In this document: piece by piece, positions 1 to 57,143 of the stretch
How positions within the stretch are numbered: position 1 is the first letter of the stretch
How the letters are laid out: every line of letters starts with the position of its first letter
DNA from: an uncultured Candidatus Saccharibacteria bacterium
GTDB lineage: Bacteria; Patescibacteriota; UBA1384; DTJR01
DNA length: 57,143 nucleotides
Direction of reading: 5' to 3'
NCBI GenBank assembly: GCA_964473025.1
Contig: CAYYMZ010000003.1
Span: 1 to 57,143, forward strand
Notes under the pieces: model-generated
Databases searched by the model: none
The model's input: only the letters and a program-made list of their open reading frames with translations
What the model was told of the DNA's origin: nothing
Position numbers and translations under genes: made by a program

Positions 1-15
1 GGTGGAACGCAAACC
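1..15. repeat. Left arm of a 15-bp perfect inverted repeat (GGTGGAACGCAAACC); the partner is at 430-444
   Basis: The exact reverse complement is found at 430-444. The arm touches the window edge, so it may extend further left. Confidence 0.8.
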
Positions 16-39
16 TAAATAATAAAGAAAAAACCGTGC

Positions 40-170
40 TTTTGAGCGTCGGCCGCGGGTGGGGTTTGTAACGGGCTCGAGGGGTGGTACCCGAGAGTGC
101 ATTGGGTCGGCCATCAAGACACTGAAGCCCCTACCCCTTACAATGTTCTGTGAGCCAGTAGGCTCGCAAA
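40..170 (+). promoter_or_regulatory. GC-rich, hairpin-rich leader upstream of a small ORF; class unknown
   Basis: A local GC-rich stretch sits in AT-rich context. Short hairpins are present, for example GAGCC-AGT-AGGCTC and CTCG..CCCGAG. No known riboswitch signature was recognised. Confidence 0.25.
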
Positions 171-234
171 AAAGATTTATCTTGCCCTCTCTTTTCTGCT
201 AAAATATAAACAAATAATATTATAAGGAGGCCAT

Positions 235-399
235 ATGTCTATCGTAGAAGAAGCAGAATTCAAGGGTAATAAGATGATTGTCTTGAAAAACAGCGAGGAA
301 GATCAGTATCCATTCCAATTCGGTGTAAAAAAAGCCAAACTCGTCATAGAAAATATTGACGCAATTAAGGAATTTGTGGAGAAATACGACAAGTCATAA
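235..399 (+). CDS. Small hypothetical protein (54 aa, MSIVEEAEFKGNKMIVLKNSEEDQYPFQFGVKKAKLVIENIDAIKEFVEKYDKS)
   Basis: ATG lies 4 nt after a strong AAGGAGG site at 224-230. The ORF is below the 60-aa cutoff of the supplied track. A hairpin at 399-416 follows the stop. A faint PC4/YdbC-like flavour is seen but not verified. Confidence 0.45.
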   Translation: MSIVEEAEFKGNKMIVLKNSEEDQYPFQFGVKKAKLVIENIDAIKEFVEKYDKS

Positions 400-429
400 C
401 ACTCAGGTTTGAGTGTGCTTGCGACAGGA

Positions 430-444
430 GGTTTGCGTTCCACC
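430..444. repeat. Right arm of the 15-bp inverted repeat; it can also pair locally with 446-452
   Basis: GGTTTGCGTTCCACC is the reverse complement of 1-15. GGTTTGC (430-436) is also complementary to GCAAACC (446-452). Confidence 0.8.
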
Positions 445-601
445 CGCAAACCGTGTCGAAAAGTACGATAAATAAGATTGCTATATCATATTTTGCTCTA
501 ATGTGTCATACTATTAGTGCAATGTAATCGCAACGAATAGAATAGTCGAGCTATTTGCTACGAGTAAGGTAGTTGCAAAACATCAACTAAAAATTACAAA
601 C

Positions 602-814
602 ATGGAAACTGGAACAATAAAAAGATTGACAGACCGTGGTTTTGGATTCATCTCAATTGAAGGAAAAGAGAAAGATCTCTTTTTTCATTCAAATGAGCTT
701 GTCGACCTCAAGTTCGAAGACTTGAAAGAGGGCGACAAAGTTCAGTTTGAGGTTGGCCAATCCGACAAGGGCGAAAACGCCACCAAGGTTTCGTTAGTTA
801 CCGAAGAGAAATAA
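602..814 (+). CDS. cspA: Cold-shock domain protein (CspA family)
   Basis: 70 aa with the RNP-like GFGFI motif and a long untranslated leader (445-601), as is typical for csp genes. Confidence 0.93.
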   Translation: METGTIKRLTDRGFGFISIEGKEKDLFFHSNELVDLKFEDLKEGDKVQFEVGQSDKGENATKVSLVTEEK

Positions 815-833
815 TTTAAAAATTATTTTTTGA

Positions 834-861
834 CCAAAGACCCCCGCAAGGGGGTCTTTGG
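834..861 (+). terminator. Hairpin terminator after csp
   Basis: CCAAAGACCCCC-GCAA-GGGGGTCTTTGG, a 12-bp stem. The flanking T-run is weak. Confidence 0.65.
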
Positions 862-886
862 GTTAATGTACATTTTAAAAATCGAA

Positions 887-908
887 GGGGGCTGATCGCT
901 CAGCCCCC
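887..908 (-). terminator. Hairpin downstream of the radical SAM gene
   Basis: GGGGGCTGA-TCGC-TCAGCCCCC, 23 nt past the minus-strand stop codon. Confidence 0.55.
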
Positions 909-930
909 GCATAGTTGTTTGGATTCCTCC

Positions 931-2202
931 CTAGAAGGTACCGCGATAGCGGTAAAGGAGATTGGCAACTAACCGAGGACCCAATCTCCTGCGTGTCGTA
1001 GCGTTGCGTCTGATAATGGAAGGGATCGAATAGAACTCTCTTAAAACCCTAGCTCGCCCTTCCGCAAGTTCCTCGGGCGTCATGTGCTTTGGTTGATACA
1101 CCACGTTGCCCATGGTGTACAACCCCCAGTCGTTGCTGAGAATCCGCCCCTCATCGACAAGCTGTTGACGCGTCAAAGTTCCCGGAAAGGGCGTAAGCGC
1201 AGAAAACTGCGCCAAGGCAAGTTTGTTGCGCTCCGCAAATTCCAGCGTATCTGCAAAGACGCTCGGGCCATCCTCGTCCAGACCCAGAACAAAGGAACCG
1301 ACAATCTCGATGCCAGCTCTGTGGATAGTGCGGATGGCTACCTCCATATCGAGTCCGATGTTGGGGACCTTGTGAGTAGCACTCAAGTTTTCCTGTGAGA
1401 CCGATTCAATCCCCACAAACATGGCATAGCAACCGCTTAAGGCCAAAAGACGCAGAAGCTCAGGATCTTTGGCCATGTCCAGGGTGGCTTGGCCGACCCA
1501 TTTCAGCTTGAGAGGGATCATGGCCTCAAGGAGCTCCTTAGCTCTAAACGGATTGCCGGGGAAATTGTCATCAATGAACCCAACTCGTTTACCTCTAAGG
1601 GTTCTTAGCTCTGCGATCACCTCAGGAATAGGCCGGAAACGATACTTCCGACCCGCTACTTTCCAAACAGAGCAGAAGGAGCAGGCGTTCGGACAGCCAC
1701 GGGCTGTCTGCACGATATTGGTGGTGAAATAGCGATCCTGATGTAGAAGCTCGCGGCGCGGAACAGGCAAATTGACGAGATCGCAAAACACATCGTGTTG
1801 ATAGCGGGGCTTGAGATGACCGGCAGCGAAGTCCTCGAGGAGAGTCTTCCAAACAGGCTCGGCCTCGCCGACCACCACAGTATCGGCATGTTGCCCCGCT
1901 TCATCCGGCATGATGGTGGGGTGAATCCCACCGAGCACTACCGGGATGCCCCCTGCGCGGAAGGCATCGGCGATCTCATACGCCCTCGGTGACGAGGCGG
2001 TCATGCAGCTGATTGCCACCAAATCCGCTAAGATATTGGTGTCCACTGGCTCGACGTTCTCGTCAATTAGCAGTATCTCGAATTCCGGTGGGGTTAATGC
2101 AGCCAATAAGGCCAGGACTAGCGGTGACGCGAGTATTTTGCCGCCTGCCCGCCAGCCAGTTTCCCAAGCAGGGAAAATGATGACGATCCTTGGTTTTGCC
2201 AA
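931..2202 (-). CDS. B12-binding-domain radical SAM protein (class B-like)
   Basis: 423 aa with an N-terminal cobalamin-binding-like fold and a CPNACSFCS (CxxxCxxC) cluster motif. The gene is visibly more GC-rich than its neighbours. Confidence 0.88.
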   Translation of the reverse strand: MAKPRIVIIFPAWETGWRAGGKILASPLVLALLAALTPPEFEILLIDENVEPVDTNILADLVAISCMTASSPRAYEIADAFRAGGIPVVLGGIHPTIMPDEAGQHADTVVVGEAEPVWKTLLEDFAAGHLKPRYQHDVFCDLVNLPVPRRELLHQDRYFTTNIVQTARGCPNACSFCSVWKVAGRKYRFRPIPEVIAELRTLRGKRVGFIDDNFPGNPFRAKELLEAMIPLKLKWVGQATLDMAKDPELLRLLALSGCYAMFVGIESVSQENLSATHKVPNIGLDMEVAIRTIHRAGIEIVGSFVLGLDEDGPSVFADTLEFAERNKLALAQFSALTPFPGTLTRQQLVDEGRILSNDWGLYTMGNVVYQPKHMTPEELAEGRARVLREFYSIPSIIRRNATTRRRLGPRLVANLLYRYRGTF

Positions 2203-2396
2203 TTATCTCTCCTCCTTTTCTCCTGAATCTAGTTTCGGCTCGATTCTGGTTTTCAACTTACACGACAAGACTATCCAAGACATTGTCGGCACGTTTGCAC
2301 CTATTATTACAAATTACTCCGTTATAATCAAGTTTATAGAATTAATCAAAAAATTATTTTTTTAAATCTTTAGCGAGCTGCTGCTCGCGTAACATT

Positions 2397-2940
2397 TTAA
2401 GGGTTGCCTACTCTTGAAGATAAATAAGCGAGCTTGTAGCCCGCATGTCATTGCAAAGGTAAGGGGGCCTAGTTTCGAAGCAGCCCCCTTACCCTATGCA
2501 CGAACCCAACCCCCTCACGACTTATGGTCTATGAAAATTTTATTCTTTCTAATTCAAGAAACGTCAACAAGTTTGTGACACTTGAATTGAAGCGATAAAA
2601 TTTTCATCTGATTAAGTCACGGCTCAAATTATCATTTTCGCCTTGTCTCGCTTTTTGCCGCTTGGGCAAAAAGCGAAATGAATCCGCATTGTTTTTCAGG
2701 AAGTAAAATCAAGTTTTCCGCTTAATTGATGAGTGATTTATACCGATGACGCTAGGTCCGGATAAATCATGAAATCCATAGAAAGGAAAAGCTTGATTTT
2801 ACGCTCCTAGAAAATCGTGCCAGGGGGTTGGAGCATGCGAGGATAGGGGGACCGCCTCGAAACAGGTCCCCCTATCCTCGCAATCCACGGCAAGCTTTAG
2901 CTTGCCCCAAATCTCAAGCCGCAGGCTTGCTGTCCCTTAA
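2397..2940. other. 545-nt ORF-free region of nested perfect palindromes (large structured RNA or DNA-level element)
   Basis: The closing pair is 2397-2403/2934-2940. Long-range pairs are 2506-2515/2822-2831, 2531-2543/2595-2607 and 2703-2719/2785-2802. Local hairpins are 2458-2493, 2648-2676, 2837-2881, 2889-2906 and 2915-2929. Confidence 0.6.
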
Positions 2941-2971
2941 CAATTAATAATTATAAATAAATTTATCCACC

Positions 2972-3017
2972 AAAAAAACGCCTCACCCGAAGGGCAAAGG
3001 CGCTTTTTTGTTTTTTT
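2972..3017. terminator. Bidirectional intrinsic terminator
   Basis: The hairpin at 2979-3002 (CGCCT..CCC-GAA-GGG..AGGCG) is flanked by an A-run on its left and T-runs on its right. Confidence 0.7.
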
Positions 3018-3023
3018 ACTAAT

Positions 3024-3188
3024 TTACTCGGCTTTTTTTCCGAGAATCTTACACATTTTGCAGCCGCATGTTGTGCAAATACCTTTTAACATCTGGCGGC
3101 CGTTTTTCATCGTAACTTCCTCGGTGTCCTTCATCTCTCTCTTCTCCTTACACCTCATACAACGTCCTGTCATTGGTTCGTCTGCCAT
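3024..3188 (-). CDS. Small zinc-ribbon protein, DUF5679-like (54 aa)
   Basis: My own translation is MADEPMTGRCMRCKEKREMKDTEEVTMKNGRQMLKGICTTCGCKMCKILGKKAE. It has a CxxC...CxxC pattern and is followed by the terminator above. The track's plus-strand ORF 3058-3243 is its antisense shadow. Confidence 0.6.
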   Translation of the reverse strand: MADEPMTGRCMRCKEKREMKDTEEVTMKNGRQMLKGICTTCGCKMCKILGKKAE

Positions 3189-3325
3189 GCGTTCTCCTTT
3201 TGTTATTTACCTTTGCTACAGCTATCATTATACTCCCGCCTGAGTAGGCGTCAACACCCAAGGGGGCTAATTTAAAAAATCTCTCAGTGATATAATATAA
3301 ATGCAAAATAAATTAGGGGGATATT

Positions 3326-3787
3326 ATGGATAATAAGAAAATCGCAATTATCATATTGGCTATCATTGCATTTCTATTGGCAATATTGTTTGTGTGGGTA
3401 ATTTTTCTAAATAATGCCCTGAAGGAGAAAATCGAGAGTCAAAACACCGTTACTCCTACTGTTACCATTACATCAACCGCCACGGTAGCATCAAAAACTG
3501 ATGATGAGTTAATCCGCGAGGCCTTAATTAATGACCTTTCATTTGATCCCGCCACCATTAGCGTTTCAATCAGCAAGAAATCGGATGCAGCTGCTTACGG
3601 TACGGTTGGGGTTGAGAATGAGCCCGGCGGAGGATGGTTTGTTGCCGTCAAGGAGGGAGATATCTGGAAAATAATTGACAGCGGCAATGGCACTATCGAT
3701 TGCACGCTTCTGGATCAGTACTCCGTTCCAAATACAGTTGTTGAGGAGTGCTATAACAACGTGACGGGCGAGGGTGTTACGAGATAG
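3326..3787 (+). CDS. Membrane-anchored hypothetical protein
   Basis: 153 aa with an N-terminal TM helix (IAIIILAIIAFLLAILFVWVIFL). A GGGGG/AGGGGG site lies upstream. Confidence 0.7.
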   Translation: MDNKKIAIIILAIIAFLLAILFVWVIFLNNALKEKIESQNTVTPTVTITSTATVASKTDDELIREALINDLSFDPATISVSISKKSDAAAYGTVGVENEPGGGWFVAVKEGDIWKIIDSGNGTIDCTLLDQYSVPNTVVEECYNNVTGEGVTR

Positions 3788-4189
3788 CTAACGTCTTAAT
3801 TTTATTGTTCTAGGCAGTTCTTGAATGCTTCAGAACCGTTTTCTTCCAAGTAAGTGCAAAAAGGGATTTTGTAGAGAAAATAGAGGAAACGGAATATAAA
3901 GTAACAGTCCGCAAAGTGCCAGAGAAGGGGAGGCGAATGCGGCGATTATAAATCTTTTATCTGACTTTTTGGATGCTTTTGGCATAAAACTGTATCGAAA
4001 ATTCATGTTGATACCTTATAGTTTTTTGGCTATATTAATCTAAGAATAATAAATGGAATACTTTGTCACGATAAAAGGTTTTTTGAGCATCAATAAAATT
4101 ATGCGCGAACACAAAACTGGCGTGGGTGGGTGCGAGTGGACCCACATTAAAAGAGCCGATGGCGCGGCCGTTAATTAAGAGATCTAAAC

Positions 4190-4381
4190 CTATTCTTCCT
4201 CGACCGTAATTGCCTCAACCGGGCAGGCCTCAGCGACTTCGTCGAGATTGCAATCAGTACATTTGTTTGGTTTAAAGTGACTGATGCCATTTTTTATTTC
4301 AAAACATTCACCACAAAGCGAAGCACAGGTACCGCAACCAATACACTTTGCCTCGTCAACTTTCGCCTTTTTTTGTGCCAT
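4190..4381 (-). CDS. 4Fe-4S ferredoxin
   Basis: CIGCGTCASLC and CPVEAI cluster motifs. I moved the start to the internal ATG (MAQKKAKV...), because the track's N-terminal extension overlaps the divergent gene. Confidence 0.85.
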   Translation of the reverse strand: MAQKKAKVDEAKCIGCGTCASLCGECFEIKNGISHFKPNKCTDCNLDEVAEACPVEAITVEEE

Positions 4382-4450
4382 ATTAATCCTTTGCAAAATT
4401 ACTATACCATAATTGATTATATGGGTGAAAGCTGGTAATTTAGACATACG

Positions 4451-4711
4451 ATGAAACTTAAGGCGCACAATAAGATTTTGGGCACGCACAGTGAAATAGA
4501 TAAATTTTTACTAGTACCTAAAAAACTTTGGGATGAGTTCGGGGAAGGGGAGATTGGCGTTTCGATAAATGGCAAAAGGGTTAAAATTAGAGTTTACGAT
4601 ATTTTGTGTGACTGTGTCGGGGAGGAACACCATCACCGCTTGATTGACTTAAGACAGGTTTGGGACGATTTAAAAATATCCGATGGCGATAACGTAATAA
4701 TAGAAAAATGA
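4451..4711 (+). CDS. Hypothetical protein (86 aa)
   Basis: ORF with an ATGA overlap to the next gene. No family was recognised. Confidence 0.5.
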   Translation: MKLKAHNKILGTHSEIDKFLLVPKKLWDEFGEGEIGVSINGKRVKIRVYDILCDCVGEEHHHRLIDLRQVWDDLKISDGDNVIIEK

Positions 4712-6207
4712 TTGAAAAGGTTTTGGTAATTGTTTACAAGATAAAAGGGGACCAGCCCTTGTTTTTTATTGGGTGCAGACCCAAAACCGGCTTGTGCCAG
4801 CCGATTACCGGACACAAAGACGAGGGTGACAAGGATGTTGCCGAAACCGTAAGGCGTGAAGTTGGGGAAGAAATAGGCGTCAGCGACTATCGCAATTTTA
4901 TTAATTTGAAAGAAAAATTTAACTGGAAGAAAGAGAGCGGTGAGACGGTTGAAGAATCTGTCTTTGCTGTTGAAGTAGAAGACAAGCCACTCAAAATCGA
5001 GAAGAGGGAATTCGCCGCTTATGAATTTTTGCCTGTGGATGACGCGATAAAAAAAGTTAAGTTTGAAAGCCACGGAAAGTATTTGAAAAAAGTAGCCGAA
5101 GTTATCCGCACTAAAAATTATCCAAAGATTTTTGCAATTATCGGGCCAGGAGGATCGGGTAAGGGAACGATCATTGAGGGCGTAACCAGTCAATATGGCG
5201 AATACGTAAGAGGTGCAGCTACAGCCACAACCCGTCCAAAGAAAAAACCAGGGGAAGTCGCGAAATACAGAATTTTTCTAACCGAGAATGAATTTAAGAA
5301 TTTGGACAAGGAAGGCAAGTTAATTGAAAAAAATTTCTTTAAAGGCAATTGGTATGGCGCCCCAAAAGAAGAAGTTTACAAAATATTGGGAAAAGGGAAA
5401 AATGTAATAATTGAGGTTGACCTAAACGGACTTAAGTCATTCAGAAAAGTTTTTAGTAATGTTGTTTCAATATTTATTGACGCCCACACCGATGTTTTCA
5501 GGCAAAGAATGACTAAGCGCGGGATGGAAACACCCGAGGAAATCAAAGAAAGGATGAAAATTACCGAATGGGAGTTGCAAAATAAGCATTTATGCGATTA
5601 TATAATTGAGAACAGGGAGGGAAAGCCGCAAGAAGCGGTGAAAGAGGTTATAAAAATAATCGAGGGTAAAAGGAGCAATATGAAAAATCCAACAACAATA
5701 ATTATCTTTATCGTTTTAATCGGCTTAGTTCTGGGAGGAATTCTACTTTCCTCGCCGCCAAAAAGCCAAGCGCCAACAACCAGCGATAGCCAAACGAAGA
5801 CAAACAAAGATATCCTTGGACAATTTGAGGGTTTTAATGAGTACAGCTATGAAATCCAAAAACAGGACGGGAAACCAGTTGTATATTTATTTTCAACCAC
5901 AACTTGCCCCCACTGCGAGTGGATAAAAGATACGTTTGATAAATGGGCGAAAGAAAATAGCGATAAAATCGTTGCTTATCATTGGCAGCTTGATAACGGA
6001 GATAATACTTTAACAGAAGAAACAGAAATAGCGGCGCCACAGGAAGCCGAAGAGATTTTTGCAAAGTTTAATCCGGAAAGATCTGTGCCGACATTTGTAT
6101 TTGGCGGTAAATACGAAAGAGTTGGTAATGCATTTGAGCAAGAAGGAGATTTAAACAAGGAAGTAGAAATCTACAACAAAGTGGTTAATAAGTTGCTTGG
6201 CAACTAA
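4708..6207 (+). CDS. gmk: Nudix hydrolase / guanylate kinase / TM helix / thioredoxin-fold ORF (single open frame)
   Basis: Nudix box GHKDEGDKDVAETVRREVGEEIGV. P-loop GPGGSGKGT plus ATTRP, typical of Gmk. TM helix IIIFIVLIGLVLGGILL. CPHC thioredoxin motif. An internal ATG at 5680 has its own AAGGAG site. Confidence 0.8.
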   Translation: MIEKVLVIVYKIKGDQPLFFIGCRPKTGLCQPITGHKDEGDKDVAETVRREVGEEIGVSDYRNFINLKEKFNWKKESGETVEESVFAVEVEDKPLKIEKREFAAYEFLPVDDAIKKVKFESHGKYLKKVAEVIRTKNYPKIFAIIGPGGSGKGTIIEGVTSQYGEYVRGAATATTRPKKKPGEVAKYRIFLTENEFKNLDKEGKLIEKNFFKGNWYGAPKEEVYKILGKGKNVIIEVDLNGLKSFRKVFSNVVSIFIDAHTDVFRQRMTKRGMETPEEIKERMKITEWELQNKHLCDYIIENREGKPQEAVKEVIKIIEGKRSNMKNPTTIIIFIVLIGLVLGGILLSSPPKSQAPTTSDSQTKTNKDILGQFEGFNEYSYEIQKQDGKPVVYLFSTTTCPHCEWIKDTFDKWAKENSDKIVAYHWQLDNGDNTLTEETEIAAPQEAEEIFAKFNPERSVPTFVFGGKYERVGNAFEQEGDLNKEVEIYNKVVNKLLGN

Positions 6208-6767
6208 TGAAGATTCTTCTGGCCAGCGATCTTCACGGCCAGAAGCGCTGTCTTATTTCGCTGCGGGAGATTATCGAAAAACATCATCCCGATAGTTTGA
6301 TTTGCGCAGGTGACATAACTCAATACGACGAAATAGCATATCTTGAGGAATTTCTCTCGATAATTAAAGAACACAAAATTGAAGGATATCTGATCTGGGG
6401 AAATAATGACCGCGAAGAGGTTCGGAAGATGATCGCAAACTCACCATACAGCATTCACCTGAAACAAAGAATGTTGGGTAAGTGGAAAATTTTCGGAATT
6501 TCTGAAATTGACGATATCCCTGTAATCGAACCCGAAAGCATAAACGGAGCGATCTTAGTGACACACCGGCCTCCGCAGATTGAAGCCCTTAAAACAGTTC
6601 ACCGGTCAGCGCCCAGATACCACATTTCCGGACACATTCACCATAGGGCCGTGAAAACAGTTTACCCGGCTACAACTTTGATTCAAATACCGTCCTTGAT
6701 GCTCTCTAGGTACGGCCTTTTTGAACCAGACAACGCAGATGTGAAATATTATATCCTCAAAGTGTGA
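6207..6767 (+). CDS. Calcineurin-like metallophosphoesterase (YfcE-like)
   Basis: Motifs DLHG, GDITQ, GNND, HRPP and GHIH. Confidence 0.8.
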   Translation: MKILLASDLHGQKRCLISLREIIEKHHPDSLICAGDITQYDEIAYLEEFLSIIKEHKIEGYLIWGNNDREEVRKMIANSPYSIHLKQRMLGKWKIFGISEIDDIPVIEPESINGAILVTHRPPQIEALKTVHRSAPRYHISGHIHHRAVKTVYPATTLIQIPSLMLSRYGLFEPDNADVKYYILKV

Positions 6768-6780
6768 TAAAATAAGGTTG

Positions 6781-7746
6781 ATGGGAAATGTCTCAATAAT
6801 TTGTATTGGTGATTCTTCGTGCGATAAGATTCTCGAGATTGATCCGGGTGATGCCGGCCTTCTTTGCAACCTTAAGTCGCATAAGTGCGAGATTACTTTT
6901 AACTATGGCGAAAAGATACCCGTTAAGGCAATCCACGAGGGATTTGGCGGAAGCGCCCTAAATTGCGCCTTGGGTTTTGAAAAAATTGGCTTGCAAACAA
7001 AGATCTCAACTTTTGTAGGCAATGATGAGGCGGGCAAGAATATAATCCGTTTTCTGCATGAGAACAAAATCGATCTTGATCTAGTCAGTGTTCAGGGAGA
7101 AACTAATCAATCTTCGATTGTCAGCTTTCAGGGAGAGAGAACTGTTTTCTCATATCACGCAAAAAGAAATTATGATGAGGTTCAAAGTGAGAAGACCGAC
7201 TGGATTTATTTGTCCTCCGCAGGAGCAGGCAGTGACGCATATCAAGACAAAGTCGTGCAATTTAACGAGCGGGGAGCAAAAATTGCTTTCAATCCTGGGT
7301 CGTGGCAACTAAATAACTTCTCGCGTTTTTCAAAAATTATAAAAGTATGCGATGTTCTGATCTTGAACCGCCCAGAAGCGGATTTAATCATTGGCGAGGA
7401 AGATAAGGTTAAATCACAGCTTCAAAAGATGAATGAAATGGGTGCAAAAATCGCCGTCATCACAGACGGCAAAAACGGGGCGTATCTTGGAGCAAACGGT
7501 CATTATCTTCATATTAACGCTCTTACCGCCAAGGCAGTTGATTCGACTGGAGCAGGAGACAGTTTTTCGGCTGGATTTGTCGGCTCTATTGCCCTCGGTA
7601 ACTCTCTTGAAGAATCGGCCAAATGGGGTATGGTAAATTCAGGCAGCGTAATTGAACAGTTTGGCGCAAACAAAGGGCTTTTAGACGGAGATGAAATTTC
7701 GAAAAGAGTAGAATCTATCAAATCATTTAAAATGACTCTGATATAA
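6781..7746 (+). CDS. PfkB-family carbohydrate kinase
   Basis: DSTGAGDSFSAGF ribokinase-family signature. ATG at 6781 is preferred over the TTG at 6778. Confidence 0.85.
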   Translation: MGNVSIICIGDSSCDKILEIDPGDAGLLCNLKSHKCEITFNYGEKIPVKAIHEGFGGSALNCALGFEKIGLQTKISTFVGNDEAGKNIIRFLHENKIDLDLVSVQGETNQSSIVSFQGERTVFSYHAKRNYDEVQSEKTDWIYLSSAGAGSDAYQDKVVQFNERGAKIAFNPGSWQLNNFSRFSKIIKVCDVLILNRPEADLIIGEEDKVKSQLQKMNEMGAKIAVITDGKNGAYLGANGHYLHINALTAKAVDSTGAGDSFSAGFVGSIALGNSLEESAKWGMVNSGSVIEQFGANKGLLDGDEISKRVESIKSFKMTLI

Positions 7747-7891
7747 TAGCGCCAGGTAGTAGAAATTTGATAAATATAAATATTTTATAGATAAAAAGTA
7801 TAAAAATGTTTGGAAAAGTAAAACTTATTTGAAATAATTACTGGTAGTGGGTTGAAATAAAATAATCAAATTTTCACTACCTGGGAGAGAT

Positions 7892-8863
7892 ATGGAAAAG
7901 AAAAAAATTTACATTGCAAGACAAATTGATTCCAAAGGAATAGAAAAACTTAAAGGGAATGGGTCGTTTGAGATAGAGACAAATCCTAAAGATGAGGTTT
8001 TGTCTAAAGAAGAATTAATTAAAAAGGCAAAGGGTGCCGAAGCGCTGGTTACACTTTTAACTGATAAAATTGACGCCGAAGTAATGGATGGAATAGGCGG
8101 TGATCTTAAAATAATCGCAAATTATGCGGTGGGATACGACAATATTGACGTTCAAGCCGCGCGTGAGCGGGGCATCTGTGTCACCAATACTCCCGAAGCA
8201 ATGACTCAAGCGGTTGCCGAACACGCCATTGGACTCATATTGGTTTGCGCCAGGCGCATTGTCGAAGGTGATAAATTCGTCAGAGCCAAAAAATATAAGG
8301 GTTGGGAGCCAGAACTTCTCTTAGGACCAGAAATTGTCGGTAAAACTCTTGGAATTATCGGCATTGGGCGGATTGGTTCAAAATTGGCTTATATCGCTTA
8401 TCATGGGTTCGGTATGAAGATAATTTATAACGACATTAATCATAACGAAGAAATAGAGCGAAATTTACAAGCCGAATATGCATCGCTGCACGAGCTTCTG
8501 GAGAAAAGTGATTTCGTATCACTTCACGTGCCACTGTGCAAAGAAACTCGTCATTTAATTGGCCGCGAACAATTAGCAGCTATGAAAAAATCTGCGATTT
8601 TAATTAACACGTCGCGCGGGACAGTCATAGATGAAAAAGTATTGGTTGAGGCATTGCGTGATAAAGAAATCTTTGCCGCCGGTCTTGACGTTTTCGAGAA
8701 TGAAACCGTTCCGGATGAAAAATTAATCGAACTTGAGAATGTAGTTTTGACCCCACACATCGCCAGCGCCACCCACGAAGCAAGGCGGGAGATGGCTATC
8801 TGTGTGGCAGAAAATATCATTGAAGTTTTAAATGGGCGTGAGGCAAAAACGCCAGTCAAATAA
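7892..8863 (+). CDS. D-isomer-specific 2-hydroxyacid dehydrogenase (glyoxylate/hydroxypyruvate reductase-like)
   Basis: GIIGIGRIG NAD-binding motif and full-length family architecture. Confidence 0.88.
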   Translation: MEKKKIYIARQIDSKGIEKLKGNGSFEIETNPKDEVLSKEELIKKAKGAEALVTLLTDKIDAEVMDGIGGDLKIIANYAVGYDNIDVQAARERGICVTNTPEAMTQAVAEHAIGLILVCARRIVEGDKFVRAKKYKGWEPELLLGPEIVGKTLGIIGIGRIGSKLAYIAYHGFGMKIIYNDINHNEEIERNLQAEYASLHELLEKSDFVSLHVPLCKETRHLIGREQLAAMKKSAILINTSRGTVIDEKVLVEALRDKEIFAAGLDVFENETVPDEKLIELENVVLTPHIASATHEARREMAICVAENIIEVLNGREAKTPVK

Positions 8864-9017
8864 AAATAAATGGGAAATAATAAAAATAATATCCCCCACG
8901 CATTCGGCCTCTTGCAGTATTCTAATTATAGAAATCTGCAAATAGGCCTCTTGCAGGGGGACTTCCGGTCTATAACACCCCTCACAAAGGGGTGTTGGGA
9001 CACGGAGCGGGGGGAAA

Positions 9018-10079
9018 ATGGCTATTAGAATTGCAATCAATGGATTCGGAAGAATCGGACGACAGACCGCTAAGGCACTGTTTGAAAAATATGAAAAAAA
9101 CGAGATTAACGTTGAAGATATTGAATTAGTAGCGGTTAACGACTTAACGGACGCCAAGACGCTGGGACATCTTCTCAAATACGATTCTGTTTATGGAATT
9201 ATGGAAAATAAGATTGCGATTAAAGATAAATCAGCTAATCCGGTCTTTGAAGGTGAGGTTGCAATTGACGACATGAGTTTTGGAGTATTAAACGAAGAAG
9301 AACCGTTGAAACTACCCTGGAAAAAATTAGGGATTGATCTGGTGATTGAATCAACCGGACGGTTTTTGGACCGCGAGAGCGCCGGATTGCATCTTAAGGC
9401 AGGAGCAAAAAAAGTAATTGTGACCGCGCCCTGTAAAGGCAGTGGAGTTGAGACGTTTGTGATGGGCGTCAATATGGATAAATATTCAGACGGAAACGAT
9501 GTTATTTCAAACGCTTCCTGCACCACCAATTCAATCGCGCCGGTGATGAAGGTAATGCAGGAGCATTTTGGAATTGAAAAAGCGATGATGACCACAACAC
9601 ACGCATTTACCGCCGATCAGGTTTTGGTGGATGGTCCACACCGCGATTTACGCCGCGCCAGAAGCGCCTCGATTAATATTATTCCGACCACAACCGGCGC
9701 TGCCATCGCCGCCGCCAAGACATTGCCAGAGCTTGAGGGAAAATTTGATGGTATGTCGATTCGTGTCCCGGTGCCAGTCGGATCAATTTCGGATATCACA
9801 ATGGTTTTAAAGAGAGAGGCAACGCCAGAAGAAATCAGTCAAATATTTATCGAGGAGTGCGATAAACCAGGATGGAGAGGAATATTAACTTATACCAAAG
9901 ACCCTGTTGTCTCAAGCGACATTATCGGTAATCCTCACTCGGCAATTGTTGACCTGAATTTAACGCAAGTAGTTGGAAAAAATTTGGTTAAAGTTTGCGC
10001 CTGGTATGACAATGAGTGGGGATACTCGCACCGTTTAATCGAGCAGGCACTTTATATCGGAGAACAAATAAAGAAATAA
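9018..10079 (+). CDS. gap: Glyceraldehyde-3-phosphate dehydrogenase, type I
   Basis: INGFGRIGR N-terminus and SNASCTTNS active-site motif. Confidence 0.95.
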   Translation: MAIRIAINGFGRIGRQTAKALFEKYEKNEINVEDIELVAVNDLTDAKTLGHLLKYDSVYGIMENKIAIKDKSANPVFEGEVAIDDMSFGVLNEEEPLKLPWKKLGIDLVIESTGRFLDRESAGLHLKAGAKKVIVTAPCKGSGVETFVMGVNMDKYSDGNDVISNASCTTNSIAPVMKVMQEHFGIEKAMMTTTHAFTADQVLVDGPHRDLRRARSASINIIPTTTGAAIAAAKTLPELEGKFDGMSIRVPVPVGSISDITMVLKREATPEEISQIFIEECDKPGWRGILTYTKDPVVSSDIIGNPHSAIVDLNLTQVVGKNLVKVCAWYDNEWGYSHRLIEQALYIGEQIKK

Positions 10080-10080
10080 A

Positions 10081-10992
10081 ATGAAAGATGTAATTATTAT
10101 CGGCGGTGGACCGGCCGCACTATCAGCTACAATTTATCTGGGAAGGTATAAGCGGGACTGTCTGCTTATAACTGACAGTTTCGGGGGTCAAACCGCGACC
10201 GCAGGAGTAATTGAAAATTATCCGGGTATAAATGCGGTTGAGGGAACTACCTTGATTTCACAGATGATGGAGCAGGCAAAAGCTACGGGAGTTGAAATGA
10301 AAGAAGGGGAGTCGGCTCAAAAAATTGCGGCAGGGAAATCGGGACTATTAATCACAACTCAAAATTCATCCTACGAAGCAAAAGCCGTTATTGTCGCAAC
10401 CGGTAAAAATCCGCGCAAATTGCAGATAGAGGGGGAGAAAGAGTTGATCGGTAAAGGGCTAAGTTATTGCGCGACATGCGACGGACCGCTCTCTAAAAAT
10501 AAGAAGGTTGTAATTATCGGTGGTGGCTACGCTGCGACTAAATCCGCCTTAATTTTGACCAAATATGCAAGTCAAATCACTCTGGTAAATGTAAACGATG
10601 AGCTAACCAGCGAAACCGTAACGCTAGATAAAATAAAAAACGATCCCAAAATAGAGGTTATAAGCTCTGCCGAAACCAATGGATTTGAAAAGCAGGGTGA
10701 ATTTATTGCGGGTATTAAATATAGGGATAAGGTTAGTGGAGAGCAAAAAAGTATTCCGGCCCAAATGGTTTTTGTTGAAATCGGCCAGATTCCAAACACC
10801 GAAAATTTTAGGGGTGAACTCGAACTAACCGAGAAGGGGGATATCAAGATTGATCGGGATAACCAGACGTCCCTTAAGGGTGTTTTTGCGGCAGGGGACG
10901 TAACCGACATATCCGCCAAACAAGTCGTGGTAGCTGCCGGAGAGGGTGCCAAAGCGGCAATTGTTGTAAATTTATATCTTGAAAATAATTGA
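10081..10992 (+). CDS. trxB: Thioredoxin-disulfide reductase
   Basis: GGGPAA FAD motif and CATCDG redox centre. Confidence 0.92.
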   Translation: MKDVIIIGGGPAALSATIYLGRYKRDCLLITDSFGGQTATAGVIENYPGINAVEGTTLISQMMEQAKATGVEMKEGESAQKIAAGKSGLLITTQNSSYEAKAVIVATGKNPRKLQIEGEKELIGKGLSYCATCDGPLSKNKKVVIIGGGYAATKSALILTKYASQITLVNVNDELTSETVTLDKIKNDPKIEVISSAETNGFEKQGEFIAGIKYRDKVSGEQKSIPAQMVFVEIGQIPNTENFRGELELTEKGDIKIDRDNQTSLKGVFAAGDVTDISAKQVVVAAGEGAKAAIVVNLYLENN

Positions 10993-11023
10993 CTTTCTAG
11001 GTATTTTGAGGTTAATTTAACAG

Positions 11024-12265
11024 ATGATGAGAAACCACTTTATTGTAATTGTGTTAATTGTTTTATTGACCGCTTTTGCGGCTTCTGTTGTGTGGCCGGG
11101 TGGCCCCGATTATTTTAAACGTGAAACCAAAATCCATTTAGGGCTTGATCTACAGGGCGGGGTTCAGCTTCTATACAAAATTGACACCGCTGGCTTGGGG
11201 AATAAAACTGTTGTCCAAGCCCAAACTGAAACCAAAGACCTGATTGAACGCCGGGTTAATGATTTGGGTGTGAGCGAACCGGTTGTTCAGGCAACCAGAA
11301 TTGGTTCTGAGTACGGTGTTTTAGTTGAGCTGCCCGGTATAAAGGATATTGAGCAAGCCAAGTCATTGATTGGTAAAACAGCGCAGTTAAAATTCTATGA
11401 GTTGTCGGGAGATAATCAACTTTCTGATACAGGACTGACGGGATCGGACGTAAAACAGGCGCAGGCAGGCGCTGATTCGCAACAGGCGGGATTCTCAAGT
11501 GGAGCAGTGATTTATCTTGAATTCAGTTCCGATGGAGCCAAGAAATTTAGTGAAATTACCAAGCGAAACATCGGTAAGCCAATTATCACCATGCTCGACG
11601 ATCAGGTAATAAACCAGGCAACGGTACAAACGCAGATTAGCGACGGCAAAGCGCAGATAGAAGGTTTAAAATCCATTAAAGAAGCGAAAGACACGGCGCA
11701 GTTAATTAACGAAGGTGCCCTGCCGGCTCCAATTACGCTGGTTTCCGAAAACGAAGTTGGAGCAACACTTGGAAACGAAGCAATTGAAAAAAGCTTGATG
11801 GCGGGCTTGATTGGCTTGTTCTTAGTTGCTGCGTTCATGATCGTTTATTACCGCTGGCTTGGTGTAGCCGCCGTTGCAGCATTAACAATTTACACTTTAA
11901 TCGTCGTCAGTTTATTTAAGTTAATTCCGGTTACATTAACCCTGGCCGGTATTGCGGGGTTTATATTTTCAATCGGAGCGGCGGTTGATGCCAATATTCT
12001 GATTTTTGAAAGATTTAAGGAGGAAAAAAAGAAAGATATCCCGATAACCCAGGCGCTGGAGAATGGATTTACCCGCTCATGGCCGAGTATCCGCGATTCA
12101 AATATCGCATCTTTAATTACATCAGGAATCCTGTTTTACATGAGCACGGGATTAATTAAGGGATTTGCCGTAACACTGGCAATCGGTATTTTTGTTTCAC
12201 TCTTCACTTCGATCATTGTCACGAGAAATATCTTAAGAATATTTATTAAAAACAAACAAACATGA
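11024..12265 (+). CDS. secD: Protein translocase subunit SecD
   Basis: N-terminal TM helix, a periplasmic-type domain and a C-terminal 5-TM bundle. Overlaps secF by 4 nt. Confidence 0.9.
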   Translation: MMRNHFIVIVLIVLLTAFAASVVWPGGPDYFKRETKIHLGLDLQGGVQLLYKIDTAGLGNKTVVQAQTETKDLIERRVNDLGVSEPVVQATRIGSEYGVLVELPGIKDIEQAKSLIGKTAQLKFYELSGDNQLSDTGLTGSDVKQAQAGADSQQAGFSSGAVIYLEFSSDGAKKFSEITKRNIGKPIITMLDDQVINQATVQTQISDGKAQIEGLKSIKEAKDTAQLINEGALPAPITLVSENEVGATLGNEAIEKSLMAGLIGLFLVAAFMIVYYRWLGVAAVAALTIYTLIVVSLFKLIPVTLTLAGIAGFIFSIGAAVDANILIFERFKEEKKKDIPITQALENGFTRSWPSIRDSNIASLITSGILFYMSTGLIKGFAVTLAIGIFVSLFTSIIVTRNILRIFIKNKQT

Positions 12266-13170
12266 ATATAATCGCACTTAGAAAATTTTGGATTATCCTT
12301 TCGGTCAGCTTGGCAGTTGCGGCAATTTTGGTGATTATATTCTTTCGTCCCAGTTTTGGTATCGATTTTACGGGAGGAACTTTAGTCGAGATTAAAACAG
12401 CTGATAATGTTTCTGTAACAGACGCCAGAACAAAGATTGTTGATATTTTAGGGAGCAGGGAAGTCGTTGTGCAGGAGTCGGGGGCAAACCAATTTATCAT
12501 CAGGACAAAGACGCTTGAAGGGGATGGATATAATCAATTTGCAGGGGAGCTAGATAAGACATTCGCCGGAGTTACGGTCTTGCAGCACCAGTCAATCGGA
12601 AGTATCGTCGGAGCAGATTTAACCAGAAAGGCTATTTACGCAATATTGATTGCGTCTGTGTTAATTATTATCTATTTGGCTTACGCATTTAGGGCAGTTC
12701 CGAGATCGGTTTCACCTTGGGCGTTTGGTTCGATCGCAATTGGCGTTTTAGTTCATGATTTAGCCGTTTCTTCTGCAGTTTTCTGTATTCTGGCCAGAGT
12801 CTTAGGGTTTGAAATAGATAGTATGATTATTGTGGCAATTTTAACAATTTTAGGGTTTTCGGTACACGACACAATTGTTATCTTCGACCGGGTGAGAGAA
12901 AATATTATCAAAAATCCGCAAAATTCATTAGCTAACAATGCCAACACCAGCGTCAATCAAACGTTTGCGAGATCACTGAATACCTCTCTGACGGTCATCT
13001 TGGTCTTGGTTGCCATGATTATCTTGGGCGGTTCGACAATCCAGCCATTTGTTATTATGCTGGCAATCGGGATCGCAATCGGCACATATAGTTCAATCTT
13101 TATCGCGGCGCCCACCTTGGTGATGTGGTACGAATATCTTAAGCGTAAAAGAGAGTCCTCTAAGACGTAA
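12262..13170 (+). CDS. secF: Protein translocase subunit SecF
   Basis: GIDFTGGT motif and a C-terminal TM bundle. Confidence 0.9.
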   Translation: MNIIALRKFWIILSVSLAVAAILVIIFFRPSFGIDFTGGTLVEIKTADNVSVTDARTKIVDILGSREVVVQESGANQFIIRTKTLEGDGYNQFAGELDKTFAGVTVLQHQSIGSIVGADLTRKAIYAILIASVLIIIYLAYAFRAVPRSVSPWAFGSIAIGVLVHDLAVSSAVFCILARVLGFEIDSMIIVAILTILGFSVHDTIVIFDRVRENIIKNPQNSLANNANTSVNQTFARSLNTSLTVILVLVAMIILGGSTIQPFVIMLAIGIAIGTYSSIFIAAPTLVMWYEYLKRKRESSKT

Positions 13171-13302
13171 AATATACCATACCATATAGCCGAAGTGGGG
13201 GAGTGGTGAAAGAAAATTTAGAATTTTTAGTTTAAAATTTATAATAACATTTGTTCTAGCGGCGAGGAGTGGGTGGAACAGTCTAAATAATGGACAAAAT
13301 TC

Positions 13303-13328
13303 AAGCCGAAATTATCGGCTTATTTTTT
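13303..13328 (+). terminator. Intrinsic terminator downstream of secF
   Basis: AAGCCGA-AATTA-TCGGCTT followed by ATTTTTT. Confidence 0.7.
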
Positions 13329-14111
13329 GGCCGTTTTTGTTAAATTATATTTTTAATTTATGTGTTTTTAGGTCGATTATAATTTTTTAAAAACGACCGT
13401 GAATTTACTTGATCAAAATTTAACTTAGCTGATCGATTTGTCGACCAACTAATAAAAATGCGTCTACGGCGACTACAGTGGCAAGAACAGGTTCAAATTG
13501 CGCTTTTACGACCGTTATTTATGACGTATATCTAGGTTTTTTACCACGTTTAGTTGGGTCTTAAAAGTGTCCATTTTTATAAGATATAAAAGGGGACATA
13601 CGGTTGTGTAAAAGCTCTGAATTTAACTTTCCGTTGTTAATAAACAAATACATCGCTTCTCGTGCCAATACAGTCACGATATTTTTACGACAACCCACCG
13701 TTGTCGTAAAAGGTATATTGTGCGACCCAATCACAGAATTAACCGTTCTGATTTCGGTTTGATCATTTATGTTCGTTCATTCGGTTTTTTCACCTACAAT
13801 TAATGCCTATCGCTAACCGCTAAACCGCCTCCACTTTTACGTTTGCATTGTGTCACTTCAAATCTTGCTCACATACCTTTATACGGGCCGAAAACTCTCG
13901 CTTTTTTTACCCATTGTTCTTGCCCTCAATATCTCTGTTTTTGGGCCACAATTTGGCCCCCATTAACGCGTTCATTTCGATAACATTACCAGCGAATTAC
14001 CCACGTTGACACTCCATACCACCCCAACAAGACCAGAATAAGTTTATTCCGATGTCGCACAATATAGGAGTACTGCTCTGCCCTTCCCTGTTGTTTTTCA
14101 CCGACAAAACC

Positions 14112-16730
14112 CTACCGCTTGTTCTCTTCTGGGTCTTTGGCAGCAGCTGGAGCCGGTTTTAGTTCACTATCCCCGTTCTTTTCACCTTCCATTGTGCCAC
14201 CTTCCTTCCTCCTGGTACCATCCTCATTTTTCTCAGCGGCTCGCCGGTAATTAGTTCGATTGATAAAATACCATTTTTTTTGATCATAATCCTCCGCCAT
14301 TTTGGGAGAGCGCGATTCTTCGGGCCGGTTCTCCTCCGGATGTCCTTCGGGCGCCTTCGTATCTGGACTTGCGATATCTCTTTTTGGCGCCACTCCCCCG
14401 CCTTGTAAATTAAGACTCTTGATTACTTCGTCTGGCATTGTTACTTCTAGTTTTTTCTTAATTTCTTCCTCGATGTCGGTGCGGTTTTTTGAATATTTTT
14501 GCCTTGATTGAGCAACTACTTTCTCGGTGTTGTTTGTTTTGTCAAAATCCGTTAACAATGTTTTTGCCGAAAACGGCGTGCTGGTTACACCGTCGATTGC
14601 CATTTTGACATATATTGTATAGTTGTTCAGGTTCGTTAAATCTGCCGGTTCAAAAACTGGAACAAATTCTTTCTGTAGCATATCTGCATCACTGGCACCA
14701 ACTCTGAAAACAATTAATGTGCCCACGTTTCCAAAAACCGCATTAGCTACATTTTCTGGCATTTGGGCAATATACTGGTTGGTAACGGTTAGCGACAGGC
14801 CGTATTTCCTTGATTCCGAAAGAATAACGGCAAATGAATCGGTGGCAAAATTCTGAAACTCATCAACGTACAGATAAAACGGGACTCTTTCTTCCCTCTT
14901 CATATCCGCCCGGCTCATCGCCGCCATTTGAATTTTGGTAATTAACATCGATCCGAGAAGCGCACTGTTGTCCTCCCCTATCTTTCCGATCGAAAGATCA
15001 ATTAACAAGATTTTTTTCTTATCCATAACTTCGCGCAGATCGACGGTGCTGTGCTCCTGACCAACAATGTTTCTGATAACAGTTGAGGACAAAAATTGCC
15101 CGACCTTGTTTTGAATCGGCGCAACCGCTTCCGTTCTGAATTTCTGGTCATACCGCTCATATTCATTTAAGAAGAAATCCCTGATGACGGGGTCCTCGAT
15201 TTTGTCAACAACTCCCCTTCTAAATTTAGTATCAGTTAAAATCTTGATAATACTAAGCATCGTTGCGCCCGGATAATCCAAAAGACCTAAGACGACGTTT
15301 CTTAAAATATATTCGAGACGCGGTCCCCACGATTCACCAAATATTTTTTTGAATACCCCGACGATTCCAGAAGCAACAATATTTTTATATTGTGGATCAA
15401 CGCTTTCGAGTAAATTGAAGCCTATAGGATAATCCCGGTCGGCGGGTGAAAAATAAACAACATCCTCAATCCTCTCATCCGGGATATATTCCAAAACGTC
15501 GGAAATCAAATCGCCATGTGGGTCAACAACGGCAACTCCCCTGCCCTTAACAATATCGTCGACGATCATATTTCCAAGTAGGGTCGATTTACCAGTACCG
15601 GTTTTTCCTATTGCGTAAATGTGCATCGCCCGGTCTTTAATTTTAATACCAAATTTAGAAATTGTGTTCCTGAAGTTTGTTTCGCCAACCAAAGACAAAT
15701 TCTCAGATGAAACTTCTTTAATAAGCGGGATATTCTGCGGTGGCTCACCCTTTTTGGCGCCGACCCAATCCATCGTGGGAGTCGCCACGTTTTCACTCGG
15801 AAGGTGAAATATTGAAGCAAGCTCAGCGATGTTTAAAATGTTTGCATCCGGTCCTAAAGCACGACTCTTGTAGAGCTCTTTTATCGGCTCGCCTTCGATG
15901 AGCCGGCCCTGAATAAAACCGTTCATGTTACCCGTGTTGTATTGTTTAAATGCACCCACGACCGCGTTTAATCTCTGTTTCGCTTTAATTGGATCGTTTG
16001 AGAGCGAAACAATTCTGATTTTTGTTTTAAATCCAAGTTTGGTCGTTTTGTCCTCAATCCCTTTAAGTGCGGTTGCCTGCGGACTGGAGATCGAAACCGT
16101 CTGTTGTGTTGTGGCTCCCTCGGCGGGTTTGCCCACGTCTTTAACTGCTCCAAAGACACCCTTAACCAGTGATTTCCAAATTGGCTCTGACGGATCTCTC
16201 CCCGCCTGTATTGCTGAAGAGTAGGCAATCCCCTTCCTCTGCCATGAATCGTCGGCTGGGGTCACGCAGATTTGAATCCAAAGCTCTTCTTCAGCATCAA
16301 GCTGACTTAAAATACTGGTAATTCCCGACATCGGATCGTCTTCGAAGCTTTCAAAGGTTTTTATTGGGTAAACGTCGTCTTTGGTGGTTTTTAAATCTAA
16401 TCCAACTGTTGATTTTTGATAGAGCATTTTCGAGGCGTAGTCGTCAGCGATTGATATCTCAATCGCGGGATATTGGGCATAAAGCTGTCCCTCGACAAAT
16501 TCCTTGAGATATTTTGGCGCGTAAAAATAAAATTGAATGTACTTATTAATTGAAACAATCTCAAAGCTCATCACTGGCTGATATCTTGCCGAGTAGTCAA
16601 ACGTTCCATGCAGGGCGGCAAAAAATAGCTCGGCGGCGGTCGGACCTTTCTCGTTATTTTTAGGCACTAAAATTTTGACCAAAACATAATCGTTCGGGTC
16701 GTAAATTGGTTTCGCAGGTGCCTTAATCAT
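14112..16730 (-). CDS. VirD4/TraG/TraD-like (HerA-FtsK superfamily) P-loop ATPase, copy 2, with a disordered K/E/P-rich C-tail
   Basis: Walker A GKTGTGKST. Also VDPHGDL, YLYVDEFQNFATDSFA, TNQYIAQ and GNVGTLIVFRVG. Paralog of the upstream gene. Confidence 0.8.
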   Translation of the reverse strand: MIKAPAKPIYDPNDYVLVKILVPKNNEKGPTAAELFFAALHGTFDYSARYQPVMSFEIVSINKYIQFYFYAPKYLKEFVEGQLYAQYPAIEISIADDYASKMLYQKSTVGLDLKTTKDDVYPIKTFESFEDDPMSGITSILSQLDAEEELWIQICVTPADDSWQRKGIAYSSAIQAGRDPSEPIWKSLVKGVFGAVKDVGKPAEGATTQQTVSISSPQATALKGIEDKTTKLGFKTKIRIVSLSNDPIKAKQRLNAVVGAFKQYNTGNMNGFIQGRLIEGEPIKELYKSRALGPDANILNIAELASIFHLPSENVATPTMDWVGAKKGEPPQNIPLIKEVSSENLSLVGETNFRNTISKFGIKIKDRAMHIYAIGKTGTGKSTLLGNMIVDDIVKGRGVAVVDPHGDLISDVLEYIPDERIEDVVYFSPADRDYPIGFNLLESVDPQYKNIVASGIVGVFKKIFGESWGPRLEYILRNVVLGLLDYPGATMLSIIKILTDTKFRRGVVDKIEDPVIRDFFLNEYERYDQKFRTEAVAPIQNKVGQFLSSTVIRNIVGQEHSTVDLREVMDKKKILLIDLSIGKIGEDNSALLGSMLITKIQMAAMSRADMKREERVPFYLYVDEFQNFATDSFAVILSESRKYGLSLTVTNQYIAQMPENVANAVFGNVGTLIVFRVGASDADMLQKEFVPVFEPADLTNLNNYTIYVKMAIDGVTSTPFSAKTLLTDFDKTNNTEKVVAQSRQKYSKNRTDIEEEIKKKLEVTMPDEVIKSLNLQGGGVAPKRDIASPDTKAPEGHPEENRPEESRSPKMAEDYDQKKWYFINRTNYRRAAEKNEDGTRRKEGGTMEGEKNGDSELKPAPAAAKDPEENKR

Positions 16731-16731
16731 T

Positions 16732-19209
16732 TTATAACTTTGCCTCTCTAGCCAAATCCTTGGTTGGTTGGGGTTGTGCGGATATTTTCATTTTCTCGCT
16801 AATTTCCGCTTCCACCACAGCAACATCACGGCCGTATTTTAAACGTGACAGTTGTTGTATCGCTTTGCTCATTTGCGCATTTTCAGCCACATTATCCTTG
16901 ATCGTCTGCATACTAAACGGTTTAGTCGGCGCATTATCTACTAACAGTTTAACATAAGCGTTGTAAGCATCAATTTGGTTCAAATCAAATTGGTCGGCTA
17001 CGGGTTCAAATTCCTTGGCCATAAATTCCGCATCCGGCACGCCTACTCTGAACGAAACTAAGGTTCCAACGTTTCCGATGATTGCGTCCCTAATTGATTC
17101 GGGAATTTGAGCGATGTATTGATTTGTAATACAAAGATCGAGACGAAATTTTCTGGCCTCAGACAAGATCGAGGCAAAGGTATCGGTGGCAAAATTTTGA
17201 AACTCATCAACATATAGATAAAAATCCCGGCGCTTTTCCTCCTCGACATCCGATCTTGAAAGCGCGGAGGTAAATAATTTTGCCACGAAAATCATACCCA
17301 AAAGATTGCTGTTGATCTCCCCTATTTCTCCTTTAGCTAAATTAATAAGAAGGATTTTGCCCGAATCCATCGCTTCGCGCAGATCAAAGGCGGACTTCGC
17401 CTGCCCGATTATGTTTCGCATGGTTATATTTGTCATGAACCGGCCGAATTTCGAAATAAAATAATTGTACATTTCCGATTTATGAAAATCGGCTGTTTTT
17501 GCCAACTGCTGGACCCAGAACGCCTTGACCACAGGATCCTTTAGCGCCCCCACCCTTTCATCCCTAAAGGCATCATCAGTGAAAAGTTTTGGAATTTCAA
17601 TTAACGTGCCGCCCCCAGGATAATCCATAAGGGTCAGGGCCGCGTTTCTCATCCAGTGTTCAAATTGCGGACCAACAAAGCCCTGTTGGTTTGGATCAAA
17701 AAGTTTATAAAAAATTTGGATTGCTTCCTGCACTAAAAAGTCCTTCTGCTCTTTTGTTTTCCATTCAAGCAGGTTTAACCCCAAGGGACGCGCCGTATCA
17801 GACGGATCAAAATAAATTACATCTTCTGCCCTTTCGCGTGGGATCTTTCCGATGAGTTTTTCTACTAATTCGCCGTGCGGATCAAAAACGGCCACACCCT
17901 CGCCGGATCTTATATCCTGAAGAATCATTGACTCAAATAGCGTTGTCTTACCTGTGCCGGTCATTCCAATTGAGTAGAGGTGGCGGCGGCGGTCGGCCTT
18001 TTTGAGTCGTACCAGTATTTCCTCGCCGCGATATACATTTTTGCCGAGAATAATGCCCTCTTTTGGCAGAGCAGCTGAAACTGGGGCGCGCTTGGCCATA
18101 AACCATCTTATACCAGGCGTGTCCAAGCTCTCAGACGGAAAGTGATAAATACTGGCCAACTCTTCAGAATTAAGAATCATTTTTCTATAGCCGAGGAAGG
18201 AACGCAAGATGTAGTGAGTCAAAAAATTGTTTTTATCTGTGACTGGATGAAGCTTGAAACCATTTCTGTCCGGAGCAGAAAATTGCGACAAACCGTTAAA
18301 AATGTTTTTTAGATTAGAATCTGCCTCGAGCTTTGTTTCTGCCATTGAGAGAATTTTGATCTGGACTTCAAACCCAGTTTTTGAACCCTTCTGGGTTAAA
18401 AGCTTGAGTGTTTCCTCCTGTATTGGTGTAGTTTTTTTAAGCGGATCATCCCCTTTCGCCGAAGACGAAATAAACTGACCAAGAAAATGCCCCAACTTGT
18501 TGTACCATGATACCCCGAGCGGTATACTTTTTCCCTCCTGAATCCTGCGCATAATCCAGTCGAGCTGACCTCTCCAACCCTGACTAATCGGCCGAACCAG
18601 AATCTGAACCGCCGCCCTTGATCCTTCGCCTATTTTAGATAGAGAGTTGGTGATGGTGGAGATTGAATCATACTCAAATTCTCTAAATGTCTTAATTGGA
18701 AAGACAAAGCTTCTGGAAGTTGAGACAGAGCTGCAAGAAACCTCTAATCCTTCTTTGAAAATCCTGAATTCATTGCTTGGTTCAATACTGGCGTTCGGAT
18801 AAAAACTTTGAATTTGCTTTTGGATTAAATCAACGTGTGATCTGGGAGCACCCACGAAAAAGATAATCTCCTTGTCTTTTGAAACGAATTCAAACGAAAT
18901 AACAGGTTGGCCCTTGAACAAACCCTTCATTCCTCCTTCGTAAAGACCGCTTAAAGACGCAAAAAACTGTTCTGAGTAAGAAGTGATATCCGCAACGGTT
19001 TTCAAGCTTTCGTATTCATGCCTCTCGAATTTCTTGGGAACTTTAACCTCAAGAATTACCAGGTCGTTTGCTCTCTTAACGAGGTGCGATTTTAGATATC
19101 TGCGGTAAAGCAAATAAATTAGAATTAAAATAACTAACCCTATACTCGCCCAAATCAAAAACGAGTATGGGCTGATTGCTTGAGAATTTACCGTTGAATA
19201 GTCAACCAT
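16732..19209 (-). CDS. VirD4/TraG/TraD-like P-loop ATPase, copy 1, membrane-anchored
   Basis: N-terminal TM helix (FLIWASIGLVILILIYLLY). Walker A GMTGTGKTT. FDPHGEL, YLYVDEFQNFATDTFA, TNQYIAQ and GNVGTLVSFRVG. Confidence 0.8.
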   Translation of the reverse strand: MVDYSTVNSQAISPYSFLIWASIGLVILILIYLLYRRYLKSHLVKRANDLVILEVKVPKKFERHEYESLKTVADITSYSEQFFASLSGLYEGGMKGLFKGQPVISFEFVSKDKEIIFFVGAPRSHVDLIQKQIQSFYPNASIEPSNEFRIFKEGLEVSCSSVSTSRSFVFPIKTFREFEYDSISTITNSLSKIGEGSRAAVQILVRPISQGWRGQLDWIMRRIQEGKSIPLGVSWYNKLGHFLGQFISSSAKGDDPLKKTTPIQEETLKLLTQKGSKTGFEVQIKILSMAETKLEADSNLKNIFNGLSQFSAPDRNGFKLHPVTDKNNFLTHYILRSFLGYRKMILNSEELASIYHFPSESLDTPGIRWFMAKRAPVSAALPKEGIILGKNVYRGEEILVRLKKADRRRHLYSIGMTGTGKTTLFESMILQDIRSGEGVAVFDPHGELVEKLIGKIPRERAEDVIYFDPSDTARPLGLNLLEWKTKEQKDFLVQEAIQIFYKLFDPNQQGFVGPQFEHWMRNAALTLMDYPGGGTLIEIPKLFTDDAFRDERVGALKDPVVKAFWVQQLAKTADFHKSEMYNYFISKFGRFMTNITMRNIIGQAKSAFDLREAMDSGKILLINLAKGEIGEINSNLLGMIFVAKLFTSALSRSDVEEEKRRDFYLYVDEFQNFATDTFASILSEARKFRLDLCITNQYIAQIPESIRDAIIGNVGTLVSFRVGVPDAEFMAKEFEPVADQFDLNQIDAYNAYVKLLVDNAPTKPFSMQTIKDNVAENAQMSKAIQQLSRLKYGRDVAVVEAEISEKMKISAQPQPTKDLAREAKL

Positions 19210-19272
19210 TGTCCCTCAAGTTGTATTATACCAAAAAGAAGCTCCGCAAATAAGAAGAGAACTGGTTGAATG

Positions 19273-20418
19273 TTATGCAAGATTTTTTCTGATGGTGCTT
19301 TTGATGTCGGATACCAAGATATGCACAAAATAGAGATTGTGTTCGGTTACCAAATGAATGCCGAGTGGCTCATTTTCTTGTATTAAATGGCGCAAATAAC
19401 TTTTTGAAAAACCTTTTTTGCAGGTGTAGCACCCGCAATTATCCGAAATTGGCCCTAAATCTTTCTTAAAGATAGATCTTTTTAAATCAATGCTTTCGTA
19501 TGAATATTTAAGGTTTTTAAGTTTTTTGCCTTTTAAACTTTTAACCCAGGACAAACCGTGTCTTGCCAGCCGTGTGGGCAAGACGCAATCAAACATATCA
19601 ATCCCAAGCGGTATAACGCGAGCAATATCTTCCGGATAACCTATCCCCATCAAATATCGCGGCTTGTTTTCGTTTAAAATTTCAGTGCACCAGGTGACAA
19701 CCTCGTAAATTTTCTCCTTTGTCTCCCCTACCGAAACACCACCAATAGCATTGCCTGGCATATTCAGATCGTTGATGTGCCGAGCCGACTTCTCCCTTAA
19801 ATCTCTAAACACCCCGCCTTGGCAAATCGGAAAAAGCGCCTGATCTTTGCGTTTTTTTGCTTTGATGCATCTTTCAAGCCAAAGGTGGGTTGCGGATATC
19901 GCCTTTTCTACATCGGTGCGCGTCGCTGTCGCGGGTGGACAAACGTCTAATGCCATTATAATGTCAGCCCCTAGTTTTTCCTGGATTTTTATTGATTTTT
20001 CAGGATCTAAATAATGCTTTGATCCGTCTAGGTGTGAGTAAAAAGTTACCCCGCGATCATCAACTTTGGCTTTTTTGATTGGAAAATCCCCCCTGTTCTC
20101 CCGCCTTCCTTCTCCTAACGAGAAAACCTGAAAACCACCCGAGTCGGTCAAAATAGGATGCGGCCACTTTATATACGAATGTAAACCACCCGCTTTTTCA
20201 ATCAAATCCTCACCCGGACGCAAATAAAGATGATAAGTATTTGAAAGAATAATTTGTGACCCGACAGTTTCGAGATCGTTTGGTGTCATTGTCTTTACCG
20301 CACCAACTGTTCCAACAGGCATAAAAACCGGAGTTTCAATAACACCGTGAGGTGTTGTAAACTCCCCGATACGTGCTTTAGATTTTTTAGATCTTGTCTT
20401 GATTTTGTATTCGAACAT
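19273..20418 (-). CDS. tgt: Queuine tRNA-ribosyltransferase
   Basis: LTDSGGFQVFSL motif and the zinc site CGCYTC...H. Confidence 0.93.
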   Translation of the reverse strand: MFEYKIKTRSKKSKARIGEFTTPHGVIETPVFMPVGTVGAVKTMTPNDLETVGSQIILSNTYHLYLRPGEDLIEKAGGLHSYIKWPHPILTDSGGFQVFSLGEGRRENRGDFPIKKAKVDDRGVTFYSHLDGSKHYLDPEKSIKIQEKLGADIIMALDVCPPATATRTDVEKAISATHLWLERCIKAKKRKDQALFPICQGGVFRDLREKSARHINDLNMPGNAIGGVSVGETKEKIYEVVTWCTEILNENKPRYLMGIGYPEDIARVIPLGIDMFDCVLPTRLARHGLSWVKSLKGKKLKNLKYSYESIDLKRSIFKKDLGPISDNCGCYTCKKGFSKSYLRHLIQENEPLGIHLVTEHNLYFVHILVSDIKSTIRKNLA

Positions 20419-20426
20419 TTTTCTAA

Positions 20427-20453
20427 ATCAGCCCCGCTTTTGGCGGGGCTGAT
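20427..20453. other. 11-bp perfect hairpin between rplL and tgt
   Basis: ATCAGCCCCGC-TTTTG-GCGGGGCTGAT. There is no clean U-run on either strand, so the function is unclear. Confidence 0.5.
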
Positions 20454-20603
20454 TCTCATTTCTTATAATTGAGCACATTAGCTATGAAGGCCGTGTCATA
20501 GACAAACTGGCCTGGTTCCCACGGGGACAATTTGCTGAGACTGAGCAGGCCCGCTCGCAGGAAGTGGGAACTGCGTGCTTTCATGTCGATATGCGAACGC
20601 TCT

Positions 20604-21170
20604 TTATACTAACTCCGCTGTTGCACCAGCAGCTTCAAGTTTCTTCTTGGCTTCTTCGGCTTCTGCTTTCGGCAAATCTTTTCTTACTTCTTTTGGTGCA
20701 CCATCAACAAGATTCTTGGCATCAACTAATCCTAATTCCTGATTGATTTCGCGAACTGCTTTGATAACAGCGATTTTTTGAGCACCACCGTCTTTGAGCA
20801 TAACCGTATAGTTTGATTTTTCTTCGGGGGCGTCAGCAACACCTGAAGCAGCGCCAGTTACAGCAACCGGAGCAGCAGAGGCAGAAACACCAAATCTTTC
20901 CTCAAGCGCTTTGACAAGTTCTGCCAAGTCAGCGACGGAAAGCTCTTCGATATTTTTAATTAAATCCTTGAACTTACCTGTTGGTTTTGGTTTTTCAACC
21001 GGCTTCCCGGCCTTCGGCTGGTCAACCGTAGGCTGATCAGCTGGTTTTCCTTCAACCTTCTCCTCGACTTTTGGTTCTTCTTTTACTTCCTCGGCTTTTT
21101 CCTTAGCAGCTTCTTCTTTTACCTCTTCAGCTACTTCCTCTTTTTCTTCCTTCTTTTCTTCATCTGCCAT
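20604..21170 (-). CDS. rplL: Ribosomal protein bL12 (L7/L12) with a ~65-aa K/E/P-rich N-terminal extension
   Basis: The core matches L7/L12 ([21 protein letters not shown] ... [11 protein letters not shown] ... [11 protein letters not shown]). I chose the start at MADEE, 8 nt after an AGGA site. Confidence 0.9.
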
Positions 21171-21194
21171 TTTGATTCCTTTCAAATTTATTAA

Positions 21195-21716
21195 TTAACC
21201 TTCAATTTGTTTTTGATATTGACTCAACACGCTAACCAATCCCCTCATATTTCCGGATAAAACATTAACAAATCCGGTTAGTGGGCCGGCAATAACGCCA
21301 ACCAGTTTCCCGTGCAACTCTTCCCGGCTTGGAAGCAATGCCAGCGATGAAACCTGTTCTTTGCCTACTTTTTCACCCAGGACAAATCCGCTTAATATTT
21401 TCAGGTTTTCATGTGCTTTCGCAAATTCATAAAGCTCTTTTGAAACCTCGACTTCGTCTGCCCCAAACGCGAAAATTAAGGGCTGGTCTAGGATTTCCTG
21501 ATCCATTTCAAGTTTTAACTCATTTAGGGCTTTCTTAACCAATGTGTTTTTGGTAACGATTAGCCGGACCCCCTTTTCTTTAAGATTTTTTCTAAGTTCG
21601 GTAATTTCGGCGGTCGATAAACCGGAATAATTAGAAGCGATTGTCGCCGAAGAATCGCGTAGTAATTCTTTTAATTCGCCCAACGATTGCTCTTTTTGAA
21701 CTCTTGTTAATTTCAT
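21195..21716 (-). CDS. rplJ: Ribosomal protein uL10
   Basis: 173 aa in the expected position upstream of rplL, with L10-like sequence. Confidence 0.9.
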   Translation of the reverse strand: MKLTRVQKEQSLGELKELLRDSSATIASNYSGLSTAEITELRKNLKEKGVRLIVTKNTLVKKALNELKLEMDQEILDQPLIFAFGADEVEVSKELYEFAKAHENLKILSGFVLGEKVGKEQVSSLALLPSREELHGKLVGVIAGPLTGFVNVLSGNMRGLVSVLSQYQKQIEG

Positions 21717-21850
21717 TTTTCCTCTTGTTACTTAAAAAGGCGCTTTCGCGCCAAGACAAAACAAAAAACTATTGTTTTACCTCGGCAGGCCCTTTCGGAT
21801 TAACCCCCATCGGGGGACCGGCTTTCTCAGGTACAGTTATTATCACAAAA
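21717..21850 (-). promoter_or_regulatory. Candidate L10-leader-type structured 5' UTR with an attenuator hairpin
   Basis: On the minus strand there are hairpins CCCCC-GAT-GGGGG and CC-GAAA-GG. GGCGC-GAAA-GCGCC plus a U-run (21739-21752) lies just before the rplJ ribosome-binding site. Confidence 0.45.
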
Positions 21851-21863
21851 TTATTTGATTATG

Positions 21864-22793
21864 TCAACCTTTGATTGCTTCAACCTTGATTCCAGGACCC
21901 ATCGTAGCTGATAAAGTTGCTGAGGCAATTTTAAAGCGGGCGAAGGACTTGAATACTGTTTTTAGGTTTTCCTCGAGCTTTGCTTTATCCCATGAAACCT
22001 TACCAATCGGAAGGTGGAAGTTATTTCCCGAATCAGAGCGATAACGGACAATATTACTCTTTAAATCCTCTATTGCCTTTTTGGGATCTTCAACAACCGT
22101 ACCGTCTTTCGGATTTGGCATTTTCCCTTTAGGACCTAGGATTTTAGCAACAGCTCCAAGCTGCGGCATAATTTCGGGCGTAGCAACTAATATATCGAAA
22201 TCCGTTTCCCCCTTTTTTATTTTTTCGATCATTTCCTCTGTTGCGATTTCGACTTTAAGAGCTTTTCCCGTACCATGGGGCAAGCGGATTGTGCCGCGTG
22301 GGGCATCTTCAGCTTTCTTGCTTTTTTCGATTCTTATAGCCAAACTTATGGTTCCATCGAATTTTGAATAGGACATTTCCTTAACTGCGTCGATTGCTTC
22401 AGACAAAGGATGAACTTTATGATCGAGTTTCTCGGCACGCTTCAGATATTGTTTGGATCTTGTTTTGGGTTTTGAAACTTTGCGAGATTTTTTTCCCTCA
22501 TTTTTTTCTGACTTCTTTTGTTTCTTTGGCTCGTTTTTGGCATCAGCTTCAAGCGCGGCTTCCGTGTCAGTGTTAATTGCAGATACCTCTGGAGCGATTT
22601 CTTCCTTTGTACCGGTTTCTTCTTCTACATCCTCAATGTCTACTTCCTGCCCGGAAATGTTGTGTTCTGGAGAGCTGGGTTCATCAATTTCGGATAATTT
22701 TTGTGCCTTTTTCTCTTCTGCAACGACATTATCCTCGATTATCACTTGCTCGAGAGCTTTTTCCTCTTTTTGACCTGCGCTTTTTTTTGCCAT
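21864..22793 (-). CDS. rplA: Ribosomal protein uL1 with a ~90-aa acidic/lysine-rich N-terminal extension
   Basis: The core has GTIRLPHGTGK and a typical L1 C-terminus. The N-terminal ~90 aa are low complexity. Confidence 0.88.
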   Translation of the reverse strand: MAKKSAGQKEEKALEQVIIEDNVVAEEKKAQKLSEIDEPSSPEHNISGQEVDIEDVEEETGTKEEIAPEVSAINTDTEAALEADAKNEPKKQKKSEKNEGKKSRKVSKPKTRSKQYLKRAEKLDHKVHPLSEAIDAVKEMSYSKFDGTISLAIRIEKSKKAEDAPRGTIRLPHGTGKALKVEIATEEMIEKIKKGETDFDILVATPEIMPQLGAVAKILGPKGKMPNPKDGTVVEDPKKAIEDLKSNIVRYRSDSGNNFHLPIGKVSWDKAKLEENLKTVFKSFARFKIASATLSATMGPGIKVEAIKG

Positions 22794-22868
22794 TTTCCCT
22801 CCAAGTGGTTCAAACGCCCAGCATTCTTGTAAATGTGCTGGGCTCCCACCAGATTCCCCTTCGGGGAA

Positions 22869-23432
22869 TTAATTAATTTTGTAAGATTTATTTTCTAAAT
22901 TATTGCCAGCAATTGAATCTACCACATCCTTGAGTGCAATGTCAATAATTTGATCAATTATTTTGCGATCTTTGCTTGGCATTTTTTGCAAAACATAATC
23001 TTCAAGTTTAAGACCGCCTTGATCGCCTATCCCAATTCTCACGCGCCAAAAATCGCTGCCAAGCTCTGAAATTATTGATTCCAACCCATTGTGACCACCT
23101 GATTGGCCTGAATAGCGGACCCTTGCCTGGCCAACCTCCAAATACGTGTCGTCACAAACAATAATTATGTCAGTTGGATCAACCTTGTAGTACTGCGCGA
23201 TTTTTGAAACCGCCTCACCCGATTTGTTCATAAATGCCAGTGGCTTAACAAGCAAGAGCTGTTGGCTTTGAAAATTTATCTCGGCTGTCTCAGCGTTGAA
23301 TTTTTTTTCTAATTTAAACTTTTCGCCCTTTAGCACTTTTTCGGCTAAGTAATCTACAGCCCAAAAACCAACATTGTGGCGCGTTGCCCCGTACTCTTTA
23401 CCCAAATTTCCTAACCCTACGATTAATTTCAT
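22869..23432 (-). CDS. pth: Peptidyl-tRNA hydrolase
   Basis: GLGNLGKEYGATRHNVGF signature. Confidence 0.92.
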   Translation of the reverse strand: MKLIVGLGNLGKEYGATRHNVGFWAVDYLAEKVLKGEKFKLEKKFNAETAEINFQSQQLLLVKPLAFMNKSGEAVSKIAQYYKVDPTDIIIVCDDTYLEVGQARVRYSGQSGGHNGLESIISELGSDFWRVRIGIGDQGGLKLEDYVLQKMPSKDRKIIDQIIDIALKDVVDSIAGNNLENKSYKIN

Positions 23433-23484
23433 TGAAATTTATGTGTTAACTTTTTACTTTTTAGCTTTTACCTTTTACTTTAAC

Positions 23485-23790
23485 TTACATCCCGGGGAGA
23501 TTTATTCCCATCTCCCCCATCAAACCCTTCGTCTTTTCAGCCGCAACTGCTTGAACGCGGGATAATCCTTCGGAAATAATCCTAACTAATTTATCCTCGA
23601 GTTCTCTTTTGCGCTCCGAGCTTAAAAGCGATTCGTCAATTTTAATCTCTTTGATTTTCTGGTCTGCCGAGAAAACAATACTTATAAGTCCATCTGTGCT
23701 TTTAGCTTCGATTTCCGTATTGCGCAGTTCTTTTTGAACTTCCTTGGCTTTTTTCTGCAATTGATACAACTGCTTGGCTTTATCAAACAT
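23485..23790 (-). CDS. ybaB: YbaB/EbfC nucleoid-associated protein
   Basis: Family-typical N-terminus MFDKAKQLYQLQKK. I moved the start to this ATG, immediately after the prfB stop. Confidence 0.8.
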   Translation of the reverse strand: MFDKAKQLYQLQKKAKEVQKELRNTEIEAKSTDGLISIVFSADQKIKEIKIDESLLSSERKRELEDKLVRIISEGLSRVQAVAAEKTKGLMGEMGINLPGM

Positions 23791-23791
23791 T

Positions 23792-24763
23792 TTATTCCTT
23801 TCTTTTTTCTGCCTCAAGGTATGATTCTACAAAATTATCCAGGTCACCGTCAAGGGTTGCCAGAGGGTCGCTTGATTCTAACCCCGTGCGATGGTCCTTG
23901 ACCTGCTGGTATGGCTGCAATACATACGAGCGGATTTGATTTCCCCACTCGGCCGAAGTATGCCCGCCAATAATTTCCTTTTCTCTGGCTTTTTTTTCAT
24001 CAATTTGGCGTAACTTGAGTTTCGTTTTAAGAATCTTCATCGCCGTTTCTTTGTTTTGCAACTGACTTCTCTCGTTTTGGACCGAAACAACAATCTTAGA
24101 AGGCAGGTGGGTAATCCTTACCGCCGAATCGGTGGTGTTAACCGATTGTCCACCATGACCACCAGAGCGGAAAACATCAATTTTTAATTCTTTCTCGGGA
24201 ATTTCAACGTCCGATAACTCTTCGAATTCCGGAATAACCTCAACCAAGGCGAACGAGGTATGCCTGGCCTTATCAGCATCATATGGGCTAATCCTAACCA
24301 AGCGGTGAACGCCTGCTTCTGACCGTAGATTTCCGTAAGCATTAAGACCGGCAATTTTTATTGCCACGCTTTTTATACCCGCCTCTTCCCCTTTTGATTC
24401 GTCTAAAATTTCTGTCTTGAAATTATGCTTCTCGGCAAAACGCAGATACATTCTCATCAACATTTGAGCCCAATCTTGCGCTTCTGTTCCACCTGCTCCG
24501 GCATGAATAGATAGAATTGCACCCTTCTCATCAAATTCTCCTGAAAATAAAGTTTCACTTTCCAGTTCGTTAATTTCGTCATCGCTTTGGGCATTTTCAA
24601 ATTTATCAATCAAATTTTTAATTGCGGATAATTCTTGGCTTAAGACCGTTGCGTGTTCGCGGTCAGCCCAAAAAGAAGGGTCTTGCATTTGATTCTCGAG
24701 CTCTTTGACCCTCTGCTCTTTTTCTTCGATTTTTAGTAATTTATGCAATTCGCTCTTTTCCAT
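23792..24763 (-). CDS. prfB: Peptide chain release factor 2 (short N-terminus, no programmed frameshift evident)
   Basis: GGQ motif (SGGHGGQSVN). The RF2-type tripeptide region reads SPY instead of SPF. Confidence 0.88.
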   Translation of the reverse strand: MEKSELHKLLKIEEKEQRVKELENQMQDPSFWADREHATVLSQELSAIKNLIDKFENAQSDDEINELESETLFSGEFDEKGAILSIHAGAGGTEAQDWAQMLMRMYLRFAEKHNFKTEILDESKGEEAGIKSVAIKIAGLNAYGNLRSEAGVHRLVRISPYDADKARHTSFALVEVIPEFEELSDVEIPEKELKIDVFRSGGHGGQSVNTTDSAVRITHLPSKIVVSVQNERSQLQNKETAMKILKTKLKLRQIDEKKAREKEIIGGHTSAEWGNQIRSYVLQPYQQVKDHRTGLESSDPLATLDGDLDNFVESYLEAEKRKE

Positions 24764-24813
24764 ACCTTGAATTGTACCTTAAAACGACTAAAAACTCAAA
24801 GTATTTATAACAC

Positions 24814-24839
24814 AAAACCCCGTCATGCGACGGGGTTTT
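24814..24839 (-). terminator. Intrinsic terminator (bidirectional hairpin) between the Ser-rich gene and prfB
   Basis: AAAACCCCGTC-ATGC-GACGGGGTTTT. Confidence 0.7.
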
Positions 24840-24848
24840 GCTTATCTT

Positions 24849-24880
24849 CCCCAACACCCTTTATCTAAAGGATGTTGGGG
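24849..24880. repeat. REP-like palindrome, empty copy
   Basis: CCCCAACACCCTTTA-TC-TAAAGGATGTTGGGG. The arms match the 15-bp arms that flank the GIY-YIG gene at 38625/38926, with one mismatch. Confidence 0.8.
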
Positions 24881-24936
24881 CTTACTCAACTTACGACAGA
24901 AATTAAATCTGACTTTGTCGCAGAGCGGTTTCGCAA

Positions 24937-25485
24937 TTAAAGGTTGGCTTTGATGAAGCCGAATCTTTTTCTTGCACGAAGCGCAAGAGCACTAACCGAT
25001 CCAATACCAAGCGACCCTAAGGCCGGGAGGGCAAGTTCGATTCCGGTTTTTGGCAACGTGCCAGATGTTTTAGCTTCACTTTTGGCGCTAGCTAACTTCT
25101 TAGGCGTTGGTGTTGTCTTAGAGCTCGAAACTGCGGCGGCGGCTGATGTTGCTGAATTGCTGCTGGAGCTACCAGACCCACCCGATGCAGAAGACGAACT
25201 TCCAGACGAAGATCCCGCTGCGGCAGAGCCCTGATCAGTAGCGACTGCGGCAACCGAGGATGTTGAGCCAGAGCTTGAGGATGATGCGCCACCACCAACA
25301 GCATGTTTTGTGCTGTCACCAGAAGCTGAAGAACTGCCCGCGCCACCCGAAGATGCCGCTGCAGAACCACCATCATTGACTACTGCTACGCTCGAGCTAG
25401 TTGTTGAAGACGAGCTAGAGGAAGCAGCGTAAGCTGTTCCTGCGCTCAACATAGCAACTATTAAGCTAATTGCTAATTTATTCAT
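24937..25485 (-). CDS. Ser/Ala/Gly-rich LPXTG cell-wall-anchored protein
   Basis: Signal peptide MNKLAISLIVAMLSAGTAYA. C-terminal LPKTG, then a hydrophobic stretch and an RARKR tail, which is a sortase sorting signal. Confidence 0.8.
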   Translation of the reverse strand: MNKLAISLIVAMLSAGTAYAASSSSSSTTSSSVAVVNDGGSAAASSGGAGSSSASGDSTKHAVGGGASSSSSGSTSSVAAVATDQGSAAAGSSSGSSSSASGGSGSSSSNSATSAAAAVSSSKTTPTPKKLASAKSEAKTSGTLPKTGIELALPALGSLGIGSVSALALRARKRFGFIKANL

Positions 25486-25592
25486 TCTGTCTCCTAAATT
25501 CTAAATTATTTGCGCGTTCGACCGATCGCGAGTCAATTTCTTTTGACCAGGTTGGGGCCTAAGCCACAATGCTGTTTAAAAGAAGTTGGGAG

Positions 25593-25620
25593 GGGGACGG
25601 ACACTGAAGTGTCCGTCCCC
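25593..25620 (-). terminator. Hairpin terminator after the collagen-like gene
   Basis: GGGGACGGACAC-TGAA-GTGTCCGTCCCC, a 12-bp stem. Confidence 0.6.
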
Positions 25621-25637
25621 TGTTTGATTCCCCTCTG

Positions 25638-26510
25638 CTAGGGGGCGCCAGCGGAGGATCCGCCAGAGCCCGAGGTACCGGCCGCCGCACCAGGAACGGC
25701 CGAGGTCGAGGAGCTACTCGACGAGGCAGCCGCGGCCGCGGCTCCGTAGCCGTACCCGTTGCCTCCATCTCCTCCTTGACCTCCGGTCGCATTGCCACCA
25801 GTCGCATAGCCACCGTTGGCGGTCGCCGTGACGATGAAATCGCCAGCGCGGCGAGCTGTTAGGTTGCCCGAGGCGATTCCGATCAGGCCGCCGAGAATTC
25901 CGGGTGTTCCAGCGACAACCGCAACGTTGCCTCCGCCGCACTGTACCGGCTGCTGGGCAAAGCCACCGTTGCCGGAGAGGGAGGGCCAGATATTGCGGAC
26001 TTCATAGATCGGTTGAAGAATCCGCTCTCTGACCACAACCTGCGACGGACACGGCGCTTGGGTGAGCTGGGCGAATGACGTACACTCACCGGGAGGTCCG
26101 GGAGGGCCCTGGATGCTTTGCCCGGGCGGACCGGGAGGTCCGGGAGGGCCAGTGGGGCCGGTTGTGCAGACCGGAGTTGGAATCGTGATTGAGGTCTCTT
26201 CCTGAACCTCAACCTGATAGACAACGTTCCCGCATCTCTTAACACGGATGACGTTGCCGTCAACGAAGCACTCCGCGTAGAAGTTGCCCTCGCGGACGAC
26301 GTCTGTCTGTTCGCCATTTCGGCTCGTCCGGCTGAAGACCAGCAACTTGTGCTGGTTGAAGAATTCGGCGCTAGCCGGGTTCGCGTCGTAGAGCTTCGTG
26401 GTCGTAACCGTCACTGTCTGGGGCGTGGGGTCAGGCGCGTTCTGCGCTATCGCCGCGCCGGCCATCACCACCATCATCAGCACCATCAGTATCATGAGAT
26501 ACTTTTTCAT
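25638..26510 (-). CDS. Secreted protein with a collagen-like GPPGPPGPPG tract and a Gly-rich tail
   Basis: Signal peptide MKKYLMILMVLMMVVMAGAAIAQ. GPTGPPGPPGPPGQSIQGPPGPPGE tract. C-terminal GGNATGGQGGDGGNGYGYG. High GC. Confidence 0.8.
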   Translation of the reverse strand: MKKYLMILMVLMMVVMAGAAIAQNAPDPTPQTVTVTTTKLYDANPASAEFFNQHKLLVFSRTSRNGEQTDVVREGNFYAECFVDGNVIRVKRCGNVVYQVEVQEETSITIPTPVCTTGPTGPPGPPGPPGQSIQGPPGPPGECTSFAQLTQAPCPSQVVVRERILQPIYEVRNIWPSLSGNGGFAQQPVQCGGGNVAVVAGTPGILGGLIGIASGNLTARRAGDFIVTATANGGYATGGNATGGQGGDGGNGYGYGAAAAAASSSSSSTSAVPGAAAGTSGSGGSSAGAP

Positions 26511-26525
26511 CTTTCTTCCTCCTCC

Positions 26526-27614
26526 TTACTGTCCACGGACGAAGAATGACATCTCTTGTCCGGCTACGGTCGTGGCGGGCAGGGGCTTGCCGTAGATGTC
26601 GGCAAGCACTTCTCTGCCGTCAATGTAGACGTGAACGGTTTCGCCACCGGCGAAATCGTAGAAGGCGACAATTCCGTCACCCATACCACTGACCGGCAGA
26701 TACGATCCGCCGTTCGGTTTGGTGACAAGAACGCTCGCTTTAGCCCCATACATCAGTTCCCCGTTGGCATCGAGGACCACGACGAGAGCCGCCTTTATCC
26801 CCTTCTCGGCGGCGGCCTGCCGGTACCATGCGATGCGCGCGAGCGCGGCTTGGCCAATGACAGGGGCGATGGTGGGAGGGGTGTAGGCGGGGAGTGCCGT
26901 GGAAGGCAAAACCGGAGGTGTTGGAGGTAGAACTGGAGGTACCGGAGGCGGACCCTCGTCGCCCGTCACATCGTCATACCTTAGGAACCTCTTCTCAACA
27001 ACCGGATCGCTGACGAAGAAGGTGACGCGGCTCGAAGCTTTCAGCCGCGGCTTGTCCTTCTGTTCGACATTGATCTCGACCGTGAAACCACCAGTGGGAA
27101 CCCGGTCGGTGTTGATAACAAACTGCGGGTAGCGATCTATTGCGCAGTAGGCGGCCTGACCGGGCCGCGTGCCATGCATCTTGGTACAGTGATCGGACGC
27201 GATCGCATCGTCGAAGACCTTGTCAAAGACCTCCTGTGGCGTGTCGTCCTGACACACCTTAACGATTTCCATCGGGGTACCGGCCAAGTACGGCACGATA
27301 CGTCCAACCTTGTCTTGCTCGTAGTGGGGGTTGATAACCCCGTGCAGGAGAAGCCCCCTCGGAACTCCTATGCGGATGTTGTCGAATGTTGCATACCCTG
27401 TAGAACCCTGAATCGAGTCCGTTGGGAACAACAACATCTTCTTGTCGTAATCCCAGACCTGGAGGCAAAGATCCGCCCCCGGGAACGTGAGGTTTATGTA
27501 GGCACCGTCAGACCCCATGAAGAGGTCTTTGACGTCGTCAGCGTGCACAGGCACCGAAGCACCCCCCAGCACGCACATCACCAGCACCATCATGACCGCA
27601 AACGTGGTTCTCAT
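26526..27614 (-). CDS. Secreted protein: N-domain, Pro-rich linker, shared beta-sandwich-like module
   Basis: Signal peptide. Linker PPPVPPVLPPTPPVLP. The C-terminal ~105 aa are almost identical to a module in the upstream gene. Confidence 0.8.
   Translation of the reverse strand: MRTTFAVMMVLVMCVLGGASVPVHADDVKDLFMGSDGAYINLTFPGADLCLQVWDYDKKMLLFPTDSIQGSTGYATFDNIRIGVPRGLLLHGVINPHYEQDKVGRIVPYLAGTPMEIVKVCQDDTPQEVFDKVFDDAIASDHCTKMHGTRPGQAAYCAIDRYPQFVINTDRVPTGGFTVEINVEQKDKPRLKASSRVTFFVSDPVVEKRFLRYDDVTGDEGPPPVPPVLPPTPPVLPSTALPAYTPPTIAPVIGQAALARIAWYRQAAAEKGIKAALVVVLDANGELMYGAKASVLVTKPNGGSYLPVSGMGDGIVAFYDFAGGETVHVYIDGREVLADIYGKPLPATTVAGQEMSFFVRGQ
26552..26869. repeat. 318-bp direct repeat, copy 1 (partner 28039-28356)
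   Basis: Read by eye, the sequence is identical from about 26574 to 26869 and has a few mismatches in the first ~20 nt. It encodes the shared protein module. Confidence 0.9.
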
Positions 27615-27616
27615 TC

Positions 27617-28912
27617 TTATCTTCCTCCTTGACTGACTAGTATGAGGTTGCCGATGCCCTCCCGCGTTATGATGGGAAGGTTCATCTTGGAGTCGAGCGT
27701 TTTGACAACCTCGACGTTATTGACGAAGACGGAGATTCTCTGCCCGACTACTACATCCGCAAGGCAGATGATTCCGTCGTTAGTCGCCGATAGGTTTCGG
27801 AAGCGATTTCCGGCCTGATCGACGATCTCGAGGTGAAACGGCGTGTTGGGGTCAAGATTCCCGTTGCCGTCAACCAGGACAGCTAGAAACGGGATTCTAA
27901 AGCCCCGAGCGCCAGTTGACTGGAACTCGTGACTCTCACTCAGCCGGTCTGGCACCAGCCCATAGGCCGCGAGTCGGTTTAGCGTTGTCTGACTCACGGG
28001 CGAGCTAGTTCCTATTTTTCCCTGGACAAAGATGACTGTCTCTTGTCCGGCAACTGTCATGGCGGGCAGGGGCTTGCCGTAGATGTCGGCAAGCACTTCT
28101 CTGCCGTCAATGTAGACGTGAACGGTTTCGCCACCGGCGAAATCGTAGAAGGCGACAATTCCGTCACCCATACCACTGACCGGCAGATACGATCCGCCGT
28201 TCGGTTTGGTGACAAGAACGCTCGCTTTAGCCCCATACATCAGTTCCCCGTTGGCATCGAGGACCACGACGAGAGCCGCCTTTATCCCCTTCTCGGCGGC
28301 GGCCTGCCGGTACCATGCGATGCGCGCGAGCGCGGCTTGGCCAATGACAGGGGCGACGGGAGGCGGGGTAAACGACGTTTGTAGGTCGAGGTCGATCACA
28401 CCCCAGAAAGCGCGTCCATCGCTGGGCACGATTATCTGGTGTGTTGGATCGTTGGGGTCCGGATTACCCAAGACGCAACGGCCGTCAAAGAAGACGACTA
28501 GCTTTTGCCCAGAGGTAAACACGGTTACCTTCCTCCCGTTTTCGTAGGTTAGATCCTGACGTTTCGATATAAACACCCCAAGGGGCGTCTGTATCTCGGC
28601 GGGATTACCACCCACGATTACGTTAAAGGTTACGGGACAGACAATCTGCCCCGCCTTAATGAAGGCGAGGATCACCGTTGCCGAAGCTCCGGTGACTGCG
28701 GTCTGGAAGTATCCAGACGTTCGAAGTGGCCCTGTGTACCCGACGGCTTGCGCCACGATACCGAGCACCTTATCGGTGTCGGAAATCTCAAAGTCGGGTC
28801 CGGTGGGGACCGCTTGCACAGGGCCGGCAAGTTCCGGCGTCTGCGCTTCGGCTGCCGTGATGGCGACCAGAACGACAAACATCAAAACCACGACCCAAAC
28901 GCTCGCTTTCAT
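27617..28912 (-). CDS. Secreted protein with the shared module plus a second, diverged module
   Basis: Signal peptide MKASVWVVVLMFVVLVAITAAEA. The internal module is identical to the C-terminus of the downstream gene. The C-terminal domain has a similar V.V.D.NG...G pattern (CarboxypepD_reg-like flavour). Confidence 0.8.
   Translation of the reverse strand: MKASVWVVVLMFVVLVAITAAEAQTPELAGPVQAVPTGPDFEISDTDKVLGIVAQAVGYTGPLRTSGYFQTAVTGASATVILAFIKAGQIVCPVTFNVIVGGNPAEIQTPLGVFISKRQDLTYENGRKVTVFTSGQKLVVFFDGRCVLGNPDPNDPTHQIIVPSDGRAFWGVIDLDLQTSFTPPPVAPVIGQAALARIAWYRQAAAEKGIKAALVVVLDANGELMYGAKASVLVTKPNGGSYLPVSGMGDGIVAFYDFAGGETVHVYIDGREVLADIYGKPLPAMTVAGQETVIFVQGKIGTSSPVSQTTLNRLAAYGLVPDRLSESHEFQSTGARGFRIPFLAVLVDGNGNLDPNTPFHLEIVDQAGNRFRNLSATNDGIICLADVVVGQRISVFVNNVEVVKTLDSKMNLPIITREGIGNLILVSQGGR
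28039..28356. repeat. 318-bp direct repeat, copy 2
   Basis: See copy 1. The offset is a constant 1487 nt. Confidence 0.9.
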
Positions 28913-29010
28913 TTGATTATCCCCCTTAGCCGCACAAGCGGCGAATTTCCGCCGCTAGGCGGTTACTTACTAACATAATGTCAAAATGCACTTTTCCGTC
29001 GGAAAAAGAC

Positions 29011-29098
29011 GGGCAGGGGTCTAGCCAGGAAAAGAGAAGGAGGGGCCTGCTCCGTCAGTGCGGAGCAACTCTCCCTGATCCCAGCTAGACCTCTGCCC
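29011..29098. promoter_or_regulatory. 88-nt stem-loop element upstream of the high-GC gene block
   Basis: GGGCAGGGGTCTAGC (29011-29025) pairs with GCTAGACCTCTGCCC (29084-29098). There is one non-Watson-Crick position, which is G-U only on the plus strand. The inner hairpin is GCTCCG-TCAGTG-CGGAGC. Confidence 0.4.
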
Positions 29099-29118
29099 AA
29101 CTGATTAACCCAACAAAA

Positions 29119-29137
29119 AGAAGGGCATTGCCCTCCT
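29119..29137 (-). terminator. Terminator after cysS
   Basis: On the minus strand, AGGGC-AAT-GCCCT is followed by TCTTTTTGTT. Confidence 0.6.
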
Positions 29138-29235
29138 CAATTTTTAAATCATCTCGCTGCGTTATTAAATCACTCTGCTGATTTATCTAATCAGAATATA
29201 ATAGCTTAAAACAGGTCAGATGTCAAGAGTACGGC

Positions 29236-30669
29236 CTATTTTTGAAGAATTCGCGTCGTGTCTTTTAGGTCTTCAACCTCAAAGCCCATGTCTTCGATTT
29301 CACGCCTAACTTTGTCCGCATCATCATACAAACCCTTGTTCCGCAACCGCTCCCTGTTTTTCACCAGTTCGTACACGGATTGCGGAATCTTTACATCTCT
29401 ATTTAAATCAAGGGCAAAAATCCGGTCAACCTTTTCGATGAAATCACCCGCTATTCTCCCAAGGTATCCTTTGCTTTGGGCATTACTTATTGAATTAAAA
29501 ATAACAGCAAATGCAGTTGGCGTATTAAGATTATCGACAATAGCATTTTCAAATTCATTTAAAGCGTTTTTATAAAACTCACCTTCACCCTTGATTTCAC
29601 TCTTTGCATCTATGGATTGGGCAAACTCTCTTAGTTTTGACAAAGAATTTTTGGCTTGAGTTAAGCTATCATAACTAAAACTTAATTTACTTTGAAAGCT
29701 CGCCGACAAACAAAGGTAGCGGAAATCCAACGGTTCATATCCCTTTTTCACCAAATCCTCAAGGCGTAAAAAACTCCCTTCGGACTTGGCCATTTTTTTG
29801 CCTTCATTTAAAAGGTGCTCTGAATGAACCCAATATTTTGCCAGAGGCAAATCACAGGCCGCTTCTGATTGGGCGATCTCGTTGGTGTGATGAACCGGTA
29901 TGTGATCAACCCCGCCGGTATGGATCTCGAACGGTTGACCTAAATACTTGGTACTCATCGCCGAACATTCGATGTGCCAACCGGGAAAACCCACGCCCCA
30001 AGGAGACGGCCATTCCATTTCTCTTCGACCCTTAGCGTCGTCCTGAGCAACGTCGAAGGATCTACCACCCGGATGGGAGAATTTCCAAAGAGCAAAATCG
30101 GCTGGATTTTTCTTTTCGGGATTTCTTTCGACCCTCGCTCCCTCTTTTTGTCCTGCCAAGTCAAGGCGCGCCAGCTTTCCATAATCTTTCGATTTGGAGG
30201 TATCAAAATATACTCCATCGGAGGTCTTATAGGTATACCCCTTCTCTTCGAGTGTTTTAATTAAATTTATTTGATCATCGATATGCTCGGTGGCACGGCA
30301 CAGTATCTCTGGTTTTTCAATATTGAGGCGTTTCAAATCCTCAAGAAATGATGTTTCGAAATGGCGCGCCACATCGTAAGCTGTCATTCCTTCGCGTCTG
30401 GCGCCTTTTTCAATTTTATCTTCACCCTCATCGGCATCTGAGGTCAAATGCCCGACATCAGTGATATTCATGACGTGCTTCACCTCATAGCCGAAATATT
30501 TGAAGGTACGGACCAAGAGATCGTCGAAAATATATTTACGCAAATTTCCGATATGAGCGTAATCGTAAACCGTTAAGCCACAGGAGTAAATCCGGACGAG
30601 ATTTCCCTTGTCCGGAACAATTTTCTCCTTTCGACGGGTCAGGGTGTTATAGAGTTGTATCGTTTTCAT
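29236..30669 (-). CDS. cysS: Cysteine--tRNA ligase
   Basis: HIGN (HIGH) and KMAKS (KMSKS) motifs. I moved the start to MKTIQLYNT, because the track's extension overlaps the upstream gene. Confidence 0.93.
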
Positions 30670-30898
30670 CGTTGTTTTTCTCGCTCTTTTCTTCTTTTTC
30701 TTGCTCGCTTTCCAAACTAACATCGTCAAAAATATCACTTTTCTTTTCCTCAGCTTTTGCGATTCTATCAACTTCTGCGCTAAGCGATGCCATCGGGATA
30801 TTACAGACAGGGCACATCACGTCATTTCCTTCAAAACCACAGGTTGGGCAAAATTTTGCTTCATCGATTTTGTCAACTTCAATTTTATTATTTTCCAT
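30647..30898 (-). CDS. Small zinc-ribbon protein with an acidic tail
   Basis: CPTCG...CPVC pattern in 83 aa. Overlaps the recR stop and the cysS start. Confidence 0.6.
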   Translation of the reverse strand: MENNKIEVDKIDEAKFCPTCGFEGNDVMCPVCNIPMASLSAEVDRIAKAEEKKSDIFDDVSLESEQEKEEKSEKNNDENDTTL

Positions 30899-31500
30899 CA
30901 GAACTCCTTTCTTCCCTCGAGTGAGCGCAACAGGGTTAGTTCGTCGGCATATTCCAAATCCCCCCCCACCGGCAAACCTCGAGCTAAACGTGTTACTTTT
31001 ATTTCCAACGGACGAATTCTGTCGGAGAGATAAACTGCTGTCGCCTCTCCCTCCAAGGACGGATTGGTCGCCAGAATCACCTCTTTTATTTTATCAGAAT
31101 CAGCCCTCAAACGGTTAATTAATTCCGAAATCCTTAAATCGTCTGGTCCAATTCCCGAAATTGGCGAAATCGCACCGCCTAAAACATGGTACAAACCATC
31201 AAATCCTCCCCTCTCAATAGCCAAAACGTCCAACGGCTCTTCCACGACACAGACAATTGAAATATTCCGCTCCTGATCGGCGCAAATTTCACAGGGCTCG
31301 CTCTCCGCAAAATTAAAGCACTTCGTGCATGTCTTTAAATTACTTTTGAGGTTATAAACAGAATCGGCAAGGGCTTTGATATCTCCTTCGGATTTAGAAA
31401 GCAAATAAAAGCAAATCCGCGCCGCTGATTTTGGGCCAATGCCCGGTAAGCGGGAAAATTCATCGATCAAATTTTGGATAGATTTTGGTAAGCGAGCCAT
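30898..31500 (-). CDS. recR: Recombination protein RecR
   Basis: HhH N-terminus, C4 zinc finger (CTKC...CEIC) and a Toprim domain. Confidence 0.93.
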   Translation of the reverse strand: MARLPKSIQNLIDEFSRLPGIGPKSAARICFYLLSKSEGDIKALADSVYNLKSNLKTCTKCFNFAESEPCEICADQERNISIVCVVEEPLDVLAIERGGFDGLYHVLGGAISPISGIGPDDLRISELINRLRADSDKIKEVILATNPSLEGEATAVYLSDRIRPLEIKVTRLARGLPVGGDLEYADELTLLRSLEGRKEF

Positions 31501-31655
31501 ACTGATTAGAATTATGAATTATGGATTATGGATTTAAAATTTTAGTTTACGATTTTCGATTTTTGACCGATGCACCTCGGAAGTTTCAAATGCGCTAAGA
31601 TTTTCCAATGCGCATTTGAAGAACCGTACGTGCAAGGTGAAAAGCGAAAATCATA

Positions 31656-33641
31656 TTATTTCTTTACTTTCTCAATATACTTGCACTCTGGATATCCGGT
31701 GCAGCCAATAAAGGGGCCGTATTTGCCGTTAACGATCTTCAGGTCCTTTTTACAAGTAGGGCATTTTCTGTCCTTGATTGCATTTTGCGCCTCATCAATC
31801 TTCTGCTGAACCTCTGGTGCAACATAACTTCTGGTATAGCGACAATCAGGGAACCCAGTGCAACCGATAAATACCCCTCTTTTTGAGTGTTTGATAATTA
31901 GGCCCTTTTTGCAGTCGGGACATTTCTCATCAAGTTTTTCATCCATATCCCGTTTTTCGATTTTATCAGTTCTCGCGGATAAGTTTTTGCTAAACGGTCC
32001 ATAAAAGTCGGCGATAACACGGGGCCACTCTCTTTTTCCTTCGGCAATTTCGTCAAATTCATCTTCGATTTGGGCCGTAAATGTATAATCCATGACGTCG
32101 GCAAAATTTTCTACCAATAAATCATTAACGACGAAACCGACTTTTTCGGGCCGCAATCTCCCCTTCTCCCTGATCACATATCCCCTATCCTGAATTGTCG
32201 ACATTGTCGGTGCATACGTTGACGGCCGGCCAATCCCCTTTTCTTCAAGCGCCTTAATCAATGTCGCTTCTGAATATCTGGCGGGTGGTTCGGTAAAGTG
32301 CTGTTCTCTTTTTAGTTCCACTAAATTCGGCTTATCGCCAACGGAGAGCGCGGGCAATGACACTTCCTTAATTCTTTCGGGATAAAGTTCGAGCCAGCCC
32401 TTAAATTTGATTGCCTGACCACGGGCGACAAATATAAATGCGTTATTTTTAATCTTTACTTCCAGAACATCGACCGTTGCTTCTTTCATTTGCGATGCAA
32501 TGGCGCGGCGCCAAATCAAATCGTAAAGTTTAAGCTGTTGAGGGTCGGCTTTTCCAGAAAGAGTATCCGGTGATTTAAAAACATCAACCGGACGGATTGC
32601 TTCGTGCGCCTCTTGCGCATGCTTGGCCTTGGTTTGATATTTACGCGTACTGCCCGATAAATGTGCGGCAGAGAATTTATCTGTTATATATTTACGAATA
32701 CTTTCCACCGCTCCGAGCGAGAGATTAACTGAGTCGGTTCGCATATAGGTAATCAACCCGGATTCATATAGCCCTTGGGCTAACCGCATTGTTTGCTTGG
32801 CAGAATATCCCAAACGGTTTGATGACTCCTGCTGTAAGGTCGATGTTGTAAACGGCGCATATGGGTTTCTGACTTCTTCTTTGCGGTTAATACTCGTAAC
32901 TTCGTATGTCCCCCTCTCCAATTGCTTGGCGATTTTTTCCGCTTCATCCTTGTTTTGAATTGTAAGCTTATCTATCTTTTTGCCCTCGGCTTCCACCAGA
33001 GATGCTTCAAAATTTTTCTTCAACTTTTCCAAAACGGCTATAACCGACCAGTACTCCTGCGCTTTGAATGCGTCTATTTCACGCTCTTTCTCGACAACTA
33101 AACGCACCGCAACCGATTGCACACGCCCCGCCGATAATCCCTTATATACTTTCTTCCATAAAAGAGGGCTCAGGTTGTAACCGACCAAACGATCTAAAAC
33201 GCGCCTGGCTTGCTGGGCATCAACCAGATTTATATTAATCTCTCTCGGATGTTTGATTGCCTCTAAAATTGCGGTTTTCGAAATTTCACCAAAAGTAATT
33301 CTTTTTATCTTTTGACTTTTCACTTTTGACTCTTCACTTCCGAGGCCTATGGCCTCGGCTATATGCCAAGCAATCGCCTCTCCTTCGCGGTCCAAGTCCG
33401 TTGCCAGTAAAACTTCGTCGGCCGAAGCCGCCATTTTTTTAATCAAATTGACCGTTTTCTTACTTTTGACCGGTACGATATAAGTGGGCTCAAAATTATG
33501 CTCCACGTCAACCCCTAGTTTAGACGAAGGGAGGTCGCGGACATGACCAAAAGAAGCGGTGACTTCGTAGTCGCTGCCTAAATAATTATTGATTGTCTTT
33601 GCCTTCGCCGGTGACTCAACGATCACCAATTTCTTTGCCAT
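31656..33641 (-). CDS. topA: DNA topoisomerase I
   Basis: Toprim LVIVESPAKAKTI, active-site ITYMRTDS and C-terminal zinc ribbons (CPDC...GCTGFPDC, CPTC...GCTGYPEC). Confidence 0.95.
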   Translation of the reverse strand: MAKKLVIVESPAKAKTINNYLGSDYEVTASFGHVRDLPSSKLGVDVEHNFEPTYIVPVKSKKTVNLIKKMAASADEVLLATDLDREGEAIAWHIAEAIGLGSEESKVKSQKIKRITFGEISKTAILEAIKHPREININLVDAQQARRVLDRLVGYNLSPLLWKKVYKGLSAGRVQSVAVRLVVEKEREIDAFKAQEYWSVIAVLEKLKKNFEASLVEAEGKKIDKLTIQNKDEAEKIAKQLERGTYEVTSINRKEEVRNPYAPFTTSTLQQESSNRLGYSAKQTMRLAQGLYESGLITYMRTDSVNLSLGAVESIRKYITDKFSAAHLSGSTRKYQTKAKHAQEAHEAIRPVDVFKSPDTLSGKADPQQLKLYDLIWRRAIASQMKEATVDVLEVKIKNNAFIFVARGQAIKFKGWLELYPERIKEVSLPALSVGDKPNLVELKREQHFTEPPARYSEATLIKALEEKGIGRPSTYAPTMSTIQDRGYVIREKGRLRPEKVGFVVNDLLVENFADVMDYTFTAQIEDEFDEIAEGKREWPRVIADFYGPFSKNLSARTDKIEKRDMDEKLDEKCPDCKKGLIIKHSKRGVFIGCTGFPDCRYTRSYVAPEVQQKIDEAQNAIKDRKCPTCKKDLKIVNGKYGPFIGCTGYPECKYIEKVKK

Positions 33642-33686
33642 ATAGTTTTCCTTGCCTGATTATTTTCTTCGATTATCCAAGCCATG

Positions 33687-34544
33687 TCAAATCTTGGAAT
33701 ATTCACCGGAGCTGGTTAACTTAATTAATCCCTTAATTTCAAGCTGTAGAAGCGTCGAATTTAACTGCGCCGGGCGCAACTTCGATTCTTTTAATATTTG
33801 ATCGAATTCGGATTTTTGGGTATTTATTACCTCAAAAACCAGCTTTTCTATGCTGGATAAATCTACGAGATTTAATTTGCCTTCTTCTATCCCCAGTACA
33901 TCTAAAACATCTTTCGCGCCAGTCACACAATATGCACCTTGCTTAATGAGATTATTCGTTCCGACTGAATTTAACCTCGTAACATCACCGGGCAGGGCAA
34001 AAACATCACGGTTATAACTTAAGGCAAGACCAGCCGTTACTAATGCCCCCGATTTTTCGGCCGCTTCGATAACGATTGTCGCGCGGCTCAATCCCGCAAT
34101 AATTCTGTTTCGAAGCAGAAAATTTTGTATAAAAAAAGGATCCTCCGGACCGAATTCACTAATAATTAGACCTTTTTGTTTTAAAATTTCACGGGCCAAG
34201 CCAATGTGAGTGTGGGGATAGAAATCATTGATCGATGTTCCCAGAACAGCGATGGTTTTGCCATGTGCCCTAAGCGCTCCGCGATGAGCCGCTCCATCAA
34301 TACCAATAGCCAACCCTGAAACAATCGTAATATCACAACGAGCCAAATCACATGAAATTTTTTCACCTTGTGACAGACCGTAACTGGTTGCTCGCCTTGA
34401 GCCAACAACCGCAACGCAATTTTTTTCTTGTAAGAGATTTAGATTACCGACGCAAAATAATTTTTCAGGGCAATCGTTGATTTGATTGAGCAAAAAAGAA
34501 AACCGCTTATCTTTGCGGTTTATCAAAACATGTTTCTCAGGCAT
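33687..34544 (-). CDS. dprA: DNA processing protein DprA/Smf
   Basis: SGLAIGIDGAAHRGAL motif and family-typical length. Confidence 0.9.
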   Translation of the reverse strand: MPEKHVLINRKDKRFSFLLNQINDCPEKLFCVGNLNLLQEKNCVAVVGSRRATSYGLSQGEKISCDLARCDITIVSGLAIGIDGAAHRGALRAHGKTIAVLGTSINDFYPHTHIGLAREILKQKGLIISEFGPEDPFFIQNFLLRNRIIAGLSRATIVIEAAEKSGALVTAGLALSYNRDVFALPGDVTRLNSVGTNNLIKQGAYCVTGAKDVLDVLGIEEGKLNLVDLSSIEKLVFEVINTQKSEFDQILKESKLRPAQLNSTLLQLEIKGLIKLTSSGEYSKI

Positions 34545-34555
34545 TACAAGCTGTT

Positions 34556-37500
34556 TTATTTCAGATAAAACCAGAATATTTTACCAGTAGGGATAGTTAT
34601 AGAGTCAGCGTTATTGGCATCAACAGTCAAAACCTGAAAGGCCTTTGCGGCATCGGTCTCTTTGTCGTTTGAAACAACATAAATTTTGCTGTACGCCCTT
34701 CCCGACGAGTAGAGGTTTCGCAGGGATTTACTCTCAGTGCAATCGGTTGTTTTACACGCGGCGGTTTTAACAACACTATAAACAAGCTCTGATAATTTAG
34801 CGGCTTGGTCCGTGTCATTTGCAAGAAGATTCCATCCTTGATGAACCTGAACACCCGTTTTAGCACCGGAAACCTCTTTGAGCGGTACTTTAACGTTATC
34901 GGACCTAGAGTAAACATAATATCCGGTTCCCGGCTGTAAATATTTAGGCAAGTCCGATCTTTCGGAAGAATACCATTTCTTCGTTCCATCACCGTTAAAT
35001 TCAAACAGGACATATTTATCAATATCTAAAACACTGGCATCGACAGATGTCATATTCGACGGAACAAAGAAAGCATTGTAACCCTTGGTCAAGCTAATTT
35101 GAGCTTTAGACATATCCCCTTCGGCATTTGTATAACTTGAGCCGTTCCAGAGCGGGTCTTCTGCCGCCGCCTCATTAACTCCATTTAAAAATTCGTCAAC
35201 GACATTACTGGTATCGCTCGCCGTTTCGGTGGTAGTGGTTGTTGTTGAGGTCTGATTTAGCGGATCCGAAGGCATAAGGTCAGCCGGTGGAGCCGGGCAG
35301 TCACTAGCTTTTGTGGTCTTTTTAGCGTCCCTAGCTGTTGTCGCCGTCGCCGTCGCGCTCGCCCCGCCACTAGAAGCTAGACACTGCGCTTCTTTAGTCG
35401 CCTTCAGCGTTTTCTCGATATTTATTTTTAGAAGTTCAATCTCATTGCACTGCCAGTCCGTATACCCGCCAGTTCCGCGTTGGTTATCCATAATAAAGTA
35501 CCAATCGATATACTCGGCTTGACCAGGGTTTCTGCCAAGAATATCATTGAATGATTTGAAAATTAACGCTGATCGCGCGGCCTGGGCTTCGGCACCTTCG
35601 ACTTTTGCGTCATTGTAAATTTTAACTGTCTGGAAGAGTTGTTTGTAGCTGTGTTGGCATTGAACGGCGCTAAAATCAACATTACCGTCCGCGTCCGCTA
35701 TCGGTACGGTTGGCACATCGGGGCGTGATTCGCACTTAGTAATGCCGATACTGCACAATTTCAAACTTCCGCCGGGCCACTTAAAACCAATGTCACCCTT
35801 GCCGTTTATCTGGCCAAGAGACAGGACGGGAGTATTTAATGAAAAAGCACCGGATTTAAGATCGATCCATGGAGTGACAGTGGTAAGGGTTTTAAGAAGC
35901 TGTTGCTGAGCAGCTTGAGCTGCGGTGGAAGAAGCTGTTGCAGCAGCATCCGCTACTGTTTTAGCACTACTCGCAGCACTCCCTATGCCAACCGCGGAAC
36001 CTGCTTGGCTAACAGCAGCTTCATAGGCTAATCTAGCCTCCGCTGCTATCTTAGCATACGATCCGGCATTAGACCCCAACAATGAAAATCCCGTACTCCA
36101 GCCGAGTCCGGTCAAACCATTTTTATCAAAACCCAACAAAACATCTGACTTGAAGTTCAGAGCTTTGCCGAGATTAACCGTACCGTTGACATTGCCCTTT
36201 ATATCAAAGGCGATCGAACCGATACTACGTGTAGTTGCATTGCCTTGAAATATCGTGGTCTGGCTTGCCGTGTAAACAAACCCGATATTGCCACTGCGGT
36301 CAAAATACAGATTTCCCGCCTGATTCACACCTTTTGAATCCGTTTGATTTAACAATTCATAACTGCCCGTAAGATTGCCCTTAGTATCTATTGAAATTAT
36401 TCCCTTACCGGTAATAGTTTTACTTGTGCCATCTTTGTTTTTAACAACAAGCGATTCCCCCATCGAAAATGGTCTGACGGTACCGTTTGAGTAAATTGCA
36501 ATCGGAATTTCAAAGGCCTGTGAGTTGGGGTTGTAACTAAAAACCCTGTTCTGGTATCTAAATGTTCCCCCAACCGAGCCGCTACTTGAGATACTCGCTG
36601 ACATTAGCTCTAAAGGACCGAGATTTGCGAGTGCGGCAGGAACCACCATCCCATTGGCCAAAGTTGTCTTCTTGTCGCTTGAAACGGTGACGTAAACGTC
36701 TTGATTTCTGGGATCAGAGAAAAATTGCACTGACTTACCAGCATAATCAACTGACAACTGGGCGTCGTAAAGTTTGGTAACAGGATCAAATTTGATATAA
36801 CCCGCCAAACCGCCCTTTGAATTTAAAATTTGGGCGGTAAAGACAGCGTTACCAGTCAACTGGTCAATTGACAAACTTGTACTCGACGACATATCAGCCC
36901 AATTGAAAATGGGGTGGAATAACCCATCGTTTCTCAATCTGGTAATAGTAGGCGTTTCTCCGCCCGTAAATGATGGATCGGCATCGATCAATTTTTGAAT
37001 CATGACCGCTTCTTGTGGATTGTTAGCCGCTAAAATAGCCATCGCTTTTTTTAGGTTTGCATCCGATATTTCGCCATTTAATCGCATTTGGATTAAGTCC
37101 TGAATAACAGATGAAACCCCGAGTAGACTTGGTGTTTGGAGTTGGTTAAAAAGCAGATCTTGGTCGGTAGGCGCTTTGACAGCAGCTGCACCTGCACGCA
37201 AAGCATATAGCATAGGCTTAACCGAAAGGTCGCTTGGGTTATTTACACCGGTCCCACTAAAAATATCCACAATATTTTGCGGATCAGTATAAAGCAGTAT
37301 TGGTGTTATTGTACGGAGATTCGAAATGTAATCTATCAATTTCTGCGCTTGCTCTGTTGTAGCATTCGGCATCAAAGAAGTGGCAAGTTTTTTAACCGCT
37401 GCCACCGCATCTTGGGTTTTTTTCAACTCCTCTATGGCAGCTTTTTGTGCAGCTGCAGCAGAAGTTACATTAATTTGTGGCTTAGTCCCCTGACTAGCAT

Positions 37501-38362
37501 AAAGCGCTTTAAACTGATCGGATGCAATCTGCAACTGGTCTGCATTCAGCATTACCGTTGAATTATCTCCTTGATCTAATGCTCCGGTAGCCGCCCCAAA
37601 AAATGTTGGAAGATAATTAACGCCTACCTCTGTAGCAACTACTGCGTTGGGGTTAGCGGCAAGTGCGGCTGTCCGCGCCTCGATATCCATCACGTCGTTA
37701 GAAAGTTGGCTGGCATAAAGATAGAGGGATTTGTCGCCTGGATCTAGATAGGGACCACCGTAAGTTTTATTAAACCACTGTGTATAATTGGCAATCCTCG
37801 AATCTAGCGAACCAGTTGGAGTTTCGGCAACTAATTTGACGTCACCAATATTATTAATTATTTTTAATTGCTCGGCGAGTAAACTGTTAAAATATCCGCC
37901 GGCACCAGCATATTCGGAGGAGATGTAGTCCCCCGCACCAGCGCTTGAGAATTGATATTGAGCAATTAGCCCACCATCGGCAAGATAATTACTTTTTAAG
38001 AAACTAATCACATTGCCTTCTTCCATCCTGTCTGTTCCGGCTATTTCCTTACCACCCAACGAAGAAAGGACCTTAGAGGCTAGGGCGGCTCGAAGAAAAT
38101 TTTCTTTCTCTCCTGACGAGAGAGCGCTGAAGCTGCTACCACCACCACTTACAGTTTGTTTGATGAAATTTTCCCTCGCCGTAGCGTCTGGCAAAATGTT
38201 TCGAACAGCGACTAAAATACTAACTTTTTTTTGTGCAAAGCTTTCTGCAAAGCTTTCTATGGAATGATCCTCTGGACCACCGCCGGGTCCTCCTGGACCG
38301 GGAACCGTTGCCGCAAAAATCGGATAATACACATTACCCAAAAATGTGGCTGAGACCAACAA
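34556..38362 (-). CDS. Giant (at least 1268 aa) A/S/T/G/N-rich secreted or surface protein, no recognised domain
   Basis: Long uninterrupted ORF. The in-frame sequence upstream of the TTG at 38362 encodes ...TRGRVAVVAVLLLVSA, a signal-peptide-like segment. The true start is therefore probably upstream (open to about 38425). Confidence 0.75.
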   Translation of the reverse strand: MLVSATFLGNVYYPIFAATVPGPGGPGGGPEDHSIESFAESFAQKKVSILVAVRNILPDATARENFIKQTVSGGGSSFSALSSGEKENFLRAALASKVLSSLGGKEIAGTDRMEEGNVISFLKSNYLADGGLIAQYQFSSAGAGDYISSEYAGAGGYFNSLLAEQLKIINNIGDVKLVAETPTGSLDSRIANYTQWFNKTYGGPYLDPGDKSLYLYASQLSNDVMDIEARTAALAANPNAVVATEVGVNYLPTFFGAATGALDQGDNSTVMLNADQLQIASDQFKALYASQGTKPQINVTSAAAAQKAAIEELKKTQDAVAAVKKLATSLMPNATTEQAQKLIDYISNLRTITPILLYTDPQNIVDIFSGTGVNNPSDLSVKPMLYALRAGAAAVKAPTDQDLLFNQLQTPSLLGVSSVIQDLIQMRLNGEISDANLKKAMAILAANNPQEAVMIQKLIDADPSFTGGETPTITRLRNDGLFHPIFNWADMSSSTSLSIDQLTGNAVFTAQILNSKGGLAGYIKFDPVTKLYDAQLSVDYAGKSVQFFSDPRNQDVYVTVSSDKKTTLANGMVVPAALANLGPLELMSASISSSGSVGGTFRYQNRVFSYNPNSQAFEIPIAIYSNGTVRPFSMGESLVVKNKDGTSKTITGKGIISIDTKGNLTGSYELLNQTDSKGVNQAGNLYFDRSGNIGFVYTASQTTIFQGNATTRSIGSIAFDIKGNVNGTVNLGKALNFKSDVLLGFDKNGLTGLGWSTGFSLLGSNAGSYAKIAAEARLAYEAAVSQAGSAVGIGSAASSAKTVADAAATASSTAAQAAQQQLLKTLTTVTPWIDLKSGAFSLNTPVLSLGQINGKGDIGFKWPGGSLKLCSIGITKCESRPDVPTVPIADADGNVDFSAVQCQHSYKQLFQTVKIYNDAKVEGAEAQAARSALIFKSFNDILGRNPGQAEYIDWYFIMDNQRGTGGYTDWQCNEIELLKINIEKTLKATKEAQCLASSGGASATATATTARDAKKTTKASDCPAPPADLMPSDPLNQTSTTTTTTETASDTSNVVDEFLNGVNEAAAEDPLWNGSSYTNAEGDMSKAQISLTKGYNAFFVPSNMTSVDASVLDIDKYVLFEFNGDGTKKWYSSERSDLPKYLQPGTGYYVYSRSDNVKVPLKEVSGAKTGVQVHQGWNLLANDTDQAAKLSELVYSVVKTAACKTTDCTESKSLRNLYSSGRAYSKIYVVSNDKETDAAKAFQVLTVDANNADSITIPTGKIFWFYLK

Positions 38363-38529
38363 TAAAACCGCAACAACAGCAACCCTGCCCCTTGTTGCGT
38401 TTGCGCCTGTTATTGAGAACCGTGGTAGCTTAATTTCCCCTCCAACACATAAAAATTAATTGCAACAATTTACAAACTAAATCTATTATAATCAACCAAT
38501 CTCGTCAATGCAAGAGTAATTGAAAACAA

Positions 38530-38554
38530 AAAACCCGAGGCGTTCCCGGGTTTT
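38530..38554 (-). terminator. Minus-strand intrinsic terminator
   Basis: AAAACCCG...CGGGTTTT hairpin, followed on the minus strand by TTTTTTGTTTT. Confidence 0.55.
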
Positions 38555-38624
38555 CTGTCCTATTGGGGGTCTCCCCTCAATGCACTCTTAAATTGAGATA
38601 ATCAACTTTAAAATACGCTGTCAA

Positions 38625-38639
38625 CCCCAACACCCTTTA
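38625..38639. repeat. Left arm of a 15-bp perfect inverted repeat bracketing the GIY-YIG gene
   Basis: CCCCAACACCCTTTA. The exact reverse complement is at 38926-38940. Confidence 0.85.
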
Positions 38640-38643
38640 CATC

Positions 38644-38670
38644 TTGATTTTAAAATTTGTCTGGTATAAT
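38644..38670 (+). promoter_or_regulatory. Promoter of the GIY-YIG gene (TTGATT, 15 nt, TGgTATAAT)
   Basis: An extended -10 element ends 6 nt before ATG 38677, which implies a leaderless mRNA. Confidence 0.55.
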
Positions 38671-38676
38671 ACTGTC

Positions 38677-38928
38677 ATGTTTTATATGTATGTTATTAAA
38701 AGCAAGGTCTCAAAAACATTATATTTTGGATACTCCAGCGATTTAAAAAAGAGAGTTAAGGAGCATAATGAAAAGAAGAGCAAATATACTCAAACTAAAA
38801 CTCCATGGTCATTAGTTTATTATGAAGCATATAAATCGGCGAAGGATGCTAGGGCAAGGGAACGGCAGCTTAAAAAATATGCTAAATCCTACGCAATGTT
38901 AAAACGCAGAATAAAGAACTCAATGTAA
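38677..38928 (+). CDS. Small GIY-YIG nuclease-family protein (83 aa)
   Basis: MFYMYVIKSKVSKTLYFGYSSDLKKRVKEHN... matches the GIY...YxG...R..EH pattern of stand-alone GIY-YIG/URI proteins. The stop codon lies inside the right repeat arm. Confidence 0.85.
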   Translation: MFYMYVIKSKVSKTLYFGYSSDLKKRVKEHNEKKSKYTQTKTPWSLVYYEAYKSAKDARARERQLKKYAKSYAMLKRRIKNSM

Positions 38929-38940
38929 AGGGTGTTGGGG
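38926..38940. repeat. Right arm of the 15-bp inverted repeat bracketing the GIY-YIG gene
   Basis: TAAAGGGTGTTGGGG. Confidence 0.85.
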
Positions 38941-38981
38941 GAACAAAAGCCGAAAATCGCCCGGATTTTTGTCTCCAGGTA

Positions 38982-39010
38982 TTGACAAACGCACCAGATT
39001 ATGGTACTAT
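38982..39010 (+). promoter_or_regulatory. Near-consensus sigma70-type promoter
   Basis: TTGACA (38982-38987), a 17-nt spacer, then TGgTACTAT (39002-39010). Confidence 0.6.
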
Positions 39011-39016
39011 ATCTCC

Positions 39017-39256
39017 TTGTTGAAAATTAGGAGGAATGAAGGATGTATGAGAAGTAGCAGGCAGAGTCCTCACTTCGAGTTTATATTGGGTGATTTCCCC
39101 TCCTTGCACCCTATATCCTCGTTGTGAGGACTCTTCCTACTACACTTAGCACAGGCGCATTATTAAAATATTTGGCGTTTGCAAAACCACCTAGTGGGGT
39201 TAAGTCACTGGTCAGGAGGGAAAAGAAATTCCACCGCGCAAGCGGTGGTTTTTCTT
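39017..39256 (+). ncRNA. Orphan ~240-nt small RNA candidate (class unknown)
   Basis: Delimited by the promoter above and the terminator CCACCGC-GCAA-GCGGTGG plus TTTTTCTTT (39231-39256). Contains a ~110-nt irregular hairpin (18 of 20 outer pairs: GTAGCAGGCAGAGTCCTCAC / GTGAGGACTCTTCCTACTAC). The apical loop is ATTTCCCCTCCTTG. Confidence 0.5.
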
Positions 39257-39451
39257 TGGTCTCTAATTTTGAATAATTTATATGTGTTTGCTGTAACGAA
39301 TGTGCAAAATTATTTTACCCCACACACCAAAACTCTAATATTTCACATCGGACTACCTGCCCGCAGTGCTAAAGCACAGCTTTTGCAGGCGGGTTCGTCC
39401 GCGTTCCATTTCGGGTTTTGGTAGGGGGTTTCGATAATCATCTAGCGATGA

Positions 39452-39874
39452 TCATCTCACGTCTATTCCCATAGATCTAGCCGTACCTTCAATAATCTTC
39501 GTTGCTTGTTCAATATCGGTGGCATTTAGGTCAGCCATCTTTTTTTCGGCAATTTCGCGAACTTGGGCAGATGTTACCGTACCAACCTTGTCTTTATTCG
39601 GCACGCCCGAACCTTTTTCCACTTTTGCCGCTTTCTTTAAAAGAATAGAAGCGGGTGGAGTTTTAAGGATAAAGTCAAAAGTCCTGTCTTCGTAAATTGT
39701 AATTTCTGCTGGAACAACCGTGTCGCCCATATCTTTCGTTTTTTCGTTAAACTGGTTAACGAATTCCATAATGTTGACACCGTGCTGTCCCAGTGCCGGT
39801 CCGATAGGAGGAGCCGGATTAGCTCGTCCTGCGGGAGCTTGAATCTTTATAACCGTCTTAATTTTCTTTGCCAT
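39452..39874 (-). CDS. rplK: Ribosomal protein uL11
   Basis: [17 protein letters not shown] motif. Confidence 0.95.
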
Positions 39875-39888
39875 TTTTACTAATTAAT

Positions 39889-40692
39889 TTATACTTTCTT
39901 TGCCTGCAAAAAGTCGATATTGGCAGGCGTTTCGCGGCCAAACATATTAACCGAAACCTTAATCTTGCCTTTTCCTTCATCAATATCCGTCACCTTGCCT
40001 TCAAACCCTTTAAGTGGACCGTCGTTAATTCTGACCAAATCATCGATTTTAAACTCAATTTTATGCTTTGGCTCCTGAACACTCATCCTTTTTTTAATAC
40101 GCGCAATTTCCGGCTCTGACATCGGGGTCGGCCTAACACCAAAGCCGACGAAACCGGTAACATTTGGGGTGTTTCTGACCACATACCATGACTCATCGGT
40201 CACATTCATTTCAACTAAAACATAGCCGGGGAAAATTTTCTTTTCAACGACAGATCTTTTGCCATTTTTAATTTCAATTTGTTTTTCGGTCGGGACGATA
40301 ACACTATAGATAAAATCCTTCATCCCCATCGATTCAATTCTCTGTTTTAAGCTATCCGCAACCTGATCTTCGTAACCCGAATAAGTGTGAATAACATACC
40401 AACCCTGTTGGCCTGCCTGTTTGATACTCTTTTTTGGATTATCTAAATCGGCGACACCCTTGGTTTCTTCGGCCTGCTCTTCCTTCGTTTCCTCGTCAGT
40501 TACTTCTTCAACCGGCACATCTTGAACCTTTTGCTCGACAGGAGAAGATTCAACAGGAACTTCAACCGTTTCTTCCCCGACGCTTTCGGTCGGGGCTCCG
40601 GTAGCTTCACTCGTCGAAGCTTCTTTTGCTTCTTCGACAATCTCTTCGGTTACTTCTTCTTTATCTTTGGTTGGTTTTACTTCGTCTGCCAT
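39889..40692 (-). CDS. nusG: Transcription termination/antitermination factor NusG with a ~95-aa acidic N-terminal extension
   Basis: NGN core WYVIHTYSGYEDQV and KOW motif DDLVRINDGPLKGFEGKV. The N-terminus is E/V/T-rich low complexity. Confidence 0.92.
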   Translation of the reverse strand: MADEVKPTKDKEEVTEEIVEEAKEASTSEATGAPTESVGEETVEVPVESSPVEQKVQDVPVEEVTDEETKEEQAEETKGVADLDNPKKSIKQAGQQGWYVIHTYSGYEDQVADSLKQRIESMGMKDFIYSVIVPTEKQIEIKNGKRSVVEKKIFPGYVLVEMNVTDESWYVVRNTPNVTGFVGFGVRPTPMSEPEIARIKKRMSVQEPKHKIEFKIDDLVRINDGPLKGFEGKVTDIDEGKGKIKVSVNMFGRETPANIDFLQAKKV

Positions 40693-40704
40693 ATTTCCCT
40701 CAAA

Positions 40705-40887
40705 TTAAATAATGGATGAAATTGCTCTTTGTAAGGTTTGCGCAAAGGCATAATCCAAAAGCGCGATGAAAGCACCACCTAAAACCAAGGCGAATACTAC
40801 AATTAAAGTGTCGGCGTAGACCCTTTGCCTTGAAGGCCAAATGATGGCACTGATTTCTTTCCAGATACTTTCAATTTTCTTAATCAT
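40705..40887 (-). CDS. secE: Preprotein translocase subunit SecE
   Basis: 60 aa with a single C-terminal TM helix, in the conserved position upstream of nusG. Confidence 0.85.
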   Translation of the reverse strand: MIKKIESIWKEISAIIWPSRQRVYADTLIVVFALVLGGAFIALLDYAFAQTLQRAISSII

Positions 40888-40895
40888 TGGACAAA

Positions 40896-41144
40896 TTATA
40901 CAACTTCGACTTCACTTATATTATCCCGGCTTCCGAAAACCCGCTTATAACCTGTTTTCTTGAATTTTAAAACCCTGACTTTGTCGCCCAAGATGTGGCG
41001 CAAAACCTTTAACTTTACCTTTTGGCCGGAAAGCTCATCTTTAACTTCAAAAATCTCGCCTTCTTTTTGGTTTAACTTGAAGGTTGTAAATTTTTCTTTC
41101 CCACCAACTAAATATTGTCTTCCCGAAAGACTAATGATCGCCAT
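40896..41144 (-). CDS. rplU: Ribosomal protein bL21 (short form)
   Basis: MAIISLSGRQYLV... matches the L21 N-terminal pattern (MYAIIxxGGKQYxV). Confidence 0.7.
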   Translation of the reverse strand: MAIISLSGRQYLVGGKEKFTTFKLNQKEGEIFEVKDELSGQKVKLKVLRHILGDKVRVLKFKKTGYKRVFGSRDNISEVEVV

Positions 41145-41210
41145 GTTCACCTTATCTTGAAATAGAATACCTTATTTCTAAAATTTTGTCAATTTAACGA
41201 AGCGATAAAT

Positions 41211-42308
41211 CTATTCGAATTTAAGCCCTCGGCGGCGCAAATAAATACTTTGCGTCATTCCAAGTAAAACAGCATTGGTTATAAAGGAGGTTCCCCCGGC
41301 GGAAACAAAAGGTAGCGGAATACCTGTAACGGGCATGATTCCGATGTTCATACCAATATTAACGAAGACCTGAAAAAGTATGATCGCCCCTACACCGGCC
41401 GCGAAAATCATGCCAAACTTATCGCGAGACAGGGACGAAACGATGAAAATCCGGGTGATTAAAATGCCGAAAGCTAGAACCAGAACGATCGAACCGACAA
41501 AGCCCGTTGCCTCCGCCCATCCGGAAAAAATAAAGTCAATTTGCGCAATCGGTAGAAAACGAAGCTGGCTCTGTGTCGCATTACCAAAACCTTTTCCCAT
41601 TAACCCCCCCGAGCCTACCGCAATTTTCGACTGGCTGACATTATAACCGGAGCCAAGCGGGTCTAAAGACGGATTAGCAAAGGAGACAACACGTTCCTTC
41701 TGATATGGCTTTAGGCTTGTCCAAACCAAAGGAGATGCTAAAATTATAGCCGCTGCACCGATAATAAGGTATTTTTTTGGTATGCCAACCACCAGCAGAA
41801 CGGTTACAAGCATCACTGTGATGGTTAAAGCAGTTCCAAGGTCCGGTTCTCTTAAAACCAGATAAATAGGAACAATTGAAACGACTGCAAAAAAGAGAAT
41901 CCTGAGGGGTTTTAGATTATCCTTGGCAGAAAAATAACTGGCCGCAAAAATCAAAAGGAAAATTTTCATCAGTTCCGATGGCTGAATTTGAAAGAAACCC
42001 AAATCAATCCATCTCGAAGAACCGAATACCCTGATTCCGAAAAAATCAACGATGATAAGCATAAGCAAGCCGATCGCGTAAAGATACCAAACGTAATTTT
42101 TGGTCTCGCGGTAGTCGAACATGGCAAATACGATGTAGACAATAATGCCGATTACAAAGAATATCGCCTGGCTTGTAACTAACGACAGGTTTCCGGAAAC
42201 CGAAGAAATACTATACAGCGTCGCAAGAGAGCAAACACTCAAAATTACCGGTATGATAATCAACGACCAGTCGAAGTTCTGATTAATTTTTATTCGTGGA
42301 ATTTTCAC
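41211..42308 (-). CDS. FtsW/RodA/SpoVE (SEDS) family protein
   Basis: About 10 TM segments, with QPSELMKI and a family-typical C-terminal region. Confidence 0.88.
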   Translation of the reverse strand: MKIPRIKINQNFDWSLIIIPVILSVCSLATLYSISSVSGNLSLVTSQAIFFVIGIIVYIVFAMFDYRETKNYVWYLYAIGLLMLIIVDFFGIRVFGSSRWIDLGFFQIQPSELMKIFLLIFAASYFSAKDNLKPLRILFFAVVSIVPIYLVLREPDLGTALTITVMLVTVLLVVGIPKKYLIIGAAAIILASPLVWTSLKPYQKERVVSFANPSLDPLGSGYNVSQSKIAVGSGGLMGKGFGNATQSQLRFLPIAQIDFIFSGWAEATGFVGSIVLVLAFGILITRIFIVSSLSRDKFGMIFAAGVGAIILFQVFVNIGMNIGIMPVTGIPLPFVSAGGTSFITNAVLLGMTQSIYLRRRGLKFE

Positions 42309-45243
42309 TAACCTTCAAATAGAGCTTGCCGCGAGAGGTTTTAACCTCGAGCGGTTCTTCCATATCTTCCTTTAAATTAAATGTCTCAAGTGCTGCTTCT
42401 TTGGTTATAACACTTTTATTTTTTTCGACAAATTTATCCACCGCATCATTCTCTACGCGATAGAATGCCGTGACCATATCCCCCGGCTTTAAGAGCGCTT
42501 GCTTGCGCAACAGCTGCAATCCCCTGATCACTTCGCGCAAATCCCCTTTCTCCAAAAGATCCGCGTCAAGTTCCGTTTCGATAACAACCTTCAGTTCTCC
42601 ACCCTCAAGGCCGTCCGGTTTTTTAATATTTTTCTCCCCTACCTTCTCTTCGACGTTGAGCTCATCAAGAATCAATCCCTCGAGTTGATTGCCTTCATCT
42701 TTGAAATCGTAATTAAAATAAACAGATTTGAGCGGCTGTCTGACTCTGAGTGAATTTTTTGACCGCAATGAATGCCCCATCTCGACAATTTGGCGTAATT
42801 TGTCCATCCTCTCTTCAAGCTCAACGTCGATGAATTTTTCGTCAACCTTGGGCCAATCACTCAGATGAACACTGATCGGGTCTTTTTCATCTTTTAGTTT
42901 TTGCCAAATATATTCGGTTGTAAAGGGAATTATCGGAGCGGAAATCTGAGCCAACGTCTTCAAGGCGAAAGATAGGGTTTGCATTGCAGATAATTCCTGA
43001 TTTTGGAATCTGTCGCGCGAGCGCCTTAACCACCAGGTTGAGAAATCCTCAACAAAAGACCTTATCTCTCGCGTTGCCCGAACCGTATCGTAATTATCAA
43101 GAAAATTCGTAGTGTTTTTCACCGTATTTGAAAGGCGCGAAAGAAGCCACTTATCGAGCGAGGATAGTTGCGATAAGTTTAGCTTACGATCGTATTTTAT
43201 GTCTGAGTATATATCGTAGAAGTTTGTGATGTTATTAAATAAATTAATAACTTTATTATAAATCTCGCGTAAATCCTTCTCGTTAAAGAAAAGATTATCT
43301 GCCTGCATAACGACTGAGTTCATAAGATAAAAACGCAATGTATCGGCGCCGAAGCTATTGATAATATTCCATGGATCTGGGTAGTTTTGCTTGGATTTGG
43401 AAAGCTTTTCCCCGCTTTCACTTAAAATTGTGCCCGTGGTAACAACATTTAAATATGCCACATCGTCAAATAGGAGCGTTCCTATAACATGCATGTAGTA
43501 AAACCACGCTCGTGTTTGTGCTATATATTCTCCGATAAAATGGCCCGGAAATCTTTTTTCAAATGTTTCTTTATTCTCAAACGGATAGTGAAACTCGGCA
43601 AATGGCATCGAGGCAGACTCGACCCAACAATCAACGACTTCGGGAACCCTTGCCATGATAGATGAACACTCCGGGCATTTTAGTTTAATTTTATCGATAT
43701 ACGGTCTGTGAAGATCGATTTGGTCTGTTGTTTTTCCGCCATATACTTCGTCGTAATTTGTTGCTTTCTCCTTAAGTTCTGCGATCGAGCCGACGCATTC
43801 AACTTGTCCGCACTTAATGCACTTGAAAAACGGTAAGGCCGTAGCCCAATACCGGTTACGCGAGATATTCCAATCGGGTGCGGTTTGTAAGATATTTAAA
43901 AATCTTCCGTGTTTTAAATTGTCCGGATACCAGTTTATCTTCTCGTTTAGTTCAATTAAGCGATCTTTAATCTTCTGGATATCAATAAACCAAGCAGAGA
44001 TGGCATTGTAAATTAAGGGTGAATCACATCTCCAGCAAAACGGATATGAATGGGTAAATTTTTCTTTTTTGAAAATCAGTTTCCGATTCTCTAAATCTAA
44101 AACGATTTCCTCTTCCGCATCCTTAATGTATTTGCCCTGCAAAAACCCTGGTGCTTCTTTATTGTATTTAGCTGCCGAATCAAGCAGGGGAATTTGCGGA
44201 AGATCGAGGCTAAGCCCCAGAGCATAATCATCTTCGCCGTAAATGACAGCCGTGTGAACCACGCCGGTCCCCTCTTTGGTTGTTACAAAATCAGCCGTTG
44301 CTACATACCACGCCTTATTGCCAGAATTGGTAACTGCGGGAATTTCATATAACGGTTCGTAGAACATTCCGTCGAGATCCGAACCCTTAATGTCCTCGTG
44401 AATAATCTCTATTTCCTTACCTTTAAAAACTTTTTCAACGAGCTTTGAGGCGAGAATATATAATTCGGCAACGCCCATAATGCGAACGGCTGAGTAATCA
44501 ATATCCGCCCCTACCGCAAGCGCGACGTTTGCAGGCAAGGTCCACGGAGTTGTAGTCCACGCCAGCATATAGGCAGAATCTTTGGTTTCGTAATTTTTAA
44601 ACTTCTGATTTGGCTTTAGTTTAAACTTTATATAAACCGACTCCTCTTCGACATCCTTATAATTATTATCCATCGAGACCTCGGCATTTGAAACCGGTGT
44701 TTCGCACCTCGGACAATACATCAAAACCTTACGCCCCTCATAAATCAACCCTTTGTCCCAAACCTGTTTAAGCGCCCACCAGACACTTTCCATGTAGGTG
44801 GTATCCATCGTCTTATATGAGTTTTTAAATTCAACAAACCTTCCGATTCTGTCAACCATCTCCTGCCATTGGTCGGTGTAGTTTAAAACCATATCGCGGG
44901 CAGTCTGGTTAAATAGTTCAATCCCATTTTCTTCAATTTGCTTTTTGCCCGATATCCCAAGCTTCTTTTCAACCAAGGTCTCAACTGGTAGCCCATGACA
45001 ATCCCAACCCCAGCGACGGCGGACTCTTTTCCCTTTCATTGTGAAGTAGCGCGGATACAGATCTTTTAGAACTGAAGATAAAATATGTCCGTAGTGAGGC
45101 AGTCCGGTAGCAAAAGGAGGGCCGTCATAAAATACGTACGGAGCGTTTTTGGGACGCTCTTCAACTGATTTCTCAAAAATCCTCTCCTTCTTCCAAAATT
45201 TGAGAGTTTCTTCTTCCTGTTGTGCGTATTTATTTTTTTCCAT
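42283..45243 (-). CDS. ileS: Isoleucine--tRNA ligase
   Basis: PHYGH (HIGH) and KLSKS (KMSKS) motifs with a zinc-binding CPEC/CIKCG region. I moved the start to MEKNKYAQQ, because the track's extension runs into tRNA-Trp. Confidence 0.93.
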   Translation of the reverse strand: MEKNKYAQQEEETLKFWKKERIFEKSVEERPKNAPYVFYDGPPFATGLPHYGHILSSVLKDLYPRYFTMKGKRVRRRWGWDCHGLPVETLVEKKLGISGKKQIEENGIELFNQTARDMVLNYTDQWQEMVDRIGRFVEFKNSYKTMDTTYMESVWWALKQVWDKGLIYEGRKVLMYCPRCETPVSNAEVSMDNNYKDVEEESVYIKFKLKPNQKFKNYETKDSAYMLAWTTTPWTLPANVALAVGADIDYSAVRIMGVAELYILASKLVEKVFKGKEIEIIHEDIKGSDLDGMFYEPLYEIPAVTNSGNKAWYVATADFVTTKEGTGVVHTAVIYGEDDYALGLSLDLPQIPLLDSAAKYNKEAPGFLQGKYIKDAEEEIVLDLENRKLIFKKEKFTHSYPFCWRCDSPLIYNAISAWFIDIQKIKDRLIELNEKINWYPDNLKHGRFLNILQTAPDWNISRNRYWATALPFFKCIKCGQVECVGSIAELKEKATNYDEVYGGKTTDQIDLHRPYIDKIKLKCPECSSIMARVPEVVDCWVESASMPFAEFHYPFENKETFEKRFPGHFIGEYIAQTRAWFYYMHVIGTLLFDDVAYLNVVTTGTILSESGEKLSKSKQNYPDPWNIINSFGADTLRFYLMNSVVMQADNLFFNEKDLREIYNKVINLFNNITNFYDIYSDIKYDRKLNLSQLSSLDKWLLSRLSNTVKNTTNFLDNYDTVRATREIRSFVEDFSTWWLRRSRDRFQNQELSAMQTLSFALKTLAQISAPIIPFTTEYIWQKLKDEKDPISVHLSDWPKVDEKFIDVELEERMDKLRQIVEMGHSLRSKNSLRVRQPLKSVYFNYDFKDEGNQLEGLILDELNVEEKVGEKNIKKPDGLEGGELKVVIETELDADLLEKGDLREVIRGLQLLRKQALLKPGDMVTAFYRVENDAVDKFVEKNKSVITKEAALETFNLKEDMEEPLEVKTSRGKLYLKVSENSTNKN

Positions 45244-45275
45244 GGTTTGGCCGCCAACTCTTAACGCTGTAAATC

Positions 45276-45349
45276 TGGCAGGCCCTAGAGGAGTCGAACC
45301 TCTGACTGCGGTTTTGGAGACCGCCATTATACCGTTTAACCAAGGGCCT
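45276..45349 (-). tRNA. tRNA-Trp (anticodon CCA)
   Basis: Hand-folded cloverleaf: acceptor AGGCCCT/AGGGCCT, anticodon arm GCGGT-CTCCAAA-ACCGC, T arm AGAGG-TTCGACT-CCTCT. CCA is encoded. Confidence 0.9.
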
Positions 45350-45372
45350 TCGCCCGCCTGAGGCGGGAGATT

Positions 45373-45540
45373 TTACTTACTCTCTTTGTGAACGGTGTGT
45401 TTTCGGCAAGTGTCACAAAACTTTTTCAACTCAACTTTCTTGACCGGCTGAATGCTTGATCGCTCGGTGACATAATTTCTGTTACCGCAAACGGAGCATT
45501 CTAAAATTAAATTCTTGATCCTATTTCCTTTTTTCGCCAT
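45373..45540 (-). CDS. rpmG: Ribosomal protein bL33
   Basis: My own translation is MAKKGNRIKNLILECSVCGNRNYVTERSSIQPVKKVELKKFCDTCRKHTVHKESK. It has CxxC...CxxC and is below the ORF-track cutoff. Confidence 0.85.
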   Translation of the reverse strand: MAKKGNRIKNLILECSVCGNRNYVTERSSIQPVKKVELKKFCDTCRKHTVHKESK

Positions 45541-45541
45541 A

Positions 45542-45781
45542 TTACCTCTTTCCGGTTAATGCAAATCTTAAAGCAATTGATATTGTGCCGGCAATGAGAC
45601 TTACAGCGCCGACAATAATTAAAAAATAACCAACAAACGTATGCGAACCCATACTTGCATCCGCACTCGCCAGAAAATCGGGGTTTGAAACTTCTGTAAA
45701 TGAAATTATTCCTATTACCAGAAGCGGTATGCTTAACATGTATGATGTAAAAAATCTTTTCATTTCGTCATTTCTCCTCAA
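45542..45781 (-). CDS. Small membrane protein (2 TM)
   Basis: 79-aa ORF with two hydrophobic helices. Confidence 0.55.
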   Translation of the reverse strand: MRRNDEMKRFFTSYMLSIPLLVIGIISFTEVSNPDFLASADASMGSHTFVGYFLIIVGAVSLIAGTISIALRFALTGKR

Positions 45782-45824
45782 TGAAGGCTTATTATTTTTA
45801 TTAGTTTACATCGAGCTTGCGAGA

Positions 45825-46130
45825 TGGAGCCCATGAGCGGATTCGGACCGCTGACCCCCCACCATTTCCTTACTGCAAAACGAACCACGTTCTGTTATTG
45901 CAGTGCGTCGGGTAGCGGGGCAGGCCTACTCCTTTTAATTGGAGCCGTTGACCGGATTCGGACCGGTGACCTATTCCTTACCATGGAATTGCTCTACCAG
46001 CTGAGCTACAACGGCAATTTTTGTTTTTTAAGTTGCTCCCTGCCCCGTATTAAACTGCTTCTGTCAATCGGAAGTGGATTCCGATGACAGAAAGGTTTTA
46101 CTACTGGGGTACCAGCTGAGCTACATGGGC
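45825..46130 (-). pseudogene. tRNA-Thr-like shell B: 5' acceptor and D-loop, plus 3' anticodon-stem remnant, T arm, acceptor and CCA, separated by ~240 nt that contain tRNA-Thr(GGU)
   Basis: The 5' part is GCCCATG-TA-GCTC-AGCTGGTA (46130-46110). The 3' part is ...GTAAGGAAATGGTGGGGGGTC-AGCGG-TCCGAAT-CCGCT-CATGGGC-T-CCA (about 45871-45825). The acceptor strands are perfectly complementary. There is no GAGC D-stem strand and no 5' anticodon-stem strand. Confidence 0.5.
45940..46015 (-). tRNA. tRNA-Thr (anticodon GGT)
   Basis: Acceptor GCCGTTG/CAACGGC, D arm GCTC/GAGC, anticodon arm ATTCC-ATGGTAA-GGAAT, T arm ACCGG-TCCGAAT-CCGGT. CCA is encoded. The T-loop has C at position 55. Confidence 0.9.
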
Positions 46131-46185
46131 CCTTCGCTTAAACTCAGGGTAAACAACTCGGTTTACACTGAACCCGTTAGGGTGA

Positions 46186-46272
46186 TGGTGCCGAGTGAAG
46201 GATTCGAACCTCCGAAGCCACGAGGGCGCGTGATTTACAGTCACGAGCAATTGACCACTCTGCCAACTCGGC
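46186..46272 (-). tRNA. tRNA-Tyr (anticodon GTA), long variable arm
   Basis: Acceptor GCCGAGT/ACTCGGC, anticodon arm CGTGA-CTGTAAA-TCACG, a 15-nt variable arm, T arm GGAGG-TTCGAAT-CCTTC. CCA is encoded. Confidence 0.9.
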
Positions 46273-46303
46273 AAGATTTCAAATTGTAAACTAACTACCT
46301 TTC

Positions 46304-46470
46304 TGGAGCCGATAGTCAGATTCGTGCCTCACGACCTACTGTTTATCCCGCACCCTTGGAGCCAACAGAGGGATTCGAACCCACGACCTACTGTTTACAA
46401 AACAGTTGCTCTACCACTGAGCTATGTTGGCGCTCAAGGGTGCGGGACTCTACAGATGAGCTATATCGGC
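46304..46470 (-). pseudogene. tRNA-Thr-like shell C: decayed tRNA-Thr(UGU) paralog split by a cassette that contains the intact tRNA-Thr(TGT)
   Basis: The 5' part is GCCGATA-TA-GCTC-ATCTGTA-GAGT (46470-46447). The 3' part is ATAA-ACAGT-AGGTC-GTGAG-GCACGAAT-CTGAC-TATCGGC-T-CCA (46346-46304). The acceptor strands are complementary and the T arm is degenerate. Confidence 0.5.
46357..46431 (-). tRNA. tRNA-Thr (anticodon TGT)
   Basis: Acceptor GCCAACA/TGTTGGC, D arm GCTC/GAGC, anticodon arm ACTGT-TTTGTAA-ACAGT, T arm GTGGG-TTCGAAT-CCCTC (one U-U mismatch). CCA is encoded. Flanked by a 10-bp inverted repeat at 46347-46356 / 46437-46446. Confidence 0.88.
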
Positions 46471-46669
46471 AAGAGGTAGAATCAACCTTAACACTATAGG
46501 AATTTTACCAGAAATATCCGATATTCTCAACCCGGTACTAGAAAATCGACAGCCTACGGCTCATTTAGAATAATTTATAGTTTATTGGCAATATAAAAAA
46601 CTGCTTTTAAAAGTTTTTATTTGTATAAAATAAGTCGATTTTTCAGTAACCGGGTTAACCCCAAAAGAT

Positions 46670-47212
46670 TTAAAACGGTTTTGACTTGAGTTCATCAACC
46701 CAGCGGCGATATTTTCTGTTTCGACTCTCGTATTTTAGTGCTTTTTTAGCATTGGCAAGTCCGCTCTTTTTATCCCCCTCGGCGTTATAAACAAAAGAGA
46801 GGTTGAAATAACGGCTGGCAACCGAGGGATTTATTTTAATCGATTCTTCAAACGCCTCCCTGGCATCGGAATAATTTTTCTGCTTTATGTATATTATTCC
46901 TAGCCGTGCATAGATTTTGTCATTGCGGGGGTCTGTTTTAATTGCTTCCAAATACCATTTTTCCGCACTGATAAACTGTCTTTTTCGAAAAAGGTCTTCG
47001 GCTTTTTTCAAATTTGGGTCAGTATTTTGCTGGATTTCGATCTCGGCATCATCCTGTTTTTTTCTCTTTAACAGTGATAAAAGCTTTTCGGTATCAAGAT
47101 GAGTTCTTTCCTCAACCGGTATCCCTACAATGCCGACATAATAAGCCCTTCTCCATACAACGCCAAATACAATCAGTAGTAATCCTAAAATAATGATTGG
47201 GTAAATTATCAT
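46670..47212 (-). CDS. Membrane-anchored TPR-repeat protein
   Basis: TM helix IIYPIIILGLLLIVFGVVW followed by TPR-like repeats (AEKWYLEAIKTDPRN..., YSDAREAFEESIKINP...). The start was chosen at the ATGA overlap with holB. Confidence 0.75.
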   Translation of the reverse strand: MIIYPIIILGLLLIVFGVVWRRAYYVGIVGIPVEERTHLDTEKLLSLLKRKKQDDAEIEIQQNTDPNLKKAEDLFRKRQFISAEKWYLEAIKTDPRNDKIYARLGIIYIKQKNYSDAREAFEESIKINPSVASRYFNLSFVYNAEGDKKSGLANAKKALKYESRNRKYRRWVDELKSKPF

Positions 47213-47877
47213 TTTTCCCTGCTTGCCTTCCACCAGATAAATATTTGCTCTAACGCGAGCTTCCTGTTCACGTTCGTGCAAGCAAATCTTATCAGGTTCA
47301 AAGAAAGTTTTTTATAAAGCTCGGTCTCGTCTTTATTTAACCCTCTATTTTTCATTTCATCAAGGGTCGACTTAATGGCTTGAGGAATTTCACCATTATC
47401 CGTTTCGCTTAATTTATGTAAAAATTCATTAAATTGCAATCTTTCAAAATATTTCAACAAGCTCAAGTCGTCTACAGAGCTTTCGGATGATATAAATACT
47501 TTTTGGCATCTTGATTTTATCGTCTCGAGAATCCGCGATAAGGTTTGGGCGAAAAGTATAATACGCCCGTAAGATGGTGGTTCTTCCAGCGTTTTAAGGA
47601 GTGTATTTGTCTGTTCGCGGTTAAGCTCGTCAACCGAATAAATTACAAAAATACGGCTCTCGCTACTGTGCGGTTTAAGGGATAAAAGATTGATTTTTTG
47701 GCGCAATTGTTTTACCCCCTCTTCTTCTGAAAAGGTGATAATATCGGGTGGCTGAATCTTCATATCGCAAACAAGCCGACCAATTAAATCATGCCAACCA
47801 TCAGGATTTGATGAAACGATAATAAGCGGCTGATTTGTCTTTTTAACCCTATCTAATATCTGATTTTGATTTGACAT
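47209..47877 (-). CDS. holB: DNA polymerase III delta-prime-like clamp-loader subunit (short)
   Basis: LKTLEEPP motif, followed by a sensor region (SRCQ). Confidence 0.7.
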   Translation of the reverse strand: MSNQNQILDRVKKTNQPLIIVSSNPDGWHDLIGRLVCDMKIQPPDIITFSEEEGVKQLRQKINLLSLKPHSSESRIFVIYSVDELNREQTNTLLKTLEEPPSYGRIILFAQTLSRILETIKSRCQKVFISSESSVDDLSLLKYFERLQFNEFLHKLSETDNGEIPQAIKSTLDEMKNRGLNKDETELYKKLSLNLIRFACTNVNRKLALEQIFIWWKASREK

Positions 47878-47916
47878 AGGCCCTCTATAACTCTAAAATC
47901 AGTTTAGGGAGAAGTA

Positions 47917-48231
47917 TTGGAAAACACAAGTTTTGAAGACAAGGTCCTTGTTTGCAAATCGTGCCAAAATGAGTTCGATTGGAGCGCTAAAGAGCAGGCT
48001 TATTATCTAAAAAGAGGGTTGCAAAAACAACCACAAAAATGTGCCGCCTGCAGACAAAAAGCAAACAAGCTTCGTGATTCGTCAATGTTTTACGTACATT
48101 GCGGCTTCTGCGAACAAGATGGGGCAATGTTAGCACCGCCCCCCAAAGATCAGGTTGCAATTTGCGAGAACTGCTACCAGGATTTATTGAAAAAAGGAAA
48201 TGACCTTAACTCACCTTCTGTGGCGAGCTAA
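47917..48231 (+). CDS. Zinc-ribbon protein (zf-trcl-like)
   Basis: CKSC...F.WSAKEQAYY...CAAC pattern. Has a TTG start and overlaps convergent rpmB by 26 nt. Confidence 0.6.
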   Translation: MENTSFEDKVLVCKSCQNEFDWSAKEQAYYLKRGLQKQPQKCAACRQKANKLRDSSMFYVHCGFCEQDGAMLAPPPKDQVAICENCYQDLLKKGNDLNSPSVAS

Positions 48232-48424
48232 GTTCACAGCCCTTTTTCTTGAGTGTTCTAAAACAGTTTTGGCAAAATCTTGCGCCAAATTTTGTTTGAA
48301 AATTAGGTTTGACCGTCCGCTTGGTTTTATGTTGTGAATTTGGCCGGTTCATGGATACACTATCTGCCTTACCACAAATTAAACATACCTCGCGCGACTT
48401 GTGTTTTTGTTGTATATTAGCCAT
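48206..48424 (-). CDS. rpmB: Ribosomal protein bL28
   Basis: VCLICGK...SQHKTKRTVKPNFQTK matches the L28 pattern (C.ICGK..G..VSHS..KTKR...PNLQ). Confidence 0.75.
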   Translation of the reverse strand: MANIQQKHKSREVCLICGKADSVSMNRPNSQHKTKRTVKPNFQTKFGARFCQNCFRTLKKKGCELSSPQKVS

Positions 48425-48479
48425 AATATTACCTTAAGCTTTAAAGATTCTAGCAAAAAATAATAAATAAATCAACAAT

Positions 48480-49100
48480 ATGGATTTAACCCTTACGGCT
48501 CTCGGCATCATCTTAATTTTTATTGGCTTTTTTATATGCCTTTCAGTTCACGAGGCCTCTCACGCCTTGATTGCCGATCGCCTGGGCGATCCGACCTCGA
48601 AGCATTCTGGGCGCCTCTCCTTAAATCCCCTAGCCCACATTGACCCTTTTGGAACGGTTATCCTACCCCTTCTGCTTATTCTAAGCGGCGCCCCCGTGTT
48701 TGGTTGGGCCAAACCGGTGATGGTAGACATCGGGAATTTTAAAAATCCTGCTCGTGATAATTTTCTAACAGCTCTTGCCGGCCCTGCCTCAAACTTCCTT
48801 TTTGCCCTCGTTTTAGCTTTCGCGCTAAGGTTTATCGCGATCAATTCTCTTCCCTATGCTTTAATTGCAAATCTGGTCATAATCAACATCGCCCTAGGCA
48901 TTTTCAACCTCGTGCCAATTCCGCCGCTCGACGGCAGTAAAGTATGGTACCTCCTGCTCCCGGATGAATCATATTTTGCCCTTGAAAGAATGGGGCCGAT
49001 TATATTAATTGCATTTATTATTTTCATAAACTTCTCTGGCGGATCGTTTTTCAACCTAATATCACAAACCGCAAACTCTCTAATACGGCTTTTTTCTTAA
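48480..49100 (+). CDS. Site-2 protease family (M50) membrane metalloprotease
   Basis: HEASHAL (HExxH) inside a TM helix, in a polytopic protein. Confidence 0.85.
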   Translation: MDLTLTALGIILIFIGFFICLSVHEASHALIADRLGDPTSKHSGRLSLNPLAHIDPFGTVILPLLLILSGAPVFGWAKPVMVDIGNFKNPARDNFLTALAGPASNFLFALVLAFALRFIAINSLPYALIANLVIINIALGIFNLVPIPPLDGSKVWYLLLPDESYFALERMGPIILIAFIIFINFSGGSFFNLISQTANSLIRLFS

Positions 49101-49360
49101 GGGTGTATAATAAAAGAGGTCCTGGTAAATGTGTGAAAATGTCTGAACATTTTAATTAAGGGAGGATCAAATTGATGTGGATTGTGGTCCATGTCTGCGT
49201 CCACCCACTTGGTATTTTCACAGACATTTCATATCCATCCAGGACTTTTAATTTAGAGCGTTTTAGAATATATTATTTCTGGCACTTTCTTTGTTGGGCC
49301 ATAGCGCAGCTTACCTCGCCAGAAAGTGGCAGGATGTAGCGCGCAAATCTTTGTTTCTGT

Positions 49361-49436
49361 CGGGGTATAGCTTAGTTGGTAAAGCGCCGGGCTGGGGGTC
49401 CGGAGACCGCCAGTTCAAGTCTGGCTACCCCGACCA
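49361..49436 (+). tRNA. tRNA-Pro (anticodon GGG)
   Basis: Acceptor CGGGGTA/TACCCCG, D arm GCTT/AAGC, anticodon arm CCGGG-CTGGGGG-TCCGG, T arm GCCAG-TTCAAGT-CTGGC. CCA is encoded. Confidence 0.9.
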
Positions 49437-50972
49437 TTCAAAACTTTGGTCTTTTTTTATAATATTGAACGCTCCGCTTCGGCGACTCCCGCCTGTGGCG
49501 GGATAAACTCCAGTCGCCGTCTCTTCGCTAATTTCCTTCTTGTATTTTCGCAAAATGGCATAAGGGGTTTTTAACTTCCATTCAATTCTTTTGTTGAAAA
49601 GTTGATGGTTCGTTCCGATTTTTTGCACAAACGATTTCATTTCATGATAATCGTTTGAAAAAGCAAGTTTTTCAGCTTGGTGGGCAGAAAATATCCACTC
49701 CCTCAGCGGTTCGATCCAATTGTTTCCTTTTCGTCCAAAATCAGATTTCTGTTGGCAGAGGTCTTTTTTTGTTTTTATCAACTCTCCTTTCTTTTTGAGG
49801 TAGGTTTCTTTTTCAATATCGTCGTCAAGAAAAGTATTGATAAGTTTGTCCAGCTTTTCGTCGGTAAATTTGATTTTCTCCTCCAGGTTCTGGGCGAAGA
49901 TATGCGAGGACGACTTAACTTCTTTTTCCCAGATTTCCACTTGAGCCAACATCTTTTCTTTCCAGTCTTCGCATAAAGCGACTTTTGATAATTCATTTTT
50001 CAATTGTTCAACAAGTTCAATTTCGGAAAGATATTTTTGCGAGCAAGCCCCGAGGCGTTTGGTGCAACGATAATATCTATATTTTCCTTTGGCGTATTGT
50101 GCTGTAATCATCGCACCGCACTCTTTGCAGTGAAAAAGACCAACAAAGGGAAAATCGTGATTTTTCTTTGAATGTCTCGGCCTTGCTCGCAAGGCAAGAA
50201 CTTGTTGAACTTTATCAAAAGTCGTCTTGGAAACAATTGCCGGAAAACTGCCTTCAAAACATTCACCATTATGTTCAATGATTCCAAGATAAGCCTTATT
50301 GGTAAGCATACGGACAATAACCGCTTTGCAAAGCAGTTTTCCGGTTCTGCTCACCAAGCCCCAAAAACTCAGGCGTTCACTGATTGAAGTCAAAGTGTGG
50401 TTTCCGTTCGCAAACTCCTCAAACGCTTTTTTGATAATTCGAGTTTTAGTTTCGTCCGGCTCAATATTACGAGTTTTTGGATTATTTATATAGCCAAACG
50501 GAGCATGAGAACACCATTCGCCTCGCCTGAGTTTTTGTCTAATCCCGCGCTTTACATTCTCGGACAAATTGTCGGAATAGTATTTAGATTGGCCAAAAGC
50601 AACTTGAAGCATAAACAATCCTTGTGGAGTTGGTTCAAACCAGAATGTAGGAAAGCGCAAAGAAGCAATCTTTTCGGTATCAATGCAATAAATTATTTGA
50701 CCACCGTCAACTGAGTTTCGGGCGAGACGATCAGGATGCCAAGCCAAAATTCCAACAGGTTCTTTGACGGCATATACCTTTTCCATCATTTGATTAAATA
50801 TCTCTCGCCCGGGTTTCTTTGCGCTTTTCGACTCGATGAAACGATCAACAATTTCAATCTTTTCTCGTTTTGCAAATTCTAGGAGCTCCACAAGTTGGGC
50901 TTCAATAGACATGATTTGACGCTCTTCATCTTCAGTTGATTTGCGAGCGTAGAGAAAATATTTAATTCCCAT
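49425..50972 (-). CDS. Large serine recombinase
   Basis: N-terminal resolvase-type catalytic region (YARKSTEDEERQIMSIEAQ), a recombinase domain, a zinc ribbon (CKECGAMI...YYRCTKRLGAC) and a coiled-coil region. The start was chosen at MGIKY, 5 nt after GGAGGG. The 3' end overlaps the tRNA-Pro 3' end. Confidence 0.88.
   Translation of the reverse strand: MGIKYFLYARKSTEDEERQIMSIEAQLVELLEFAKREKIEIVDRFIESKSAKKPGREIFNQMMEKVYAVKEPVGILAWHPDRLARNSVDGGQIIYCIDTEKIASLRFPTFWFEPTPQGLFMLQVAFGQSKYYSDNLSENVKRGIRQKLRRGEWCSHAPFGYINNPKTRNIEPDETKTRIIKKAFEEFANGNHTLTSISERLSFWGLVSRTGKLLCKAVIVRMLTNKAYLGIIEHNGECFEGSFPAIVSKTTFDKVQQVLALRARPRHSKKNHDFPFVGLFHCKECGAMITAQYAKGKYRYYRCTKRLGACSQKYLSEIELVEQLKNELSKVALCEDWKEKMLAQVEIWEKEVKSSSHIFAQNLEEKIKFTDEKLDKLINTFLDDDIEKETYLKKKGELIKTKKDLCQQKSDFGRKGNNWIEPLREWIFSAHQAEKLAFSNDYHEMKSFVQKIGTNHQLFNKRIEWKLKTPYAILRKYKKEISEETATGVYPATGGSRRSGAFNIIKKDQSFEWSG
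49431..49611. repeat. IR1-L, 181-bp arm (partner 51183-51364, inverted)
   Basis: Compared by eye segment by segment, the copies are identical except T7 (left) versus A8 (right). The arm contains the last 6 nt of tRNA-Pro and the last ~60 codons of the recombinase. Confidence 0.9.
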
Positions 50973-51058
50973 TTTACCCTCCATTGTTTATGCTTCTATT
51001 ATATACCGAACAAAGATAGAACAAAAGACATTTTTGCTTTTGGCCTAAAGCGCGGGAT

Positions 51059-51080
51059 TCCTGCCTGCCGGCAGGCAGGA
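51059..51080. repeat. 22-bp perfect palindrome upstream of the recombinase promoter region
   Basis: TCCTGCCTGCC|GGCAGGCAGGA. Confidence 0.85.
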
Positions 51081-51182
51081 GAAACTTGTTTTTATCGCCT
51101 TCGGAGATGTACAAAAAATCGGAACAATAAACTCATTGCTCCCAATGCTTTTAATTTGGAGTTTATCCCGACTGCTGTCGGG

Positions 51183-51364
51183 GAACCATCAACTTTTCAA
51201 CAAAAGAATTGAATGGAAGTTAAAAACCCCTTATGCCATTTTGCGAAAATACAAGAAGGAAATTAGCGAAGAGACGGCGACTGGAGTTTATCCCGCCACA
51301 GGCGGGAGTCGCCGAAGCGGAGCGTTCAATATTATAAAAAAAAGACCAAAGTTTTGAATGGTCG
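51183..51364. repeat. IR1-R, 182-bp arm
   Basis: Reverse complement of 49431-49611. Similarity resumes further inward (51113-51125 versus 49612-49624) after a 57-nt insertion at 51126-51182. Confidence 0.9.
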
Positions 51365-51580
51365 AATTTACTAAACGAAGTTCGAACTTATTTCGAAAAC
51401 GAAAGCAAATAAATTGTAGCGTATTTGCTCCTTGATTTCCAGAGTATATGCTAAATACTAATGTCTGCGCTCGCCCCGAATTTTTCGGGGCTCGCTTGGC
51501 AAATTTTTTGTGCGGCCGTGGAGGGGTGTGGGGAGGAAACGGCCGCGCTGGTTTGGAAAATAATTATGGGGAGGAAGAAA
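51361..51580. repeat. IR2-L, 220-bp arm (partner 53823-54042, inverted)
   Basis: Identical by eye. Contains the palindrome AAGTTCGAACTT, the hairpins GCCCCGAA-TTT-TTCGGGGC and GCGGCCG...CGGCCGC, and a G-run loop. Confidence 0.9.
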
Positions 51581-51646
51581 CTTTCTTGGAAAAGATTGTT
51601 GTGCTAATATAAATTTGTTATTGAGTAATTAATCAAGAGCTAAATT

Positions 51647-52759
51647 ATGGAACCGACAGAAGAAGATAAACTAAAGGATGTCTCGGATAAAGACAGAGAG
51701 ATGATGGAAGTGCCGGAGTCGGCTCATTCTGATAATTTAGGCGCATTTGAGACCGTTGAATTACCCGATATCCCCGAAGAAGTTCAAAAGGTTATCACAG
51801 CTAAAAGAGAAGAGTTAATGAGCCAAAACCCTTGGCTTATGAGGTTTATGAGCTTGGATGAATTCAGAGAGATGATGTCAGCTGGAAAACTTGTGCGAAA
51901 AAGTGAAGCCATTCTTCTGGACACTCCAGGCGATTTATTTTTTCACGTCAGGAGGGGCGGGTACAACAGGGAGCATTACCCTCATAAACATGGGAGTATT
52001 CCCAAGGGCTTGATATGGTCCGATTTATCAGCCCATTTTACGGACATGAGAGATTATACCCCCTATGCATCGGAAGCGCAGGTAAATCACCTGACAAGAT
52101 ATAAAAAAATATATGACAGCTTACCAAAAGAAACTGAAGAAAGACGGGGAAAGGCTAGAAGTATTTTTATTCAAGAACTTAAGAAGCATATTTTAGAGCG
52201 TGGAATGAACATAGACGCACATGAAAACGAAGGGCTTAATGAAGATTACCTCGTGACTGATGAACAGATCGCAGAAGCGAAGGAACAACATTTCAAACAT
52301 GCCAGCGCAGAAGACAGAGAAAAGCTACTTTCTATTTTGGAAAAAAGCGATAGTGATATTTCCGATGACGAAATCCGGCTGATGCTAACCTATGCGCGAC
52401 CTAGTTACACATGGGATCAGATGCATTCTTACGAATTGATAGCGCTGTTTTCAAGTAAAACACCTTGTGAAAAACATGGTTGGAGTAATATGGGAGGAGA
52501 TAGACAATGGCGGGATTTACCCGAGGGAACTCCTGCCCGCGAGCTTATTGGCGTCATTCTAATGATTAGTAACAAGATTTATCTGCAAGAAGTTGAGAAA
52601 GCTATGCTTTCAGAAAGCGAACAGGACCCTGGAGTCGCCTACCCGATAATCGGACTTGACGGTAAAGAAGTTTTTCCAGAACAAGGAATTGATATCACTC
52701 CCGATCTCCATCTCAGCGAGAGTGTAATTCGATACAAACAAACCGGGAAATTTGCTTAG
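51647..52759 (+). CDS. Hypothetical acidic protein A (370 aa), island cargo
   Basis: Long ORF with no recognised domain and no signal peptide. The N-terminus MEPTEEDKLKDVSDKDREMMEVPES is shared with the next ORF. Confidence 0.7.
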   Translation: MEPTEEDKLKDVSDKDREMMEVPESAHSDNLGAFETVELPDIPEEVQKVITAKREELMSQNPWLMRFMSLDEFREMMSAGKLVRKSEAILLDTPGDLFFHVRRGGYNREHYPHKHGSIPKGLIWSDLSAHFTDMRDYTPYASEAQVNHLTRYKKIYDSLPKETEERRGKARSIFIQELKKHILERGMNIDAHENEGLNEDYLVTDEQIAEAKEQHFKHASAEDREKLLSILEKSDSDISDDEIRLMLTYARPSYTWDQMHSYELIALFSSKTPCEKHGWSNMGGDRQWRDLPEGTPARELIGVILMISNKIYLQEVEKAMLSESEQDPGVAYPIIGLDGKEVFPEQGIDITPDLHLSESVIRYKQTGKFA

Positions 52760-52808
52760 ACAAAATAACTACGATAATAAGGATTTAAGTTTATCAAGGA
52801 TTAAATAT

Positions 52809-53693
52809 ATGGAACCAACCGAGGAAAGCCAATACAGCGGTGCTTCAAGGAAAGATCAGGATATGATGCAGGTGCCAAGCGGTCCTGTTCTTGATGAACC
52901 AGAAGCTCCCATTTTTGACGAACCAACACGTGCACAAATGAAAAAAACCTTAAATAGATGGATGAAATCGAACGATGAAGATACTGAAGAACGACCAATT
53001 GCAAAAAAGGAGTATGTTGATCAAGTTGAGACCATTTATAATGGTTTCTTGCAAAAACCCGGGGTAGAGATTCCACCTCGAAACTTTCTCGCAAATGCAA
53101 AGAATTTGTATTTGCTCAATCAATATCTGGCAGAAACTAGGACATCTGATGATGGACTTATTATTGATTATGATTTGGGCGCTCGAATATATGCGGACAT
53201 TGCTTTTGTAGATAAGGATATATCAGATGAAGAAACTGAATATTGGAGAGATTACCTACTCGATTCCATGCCCTATTACCAGAATCCTGAATTTATGAGT
53301 GAAGATCCCCAAAAAATTTTCCTTGAAGGATACCCGCGTCGAGAAAACCTAGTGAGGGCCGTAACCGCGGCAATGGCGAGATTGGCCGAATATCGACATG
53401 TTGGTAGGAATGTTTACTCTATAGACCATCCAGCCTGCGCAAACAATCGGTTGTATGTGGCTGCAATAAAGAAAGAGTTCGGTGTTGACGATATCGATTA
53501 TCGCCATCTTAGTGATTCTGTAGATAACCCAAGCTTTACCATGCAGCGAAAATTATGGAAGATTCTAGAGCTTTCCGGATTAAGCGATGCTGAAGCATTA
53601 CAGGCTTTTAAAGAAAGTGAAAATCGGATAAGAAAGGATCTTGAAGAGGATCGAAAATCCCAGTTTGAGGAAGGTGGCAATATTGAAAATTAG
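52809..53693 (+). CDS. Hypothetical acidic protein B (294 aa), island cargo
   Basis: The start was set at ATG 52809 (MEPTEESQYSGASRKDQDMMQVPSG), by analogy with ORF A and a similar upstream context. No domain was recognised. Confidence 0.7.
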   Translation: MEPTEESQYSGASRKDQDMMQVPSGPVLDEPEAPIFDEPTRAQMKKTLNRWMKSNDEDTEERPIAKKEYVDQVETIYNGFLQKPGVEIPPRNFLANAKNLYLLNQYLAETRTSDDGLIIDYDLGARIYADIAFVDKDISDEETEYWRDYLLDSMPYYQNPEFMSEDPQKIFLEGYPRRENLVRAVTAAMARLAEYRHVGRNVYSIDHPACANNRLYVAAIKKEFGVDDIDYRHLSDSVDNPSFTMQRKLWKILELSGLSDAEALQAFKESENRIRKDLEEDRKSQFEEGGNIEN

Positions 53694-53822
53694 AAATAAG
53701 ACAGAAATTTCAATGACGACATTTGACACTAAAAATATCAGGGTCTTTTAATTAATGTTTGACCTTAGACTACATAATGAATTCACAATGGAGATTTGGG
53801 CGAAGTTACATTAAAAATCGAT

Positions 53823-54042
53823 TTTCTTCCTCCCCATAATTATTTTCCAAACCAGCGCGGCCGTTTCCTCCCCACACCCCTCCACGGCCGCACAAAAAAT
53901 TTGCCAAGCGAGCCCCGAAAAATTCGGGGCGAGCGCAGACATTAGTATTTAGCATATACTCTGGAAATCAAGGAGCAAATACGCTACAATTTATTTGCTT
54001 TCGTTTTCGAAATAAGTTCGAACTTCGTTTAGTAAATTCGAC
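53823..54042. repeat. IR2-R, 220-bp arm
   Basis: Reverse complement of 51361-51580. Ends in ...AAATTCGAC, followed by CA ACACAAAG. Confidence 0.9.
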
Positions 54043-54079
54043 CAACACAAAGACGATGTAATTAAATCCAAAAACAAAA

Positions 54080-54097
54080 ACGGCCCTCTGTGGCCGT
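54080..54097 (-). terminator. Terminator of the surface-protein gene
   Basis: ACGGCC-CTCTGT-GGCCGT, followed on the minus strand by TTTTTGTTTTTGG. Confidence 0.7.
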
Positions 54098-54129
54098 AAA
54101 TTATTATCGTAATGCGTTTGTTAAAAAAA

Positions 54130-57100
54130 TTATCCCTTTTTAAGTTCTAGTTTGATTTTGCTCAAATCCCCAAGTCCAGTGATTCTGATTTTATCCGACC
54201 GGCTAGATTTATATCCTAAGCGCGTGGCGTCAAAGTAATAGGTTCCTGGTTGAATATTAACCATGAACTTTCCGTCATCACTTGAAATGACGGTGGCCTT
54301 GACGTGTCCCGCTGAGTCTAGTGCGCGGACAATGGCCAACCCCAGAGGGCTACCAGAACTGTCTTTAACCGTTCCATAGGTTCTTGGTTTAACAAGGAGA
54401 CGTATTTCGACCACCCAGAGGGCAATGTAAATCGCCAAAAAGACAAAATTAAGAGTGTTGGGTTTGATAAAGACAAGATAAACGGTCAACGATGTGCCGA
54501 TAATCATAATCGGTAAGCGCACGTAGCTTAAGAATCTCTGTACGGAGAGTGCCATCGAAGCAATGGCAAGGTCTGTAGTTGATAGCTTGGTTTGGTCTAA
54601 CGGGATCGATAAATTAACCGGTGCACGGGAAGTTCCCTTTATTTGATCCGTTTTGATCTCAATTTCTTTACCATGATAAACATTCTTATATTGTTCGTCG
54701 GACGCTCCCGGCATAATATTGGACGGGAAAATATATCCCTTTTTCGCCGCTACAATCTTATATTTTCCGGCCGAAACAAGAAAACCAAATGTACCGCTTT
54801 CAGAGCTAAATTGGGTTTCGCGCACCCTTCCGTCGGAGCTTAAGATCTGTATTCTTACGTGCGAAATCGGCCGTTTGGTAACCGAGTCATATACTACTCC
54901 CCACTTTGATCTTTTTACTCGCGCGCCAAGAAACGCCGCCGGGTAACGGAAAAATTCGGCAATTCTTGTTATATAGGTTGCCACCGAAACAACAGCGGGA
55001 AAAGAAGAAGAAATCGCTATTGCAGCCAAAGTTGCGGCAGCAACTGCAGCTGTTATAGGCGCGGCCGCGCGCGATTCGGCCGCTTCGCGCGCTGCTAAAA
55101 CCGCGTTATCAATAACTGTTGCGATAGCTGAGCCAATTCCGCTTCCACCCTTCATTTCAACCTGGGCAGAGGATCTAAGTAGACCGTTGCAAGCAGAGAA
55201 AGCCAATCCTTCGCCGAACGACCCAGCGGTATTACCACCTACGATCCTGATTTGCAGCGAATCGTTGTTTTCGCTCTGCAGTCCGCCAATACCCGGATCT
55301 ACTTTCCAGAATGAACCGTTATAATCAGGGGTAATTTTGAAATTAGCTACTGAATTACGGGCAATAGAATTACCGTTTGCATCCTTGAAAATTATCCCAA
55401 GAGTTTGTATCTGGCCAGGATTGACAGAAACTTCGGCCGGGTCAATCACAACCCCGGTAATATTTTCAAGGTTGCAAGCAGAAACTGGGGTCGGCGTTGG
55501 ACTATCGGTTTTAGGCACAATCGGAGTCGGGCTGTCGGGCACAATCGGTGTTGAACTGTCGTCTGGTACTGTCGGCGTTGGCGTATCACAATTGTCACTG
55601 GATGAAATATTCCAACTCTGATTTGAGCCCGAATCAGTTGAATTTGTGGCACAAAATGCTACTCCCGAATTTGTCGATGAAGAAACGTCCAGGTAATCGG
55701 CTTTTGAGACAGAGCTTGGATTGAAAATCCAATTTGAGCCACCGGTCGATCTTAGATTAATTAGGTTGCCTGCAGAACCGGCAATATTAATTTTATTAAA
55801 ATTGTAAGTCGAGCCGGAATTAAATTTCAGGGTTGATGGTGCAGAAGTGTCGGTAAATGTCCCGTTTGCTGTCGTGTTTCCCAGGAAGGTGTATGTCTTG
55901 TTGGGGTGGACTAGGATTAAATTATAATATGTCGCTGCTGTCACGTTAGTAGCGCTGGAACCGGTATATTTTATAGTTGATGTGGATGCTCTAAGCTTCC
56001 CCCCATTAACCAATGACAATGGAGTTCCCGATCCAGCAAGAGTAACTGTTCTGTTAGAAGCATCAAAGGTCGACTTGCCTTGATCAACTATTATTTGAGA
56101 ATTAACAGTAAAATCACCAGCTGCGGTAAAGGTCTTGGCAGCCCCGCCGCCATCATTCATTTTTAAATTATAATAAGTCGTTGGAGCAATATTCACCGAT
56201 GTTCCGCCCCAATAAAAGACAGTGGAAGTTGCTGCTTCAAAGGTGCCATTGATTACAAATGACGTACCCGATCCGTTGATAACAATTAATTTATTTGAAC
56301 CGTTTAAGGTTCCTGCATTAACAGTCAATTTATTAATTGCCCAAATCGCATTTCCCACCGTGAAAGTAGTCCCAGTATGATCGATAATGAGATTGTAATA
56401 ATGCGCCGAAGTAATATCTACATTGACCGAGCTCGTATATTTAACCGTTGAAGTTGAAGGTTCAAAATAGCTTACGCCCATAGTTGTCATACTCCCACCC
56501 AGGGTAATCGTTTTATTCGAAGCATTAAATATGGCACCAGTCTTTTCAACAAGGGAAAAAAGCTTGGAGATAGTCATATCCCCTGCCGCTGTAAAGGTAG
56601 TGCCTGAATGATCCATAGAAAGATTATAATAGGTTGTGCCTGTAATATTCGTGGCACTAGAACCAGTATATTTAATGGTAGAAGTTGCGGGCGTGAAAGT
56701 ACCGTTGATCACAAAAGGTGTAGTTGAGCCAGATAGGGTAACTGTTTTGCCCAAACCATTATAAATCGAACCTGATTCAATCGTAAAGGTAGCGGCGACC
56801 GAAAAATTAAGAAATGGGGTAAAGGTTGTACCGGACCGGTTTAGGGCCAAATTATAAAACCCGATTGCCGCGATGTCTGTTGCACTGGAACCTTGATATA
56901 TAACCGTTGAGGTTCCCGTGTCCAAGGAGCCGGTTGTGCCGACCTTCAATGGCCTTGAGCTACCCTGCCCTGAACCAGTTAACCTTAGTGTTGTATCATT
57001 CAAAACACCATATGCCCCGTCTAAAATAAATAGTTTCGGAACAGTAGACGTTATTGCTTCGGATGATGAGGGTCTCCAGGAATTGCCCGTCTTCACTATT

Positions 57101-57143
57101 AATTTTTGGTCTGCGTCGGTTTGTGTTCCGGCAACAGGTAGGG
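54130..57143 (-). CDS. Very large repeat-rich surface protein (5' end outside the window) with C-terminal TM segments and two CarboxypepD_reg-like domains
   Basis: The frame stays open upstream of the GTG at 57096 to the window edge. There are about six ~65-aa repeats (STxKYTGSSATNxxxxTYYNL...GTTFTAAGDxT...TVTLxGS). The tail has a T/P-rich linker, hydrophobic helices and V.D..G.P...V.I.......G.F....G.Y patterns. Confidence 0.8.
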   Translation of the reverse strand, partial: LPVAGTQTDADQKLIVKTGNSWRPSSSEAITSTVPKLFILDGAYGVLNDTTLRLTGSGQGSSRPLKVGTTGSLDTGTSTVIYQGSSATDIAAIGFYNLALNRSGTTFTPFLNFSVAATFTIESGSIYNGLGKTVTLSGSTTPFVINGTFTPATSTIKYTGSSATNITGTTYYNLSMDHSGTTFTAAGDMTISKLFSLVEKTGAIFNASNKTITLGGSMTTMGVSYFEPSTSTVKYTSSVNVDITSAHYYNLIIDHTGTTFTVGNAIWAINKLTVNAGTLNGSNKLIVINGSGTSFVINGTFEAATSTVFYWGGTSVNIAPTTYYNLKMNDGGGAAKTFTAAGDFTVNSQIIVDQGKSTFDASNRTVTLAGSGTPLSLVNGGKLRASTSTIKYTGSSATNVTAATYYNLILVHPNKTYTFLGNTTANGTFTDTSAPSTLKFNSGSTYNFNKINIAGSAGNLINLRSTGGSNWIFNPSSVSKADYLDVSSSTNSGVAFCATNSTDSGSNQSWNISSSDNCDTPTPTVPDDSSTPIVPDSPTPIVPKTDSPTPTPVSACNLENITGVVIDPAEVSVNPGQIQTLGIIFKDANGNSIARNSVANFKITPDYNGSFWKVDPGIGGLQSENNDSLQIRIVGGNTAGSFGEGLAFSACNGLLRSSAQVEMKGGSGIGSAIATVIDNAVLAAREAAESRAAAPITAAVAAATLAAIAISSSFPAVVSVATYITRIAEFFRYPAAFLGARVKRSKWGVVYDSVTKRPISHVRIQILSSDGRVRETQFSSESGTFGFLVSAGKYKIVAAKKGYIFPSNIMPGASDEQYKNVYHGKEIEIKTDQIKGTSRAPVNLSIPLDQTKLSTTDLAIASMALSVQRFLSYVRLPIMIIGTSLTVYLVFIKPNTLNFVFLAIYIALWVVEIRLLVKPRTYGTVKDSSGSPLGLAIVRALDSAGHVKATVISSDDGKFMVNIQPGTYYFDATRLGYKSSRSDKIRITGLGDLSKIKLELKKG

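What the first reader, a model, noticed from the sequence alone, without database searches (positions are those of the whole stretch)
2373..2940. 545-nt ORF-free region made of nested, perfectly Watson-Crick palindromes
This region lies between the DUF5679-like gene's terminator and the radical SAM gene. Nearly every base falls in a complementary pair.
- Closing stem: 2397-2403/2934-2940.
- CCAACCCCCT/AGGGGGTTGG at 2506-2515/2822-2831, extendable to 15 bp with a 2-nt bulge.
- A 13-bp pair at 2531-2543/2595-2607, enclosing 2551-2558/2581-2588.
- 17 bp with one bulge at 2703-2719/2785-2802, enclosing 2734-2741/2762-2769.
- Local hairpins of 11 bp (2458-2493), 12 bp (2648-2676) and 15 bp (2837-2881), plus 2889-2906, 2915-2929 and 2373-2388.

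The two longest hairpins have loops containing TCGAA.

The size and ornate nesting recall large structured RNAs such as the ROOL, GOLLD or OLE classes, but I see none of their signatures.

I found essentially no G-U pairs. The structure is therefore equally good on both strands. That points either to a DNA-level element (cruciform-prone, or nested MITE-like insertions) or to a very young RNA.

A TATAAT box (reverse complement of about 2951-2956) sits just upstream of the closing stem on the minus strand. The hairpin at 2373-2388 plus an AT-rich tract could terminate that transcript.
Basis: partly seen in the sequence, partly recalled or inferred. Interest (0 to 1): 0.62.

Follow-up and report, generated by a model that had tools for sequence, protein, structure and literature searches.

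The report
Inverted pair of dispersed hairpin repeats
The "ornate 545-base structure" is not one large RNA gene: it is two mirror-image copies of a small multi-hairpin DNA repeat that occurs many times in this tiny Berkelbacteria-type genome, in a third of its class and also in some Helicobacter genomes, and no enzyme that could move it has been found.

Summary
The palindromes are real: about 71% of bases pair and the fold z-score is -15 on the + strand and -10 on the - strand. The region is a composite, not a single unit.

- **Anatomy.** Two inverted copies of a polar repeat unit, "U", converge on a short central hairpin. U consists of small GC hairpins, a G-rich hairpin tipped by (G/T)CGAAGC, a C-rich linker CCAACCCCCT, CACG and an exchangeable long hairpin. 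The "nested long-range stems" are the linkers of the two inverted copies pairing with each other.
- **Copy number and spread.** A covariance model of the 85-nt U core finds about 13 copies in this 0.8-Mb genome. It also matches 58 of 162 genomes of the class, and finds 10-40 copies in each of four Helicobacter(aceae) assemblies and 6 in an Oscillospiraceae one.
- **Mosaicism.** Modules recombine: the copy on contig C9 is about 99% identical over 270 nt but carries a different hairpin in one slot.
- **Strand signal.** Pairing is strand-symmetric and G:T roughly equals A:C. Orientation relative to neighbouring genes is random.
- **Flanks and Rfam.** The region lies between a predicted terminator and a predicted promoter. 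Rfam gives nothing.
- **Candidate enzymes.** Neither Y1 (RAYT/IS200) nor small GIY-YIG (Ssn-type) genes track the element.

Best reading: a BIME/REPIN/BOX-like mosaic palindromic DNA repeat, probably active as folded single-stranded DNA.

The parts
2373..2388 (+). M0 small GC hairpin (GCGAGCTGCTGCTCGC), outermost left module
   Evidence: Sequence. The same hairpin type (GCRAGCY-loop-RGCTYGC) occurs at 8 sites in the genome, always beside family members.
2403..2446 (+). Left flank module: remnant of a GGTAGG..CCTACTC hairpin plus a second M0-type hairpin (2427-2445)
   Evidence: 80% identical to C9:18355-18420. A terminator-like hit on the - strand lies at 2444-2428.
2447..2532 (+). U core, left copy: G-rich hairpin 2452-2499 (loop TAGTTTCGAAGCA), C-rich linker CCAACCCCCT (2506-2515), CACGA
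   Evidence: Covariance model R1 scores 82.4 bits, E = 5e-22. Alignment.
2529..2610 (+). M2, the exchangeable long hairpin of the left unit, with tip GTCAACAAGTTTGTGAC
   Evidence: Inverted repeats I3 and I6. Also present at C6 and C21, but replaced by unrelated hairpins at C9 and C1. The tip motif is conserved in G002 and G003 in the same polarity and occurs 7 times in G000.
2620..2680 (.). Central module M3: CGGCTCAAAT..CGCC mini-hairpin plus the 12-bp hairpin GCTTTTTGCC-GCTTG-GGCAAAAAGC
   Evidence: I9. The hairpin has 7 copies in the genome, some without U next to them.
2686..2815 (-). M4, the long hairpin of the right unit (read on the - strand), with tip CCGGACCTAGCGTCATCGG
   Evidence: I5 and I13. 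Identical at C9 and about 94% identical at C1. Four copies at 71-76% identity in G009, a different family, each directly after a U core.
2803..2887 (-). U core, right copy (inverted): 18-bp G-rich hairpin 2836-2882, with the linker AGGGGGTTGG (2822-2831) on the + strand
   Evidence: R1 scores 85.1 bits, E = 7e-23 on the - strand. 74% complementary to the left core over 39 nt (I1).
2889..2929 (-). Two M0 small hairpins (GGCAAGCTTTAGCTTGCC 2889-2906; CAAGCCGCAGGCTTG 2915-2929) heading the right unit
   Evidence: I22. Hairpins of the same type sit in the same position at C9, C1 and in G009, G002, G003, with compensatory A/G and T/C changes.
2971..3010 (-). Intrinsic terminator of the DUF5679 gene. 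It is not part of the repeat and marks its outer limit.
   Evidence: Terminator-like site 2999-2981 with a T run; I7.
2303..2331 (-). Promoter-like site (TTGATT-17-TG-AATAAT) for the radical-SAM gene. It lies outside the repeat and marks its other limit.

Best explanation
Region 2373-2940 is a composite intergenic repeat. It is built from two inverted copies of a polar multi-hairpin repeat unit of roughly 200-240 nt, which I call U.

Read 5' to 3', U consists of:
- one or two small GC hairpins;
- a 45-nt G-rich hairpin whose tip is (G/T)CGAAGC;
- a single-stranded C-rich linker, CCAACCCC(C)T;
- (G)CACG;
- a long hairpin whose sequence is exchangeable.

The left unit lies on the + strand (2373-2610) and the right unit on the - strand (2940-2686). 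They converge on a third short hairpin module (2620-2680). The hairpins account for all the local palindromes. The 'nested' long-range stems are the unpaired linkers of the two inverted copies, which are complementary to each other.

Shown: U is a dispersed, mosaic, fast-turning-over repeat family of the BIME/REPIN/BOX kind. It is present in many copies in this genome, across its class and in unrelated phyla.

Inferred: it behaves as a DNA-level palindromic element that spreads or is reshuffled by recombination between copies. Its conserved hairpin plus adjacent single-stranded motif is probably recognised when the DNA is single-stranded. The enzyme is unknown. In many carrier genomes it is neither a Y1/RAYT transposase nor a small GIY-YIG nuclease. 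Any effect on neighbouring genes, such as insulation or termination between the DUF5679 and radical-SAM genes, would be secondary.
For: Composite anatomy:
- Model R1 hits 2447-2532 (+) and 2803-2887 (-) at 82-85 bits. The 10-bp long-range stem lies inside the two cores.
- Convergent U pairs of the same kind occur at C9:21425/21796 and C1:91533/91890, and in G042, G043 and L055.

Dispersal:
- Partial copies occur at 9 or more other loci of the genome in different module combinations.
- There are about 13 U cores in 806 kb.
- 58 of 162 genomes of the class (44 of 126 genera) carry it, with up to 21 copies each.
- Full-length 60-70-bit matches occur in four Helicobacter(aceae) MAGs, at 10-40 copies per 1.1-2.0-Mb genome. 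An Oscillospiraceae MAG has 6 weaker, mostly partial matches (33-39 bits). The flanking genes in these loci (RND pump, Dcu, HtpG, Ung) are not CPR-like.

Mosaicism and turnover:
- C3 and C9 are about 99% identical over about 270 nt (M3-M4-U) and about 96% over the left core, but the M2 slot holds an unrelated hairpin. C1 carries a different U type on the right.
- Between G042 and G043 (TrpRS 97% identical) the flank is 99% identical but the doublet only about 78%, with whole arms swapped.
- Strain-level contigs break inside the element.

DNA rather than RNA:
- Both strands fold equally well at 9 loci.
- In the core hairpin across 58 distinct copies, G:T = 36 and A:C = 30.
- Orientation relative to neighbouring genes is random: 20 sense-downstream versus 25 other.
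- The region lies between a predicted terminator and a predicted promoter.
- Half of 84 distinct copies carry exactly GCGAAGC at the tip. This is the shortest 'mini-hairpin DNA', with Tm 76.5 C (PMC13037366).

Selection on pairing: 92.8% of cells are paired, 14 of 15 pairs show double-sided changes, and 0 of 500 shuffles reach the observed values.
Against: - No transposase or nuclease is linked to the element. There is no target-site duplication at the composite's ends, and no empty site was found: all 7 strain-level contigs carry the identical element.
- Conserved unpaired nucleotides, conserved polarity and strong covariation across a whole class would also fit a functional RNA.
- The covariation counts come from an alignment fitted to the model.
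- The Helicobacter and Oscillospiraceae assignments rest on record titles, genome size and gene content of MAGs.
Confidence: 0.62

Rival explanations
1. U is a family of multi-copy structured non-coding RNAs, either small RNAs or cis-acting RNA domains such as insulators, terminators or stabilisers. The window would hold two such genes or domains on opposite strands.
For: - Strong compensatory variation in the core hairpin.
- Invariant loop and linker nucleotides and conserved polarity of core plus long hairpin with conserved tips across families.
- No mobilising gene nearby.
- Several copies sit directly 3' of a gene in the sense orientation: C6, C21, both C9 copies and the right copy here.
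- M0 on the - strand at 2444-2428 scores as terminator-like.
Against: - No orientation bias relative to genes.
- G:T roughly equals A:C, and both strands fold equally.
- No conserved promoter. Promoter-like hits in the region (5 against 2.0 +/- 1.2 expected) are weak.
- U hairpins lack a T run.
- No Rfam family matches.
- The element is replaced wholesale between species that differ by 1% in the flank.
- The tip heptamer is a DNA-specific stable motif.
Confidence: 0.2
2. U is a functional DNA site used by a host protein, not a selfish repeat. Examples would be a single-strand initiation (priming) signal, a nucleoid-protein or gyrase site like those in BIMEs, or a recombination hot spot flanking variable genes.
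For: - Mini-hairpin GCGAAGC motifs occur at ssDNA phage origins and at ssiA, which is recognised by primase (PMC13037366).
- 5 of 10 U loci abut GC-rich (>= 0.52), possibly foreign genes, against 20% of intergenic regions overall (p = 0.03).
- Family modules flank blocks of 2-5 kb on C3, C9, C4 and C21.
- No dedicated enzyme co-occurs with the element.
Against: - Distribution is patchy: absent from 104 of 162 genomes of the class, including close families. That is not expected for a core host function.
- Both orientations occur at one locus.
- Copy number varies from 1 to 40.
- The association with GC-rich genes is weak.
Confidence: 0.1
3. The whole 545-568-nt region is a single large ornate RNA (ROOL/GOLLD/OLE-like) closed by the 2397-2403/2934-2940 stem.
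For: Very low folding energy and nested appearance.
Against: - The closing stem is a chance-level 7-mer.
- Each sub-structure occurs independently elsewhere.
- The same composite at C9 carries a different hairpin in one slot.
- No relative has the whole arrangement.
- No Rfam hit.
Confidence: 0.03

Closest known systems
BIMEs built from REP units, and REPINs (inverted REP doublets) of Proteobacteria, mobilised by RAYT Y1 transposases (own knowledge; discussed in PMC11893778)
   Same: Short imperfect palindromes combined in mosaics. Units sit in inverted orientation and form larger hairpins. They are intergenic, multi-copy and non-coding, with compensatory changes in the stems.
   Different: There is no RAYT/Y1 gene in this genome or in many other carriers. 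There is no GTAG head. The unit is much longer (85-nt core plus a long hairpin) and has a conserved single-stranded C-rich tail. It occurs across phyla.
BOX elements of Streptococcus pneumoniae (boxA-boxB-boxC modules) and ERIC/IRU, RUP and Correia elements (own knowledge)
   Same: Modular, hairpin-forming, 100-500-bp intergenic repeats with variable module content. For BOX and ERIC no dedicated transposase is known. They can affect expression of neighbouring genes.
   Different: No sequence relationship. RUP and Correia have terminal inverted repeats with target duplications and a parent IS, and neither was found here. An exchangeable hairpin in a fixed slot is not a described feature of those families.
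NTS / Ssn-related motifs cut by SsnA GIY-YIG single-strand nucleases (PMC11893778)
   Same: A hairpin plus a conserved, oriented flanking sequence. Repeats surround genes and act as ssDNA. This genome holds about 9 small GIY-YIG genes.
   Different: The published SRM pattern is not enriched here (5 hits against 0-5 in shuffles) and does not hit the region. Genomes with 10-21 U copies have only one or two GIY-YIG matches (the single match is presumed to be UvrC).
IS200/IS605 ends and their gene-less derivatives (PATEs) (own knowledge)
   Same: Sub-terminal imperfect hairpins recognised in ssDNA, with cleavage in an adjacent short motif. No terminal inverted repeats or target duplications are required.
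   Different: The two ends of IS200/IS605 elements lie on the same strand, whereas here the units are inverted. No TnpA is present in the genome and there is no association across the class.
Large ornate RNAs: ROOL, GOLLD, OLE, HEARO (Rfam)
   Same: Size and density of predicted pairing.
   Different: No match to any Rfam model. The region is not one unit, and the pairing is strand-symmetric.

Membership tests
Rfam large structured RNAs (ROOL, GOLLD, OLE, HEARO, raiA and others) | Match to the family covariance model | tested here: not met
   cmscan at gathering threshold over the window found only tRNAs. At E <= 10 over 2200-3100 it found only chance microRNA/snoRNA hits far below threshold. 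No hit at E <= 0.01 in 7 related loci.
Single structured RNA gene (any) | One conserved unit with strand-specific signal (G-U far exceeding A-C) and defined transcription signals | tested here: not met
   Modules occur independently. Both strands fold equally. G:T = 36 against A:C = 30. The region lies between a predicted terminator and a predicted promoter. Transcription itself was not testable.
REP / BIME / REPIN | Short palindromic units in mosaic clusters, often as inverted doublets | tested here: met
REP / BIME / REPIN | A cognate RAYT (Y1 HUH transposase, PF01797) in the genome | tested here: not met
   No match in G000. About half of U-bearing genomes lack it, the same rate as the class overall (54%).
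REP / BIME / REPIN | Conserved GTAG tetranucleotide heading the palindrome | tested here: not met
   The U core starts with (A)TTGCRAGG or variants and has no GTAG.
MITE (TIR type) | Terminal inverted repeats | tested here: met
   The two U cores are 74% complementary over 39 nt, extendable to about 70 nt (I1).
MITE (TIR type) | Target-site duplication and a parent IS with the same ends | tested here: not met
   No direct repeat flanks the composites at C3, C9 or C1. The genome self-comparison shows no multi-copy IS-sized repeat sharing these ends.
Ssn-related motifs (SRM/NTS) | Match to HGTCWYN(0-2)YYVSBRHN(0-5)WNVSBRGN(0-2)RNCYNB, enriched over shuffles | tested here: not met
   5 hits genome-wide against 0-5 in 10 shuffles, and none in the region.
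Ssn-related motifs (SRM/NTS) | Co-occurrence with a small single-domain GIY-YIG gene | tested here: not met
   G000 has about 9 such genes. However, G038, G046, G047 and G056 have 10-16 U copies with only one GIY-YIG match, and G058 has 21 copies with two.
Intrinsic terminator | GC-rich hairpin followed by a T run | tested here: not met
   The U hairpins are followed by ACGAACCC or GCAATG, not by T runs. Only the separate DUF5679 terminator (2999-2981) and a small M0 hairpin score as terminator-like.
Mini-hairpin DNA (GCGNAGC) | Exact GCGAAGC at the hairpin tip | tested here: inconclusive
   42 of 84 distinct family copies have it. The two copies in this window have the variants TCGAAGC and TCGAGGC, which lack one of the two G-C pairs that the review calls essential.

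The most novel reading that the evidence does not exclude
U is a previously undescribed, protein-less mobile element that crosses phyla: CPR/Berkelbacteria, other Patescibacteria, Helicobacter and Oscillospiraceae. In this reading it acts as folded single-stranded DNA, with a G-rich hairpin tipped by the extraordinarily stable GCGAAGC mini-hairpin and a C-rich tail ending in GCACG. It would be copied or moved by an enzyme that is neither a Y1-HUH transposase nor an Ssn-type GIY-YIG nuclease, perhaps a universal host replication or repair protein. It would carry an exchangeable 'cargo' hairpin in a fixed slot.
Probability: 0.25. Interest if true: 0.75.

Novelty: new member of a known kind. Interest (0 to 1): 0.42.

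Why it matters
For genome annotation, regions like this one should not be read as candidate giant RNAs. A very low folding energy and "nested" stems arise automatically when two multi-hairpin repeats lie in inverted orientation.

For biology, candidate-phyla-radiation genomes are among the smallest known, yet this one keeps about 4% of its DNA in dispersed repeats. The U family alone is conserved across a class and shared with Helicobacter.

A small non-coding element with a conserved hairpin-plus-tail, no linked enzyme and a cross-phylum distribution is a tractable lead. It could point to an unrecognised way of moving or copying DNA, or to a conserved single-strand DNA signal. It also marks sites where these genomes recombine and where assemblies break.

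Tried and rejected
- **Rfam.** Searches at gathering and permissive thresholds found nothing.
- **Y1 transposase as mobiliser.** Absent from the genome and not associated across the class.
- **Ssn/GIY-YIG as partner.** The SRM pattern is not enriched. GIY-YIG copy number does not track U. GIY-YIG genes lie within 1.5 kb of U in only 3-4 of the loci sampled, which is near the chance expectation.
- **A recurrent neighbouring gene.** All-against-all comparison of ORFs around the CPR and non-CPR loci sampled found only housekeeping families.
- **A conserved link to the DUF5679 gene.** U-M4 follows that gene in both G000 and G009, but none of 30 other DUF5679 loci has a U within 1.5 kb.
- **Empty site at this locus.**
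  - Relatives lose synteny left of the ferredoxin gene.
  - Seven strain-level contigs carry the region; six match exactly and one differs at a single base.
- **Phage or plasmid carriage.** There is no exact core pattern in IMG/VR and no blastn match in the phage or plasmid collections.
- **Literature.** No paper describing these repeats in CPR bacteria was found.
- **The 'closing stem' and the TATAAT box.** Both are judged chance-level.

Full report
The 2836-2853/2865-2882 hairpin is 18/18 rather than 15 bp.
- RNAfold gives -246.9 kcal/mol for the + strand (z = -15.2) and -255.2 for the - strand (z = -10.4).
- The 7-bp 'closing stem' is real but chance-level. The TATAAT is the reverse complement of 2950-2955 and has no -35 partner.

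**It is not single-copy.** The window is contig C3 of an 806-kb, 31-contig, 94%-complete genome. blastn of the region against that genome finds partial copies:

| Locus | Identity | Window positions matched |
|---|---|---|
| C9:21406-21922 | 83% | 2427-2896 |
| C1:91540-91997 | – | – |
| C6:4532-4766 | – | – |
| C21:4972-5200 | – | – |
| C2:16888-16976 | 96% | 2449-2523 |
| C4:49737-50186 | – | – |
| C4:53089-53195 | – | – |
| C9:18121-18429 | – | – |
| C12:25825-26029 | – | – |
| C21:9794-9972 | – | – |
| C21:10755-10948 | – | – |
| C3:1-167 | – | – |

(–: no single value quoted; these are the remaining loci of the mosaic network.)

Each locus carries a different subset and order of the hairpins. 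The genome as a whole has 214 repeated segments totalling 32 kb. These include classic MITE-like families with terminal inverted repeats.

**Anatomy.** Comparing copies within the genome and in relatives shows a polar unit, U. Read 5' to 3', it has:
- small GC hairpins of the type GCRAGCY-loop-RGCTYGC;
- a G-rich hairpin of about 45 nt;
- a conserved unpaired C-rich linker (CCAACCCCCT here);
- (G)CACG;
- a long hairpin.

The long hairpin differs between copies but falls into types with conserved tips. One type has GTCAACAAGTTTGTGAC, as in M2 here and in G002 and G003. Another has CCGGACCTAGCGTCATCGG, as in M4 here and in four G009 copies. The tips keep the same polarity relative to the core.

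A covariance model of the 85-nt core (R1) hits the window twice: 2447-2532 on the + strand (82 bits) and 2803-2887 on the - strand (85 bits). The region therefore reads U(+) [M0, core, M2], then the central hairpin module M3, then U(-) [M4, core, M0].

The long-range stem 2506-2515/2822-2831, and its 15-bp extension, is the linker-CACGA of one copy pairing with that of the inverted copy. This explains why "nearly every base" has a partner without invoking a single folded molecule. The same convergent arrangement recurs at C9 and C1 of this genome and in other genomes.

**Mosaicism and turnover.**
- C3 and C9 are almost identical from M3 through the right core (about 270 nt) and about 96% identical in the left core, yet the M2 slot holds an unrelated hairpin.
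- C1 shares M3-M4 but has a left-type core on its right side and a diverged core on its left.
- Between two species of another genus whose TrpRS proteins are 97% identical, the flank next to a U doublet is 99% identical. The doublet itself is only about 78% identical, with whole stem arms exchanged and a central hairpin present in one species only.
- Strain-level contigs from other assemblies carry the window's element unchanged, apart from one mismatch in L154. Three of them end inside it, as expected for a repeat that breaks assemblies.

**Distribution.**
- R1 finds about 13 true cores in this genome.
- It matches 58 of 162 genomes of the class (44 of 126 genera), at 1-21 copies each.
- An exact-pattern scan of one genome per prokaryotic species (GGGGSCYTANTTKCGARGCNGSCCCC) returned Berkelbacteria and other Patescibacteria MAGs, and unexpectedly several Helicobacter(aceae) MAGs and one Oscillospiraceae MAG.
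- The Helicobacter copies are full-length at 60-70 bits and include the linker and GCACG. They number 10-40 per genome of 1.1-2.0 Mb. The Oscillospiraceae copies are weaker and mostly partial (33-39 bits; 6 in that genome).
- These non-CPR copies sit among RND-pump, Dcu-transporter, HtpG and Ung genes, which are not CPR-like.
- Nothing was found in IMG/VR, phage or plasmid collections.

**RNA or DNA?**
- Pairing in the core hairpin is clearly maintained: 92.8% of cells paired, 14 of 15 pairs with double-sided changes, 0 of 500 shuffles as good, and a sharp drop when partners are slid. This alignment was fitted to the model.
- I found no strand signal.
  - At nine loci both strands fold equally well with equal G-U counts.
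  - In 58 distinct cores G:T = 36 and A:C = 30.
- Orientation relative to neighbouring genes is random, and all intergenic configurations are used.
- In the window the element lies between the DUF5679 terminator (2999-2981) and a promoter-like site for the radical-SAM gene (2331-2303). Internal promoter-like hits are weak.
- Half of 84 distinct copies have exactly GCGAAGC at the tip. This is the shortest 'mini-hairpin DNA' (Tm 76.5 C) and is known from ssDNA phage origins and primase signals (PMC13037366). The two copies in this window have weaker variants.
- Together these points favour a DNA-level element that probably acts when single-stranded. They do not exclude RNA. Transcription could not be tested.

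**Who moves it?**
- The genome has no Y1 transposase. Across the class, Y1 genes are as common in genomes without U as with it.
This genome does have about 9 small GIY-YIG genes, some flanked by other hairpins.
  - The published SRM pattern is not enriched.
  - Genomes with 10-21 U copies have only one or two GIY-YIG matches.
- No gene family recurs next to U in the CPR and non-CPR loci sampled.
- There is no target-site duplication.
- The mobilising or copying activity is therefore unknown. Recombination between dispersed copies is enough to explain the mosaics, but not the cross-phylum spread.

**Side tests.**
- U-M4 lies just downstream of the DUF5679 gene in both this genome and G009, which belongs to another family. 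None of 30 other DUF5679 loci has a U nearby.
- Five of ten U loci abut an unusually GC-rich ORF, against 20% of all intergenic regions (p = 0.03). This is a weak hint that the repeats mark recombination or acquisition sites.

**Verdict.** The large-RNA interpretation is not supported. The element is a new family of the known kind 'interspersed mosaic palindromic repeats' (BIME/REPIN/BOX-like). Two features deserve follow-up: it lacks the enzymes tied to the best-known families, and it is shared between CPR bacteria and Helicobacter.

Noticed in passing
window 38677-38889 (+) and flanks: A small single-domain GIY-YIG ORF is flanked by inverted arms CCCCAACACCCTTTACA / TGTAAAGGGTGTTGGGGG. This hairpin family is also dispersed as separate repeats (FAM8). 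The genome has about 9 such small GIY-YIG ORFs, several next to tRNA genes.
   Followed up: partly
window 7751-7888 and 46524-46662: These are copies of two classic MITE-like families with about 25-bp terminal inverted repeats. The first has ends CCCAGGTAGTGAAAATTTGAT... (14 repeat regions in the genome); the second has ends CAACCCGGTAGTAGAAAATCGAC... (5 copies). Both have AT-rich interiors.
   Followed up: partly
window 931-2202 and 1-167: The radical-SAM/B12 gene has 55% GC in a 43% GC genome. It lies between the composite repeat and another module of the same repeat network at the contig start. Genome-wide, 5 of 10 U loci abut an ORF with GC >= 0.52 (Fisher p = 0.03).
   Followed up: partly
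L081/L030 (G009:C40), oriented coordinates 258-743: In a genome of a different family, the DUF5679 gene is again followed by a small hairpin, a U core and an M4-type long hairpin, as in the window. A second partial DUF5679 copy lies beside an assembly gap.
   Followed up: yes
L129, L143, L145, L128 (Helicobacter MAG loci): Besides U cores, these loci are packed with hairpins of the form GTCATTGCGAG...GCAATC. These resemble the oriented Ssn-related motifs of Neisseria.
   Followed up: no
L155:2840-3165 (G042) vs L157:2465-2777 (G043): A compact U doublet lies in the divergent promoter region upstream of trpS. The flank is 99% identical between the two species, but the doublet is about 78% identical, with whole arms swapped and the central hairpin present in one species only.
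   Followed up: yes
L152, L153, L154 (strain-level contigs): Contigs from other assemblies of the same population end inside the composite repeat, so it breaks short-read assemblies.
   Followed up: yes

What the first reader, a model, noticed from the sequence alone, without database searches (positions are those of the whole stretch)
49431..54044. tRNA-Pro island with two abutting long perfect inverted-repeat pairs and an internal inverted attP-like junction
What the sequence shows:
- tRNA-Pro(GGG) ends ...CCCCGACCA.
- Starting at its last 6 nt (CGACCA, 49431), a 181-bp segment is repeated in inverted orientation at 51183-51364. The copies are identical except for one homopolymer nucleotide. 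This pair brackets the body of a large serine recombinase gene.
- Directly abutting it, and sharing TGGTCG at 51359-51364, an unrelated 220-bp segment (51361-51580) is repeated inverted at 53823-54042. These copies are identical by eye and bracket two ORFs.
- The right end reads AAATTCGACCA|ACACAAAG, so it carries the same CGACCA hexamer.

Call the IR1 arm P' and the IR2 arm P. The three junctions then read:
- Left junction: tRNA-CGACCA-P'.
- Right junction: P-CGACCA-flank.
- Central junction: exactly the reverse complement of P-CGACCA-P'.

The locus therefore looks like an integrated element (attL and attR at a tRNA 3' end, as is usual for serine or tyrosine integrases). In addition it carries a complete inverted attP-like module with ~180 + 220-bp arms. 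That module splits the element into two single-copy arcs (1571 bp and 2242 bp), each flanked by long perfect inverted repeats.

I know of no described large-serine-recombinase element with this geometry. Possible explanations (inference):
- A flip-flop element, analogous to plastid inverted-repeat isomerisation.
- An element able to integrate through either of two inverted att modules.
- Two independently invertible segments.

The likely ORF A promoter (TTGGAA, 16 nt, TATAAA at about 51586-51613) lies inside the unique arc. A simple promoter-flip switch is therefore unlikely.
Basis: partly seen in the sequence, partly recalled or inferred. Interest (0 to 1): 0.85.

Follow-up and report, generated by a model that had tools for sequence, protein, structure and literature searches.

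The report
Serine-recombinase cassette with inverted spare attP
A 4.6-kb mobile gene cassette sits at the end of a tRNA-Pro gene; its recombinase gene runs across its own recombination site, and a mirror-image spare copy of that site and gene end is kept inside the element, a layout shared by most of the 80 related loci examined and, as far as my searches show, not described before.

Summary

It is not an assembly artefact:
- Eight-plus independent assemblies carry the same junctions.
- The two IR1 copies carry a stable T7/A8 marker.
- 67 of 80 related loci, including contigs of 216 kb to 6.2 Mb, show the same layout, some with diverged arms.

The "two IR pairs" are one inverted duplication of a roughly 400-bp attP module, split by integration.

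New findings:
- The recombinase ORF crosses the crossover. Only the attP form encodes a conserved tail (..WS-x-LLNEVRTFFE..). At the tRNA junction the tail is replaced by antisense-tRNA codons.
- The P arm carries GTTCG exactly 5 nt farther from the crossover than the tRNA T-arm GTTCRA, in 32 of 35 loci. This is the attP/attB offset known for serine integrases.
- Cargo varies (restriction-modification systems, transporters and others). No replication or transfer genes were seen.
- A sister species has the site unoccupied.

Best guess (inferred): integration truncates the recombinase, and homologous flipping of the gene body onto the spare module restores it. Actual inversion remains unproven.

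The parts
49361..49436 (+). tRNA-Pro(GGG), intact. This is the attB left half-site (B). The T-arm GTTCAA lies 20 nt before the discriminator.
   Evidence: ARAGORN; Rfam tRNA, 67 bits; sequence.
49431..49436 (+). Core O (CGACCA) of attL, covering tRNA positions 71-76. Across the family the crossover must lie within positions 71-73.
   Evidence: Junction comparison. The shared part of the cores CGA, CCAC and CCCGA in other loci narrows it.
49431..49611 (+). IR1 proximal arm (O + P'). On the - strand it encodes the last ~60 codons of the recombinase. It carries the T7 marker at 49452-49458.
49425..50972 (-). Large serine recombinase gene, 515 aa from the ATG preceded by GGAGGG (the ORF is open from 50984). 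Its last codons, TGG TCG GGG TAG (W-S-G-stop), are supplied by the core and antisense tRNA.
   Evidence: Pfam Resolvase/Recombinase/Zn_ribbon_recom; PHROG integrase, 3.7e-71; R10 and S12 invariant in alignment A1.
49612..51182 (.). Single-copy arc X: the recombinase body plus its upstream region. It includes a 24-nt GC-rich palindrome at 51058-51081.
51183..51364 (+). IR1 distal arm, rc(P')+rc(O): an orphan copy of the recombinase 3' module, reading on the + strand. A8 at 51336-51343 breaks the frame (..KKRPKF*). With A7 it would run on across the core.
51359..51364 (+). Central core TGGTCG, the reverse complement of O, at the middle of the inverted attP.
51359..51580 (+). IR2 left arm, rc(O)+rc(P).
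- 51365-51412 encodes the conserved tail N-L-L-N-E-V-R-T-Y-F-E-N-E-S-K-stop in the recombinase frame.
- GC-rich hairpins follow at about 51466-51497 and 51510-51549; the first is followed by a T-rich tract.
51647..52759 (+). Cargo ORF A (370 aa), function unknown.
   Evidence: No hit in Pfam, PADLOC, NCBIfam or PHROGs. An identical protein is present in 8 other assemblies.
52752..53693 (+). Cargo ORF B (313 aa from TTG). Other gene callers give 294 aa, which corresponds to the ATG at 52809. It shares the N-terminal motif MEPTEE..KD.EMM.VP with ORF A.
53823..54044 (+). IR2 right arm (P+O), the P half of attR. It contains GTTCGA 5 nt farther from the crossover than the tRNA T-arm motif.
54039..54044 (+). 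Core O (CGACCA) of attR. It is followed by the non-conserved host flank B' (ACACAAAG..).
   Evidence: Synteny with the sister species resumes at 54074.

Best explanation
**Shown**
- Positions 49431-54044 are an integrated, non-replicative cassette element mobilised by a large serine recombinase. It targets the extreme 3' end of tRNA genes, with the crossover in tRNA positions 71-73.
- Its attP lies inside the 3' end of the recombinase gene.
  - The P' arm encodes the last ~55 residues.
  - The ORF crosses the core, and a conserved 12-18-residue tail (..W-S-x-[LI]-L-[ND]-x-[AV]-R-T-[FY]-F-E..) plus hairpins lie in the P arm.
- The element carries a second, inverted copy of this whole module (P-O-P', about 400 bp here) on the other side of the recombinase body. 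Variable cargo sits between that copy and attR.
- Integration through the copy attached to the gene body produces the 'two abutting IR pairs'. It also replaces the conserved tail with antisense-tRNA codons (here W-S-G-stop).

**Inferred**
- The tRNA-fused enzyme is a disabled or altered 'locked' form.
- The internal inverted module is a spare 3' end. Homologous recombination within IR1 flips the gene body onto it and restores the full-length enzyme, and with it mobility.
- The same recombination or gene conversion keeps the arms identical.
- The design would work as a regulator-free, low-frequency on/off switch for a minimal element that has no repressor or directionality factor.
- In this window the spare copy has a +1 frameshift (A8). 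This particular element is probably stuck unless slippage corrects the frame.
For: **Anatomy**
-.

**The structure is real**
- Independent assemblies are 100% identical and contain all junctions.
- The T7/A8 marker sits consistently on the tRNA side and the central side respectively.
- 67 of 80 GTDB loci have IR1, and 18 have both IR pairs abutting with 3-13-nt cores.
- These include contigs of 216 kb, 640 kb and 6.2 Mb (L061, L062, L090).
- Some loci have diverged arms of 80-94% identity, which no assembler would create.

**The gene spans attP**
- In about 45 loci the orphan copy reads through the core into a conserved tail, while the tRNA-side copy reads into antisense tRNA.
- 12 of 58 database homologues carry the conserved tail. 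P0015 and P0017 have near-identical bodies with the two different tails.

**Site identity (attP versus attB)**
- GTTCG in P is 5 nt farther out than the T-arm GTTCRA in 32 of 35 loci.
- This matches the LI integrase rule (PMC3783163) and the phiC31 zinc-ribbon-domain contacts at bp 17-27.

**Mobility**
- A sister species has an unoccupied site.
- Cargo is variable.
- About 12 different tRNA isotypes are targeted.

**The spare module is maintained**
- The inner boundary of IR1 is always at the conserved GTN(R/H)(R/Q)L motif, whatever the module length.
- Six of six orphans with diverged arms keep an open frame plus tail: L023, L026, L038, L043, L055, L100.
- L100 has two different intact modules flanking one gene body.

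**The locked state predominates**
- All 9 loci with a 92-94-nt IR1 have the tRNA-fused gene. These repeats are shorter than the 127-141 k values visible in some contig names.
- All 3 large contigs (L061, L062, L090) do too.
Against: - No direct evidence that inversion occurs. Contigs with X or Y flipped (L001, L004, L009, L011, L098, L099) come from assemblies whose k (127-141) is shorter than the repeats, so both paths fit the same k-mers.
- In every resolved case only one orientation is seen.
- Whether the tail matters for activity is unknown. Recombinase ORFs remain intact where the arms have diverged (L038, L043). This suggests the tRNA-fused enzyme is itself under selection.
- pN/pS between arms (0.4-0.8) is not decisive.
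- The AF2 model is of low confidence (mean pLDDT 59.5). It says only that the tail is helical.
- The model does not explain how the tRNA-fused or restored enzyme would carry out attL x attR excision without a directionality factor.
- No empty site or circle junction was found in this population.
Confidence: 0.45

Rival explanations
1. **2-micron-like site-specific flip-flop.** The recombinase itself recombines the inverted cores: attL x internal attP in the chromosome, attP x attP in the excised circle. This isomerises the two arcs as Flp does at FRT, for a purpose other than repairing its own gene.
For: - In the excised form, a circle would be split into two unique arcs by an inverted repeat that contains the recombinase target (geometry).
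- L100 shows two intact inverted attP modules around the gene.
Against: - The T7 marker stays on the tRNA side in 6 of 6 sequences, including the two 'flipped' contigs. The A8 marker stays central in 2 of 2. A crossover at the core would swap them.
- Serine integrases are reported not to recombine att pairings other than attP x attB, or attL x attR with a directionality factor (abstract of PMC3783163, listed).
- No replication genes were found in any cargo examined. Amplification in the 2-micron manner therefore has no substrate.
Confidence: 0.12
2. **Dual-attP design for integration.** Two inverted attP sites let the circle integrate through either site, in either body orientation. They could also let one arc insert between two inverted tRNA genes by double recombination, a natural form of cassette exchange. 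On this view inversion in the chromosome is irrelevant.
For: - L065 and L045 have the recombinase arc flanked by two inverted tRNA-Pro copies, the product expected from double recombination or from internal attP x a second tRNA.
- Four loci have the tRNA on the 5' side of the gene: L040, L045, L067, L082.
- Engineered inverted-attP cassettes are used in this way (MiMIC papers listed).
Against: - If both sites were used equally, about half of the integrated copies should have the orphan split. Resolved loci are 12 of 12 with the gene-attached copy split.
- The rival does not explain why the duplicated module extends 90-200 nt into the gene and 150-435 nt beyond the core, when att sites need only ~25 bp per half.
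- It also does not explain why the arms stay identical.
Confidence: 0.15
3. **Functionless relic.** An ancestral inverted duplication of the gene end is dragged along and homogenised by gene conversion. The element works as an ordinary serine-recombinase island using only attL and attR.
For: - The spare copy in this window is frameshifted, and several orphans are broken: L027, L051, L072, L077, L083, L084, L088.
- pN/pS between arms is not clearly below 1.
Against: - The duplication persists across relatives down to 56% recombinase identity, with the same inner boundary.
- The tail lies outside the expressed gene in the common integrated state, yet it is conserved at the protein level with varied codons. 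The attP-form gene must therefore be expressed at some stage.
- Orphans with diverged arms keep open frames in 6 of 6 cases.
Confidence: 0.15
4. **Assembly artefact.** The repeats are chimeric joins or collapsed population variants (integrated plus excised forms), not one molecule.
For: - Short-read assemblies cannot order arcs across repeats longer than k.
- Many related contigs end in or just past the repeats.
Against: - The junction between the right end of X and the inner end of rc(P') cannot arise from mixing a simple integrated form with a circle.
- It is present at 100% identity in independent assemblies (L002).
- The two copies differ by a stable marker.
- Contigs of 216 kb to 6.2 Mb and loci with diverged arms show the same layout.
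Confidence: 0.01
5. **RNA-level or insulating role.** The inverted modules act as bidirectional terminators that isolate recombinase and cargo from outside transcription. Alternatively, they make read-through transcripts fold into long double-stranded RNA that silences the recombinase.
For: - GC-rich hairpins with a T-rich tract lie in the P arm just after the tail stop codon.
- The arms face inward at both element ends.
- A promoter-like TTCAAA-16-TATAAT sits in the central P' copy pointing at the recombinase.
Against: - The fold of the arm is no better than shuffled sequence (z = -1.4).
- There is no Rfam match.
- The promoter-like motif is not conserved in the family logo.
- The idea does not explain why the coding part and the core are duplicated as well.
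Confidence: 0.08

Closest known systems
Large serine recombinase (serine integrase) integrative elements and prophages (phiC31, Bxb1, A118/LI, SPbeta)
   Same: - Resolvase-Recombinase-Zn-ribbon architecture.
- Short common core, and hybrid attL/attR after integration.
- The zinc-ribbon motif is shifted 5 bp between the attP-type and attB-type half-sites.
   Different: - Only ~25% identity to any phage or plasmid recombinase, and almost absent from viral contigs.
- attP lies inside the recombinase ORF.
- A second, inverted attP module is kept inside the integrated element.
- No directionality-factor candidate was identified.
- The target is the tRNA T-arm and acceptor end, so many different tRNAs serve.
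SCC elements (CcrAB/CcrC cassette chromosomes of staphylococci)
   Same: - Small non-replicative cassettes with variable cargo.
- Moved by large serine recombinases without a known directionality factor.
- Inserted at the 3' end of a conserved housekeeping gene.
- The best NCBIfam hits are CcrA and XisF.
   Different: - Scores are far below family cut-offs (81.6 bits against 700).
- The target is a tRNA rather than rlmH.
- There is one recombinase gene that spans attP.
- The long internal inverted module has no SCC counterpart.
SSV1-type archaeal integrases (tyrosine recombinases whose gene contains attP and is split on integration; my own knowledge, and the review PMC8371274 listed)
   Same: - The recombination site lies inside the recombinase gene, so integration at a tRNA gene alters or disrupts that gene.
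   Different: - The enzyme is a serine, not a tyrosine, recombinase.
- Only the C-terminal tail is exchanged.
- A spare intact 3' module is carried in inverted orientation.
- The hosts are bacteria (largely CPR/Patescibacteria, Omnitrophota).
Yeast 2-micron plasmid (Flp/FRT within 599-bp inverted repeats; my own knowledge)
   Same: - The predicted free form is a circle split into two unique arcs by long identical inverted repeats.
- Those repeats contain the target of the element's own recombinase.
   Different: - The recombinase is a serine rather than a tyrosine enzyme.
- No replication or partition genes were found.
- The element lives integrated in a chromosome.
- The marker evidence argues against recombinase-mediated inversion.
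Invertible-segment systems that swap gene 3' ends (Gin/Cin/Hin/Pin invertases, Rci shufflons; my own knowledge)
   Same: - Inversion between inverted repeats would change the C-terminus of a protein. L100 offers two alternative C-terminal modules.
   Different: - Here the constant gene body is the invertible piece.
- The gene affected is the recombinase itself.
- The enzyme is a 515-aa large serine recombinase, not a ~190-aa invertase, and no enhancer is known.
- Inversion is inferred to be homologous, not site-specific.
Integration-dependent immunity of mycobacteriophage BPs (attP inside the repressor gene; my own knowledge)
   Same: - Integration changes the C-terminus of an element-encoded protein, and so switches its behaviour.
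   Different: - That system uses a tyrosine integrase and the gene affected is the repressor.
- It has no inverted spare copy.

Membership tests
Large serine recombinase integrative element | Recombinase with an N-terminal resolvase catalytic domain, a recombinase domain and a zinc-ribbon domain | tested here: met
   PF00239, PF07508 and PF13408 are all above their cut-offs. PHROG 95 integrase, 3.7e-71.
Large serine recombinase integrative element | Conserved catalytic Arg/Ser near the N-terminus | tested here: met
   Y8, R10 and S12 are invariant in 14 family members.
Large serine recombinase integrative element | Coiled-coil motif inserted in the zinc-ribbon domain | tested here: inconclusive
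   AF2 predicts long paired helices at 337-382 and 388-411, with block pLDDT mostly 76-86. The model overall is poor (mean pLDDT 59.5).
Large serine recombinase integrative element | attL and attR are hybrids of attP and attB arms around a short identical core | tested here: met
   B-O-P', P-O-B' and P-O-P' are all present in the window and in 18 related loci with locus-specific cores.
Large serine recombinase integrative element | The zinc-ribbon-domain motif lies 5 bp closer to the crossover in attB than in attP | tested here: met
   The offset is exactly 5 nt in 32 of 35 loci for the left half-sites, tRNA T-arm against P. The rule is from PMC3783163. The right half-sites (P', B') show no comparable motif.
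Large serine recombinase integrative element | Unoccupied attB in related genomes | tested here: met
   Sister species L101/L102: synteny stops at the tRNA-Pro end and resumes 29 nt past attR, with no recombinase between. The spacer differs, so the comparison is not nucleotide-exact. No empty site was found in the same population.
Large serine recombinase integrative element | Recombination directionality factor for excision | not testable with these tools
   Cargo is variable, with no shared small gene across loci. Directionality factors have no common signature.
Large serine recombinase integrative element | Demonstrated integration and excision activity | not testable with these tools
   Needs experiments or read-level data.
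SCC / Ccr cassette chromosome | A Ccr-type recombinase reaching the NCBIfam equivalog cut-off | tested here: not met
   CcrA 81.6 bits against 700; CcrB 66.9 against 900; CcrC 41.1 against 900.
SCC / Ccr cassette chromosome | Integration at the 3' end of rlmH (orfX) | tested here: not met
   The target is the tRNA-Pro 3' end.
Small serine DNA invertase systems (Hin/Gin/Cin/Pin) | A ~190-aa invertase with a C-terminal HTH acting on short inverted crossover sites | tested here: not met
   The protein is 515 aa with recombinase and zinc-ribbon domains. The JGI name 'DNA invertase Pin-like' and the weaker PHROG 'DNA invertase' hits, which cover parts of the protein only, do not fit this architecture.
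2-micron-type plasmid | Autonomous replication origin and partition genes | tested here: not met
   Cargo in 18 loci consists of accessory genes only, with no shared gene.
2-micron-type plasmid | Recombinase-mediated inversion at sites inside the inverted repeats | tested here: inconclusive
   The marker distribution argues against core-mediated inversion. There are no read data.
SSV1-type gene-splitting integrase | attP inside the recombinase ORF | tested here: met
   The ORF continues across the core into a conserved tail in about 45 loci.
SSV1-type gene-splitting integrase | Tyrosine recombinase | tested here: not met
   Serine recombinase domains.

The most novel reading that the evidence does not exclude
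A self-locking, phase-variable integrase. The recombinase gene is truncated by its own integration reaction. It is re-armed only when its body flips, by host homologous recombination, onto a mirror-image spare 3' module that also holds a live attP. This would be a regulator-free mobility switch, and possibly a tail-dependent directionality control that replaces a separate directionality factor. It would operate in what appears to be a very large family of tRNA-targeting cassettes across CPR and other uncultivated phyla.
Probability: 0.3. Interest if true: 0.9.

Novelty: new variant of a known kind. Interest (0 to 1): 0.8.

Why it matters
- **Abundance.** The layout defines an apparently undescribed and very abundant class of minimal mobile cassettes.
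  - There are at least 578 relatives among GTDB species representatives.
  - The 120 best database matches are all at least 65% identical.
  - The class occurs in lineages (CPR/Patescibacteria, Omnitrophota and others) where routes of gene exchange are poorly known.
  - It moves restriction-modification systems, transporters and metabolic genes.
- **Mechanism.** It is a natural experiment in how a serine integrase can be controlled without a separate directionality factor or repressor. The enzyme's own C-terminus is rewritten by integration, and a spare copy is kept in mirror image.
- **Target.** The enzyme reads the universally conserved tRNA T-arm and acceptor end, and uses about a dozen different tRNAs. 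That makes it a candidate broad-host 'landing-pad-free' integrase for genome engineering.
- **Practical point.** The repeats explain why contigs in these genomes so often break next to tRNA genes.

Tried and rejected
**Rejected**
- Assembly artefact. Rejected on independent assemblies, the marker, large contigs and diverged arms.
- Phage or plasmid origin. There were 0 and 2 partial hits in IMG/VR, and identity to any sequenced phage or plasmid recombinase is below 28%.
- Other copies of the element or its arms elsewhere in the window: none.

**Searches that found nothing**
- Exact look-up of the recombinase (519 and 515 aa): not on record. Other assemblies cut the gene at the repeat.
- Empty attB in the same population. 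None among 7 contigs that carry the upstream protease gene. No exact match in JGI metagenome contigs.
- Non-coding RNA in the arms: only the tRNA matches Rfam.
- Function of ORF A and ORF B: no hit in Pfam, PADLOC, NCBIfam or PHROGs.
- Six literature searches found no description of the architecture.

**Inconclusive**
- Using contigs with flipped arcs as proof of inversion. Abandoned because k = 141 is shorter than the repeats, so both paths share all k-mers.
- pN/pS between the two IR1 copies, as a test of selection on the orphan: 0.4-0.8, with short and partly misaligned blocks.
- AF2 of the full-length form with 12 sequences: mean pLDDT 59.5, tail helical, nothing more. No fold search was run on it.
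- A mirror-image GTTCG motif in P': not found.

Full report
**1. Observation**

The repeat finder returns IR2 as arms 51359-51580 and 53823-54044, 222 nt at 100%. It returns IR1 as 49452-49611 / 51183-51342 (160 nt, 100%) plus 49431-49458 / 51337-51364 (28 nt, 100%). IR1 is therefore one 181/182-nt repeat interrupted by a single homopolymer indel. The unique arcs are 1571 and 2242 nt.

ARAGORN and Rfam place tRNA-Pro(GGG) at 49361-49436. The ORF 49425-50984 (-) has Resolvase, Recombinase and Zn_ribbon_recom domains. The other inverted matches in the region are 20-41 nt at 71-86%, so the two long repeats are far beyond chance.

**2. The structure is real**

ORF A and the protease gene upstream of the tRNA occur, with identical protein sequence, on contigs from independent ENA, JGI and Logan assemblies.
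- These contigs match the window at 99.9-100% and together contain every junction.
- L002 is colinear with 49584-53932, across the central junction.
- The tRNA-side IR1 copy has T7 in the window and in five other contigs. The central copy has T8 (A8 on the + strand) in the window and in L002. The two copies are therefore physically distinct.
- Contigs also exist with the ORF A/B arc flipped relative to the right flank (L001, L004), and with the recombinase arc flipped relative to the tRNA (L009, L011).
- I do not count these as evidence of inversion. At least the ENA contigs carry k141 names. Both repeats, and even the 153-nt stretch between the marker and the inner edge of IR1, are longer than 141 nt. 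Both orientations therefore give the same k-mer graph.

**3. The architecture is family-wide**

A scan of one genome per GTDB species found at least 578 relatives. The best 80 are 56-88% identical. They come from Saccharibacteria, Berkelbacteria, other Patescibacteria and Omnitrophota. Some come from bins labelled Gammaproteobacteria, Planctomycetia, Bacteroidales and Actinomycetota.

From the tables:
- By my count, about 61 of 80 loci have a tRNA 3' end abutting or overlapping the recombinase 3' end. Most are tRNA-Pro. Others are Gln, Ala, Trp, Arg, Phe, Val, Lys, Asp, Leu and His; a second element in L087 abuts tRNA-Ser.
- 67 of 80 have an inverted repeat of 55-282 nt (typically 92-200) bracketing the gene body, usually at 98-100% identity.
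- Most of the rest have too little upstream sequence on the contig to tell.
- 18 loci long enough to show it have a second inverted repeat of 107-435 nt around 1.1-6 kb of cargo. In at least 14 of them it abuts the first and overlaps it by 3-13 nt.

In those 14 the three junctions again read tRNA-O-P', P-O-P' (inverted) and P-O-flank, with locus-specific cores.

The same layout occurs in contigs of 216 kb, 640 kb and 6.2 Mb (L061, L062, L090). Their names and sizes suggest long-read assemblies; that reading is my inference. It also occurs in loci whose arms have diverged to 80-94% (L019, L038, L042, L043). An assembler cannot invent diverged arms.

Many contigs end inside or about 50 nt past a repeat. 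Many database homologues sit on contigs of 1.9-2.4 kb, the size of one arc plus arms. The repeats evidently break short-read assemblies.

**4. One duplicated module, not two repeats**

For each locus I translated the distal (central) IR1 copy in the recombinase frame. In about 45 loci the frame continues across the core into the P arm and encodes a conserved tail.
- L019: ..WSNLLNEVRTFFEQKSSQ*
- L021: ..WSQLLNEVRTHFEQEFLP*
- L062: ..WLQILNEARTLFERDN*
- L095: ..CRELLNEVRTFFEREEGCSD*

The tRNA-side copy instead reads into antisense tRNA (WSG*, or WSGRQDSNLRP..*).

The family logo of the central site is TTCAAAATAGGTTCGnGCTnCGTTCAGnA..t.CGACCA....aACtTt. Its left block reaches 44 nt from the discriminator. 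That is farther than the roughly 27 bp a serine integrase contacts in attP. In reverse complement it spells A-R-T-Y-F-E. Leu, Asn and Ala/Val codons vary between loci. The block is therefore at least partly conserved as protein.

The full-length recombinase gene thus spans attP.
- P' is its last ~30-60 codons.
- The P arm holds the tail, the stop codon and two GC-rich hairpins, the first followed by a T-rich tract.

The 'two abutting IR pairs' are a single inverted duplication of this module, with one copy split by integration. The inner boundary of IR1 always falls at the conserved GTN(R/H)(R/Q)L motif, whether the module is 92 or 200 nt long. That points to one ancestral duplication maintained ever since.

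Among 58 database homologues that I read, 12 carry the conserved tail and the rest carry tRNA-derived tails. P0015 and P0017 have near-identical bodies with different tails.

In this window the central copy has A8 instead of A7. Its frame ends early (..KKRPKF*). With A7 it would read ..EWSNLLNEVRTYFENESK*.

**5. Identity of the sites**

The tRNA T-arm motif G53TTCRA58 and the GTTCG motif of the P arm differ in distance to the crossover by exactly 5 nt in 32 of 35 loci.

In LI integrase the zinc-ribbon-domain motif of attB is shifted 5 bp towards the centre relative to attP (PMC3783163). In phiC31 the same domain contacts bp 17-27 of attP. The P-arm motif falls at about bp 21-25.
- P is therefore an attP-type half-site that imitates the tRNA T-arm.
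- The tRNA is the attB-type half-site.
- This explains how one family can use a dozen different tRNAs.

The part shared by the cores CGA (L059), CCAC (L087) and CCCGA (L078) confines the crossover to tRNA positions 71-73. The host flank B' is not conserved, and P' shows no mirror-image motif.

**6. Mobility, cargo and vehicle**

A sister species (protease 90% identical, about 83% nucleotide identity) is syntenic up to the end of tRNA-Pro and again from 29 nt beyond attR.
- Only about 310 nt lie between, and there is no recombinase (L101, L102).
- That spacer contains two fragments of tRNA 3' halves. The site therefore looks like an integration hot spot.

No empty site was seen in the window's own population.

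Cargo differs from locus to locus. No shared gene and no replication or transfer function was seen. Examples:
- type III restriction-modification
- methyltransferase with an AAA ATPase
- Fic
- M64 peptidase
- P-type ATPase
- ALAD
- a sodium-solute symporter
- ArsP permease
- radical SAM

ORF A and ORF B of this window match nothing in four libraries.

The family is practically absent from IMG/VR. It is under 28% identical to any recombinase in sequenced phages or plasmids. Its best curated matches, CcrA and XisF, are far below their cut-offs.

In lifestyle it most resembles SCC-type cassettes. It is not a member of that family.

**7. A possible free form**

L100 has a recombinase 83% identical to this one.
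- It has an intact tail.
- Upstream, in inverted orientation, lies a complete P-O-P' module of a different sequence type, 84-97% identical to the module of this window and with its own intact frame and tail.
- There is no tRNA on the 6.1-kb contig.

Two intact inverted attP modules around the gene body is what the excised form should look like. It also shows that modules can be exchanged between elements. The contig is not closed, so this is suggestive only.

**8. How it most likely works**

The anatomy in sections 1 to 6 is shown. The following is inference.

Integration through the gene-attached attP replaces the conserved tail.
- This is the state in all 9 loci whose IR1 is only 92-94 nt (shorter than the 127-141 k values visible in some contig names) and in all 3 large contigs.
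- If both attP copies of a free circle were used equally, half of the integrated copies should have the orphan split instead.
- The bias fits a kinetic trap. Elements that keep the full-length enzyme stay mobile. Elements that truncate it stay put.

The internal module would then be a spare 3' end. A homologous crossover within IR1 flips the gene body onto it and restores the full-length gene. The same recombination or gene conversion keeps the arms identical, as in other long inverted repeats.

Evidence that the spare is maintained for use:
- It persists across the whole family with a fixed boundary.
- The tail is conserved at the protein level, although it lies outside the expressed gene in the common state.
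- Frames and tails are intact in 6 of 6 orphans whose arms have diverged.

The T7/A8 marker stays in place even in the 'flipped' contigs. Any real inversion here would therefore be homologous and not catalysed at the core. This fits the reported inability of serine integrases to pair attL with attP (abstract of PMC3783163, listed).

Weak points:
- Inversion has not been observed.
- The role of the tail is unknown.
- Intact recombinase genes in loci with diverged arms suggest the tRNA-fused enzyme is itself under selection.
- Excision without a directionality factor is unexplained.

I put 0.45 on the combined statement: about 0.9 on the anatomy and about 0.35 on the switch.

**9. Rivals**
- Recombinase-mediated flip-flop of the 2-micron type. 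The marker, the known site-pair selectivity and the absence of replication genes argue against it.
- A dual-attP design for integration in either orientation, or for cassette exchange between two inverted tRNA genes. L065 and L045, with the gene flanked by two inverted tRNA-Pro copies, fit this. The strong orientation bias and the length and identity of the arms do not.
- A functionless relic kept by gene conversion. The broken orphans, including this window's, speak for it. The conserved tail and fixed boundary speak against it.
- An insulating or RNA-level role. The fold is no better than shuffled sequence.
- Assembly artefact. Rejected.

**10. Novelty**

Six full-text searches found no description of a serine-recombinase element with an internal inverted attP or with a recombinase gene spanning attP. 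Database names are only 'recombinase family protein' or 'DNA invertase Pin-like'.

The parts have known analogues:
- attP inside the integrase gene in SSV1-type archaeal tyrosine integrases
- integration-dependent change of a protein C-terminus in mycobacteriophage BPs
- inverted repeats holding the recombinase site in the 2-micron plasmid
- engineered inverted-attP cassettes

The combination, in a very large bacterial family that reads the tRNA T-arm, is a new variant of the serine-integrase island. Interest is 0.8.

Noticed in passing
window 51331-51358 (- strand) and 49437-49464 (+ strand): A promoter-like TTCAAA-16-TATAAT starts right at the core inside P' and points into the recombinase arc. 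Its spacer contains the homopolymer. The central copy (8 nt) has a 16-nt spacer and was reported by the scan. The tRNA-side copy (7 nt) has 15 nt and was not. The motif is not conserved in the family logo.
   Followed up: partly
window 51058-51081: A perfect GC-rich palindrome, TTCCTGCCTGCCGGCAGGCAGGAG, lies between the recombinase start and the orphan module. It could be an operator or a terminator; it is unexplained.
   Followed up: no
window 51647-51715 and 52809-52877: ORF A and ORF B share an N-terminal motif (MEPTEE..KD.EMM.VP; BLASTP 13/23 identities) but are otherwise unrelated. Other gene callers give ORF B as 294 aa, which corresponds to the ATG at 52809. This may be a common leader or targeting peptide.
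   Followed up: partly
L101 9260-9297 and 9399-9425 (sister species); L104 4619-4642: The unoccupied tRNA-Pro site of related species carries fragments of tRNA-Pro 3' halves (T-arm plus acceptor end). These look like scars of other integrative elements, so the locus appears to be an integration hot spot.
   Followed up: no
L087 4384-9586: Two family elements sit side by side at neighbouring tRNAs, tRNA-Ser and tRNA-Ala. Their recombinases are only 43% identical and each has its own inverted repeat.
   Followed up: no
L065 940-2937; L045 7642-9571: The recombinase arc is flanked by two inverted tRNA-Pro copies (80% and 98% identical arms that include tRNA sequence). This is what recombination of the internal attP with a second tRNA gene, or a double exchange between inverted tRNAs, would leave. 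It implies the element can rearrange chromosomes.
   Followed up: partly
L100 34-1073: A diversity-generating-retroelement pair (reverse transcriptase RVT_1 and bAvd accessory protein) lies next to the element that has two different intact attP modules.
   Followed up: no
window 45276-46431: A cluster of four tRNA genes (Trp, Thr, Tyr, Thr) lies on the - strand 3 kb upstream. It is conserved in the sister species, and none of the four is occupied by an element in this window.
   Followed up: no
window 57143 (end) / L001 1-205: Contig L001 extends 205 nt beyond the end of the window.
   Followed up: no
window 54130-57096 (-): The right-hand neighbour is a 988-aa protein with a C-terminal CarboxypepD_reg domain. 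Its terminator hairpin (54080-54097) lies 36 nt from attR.
   Followed up: no
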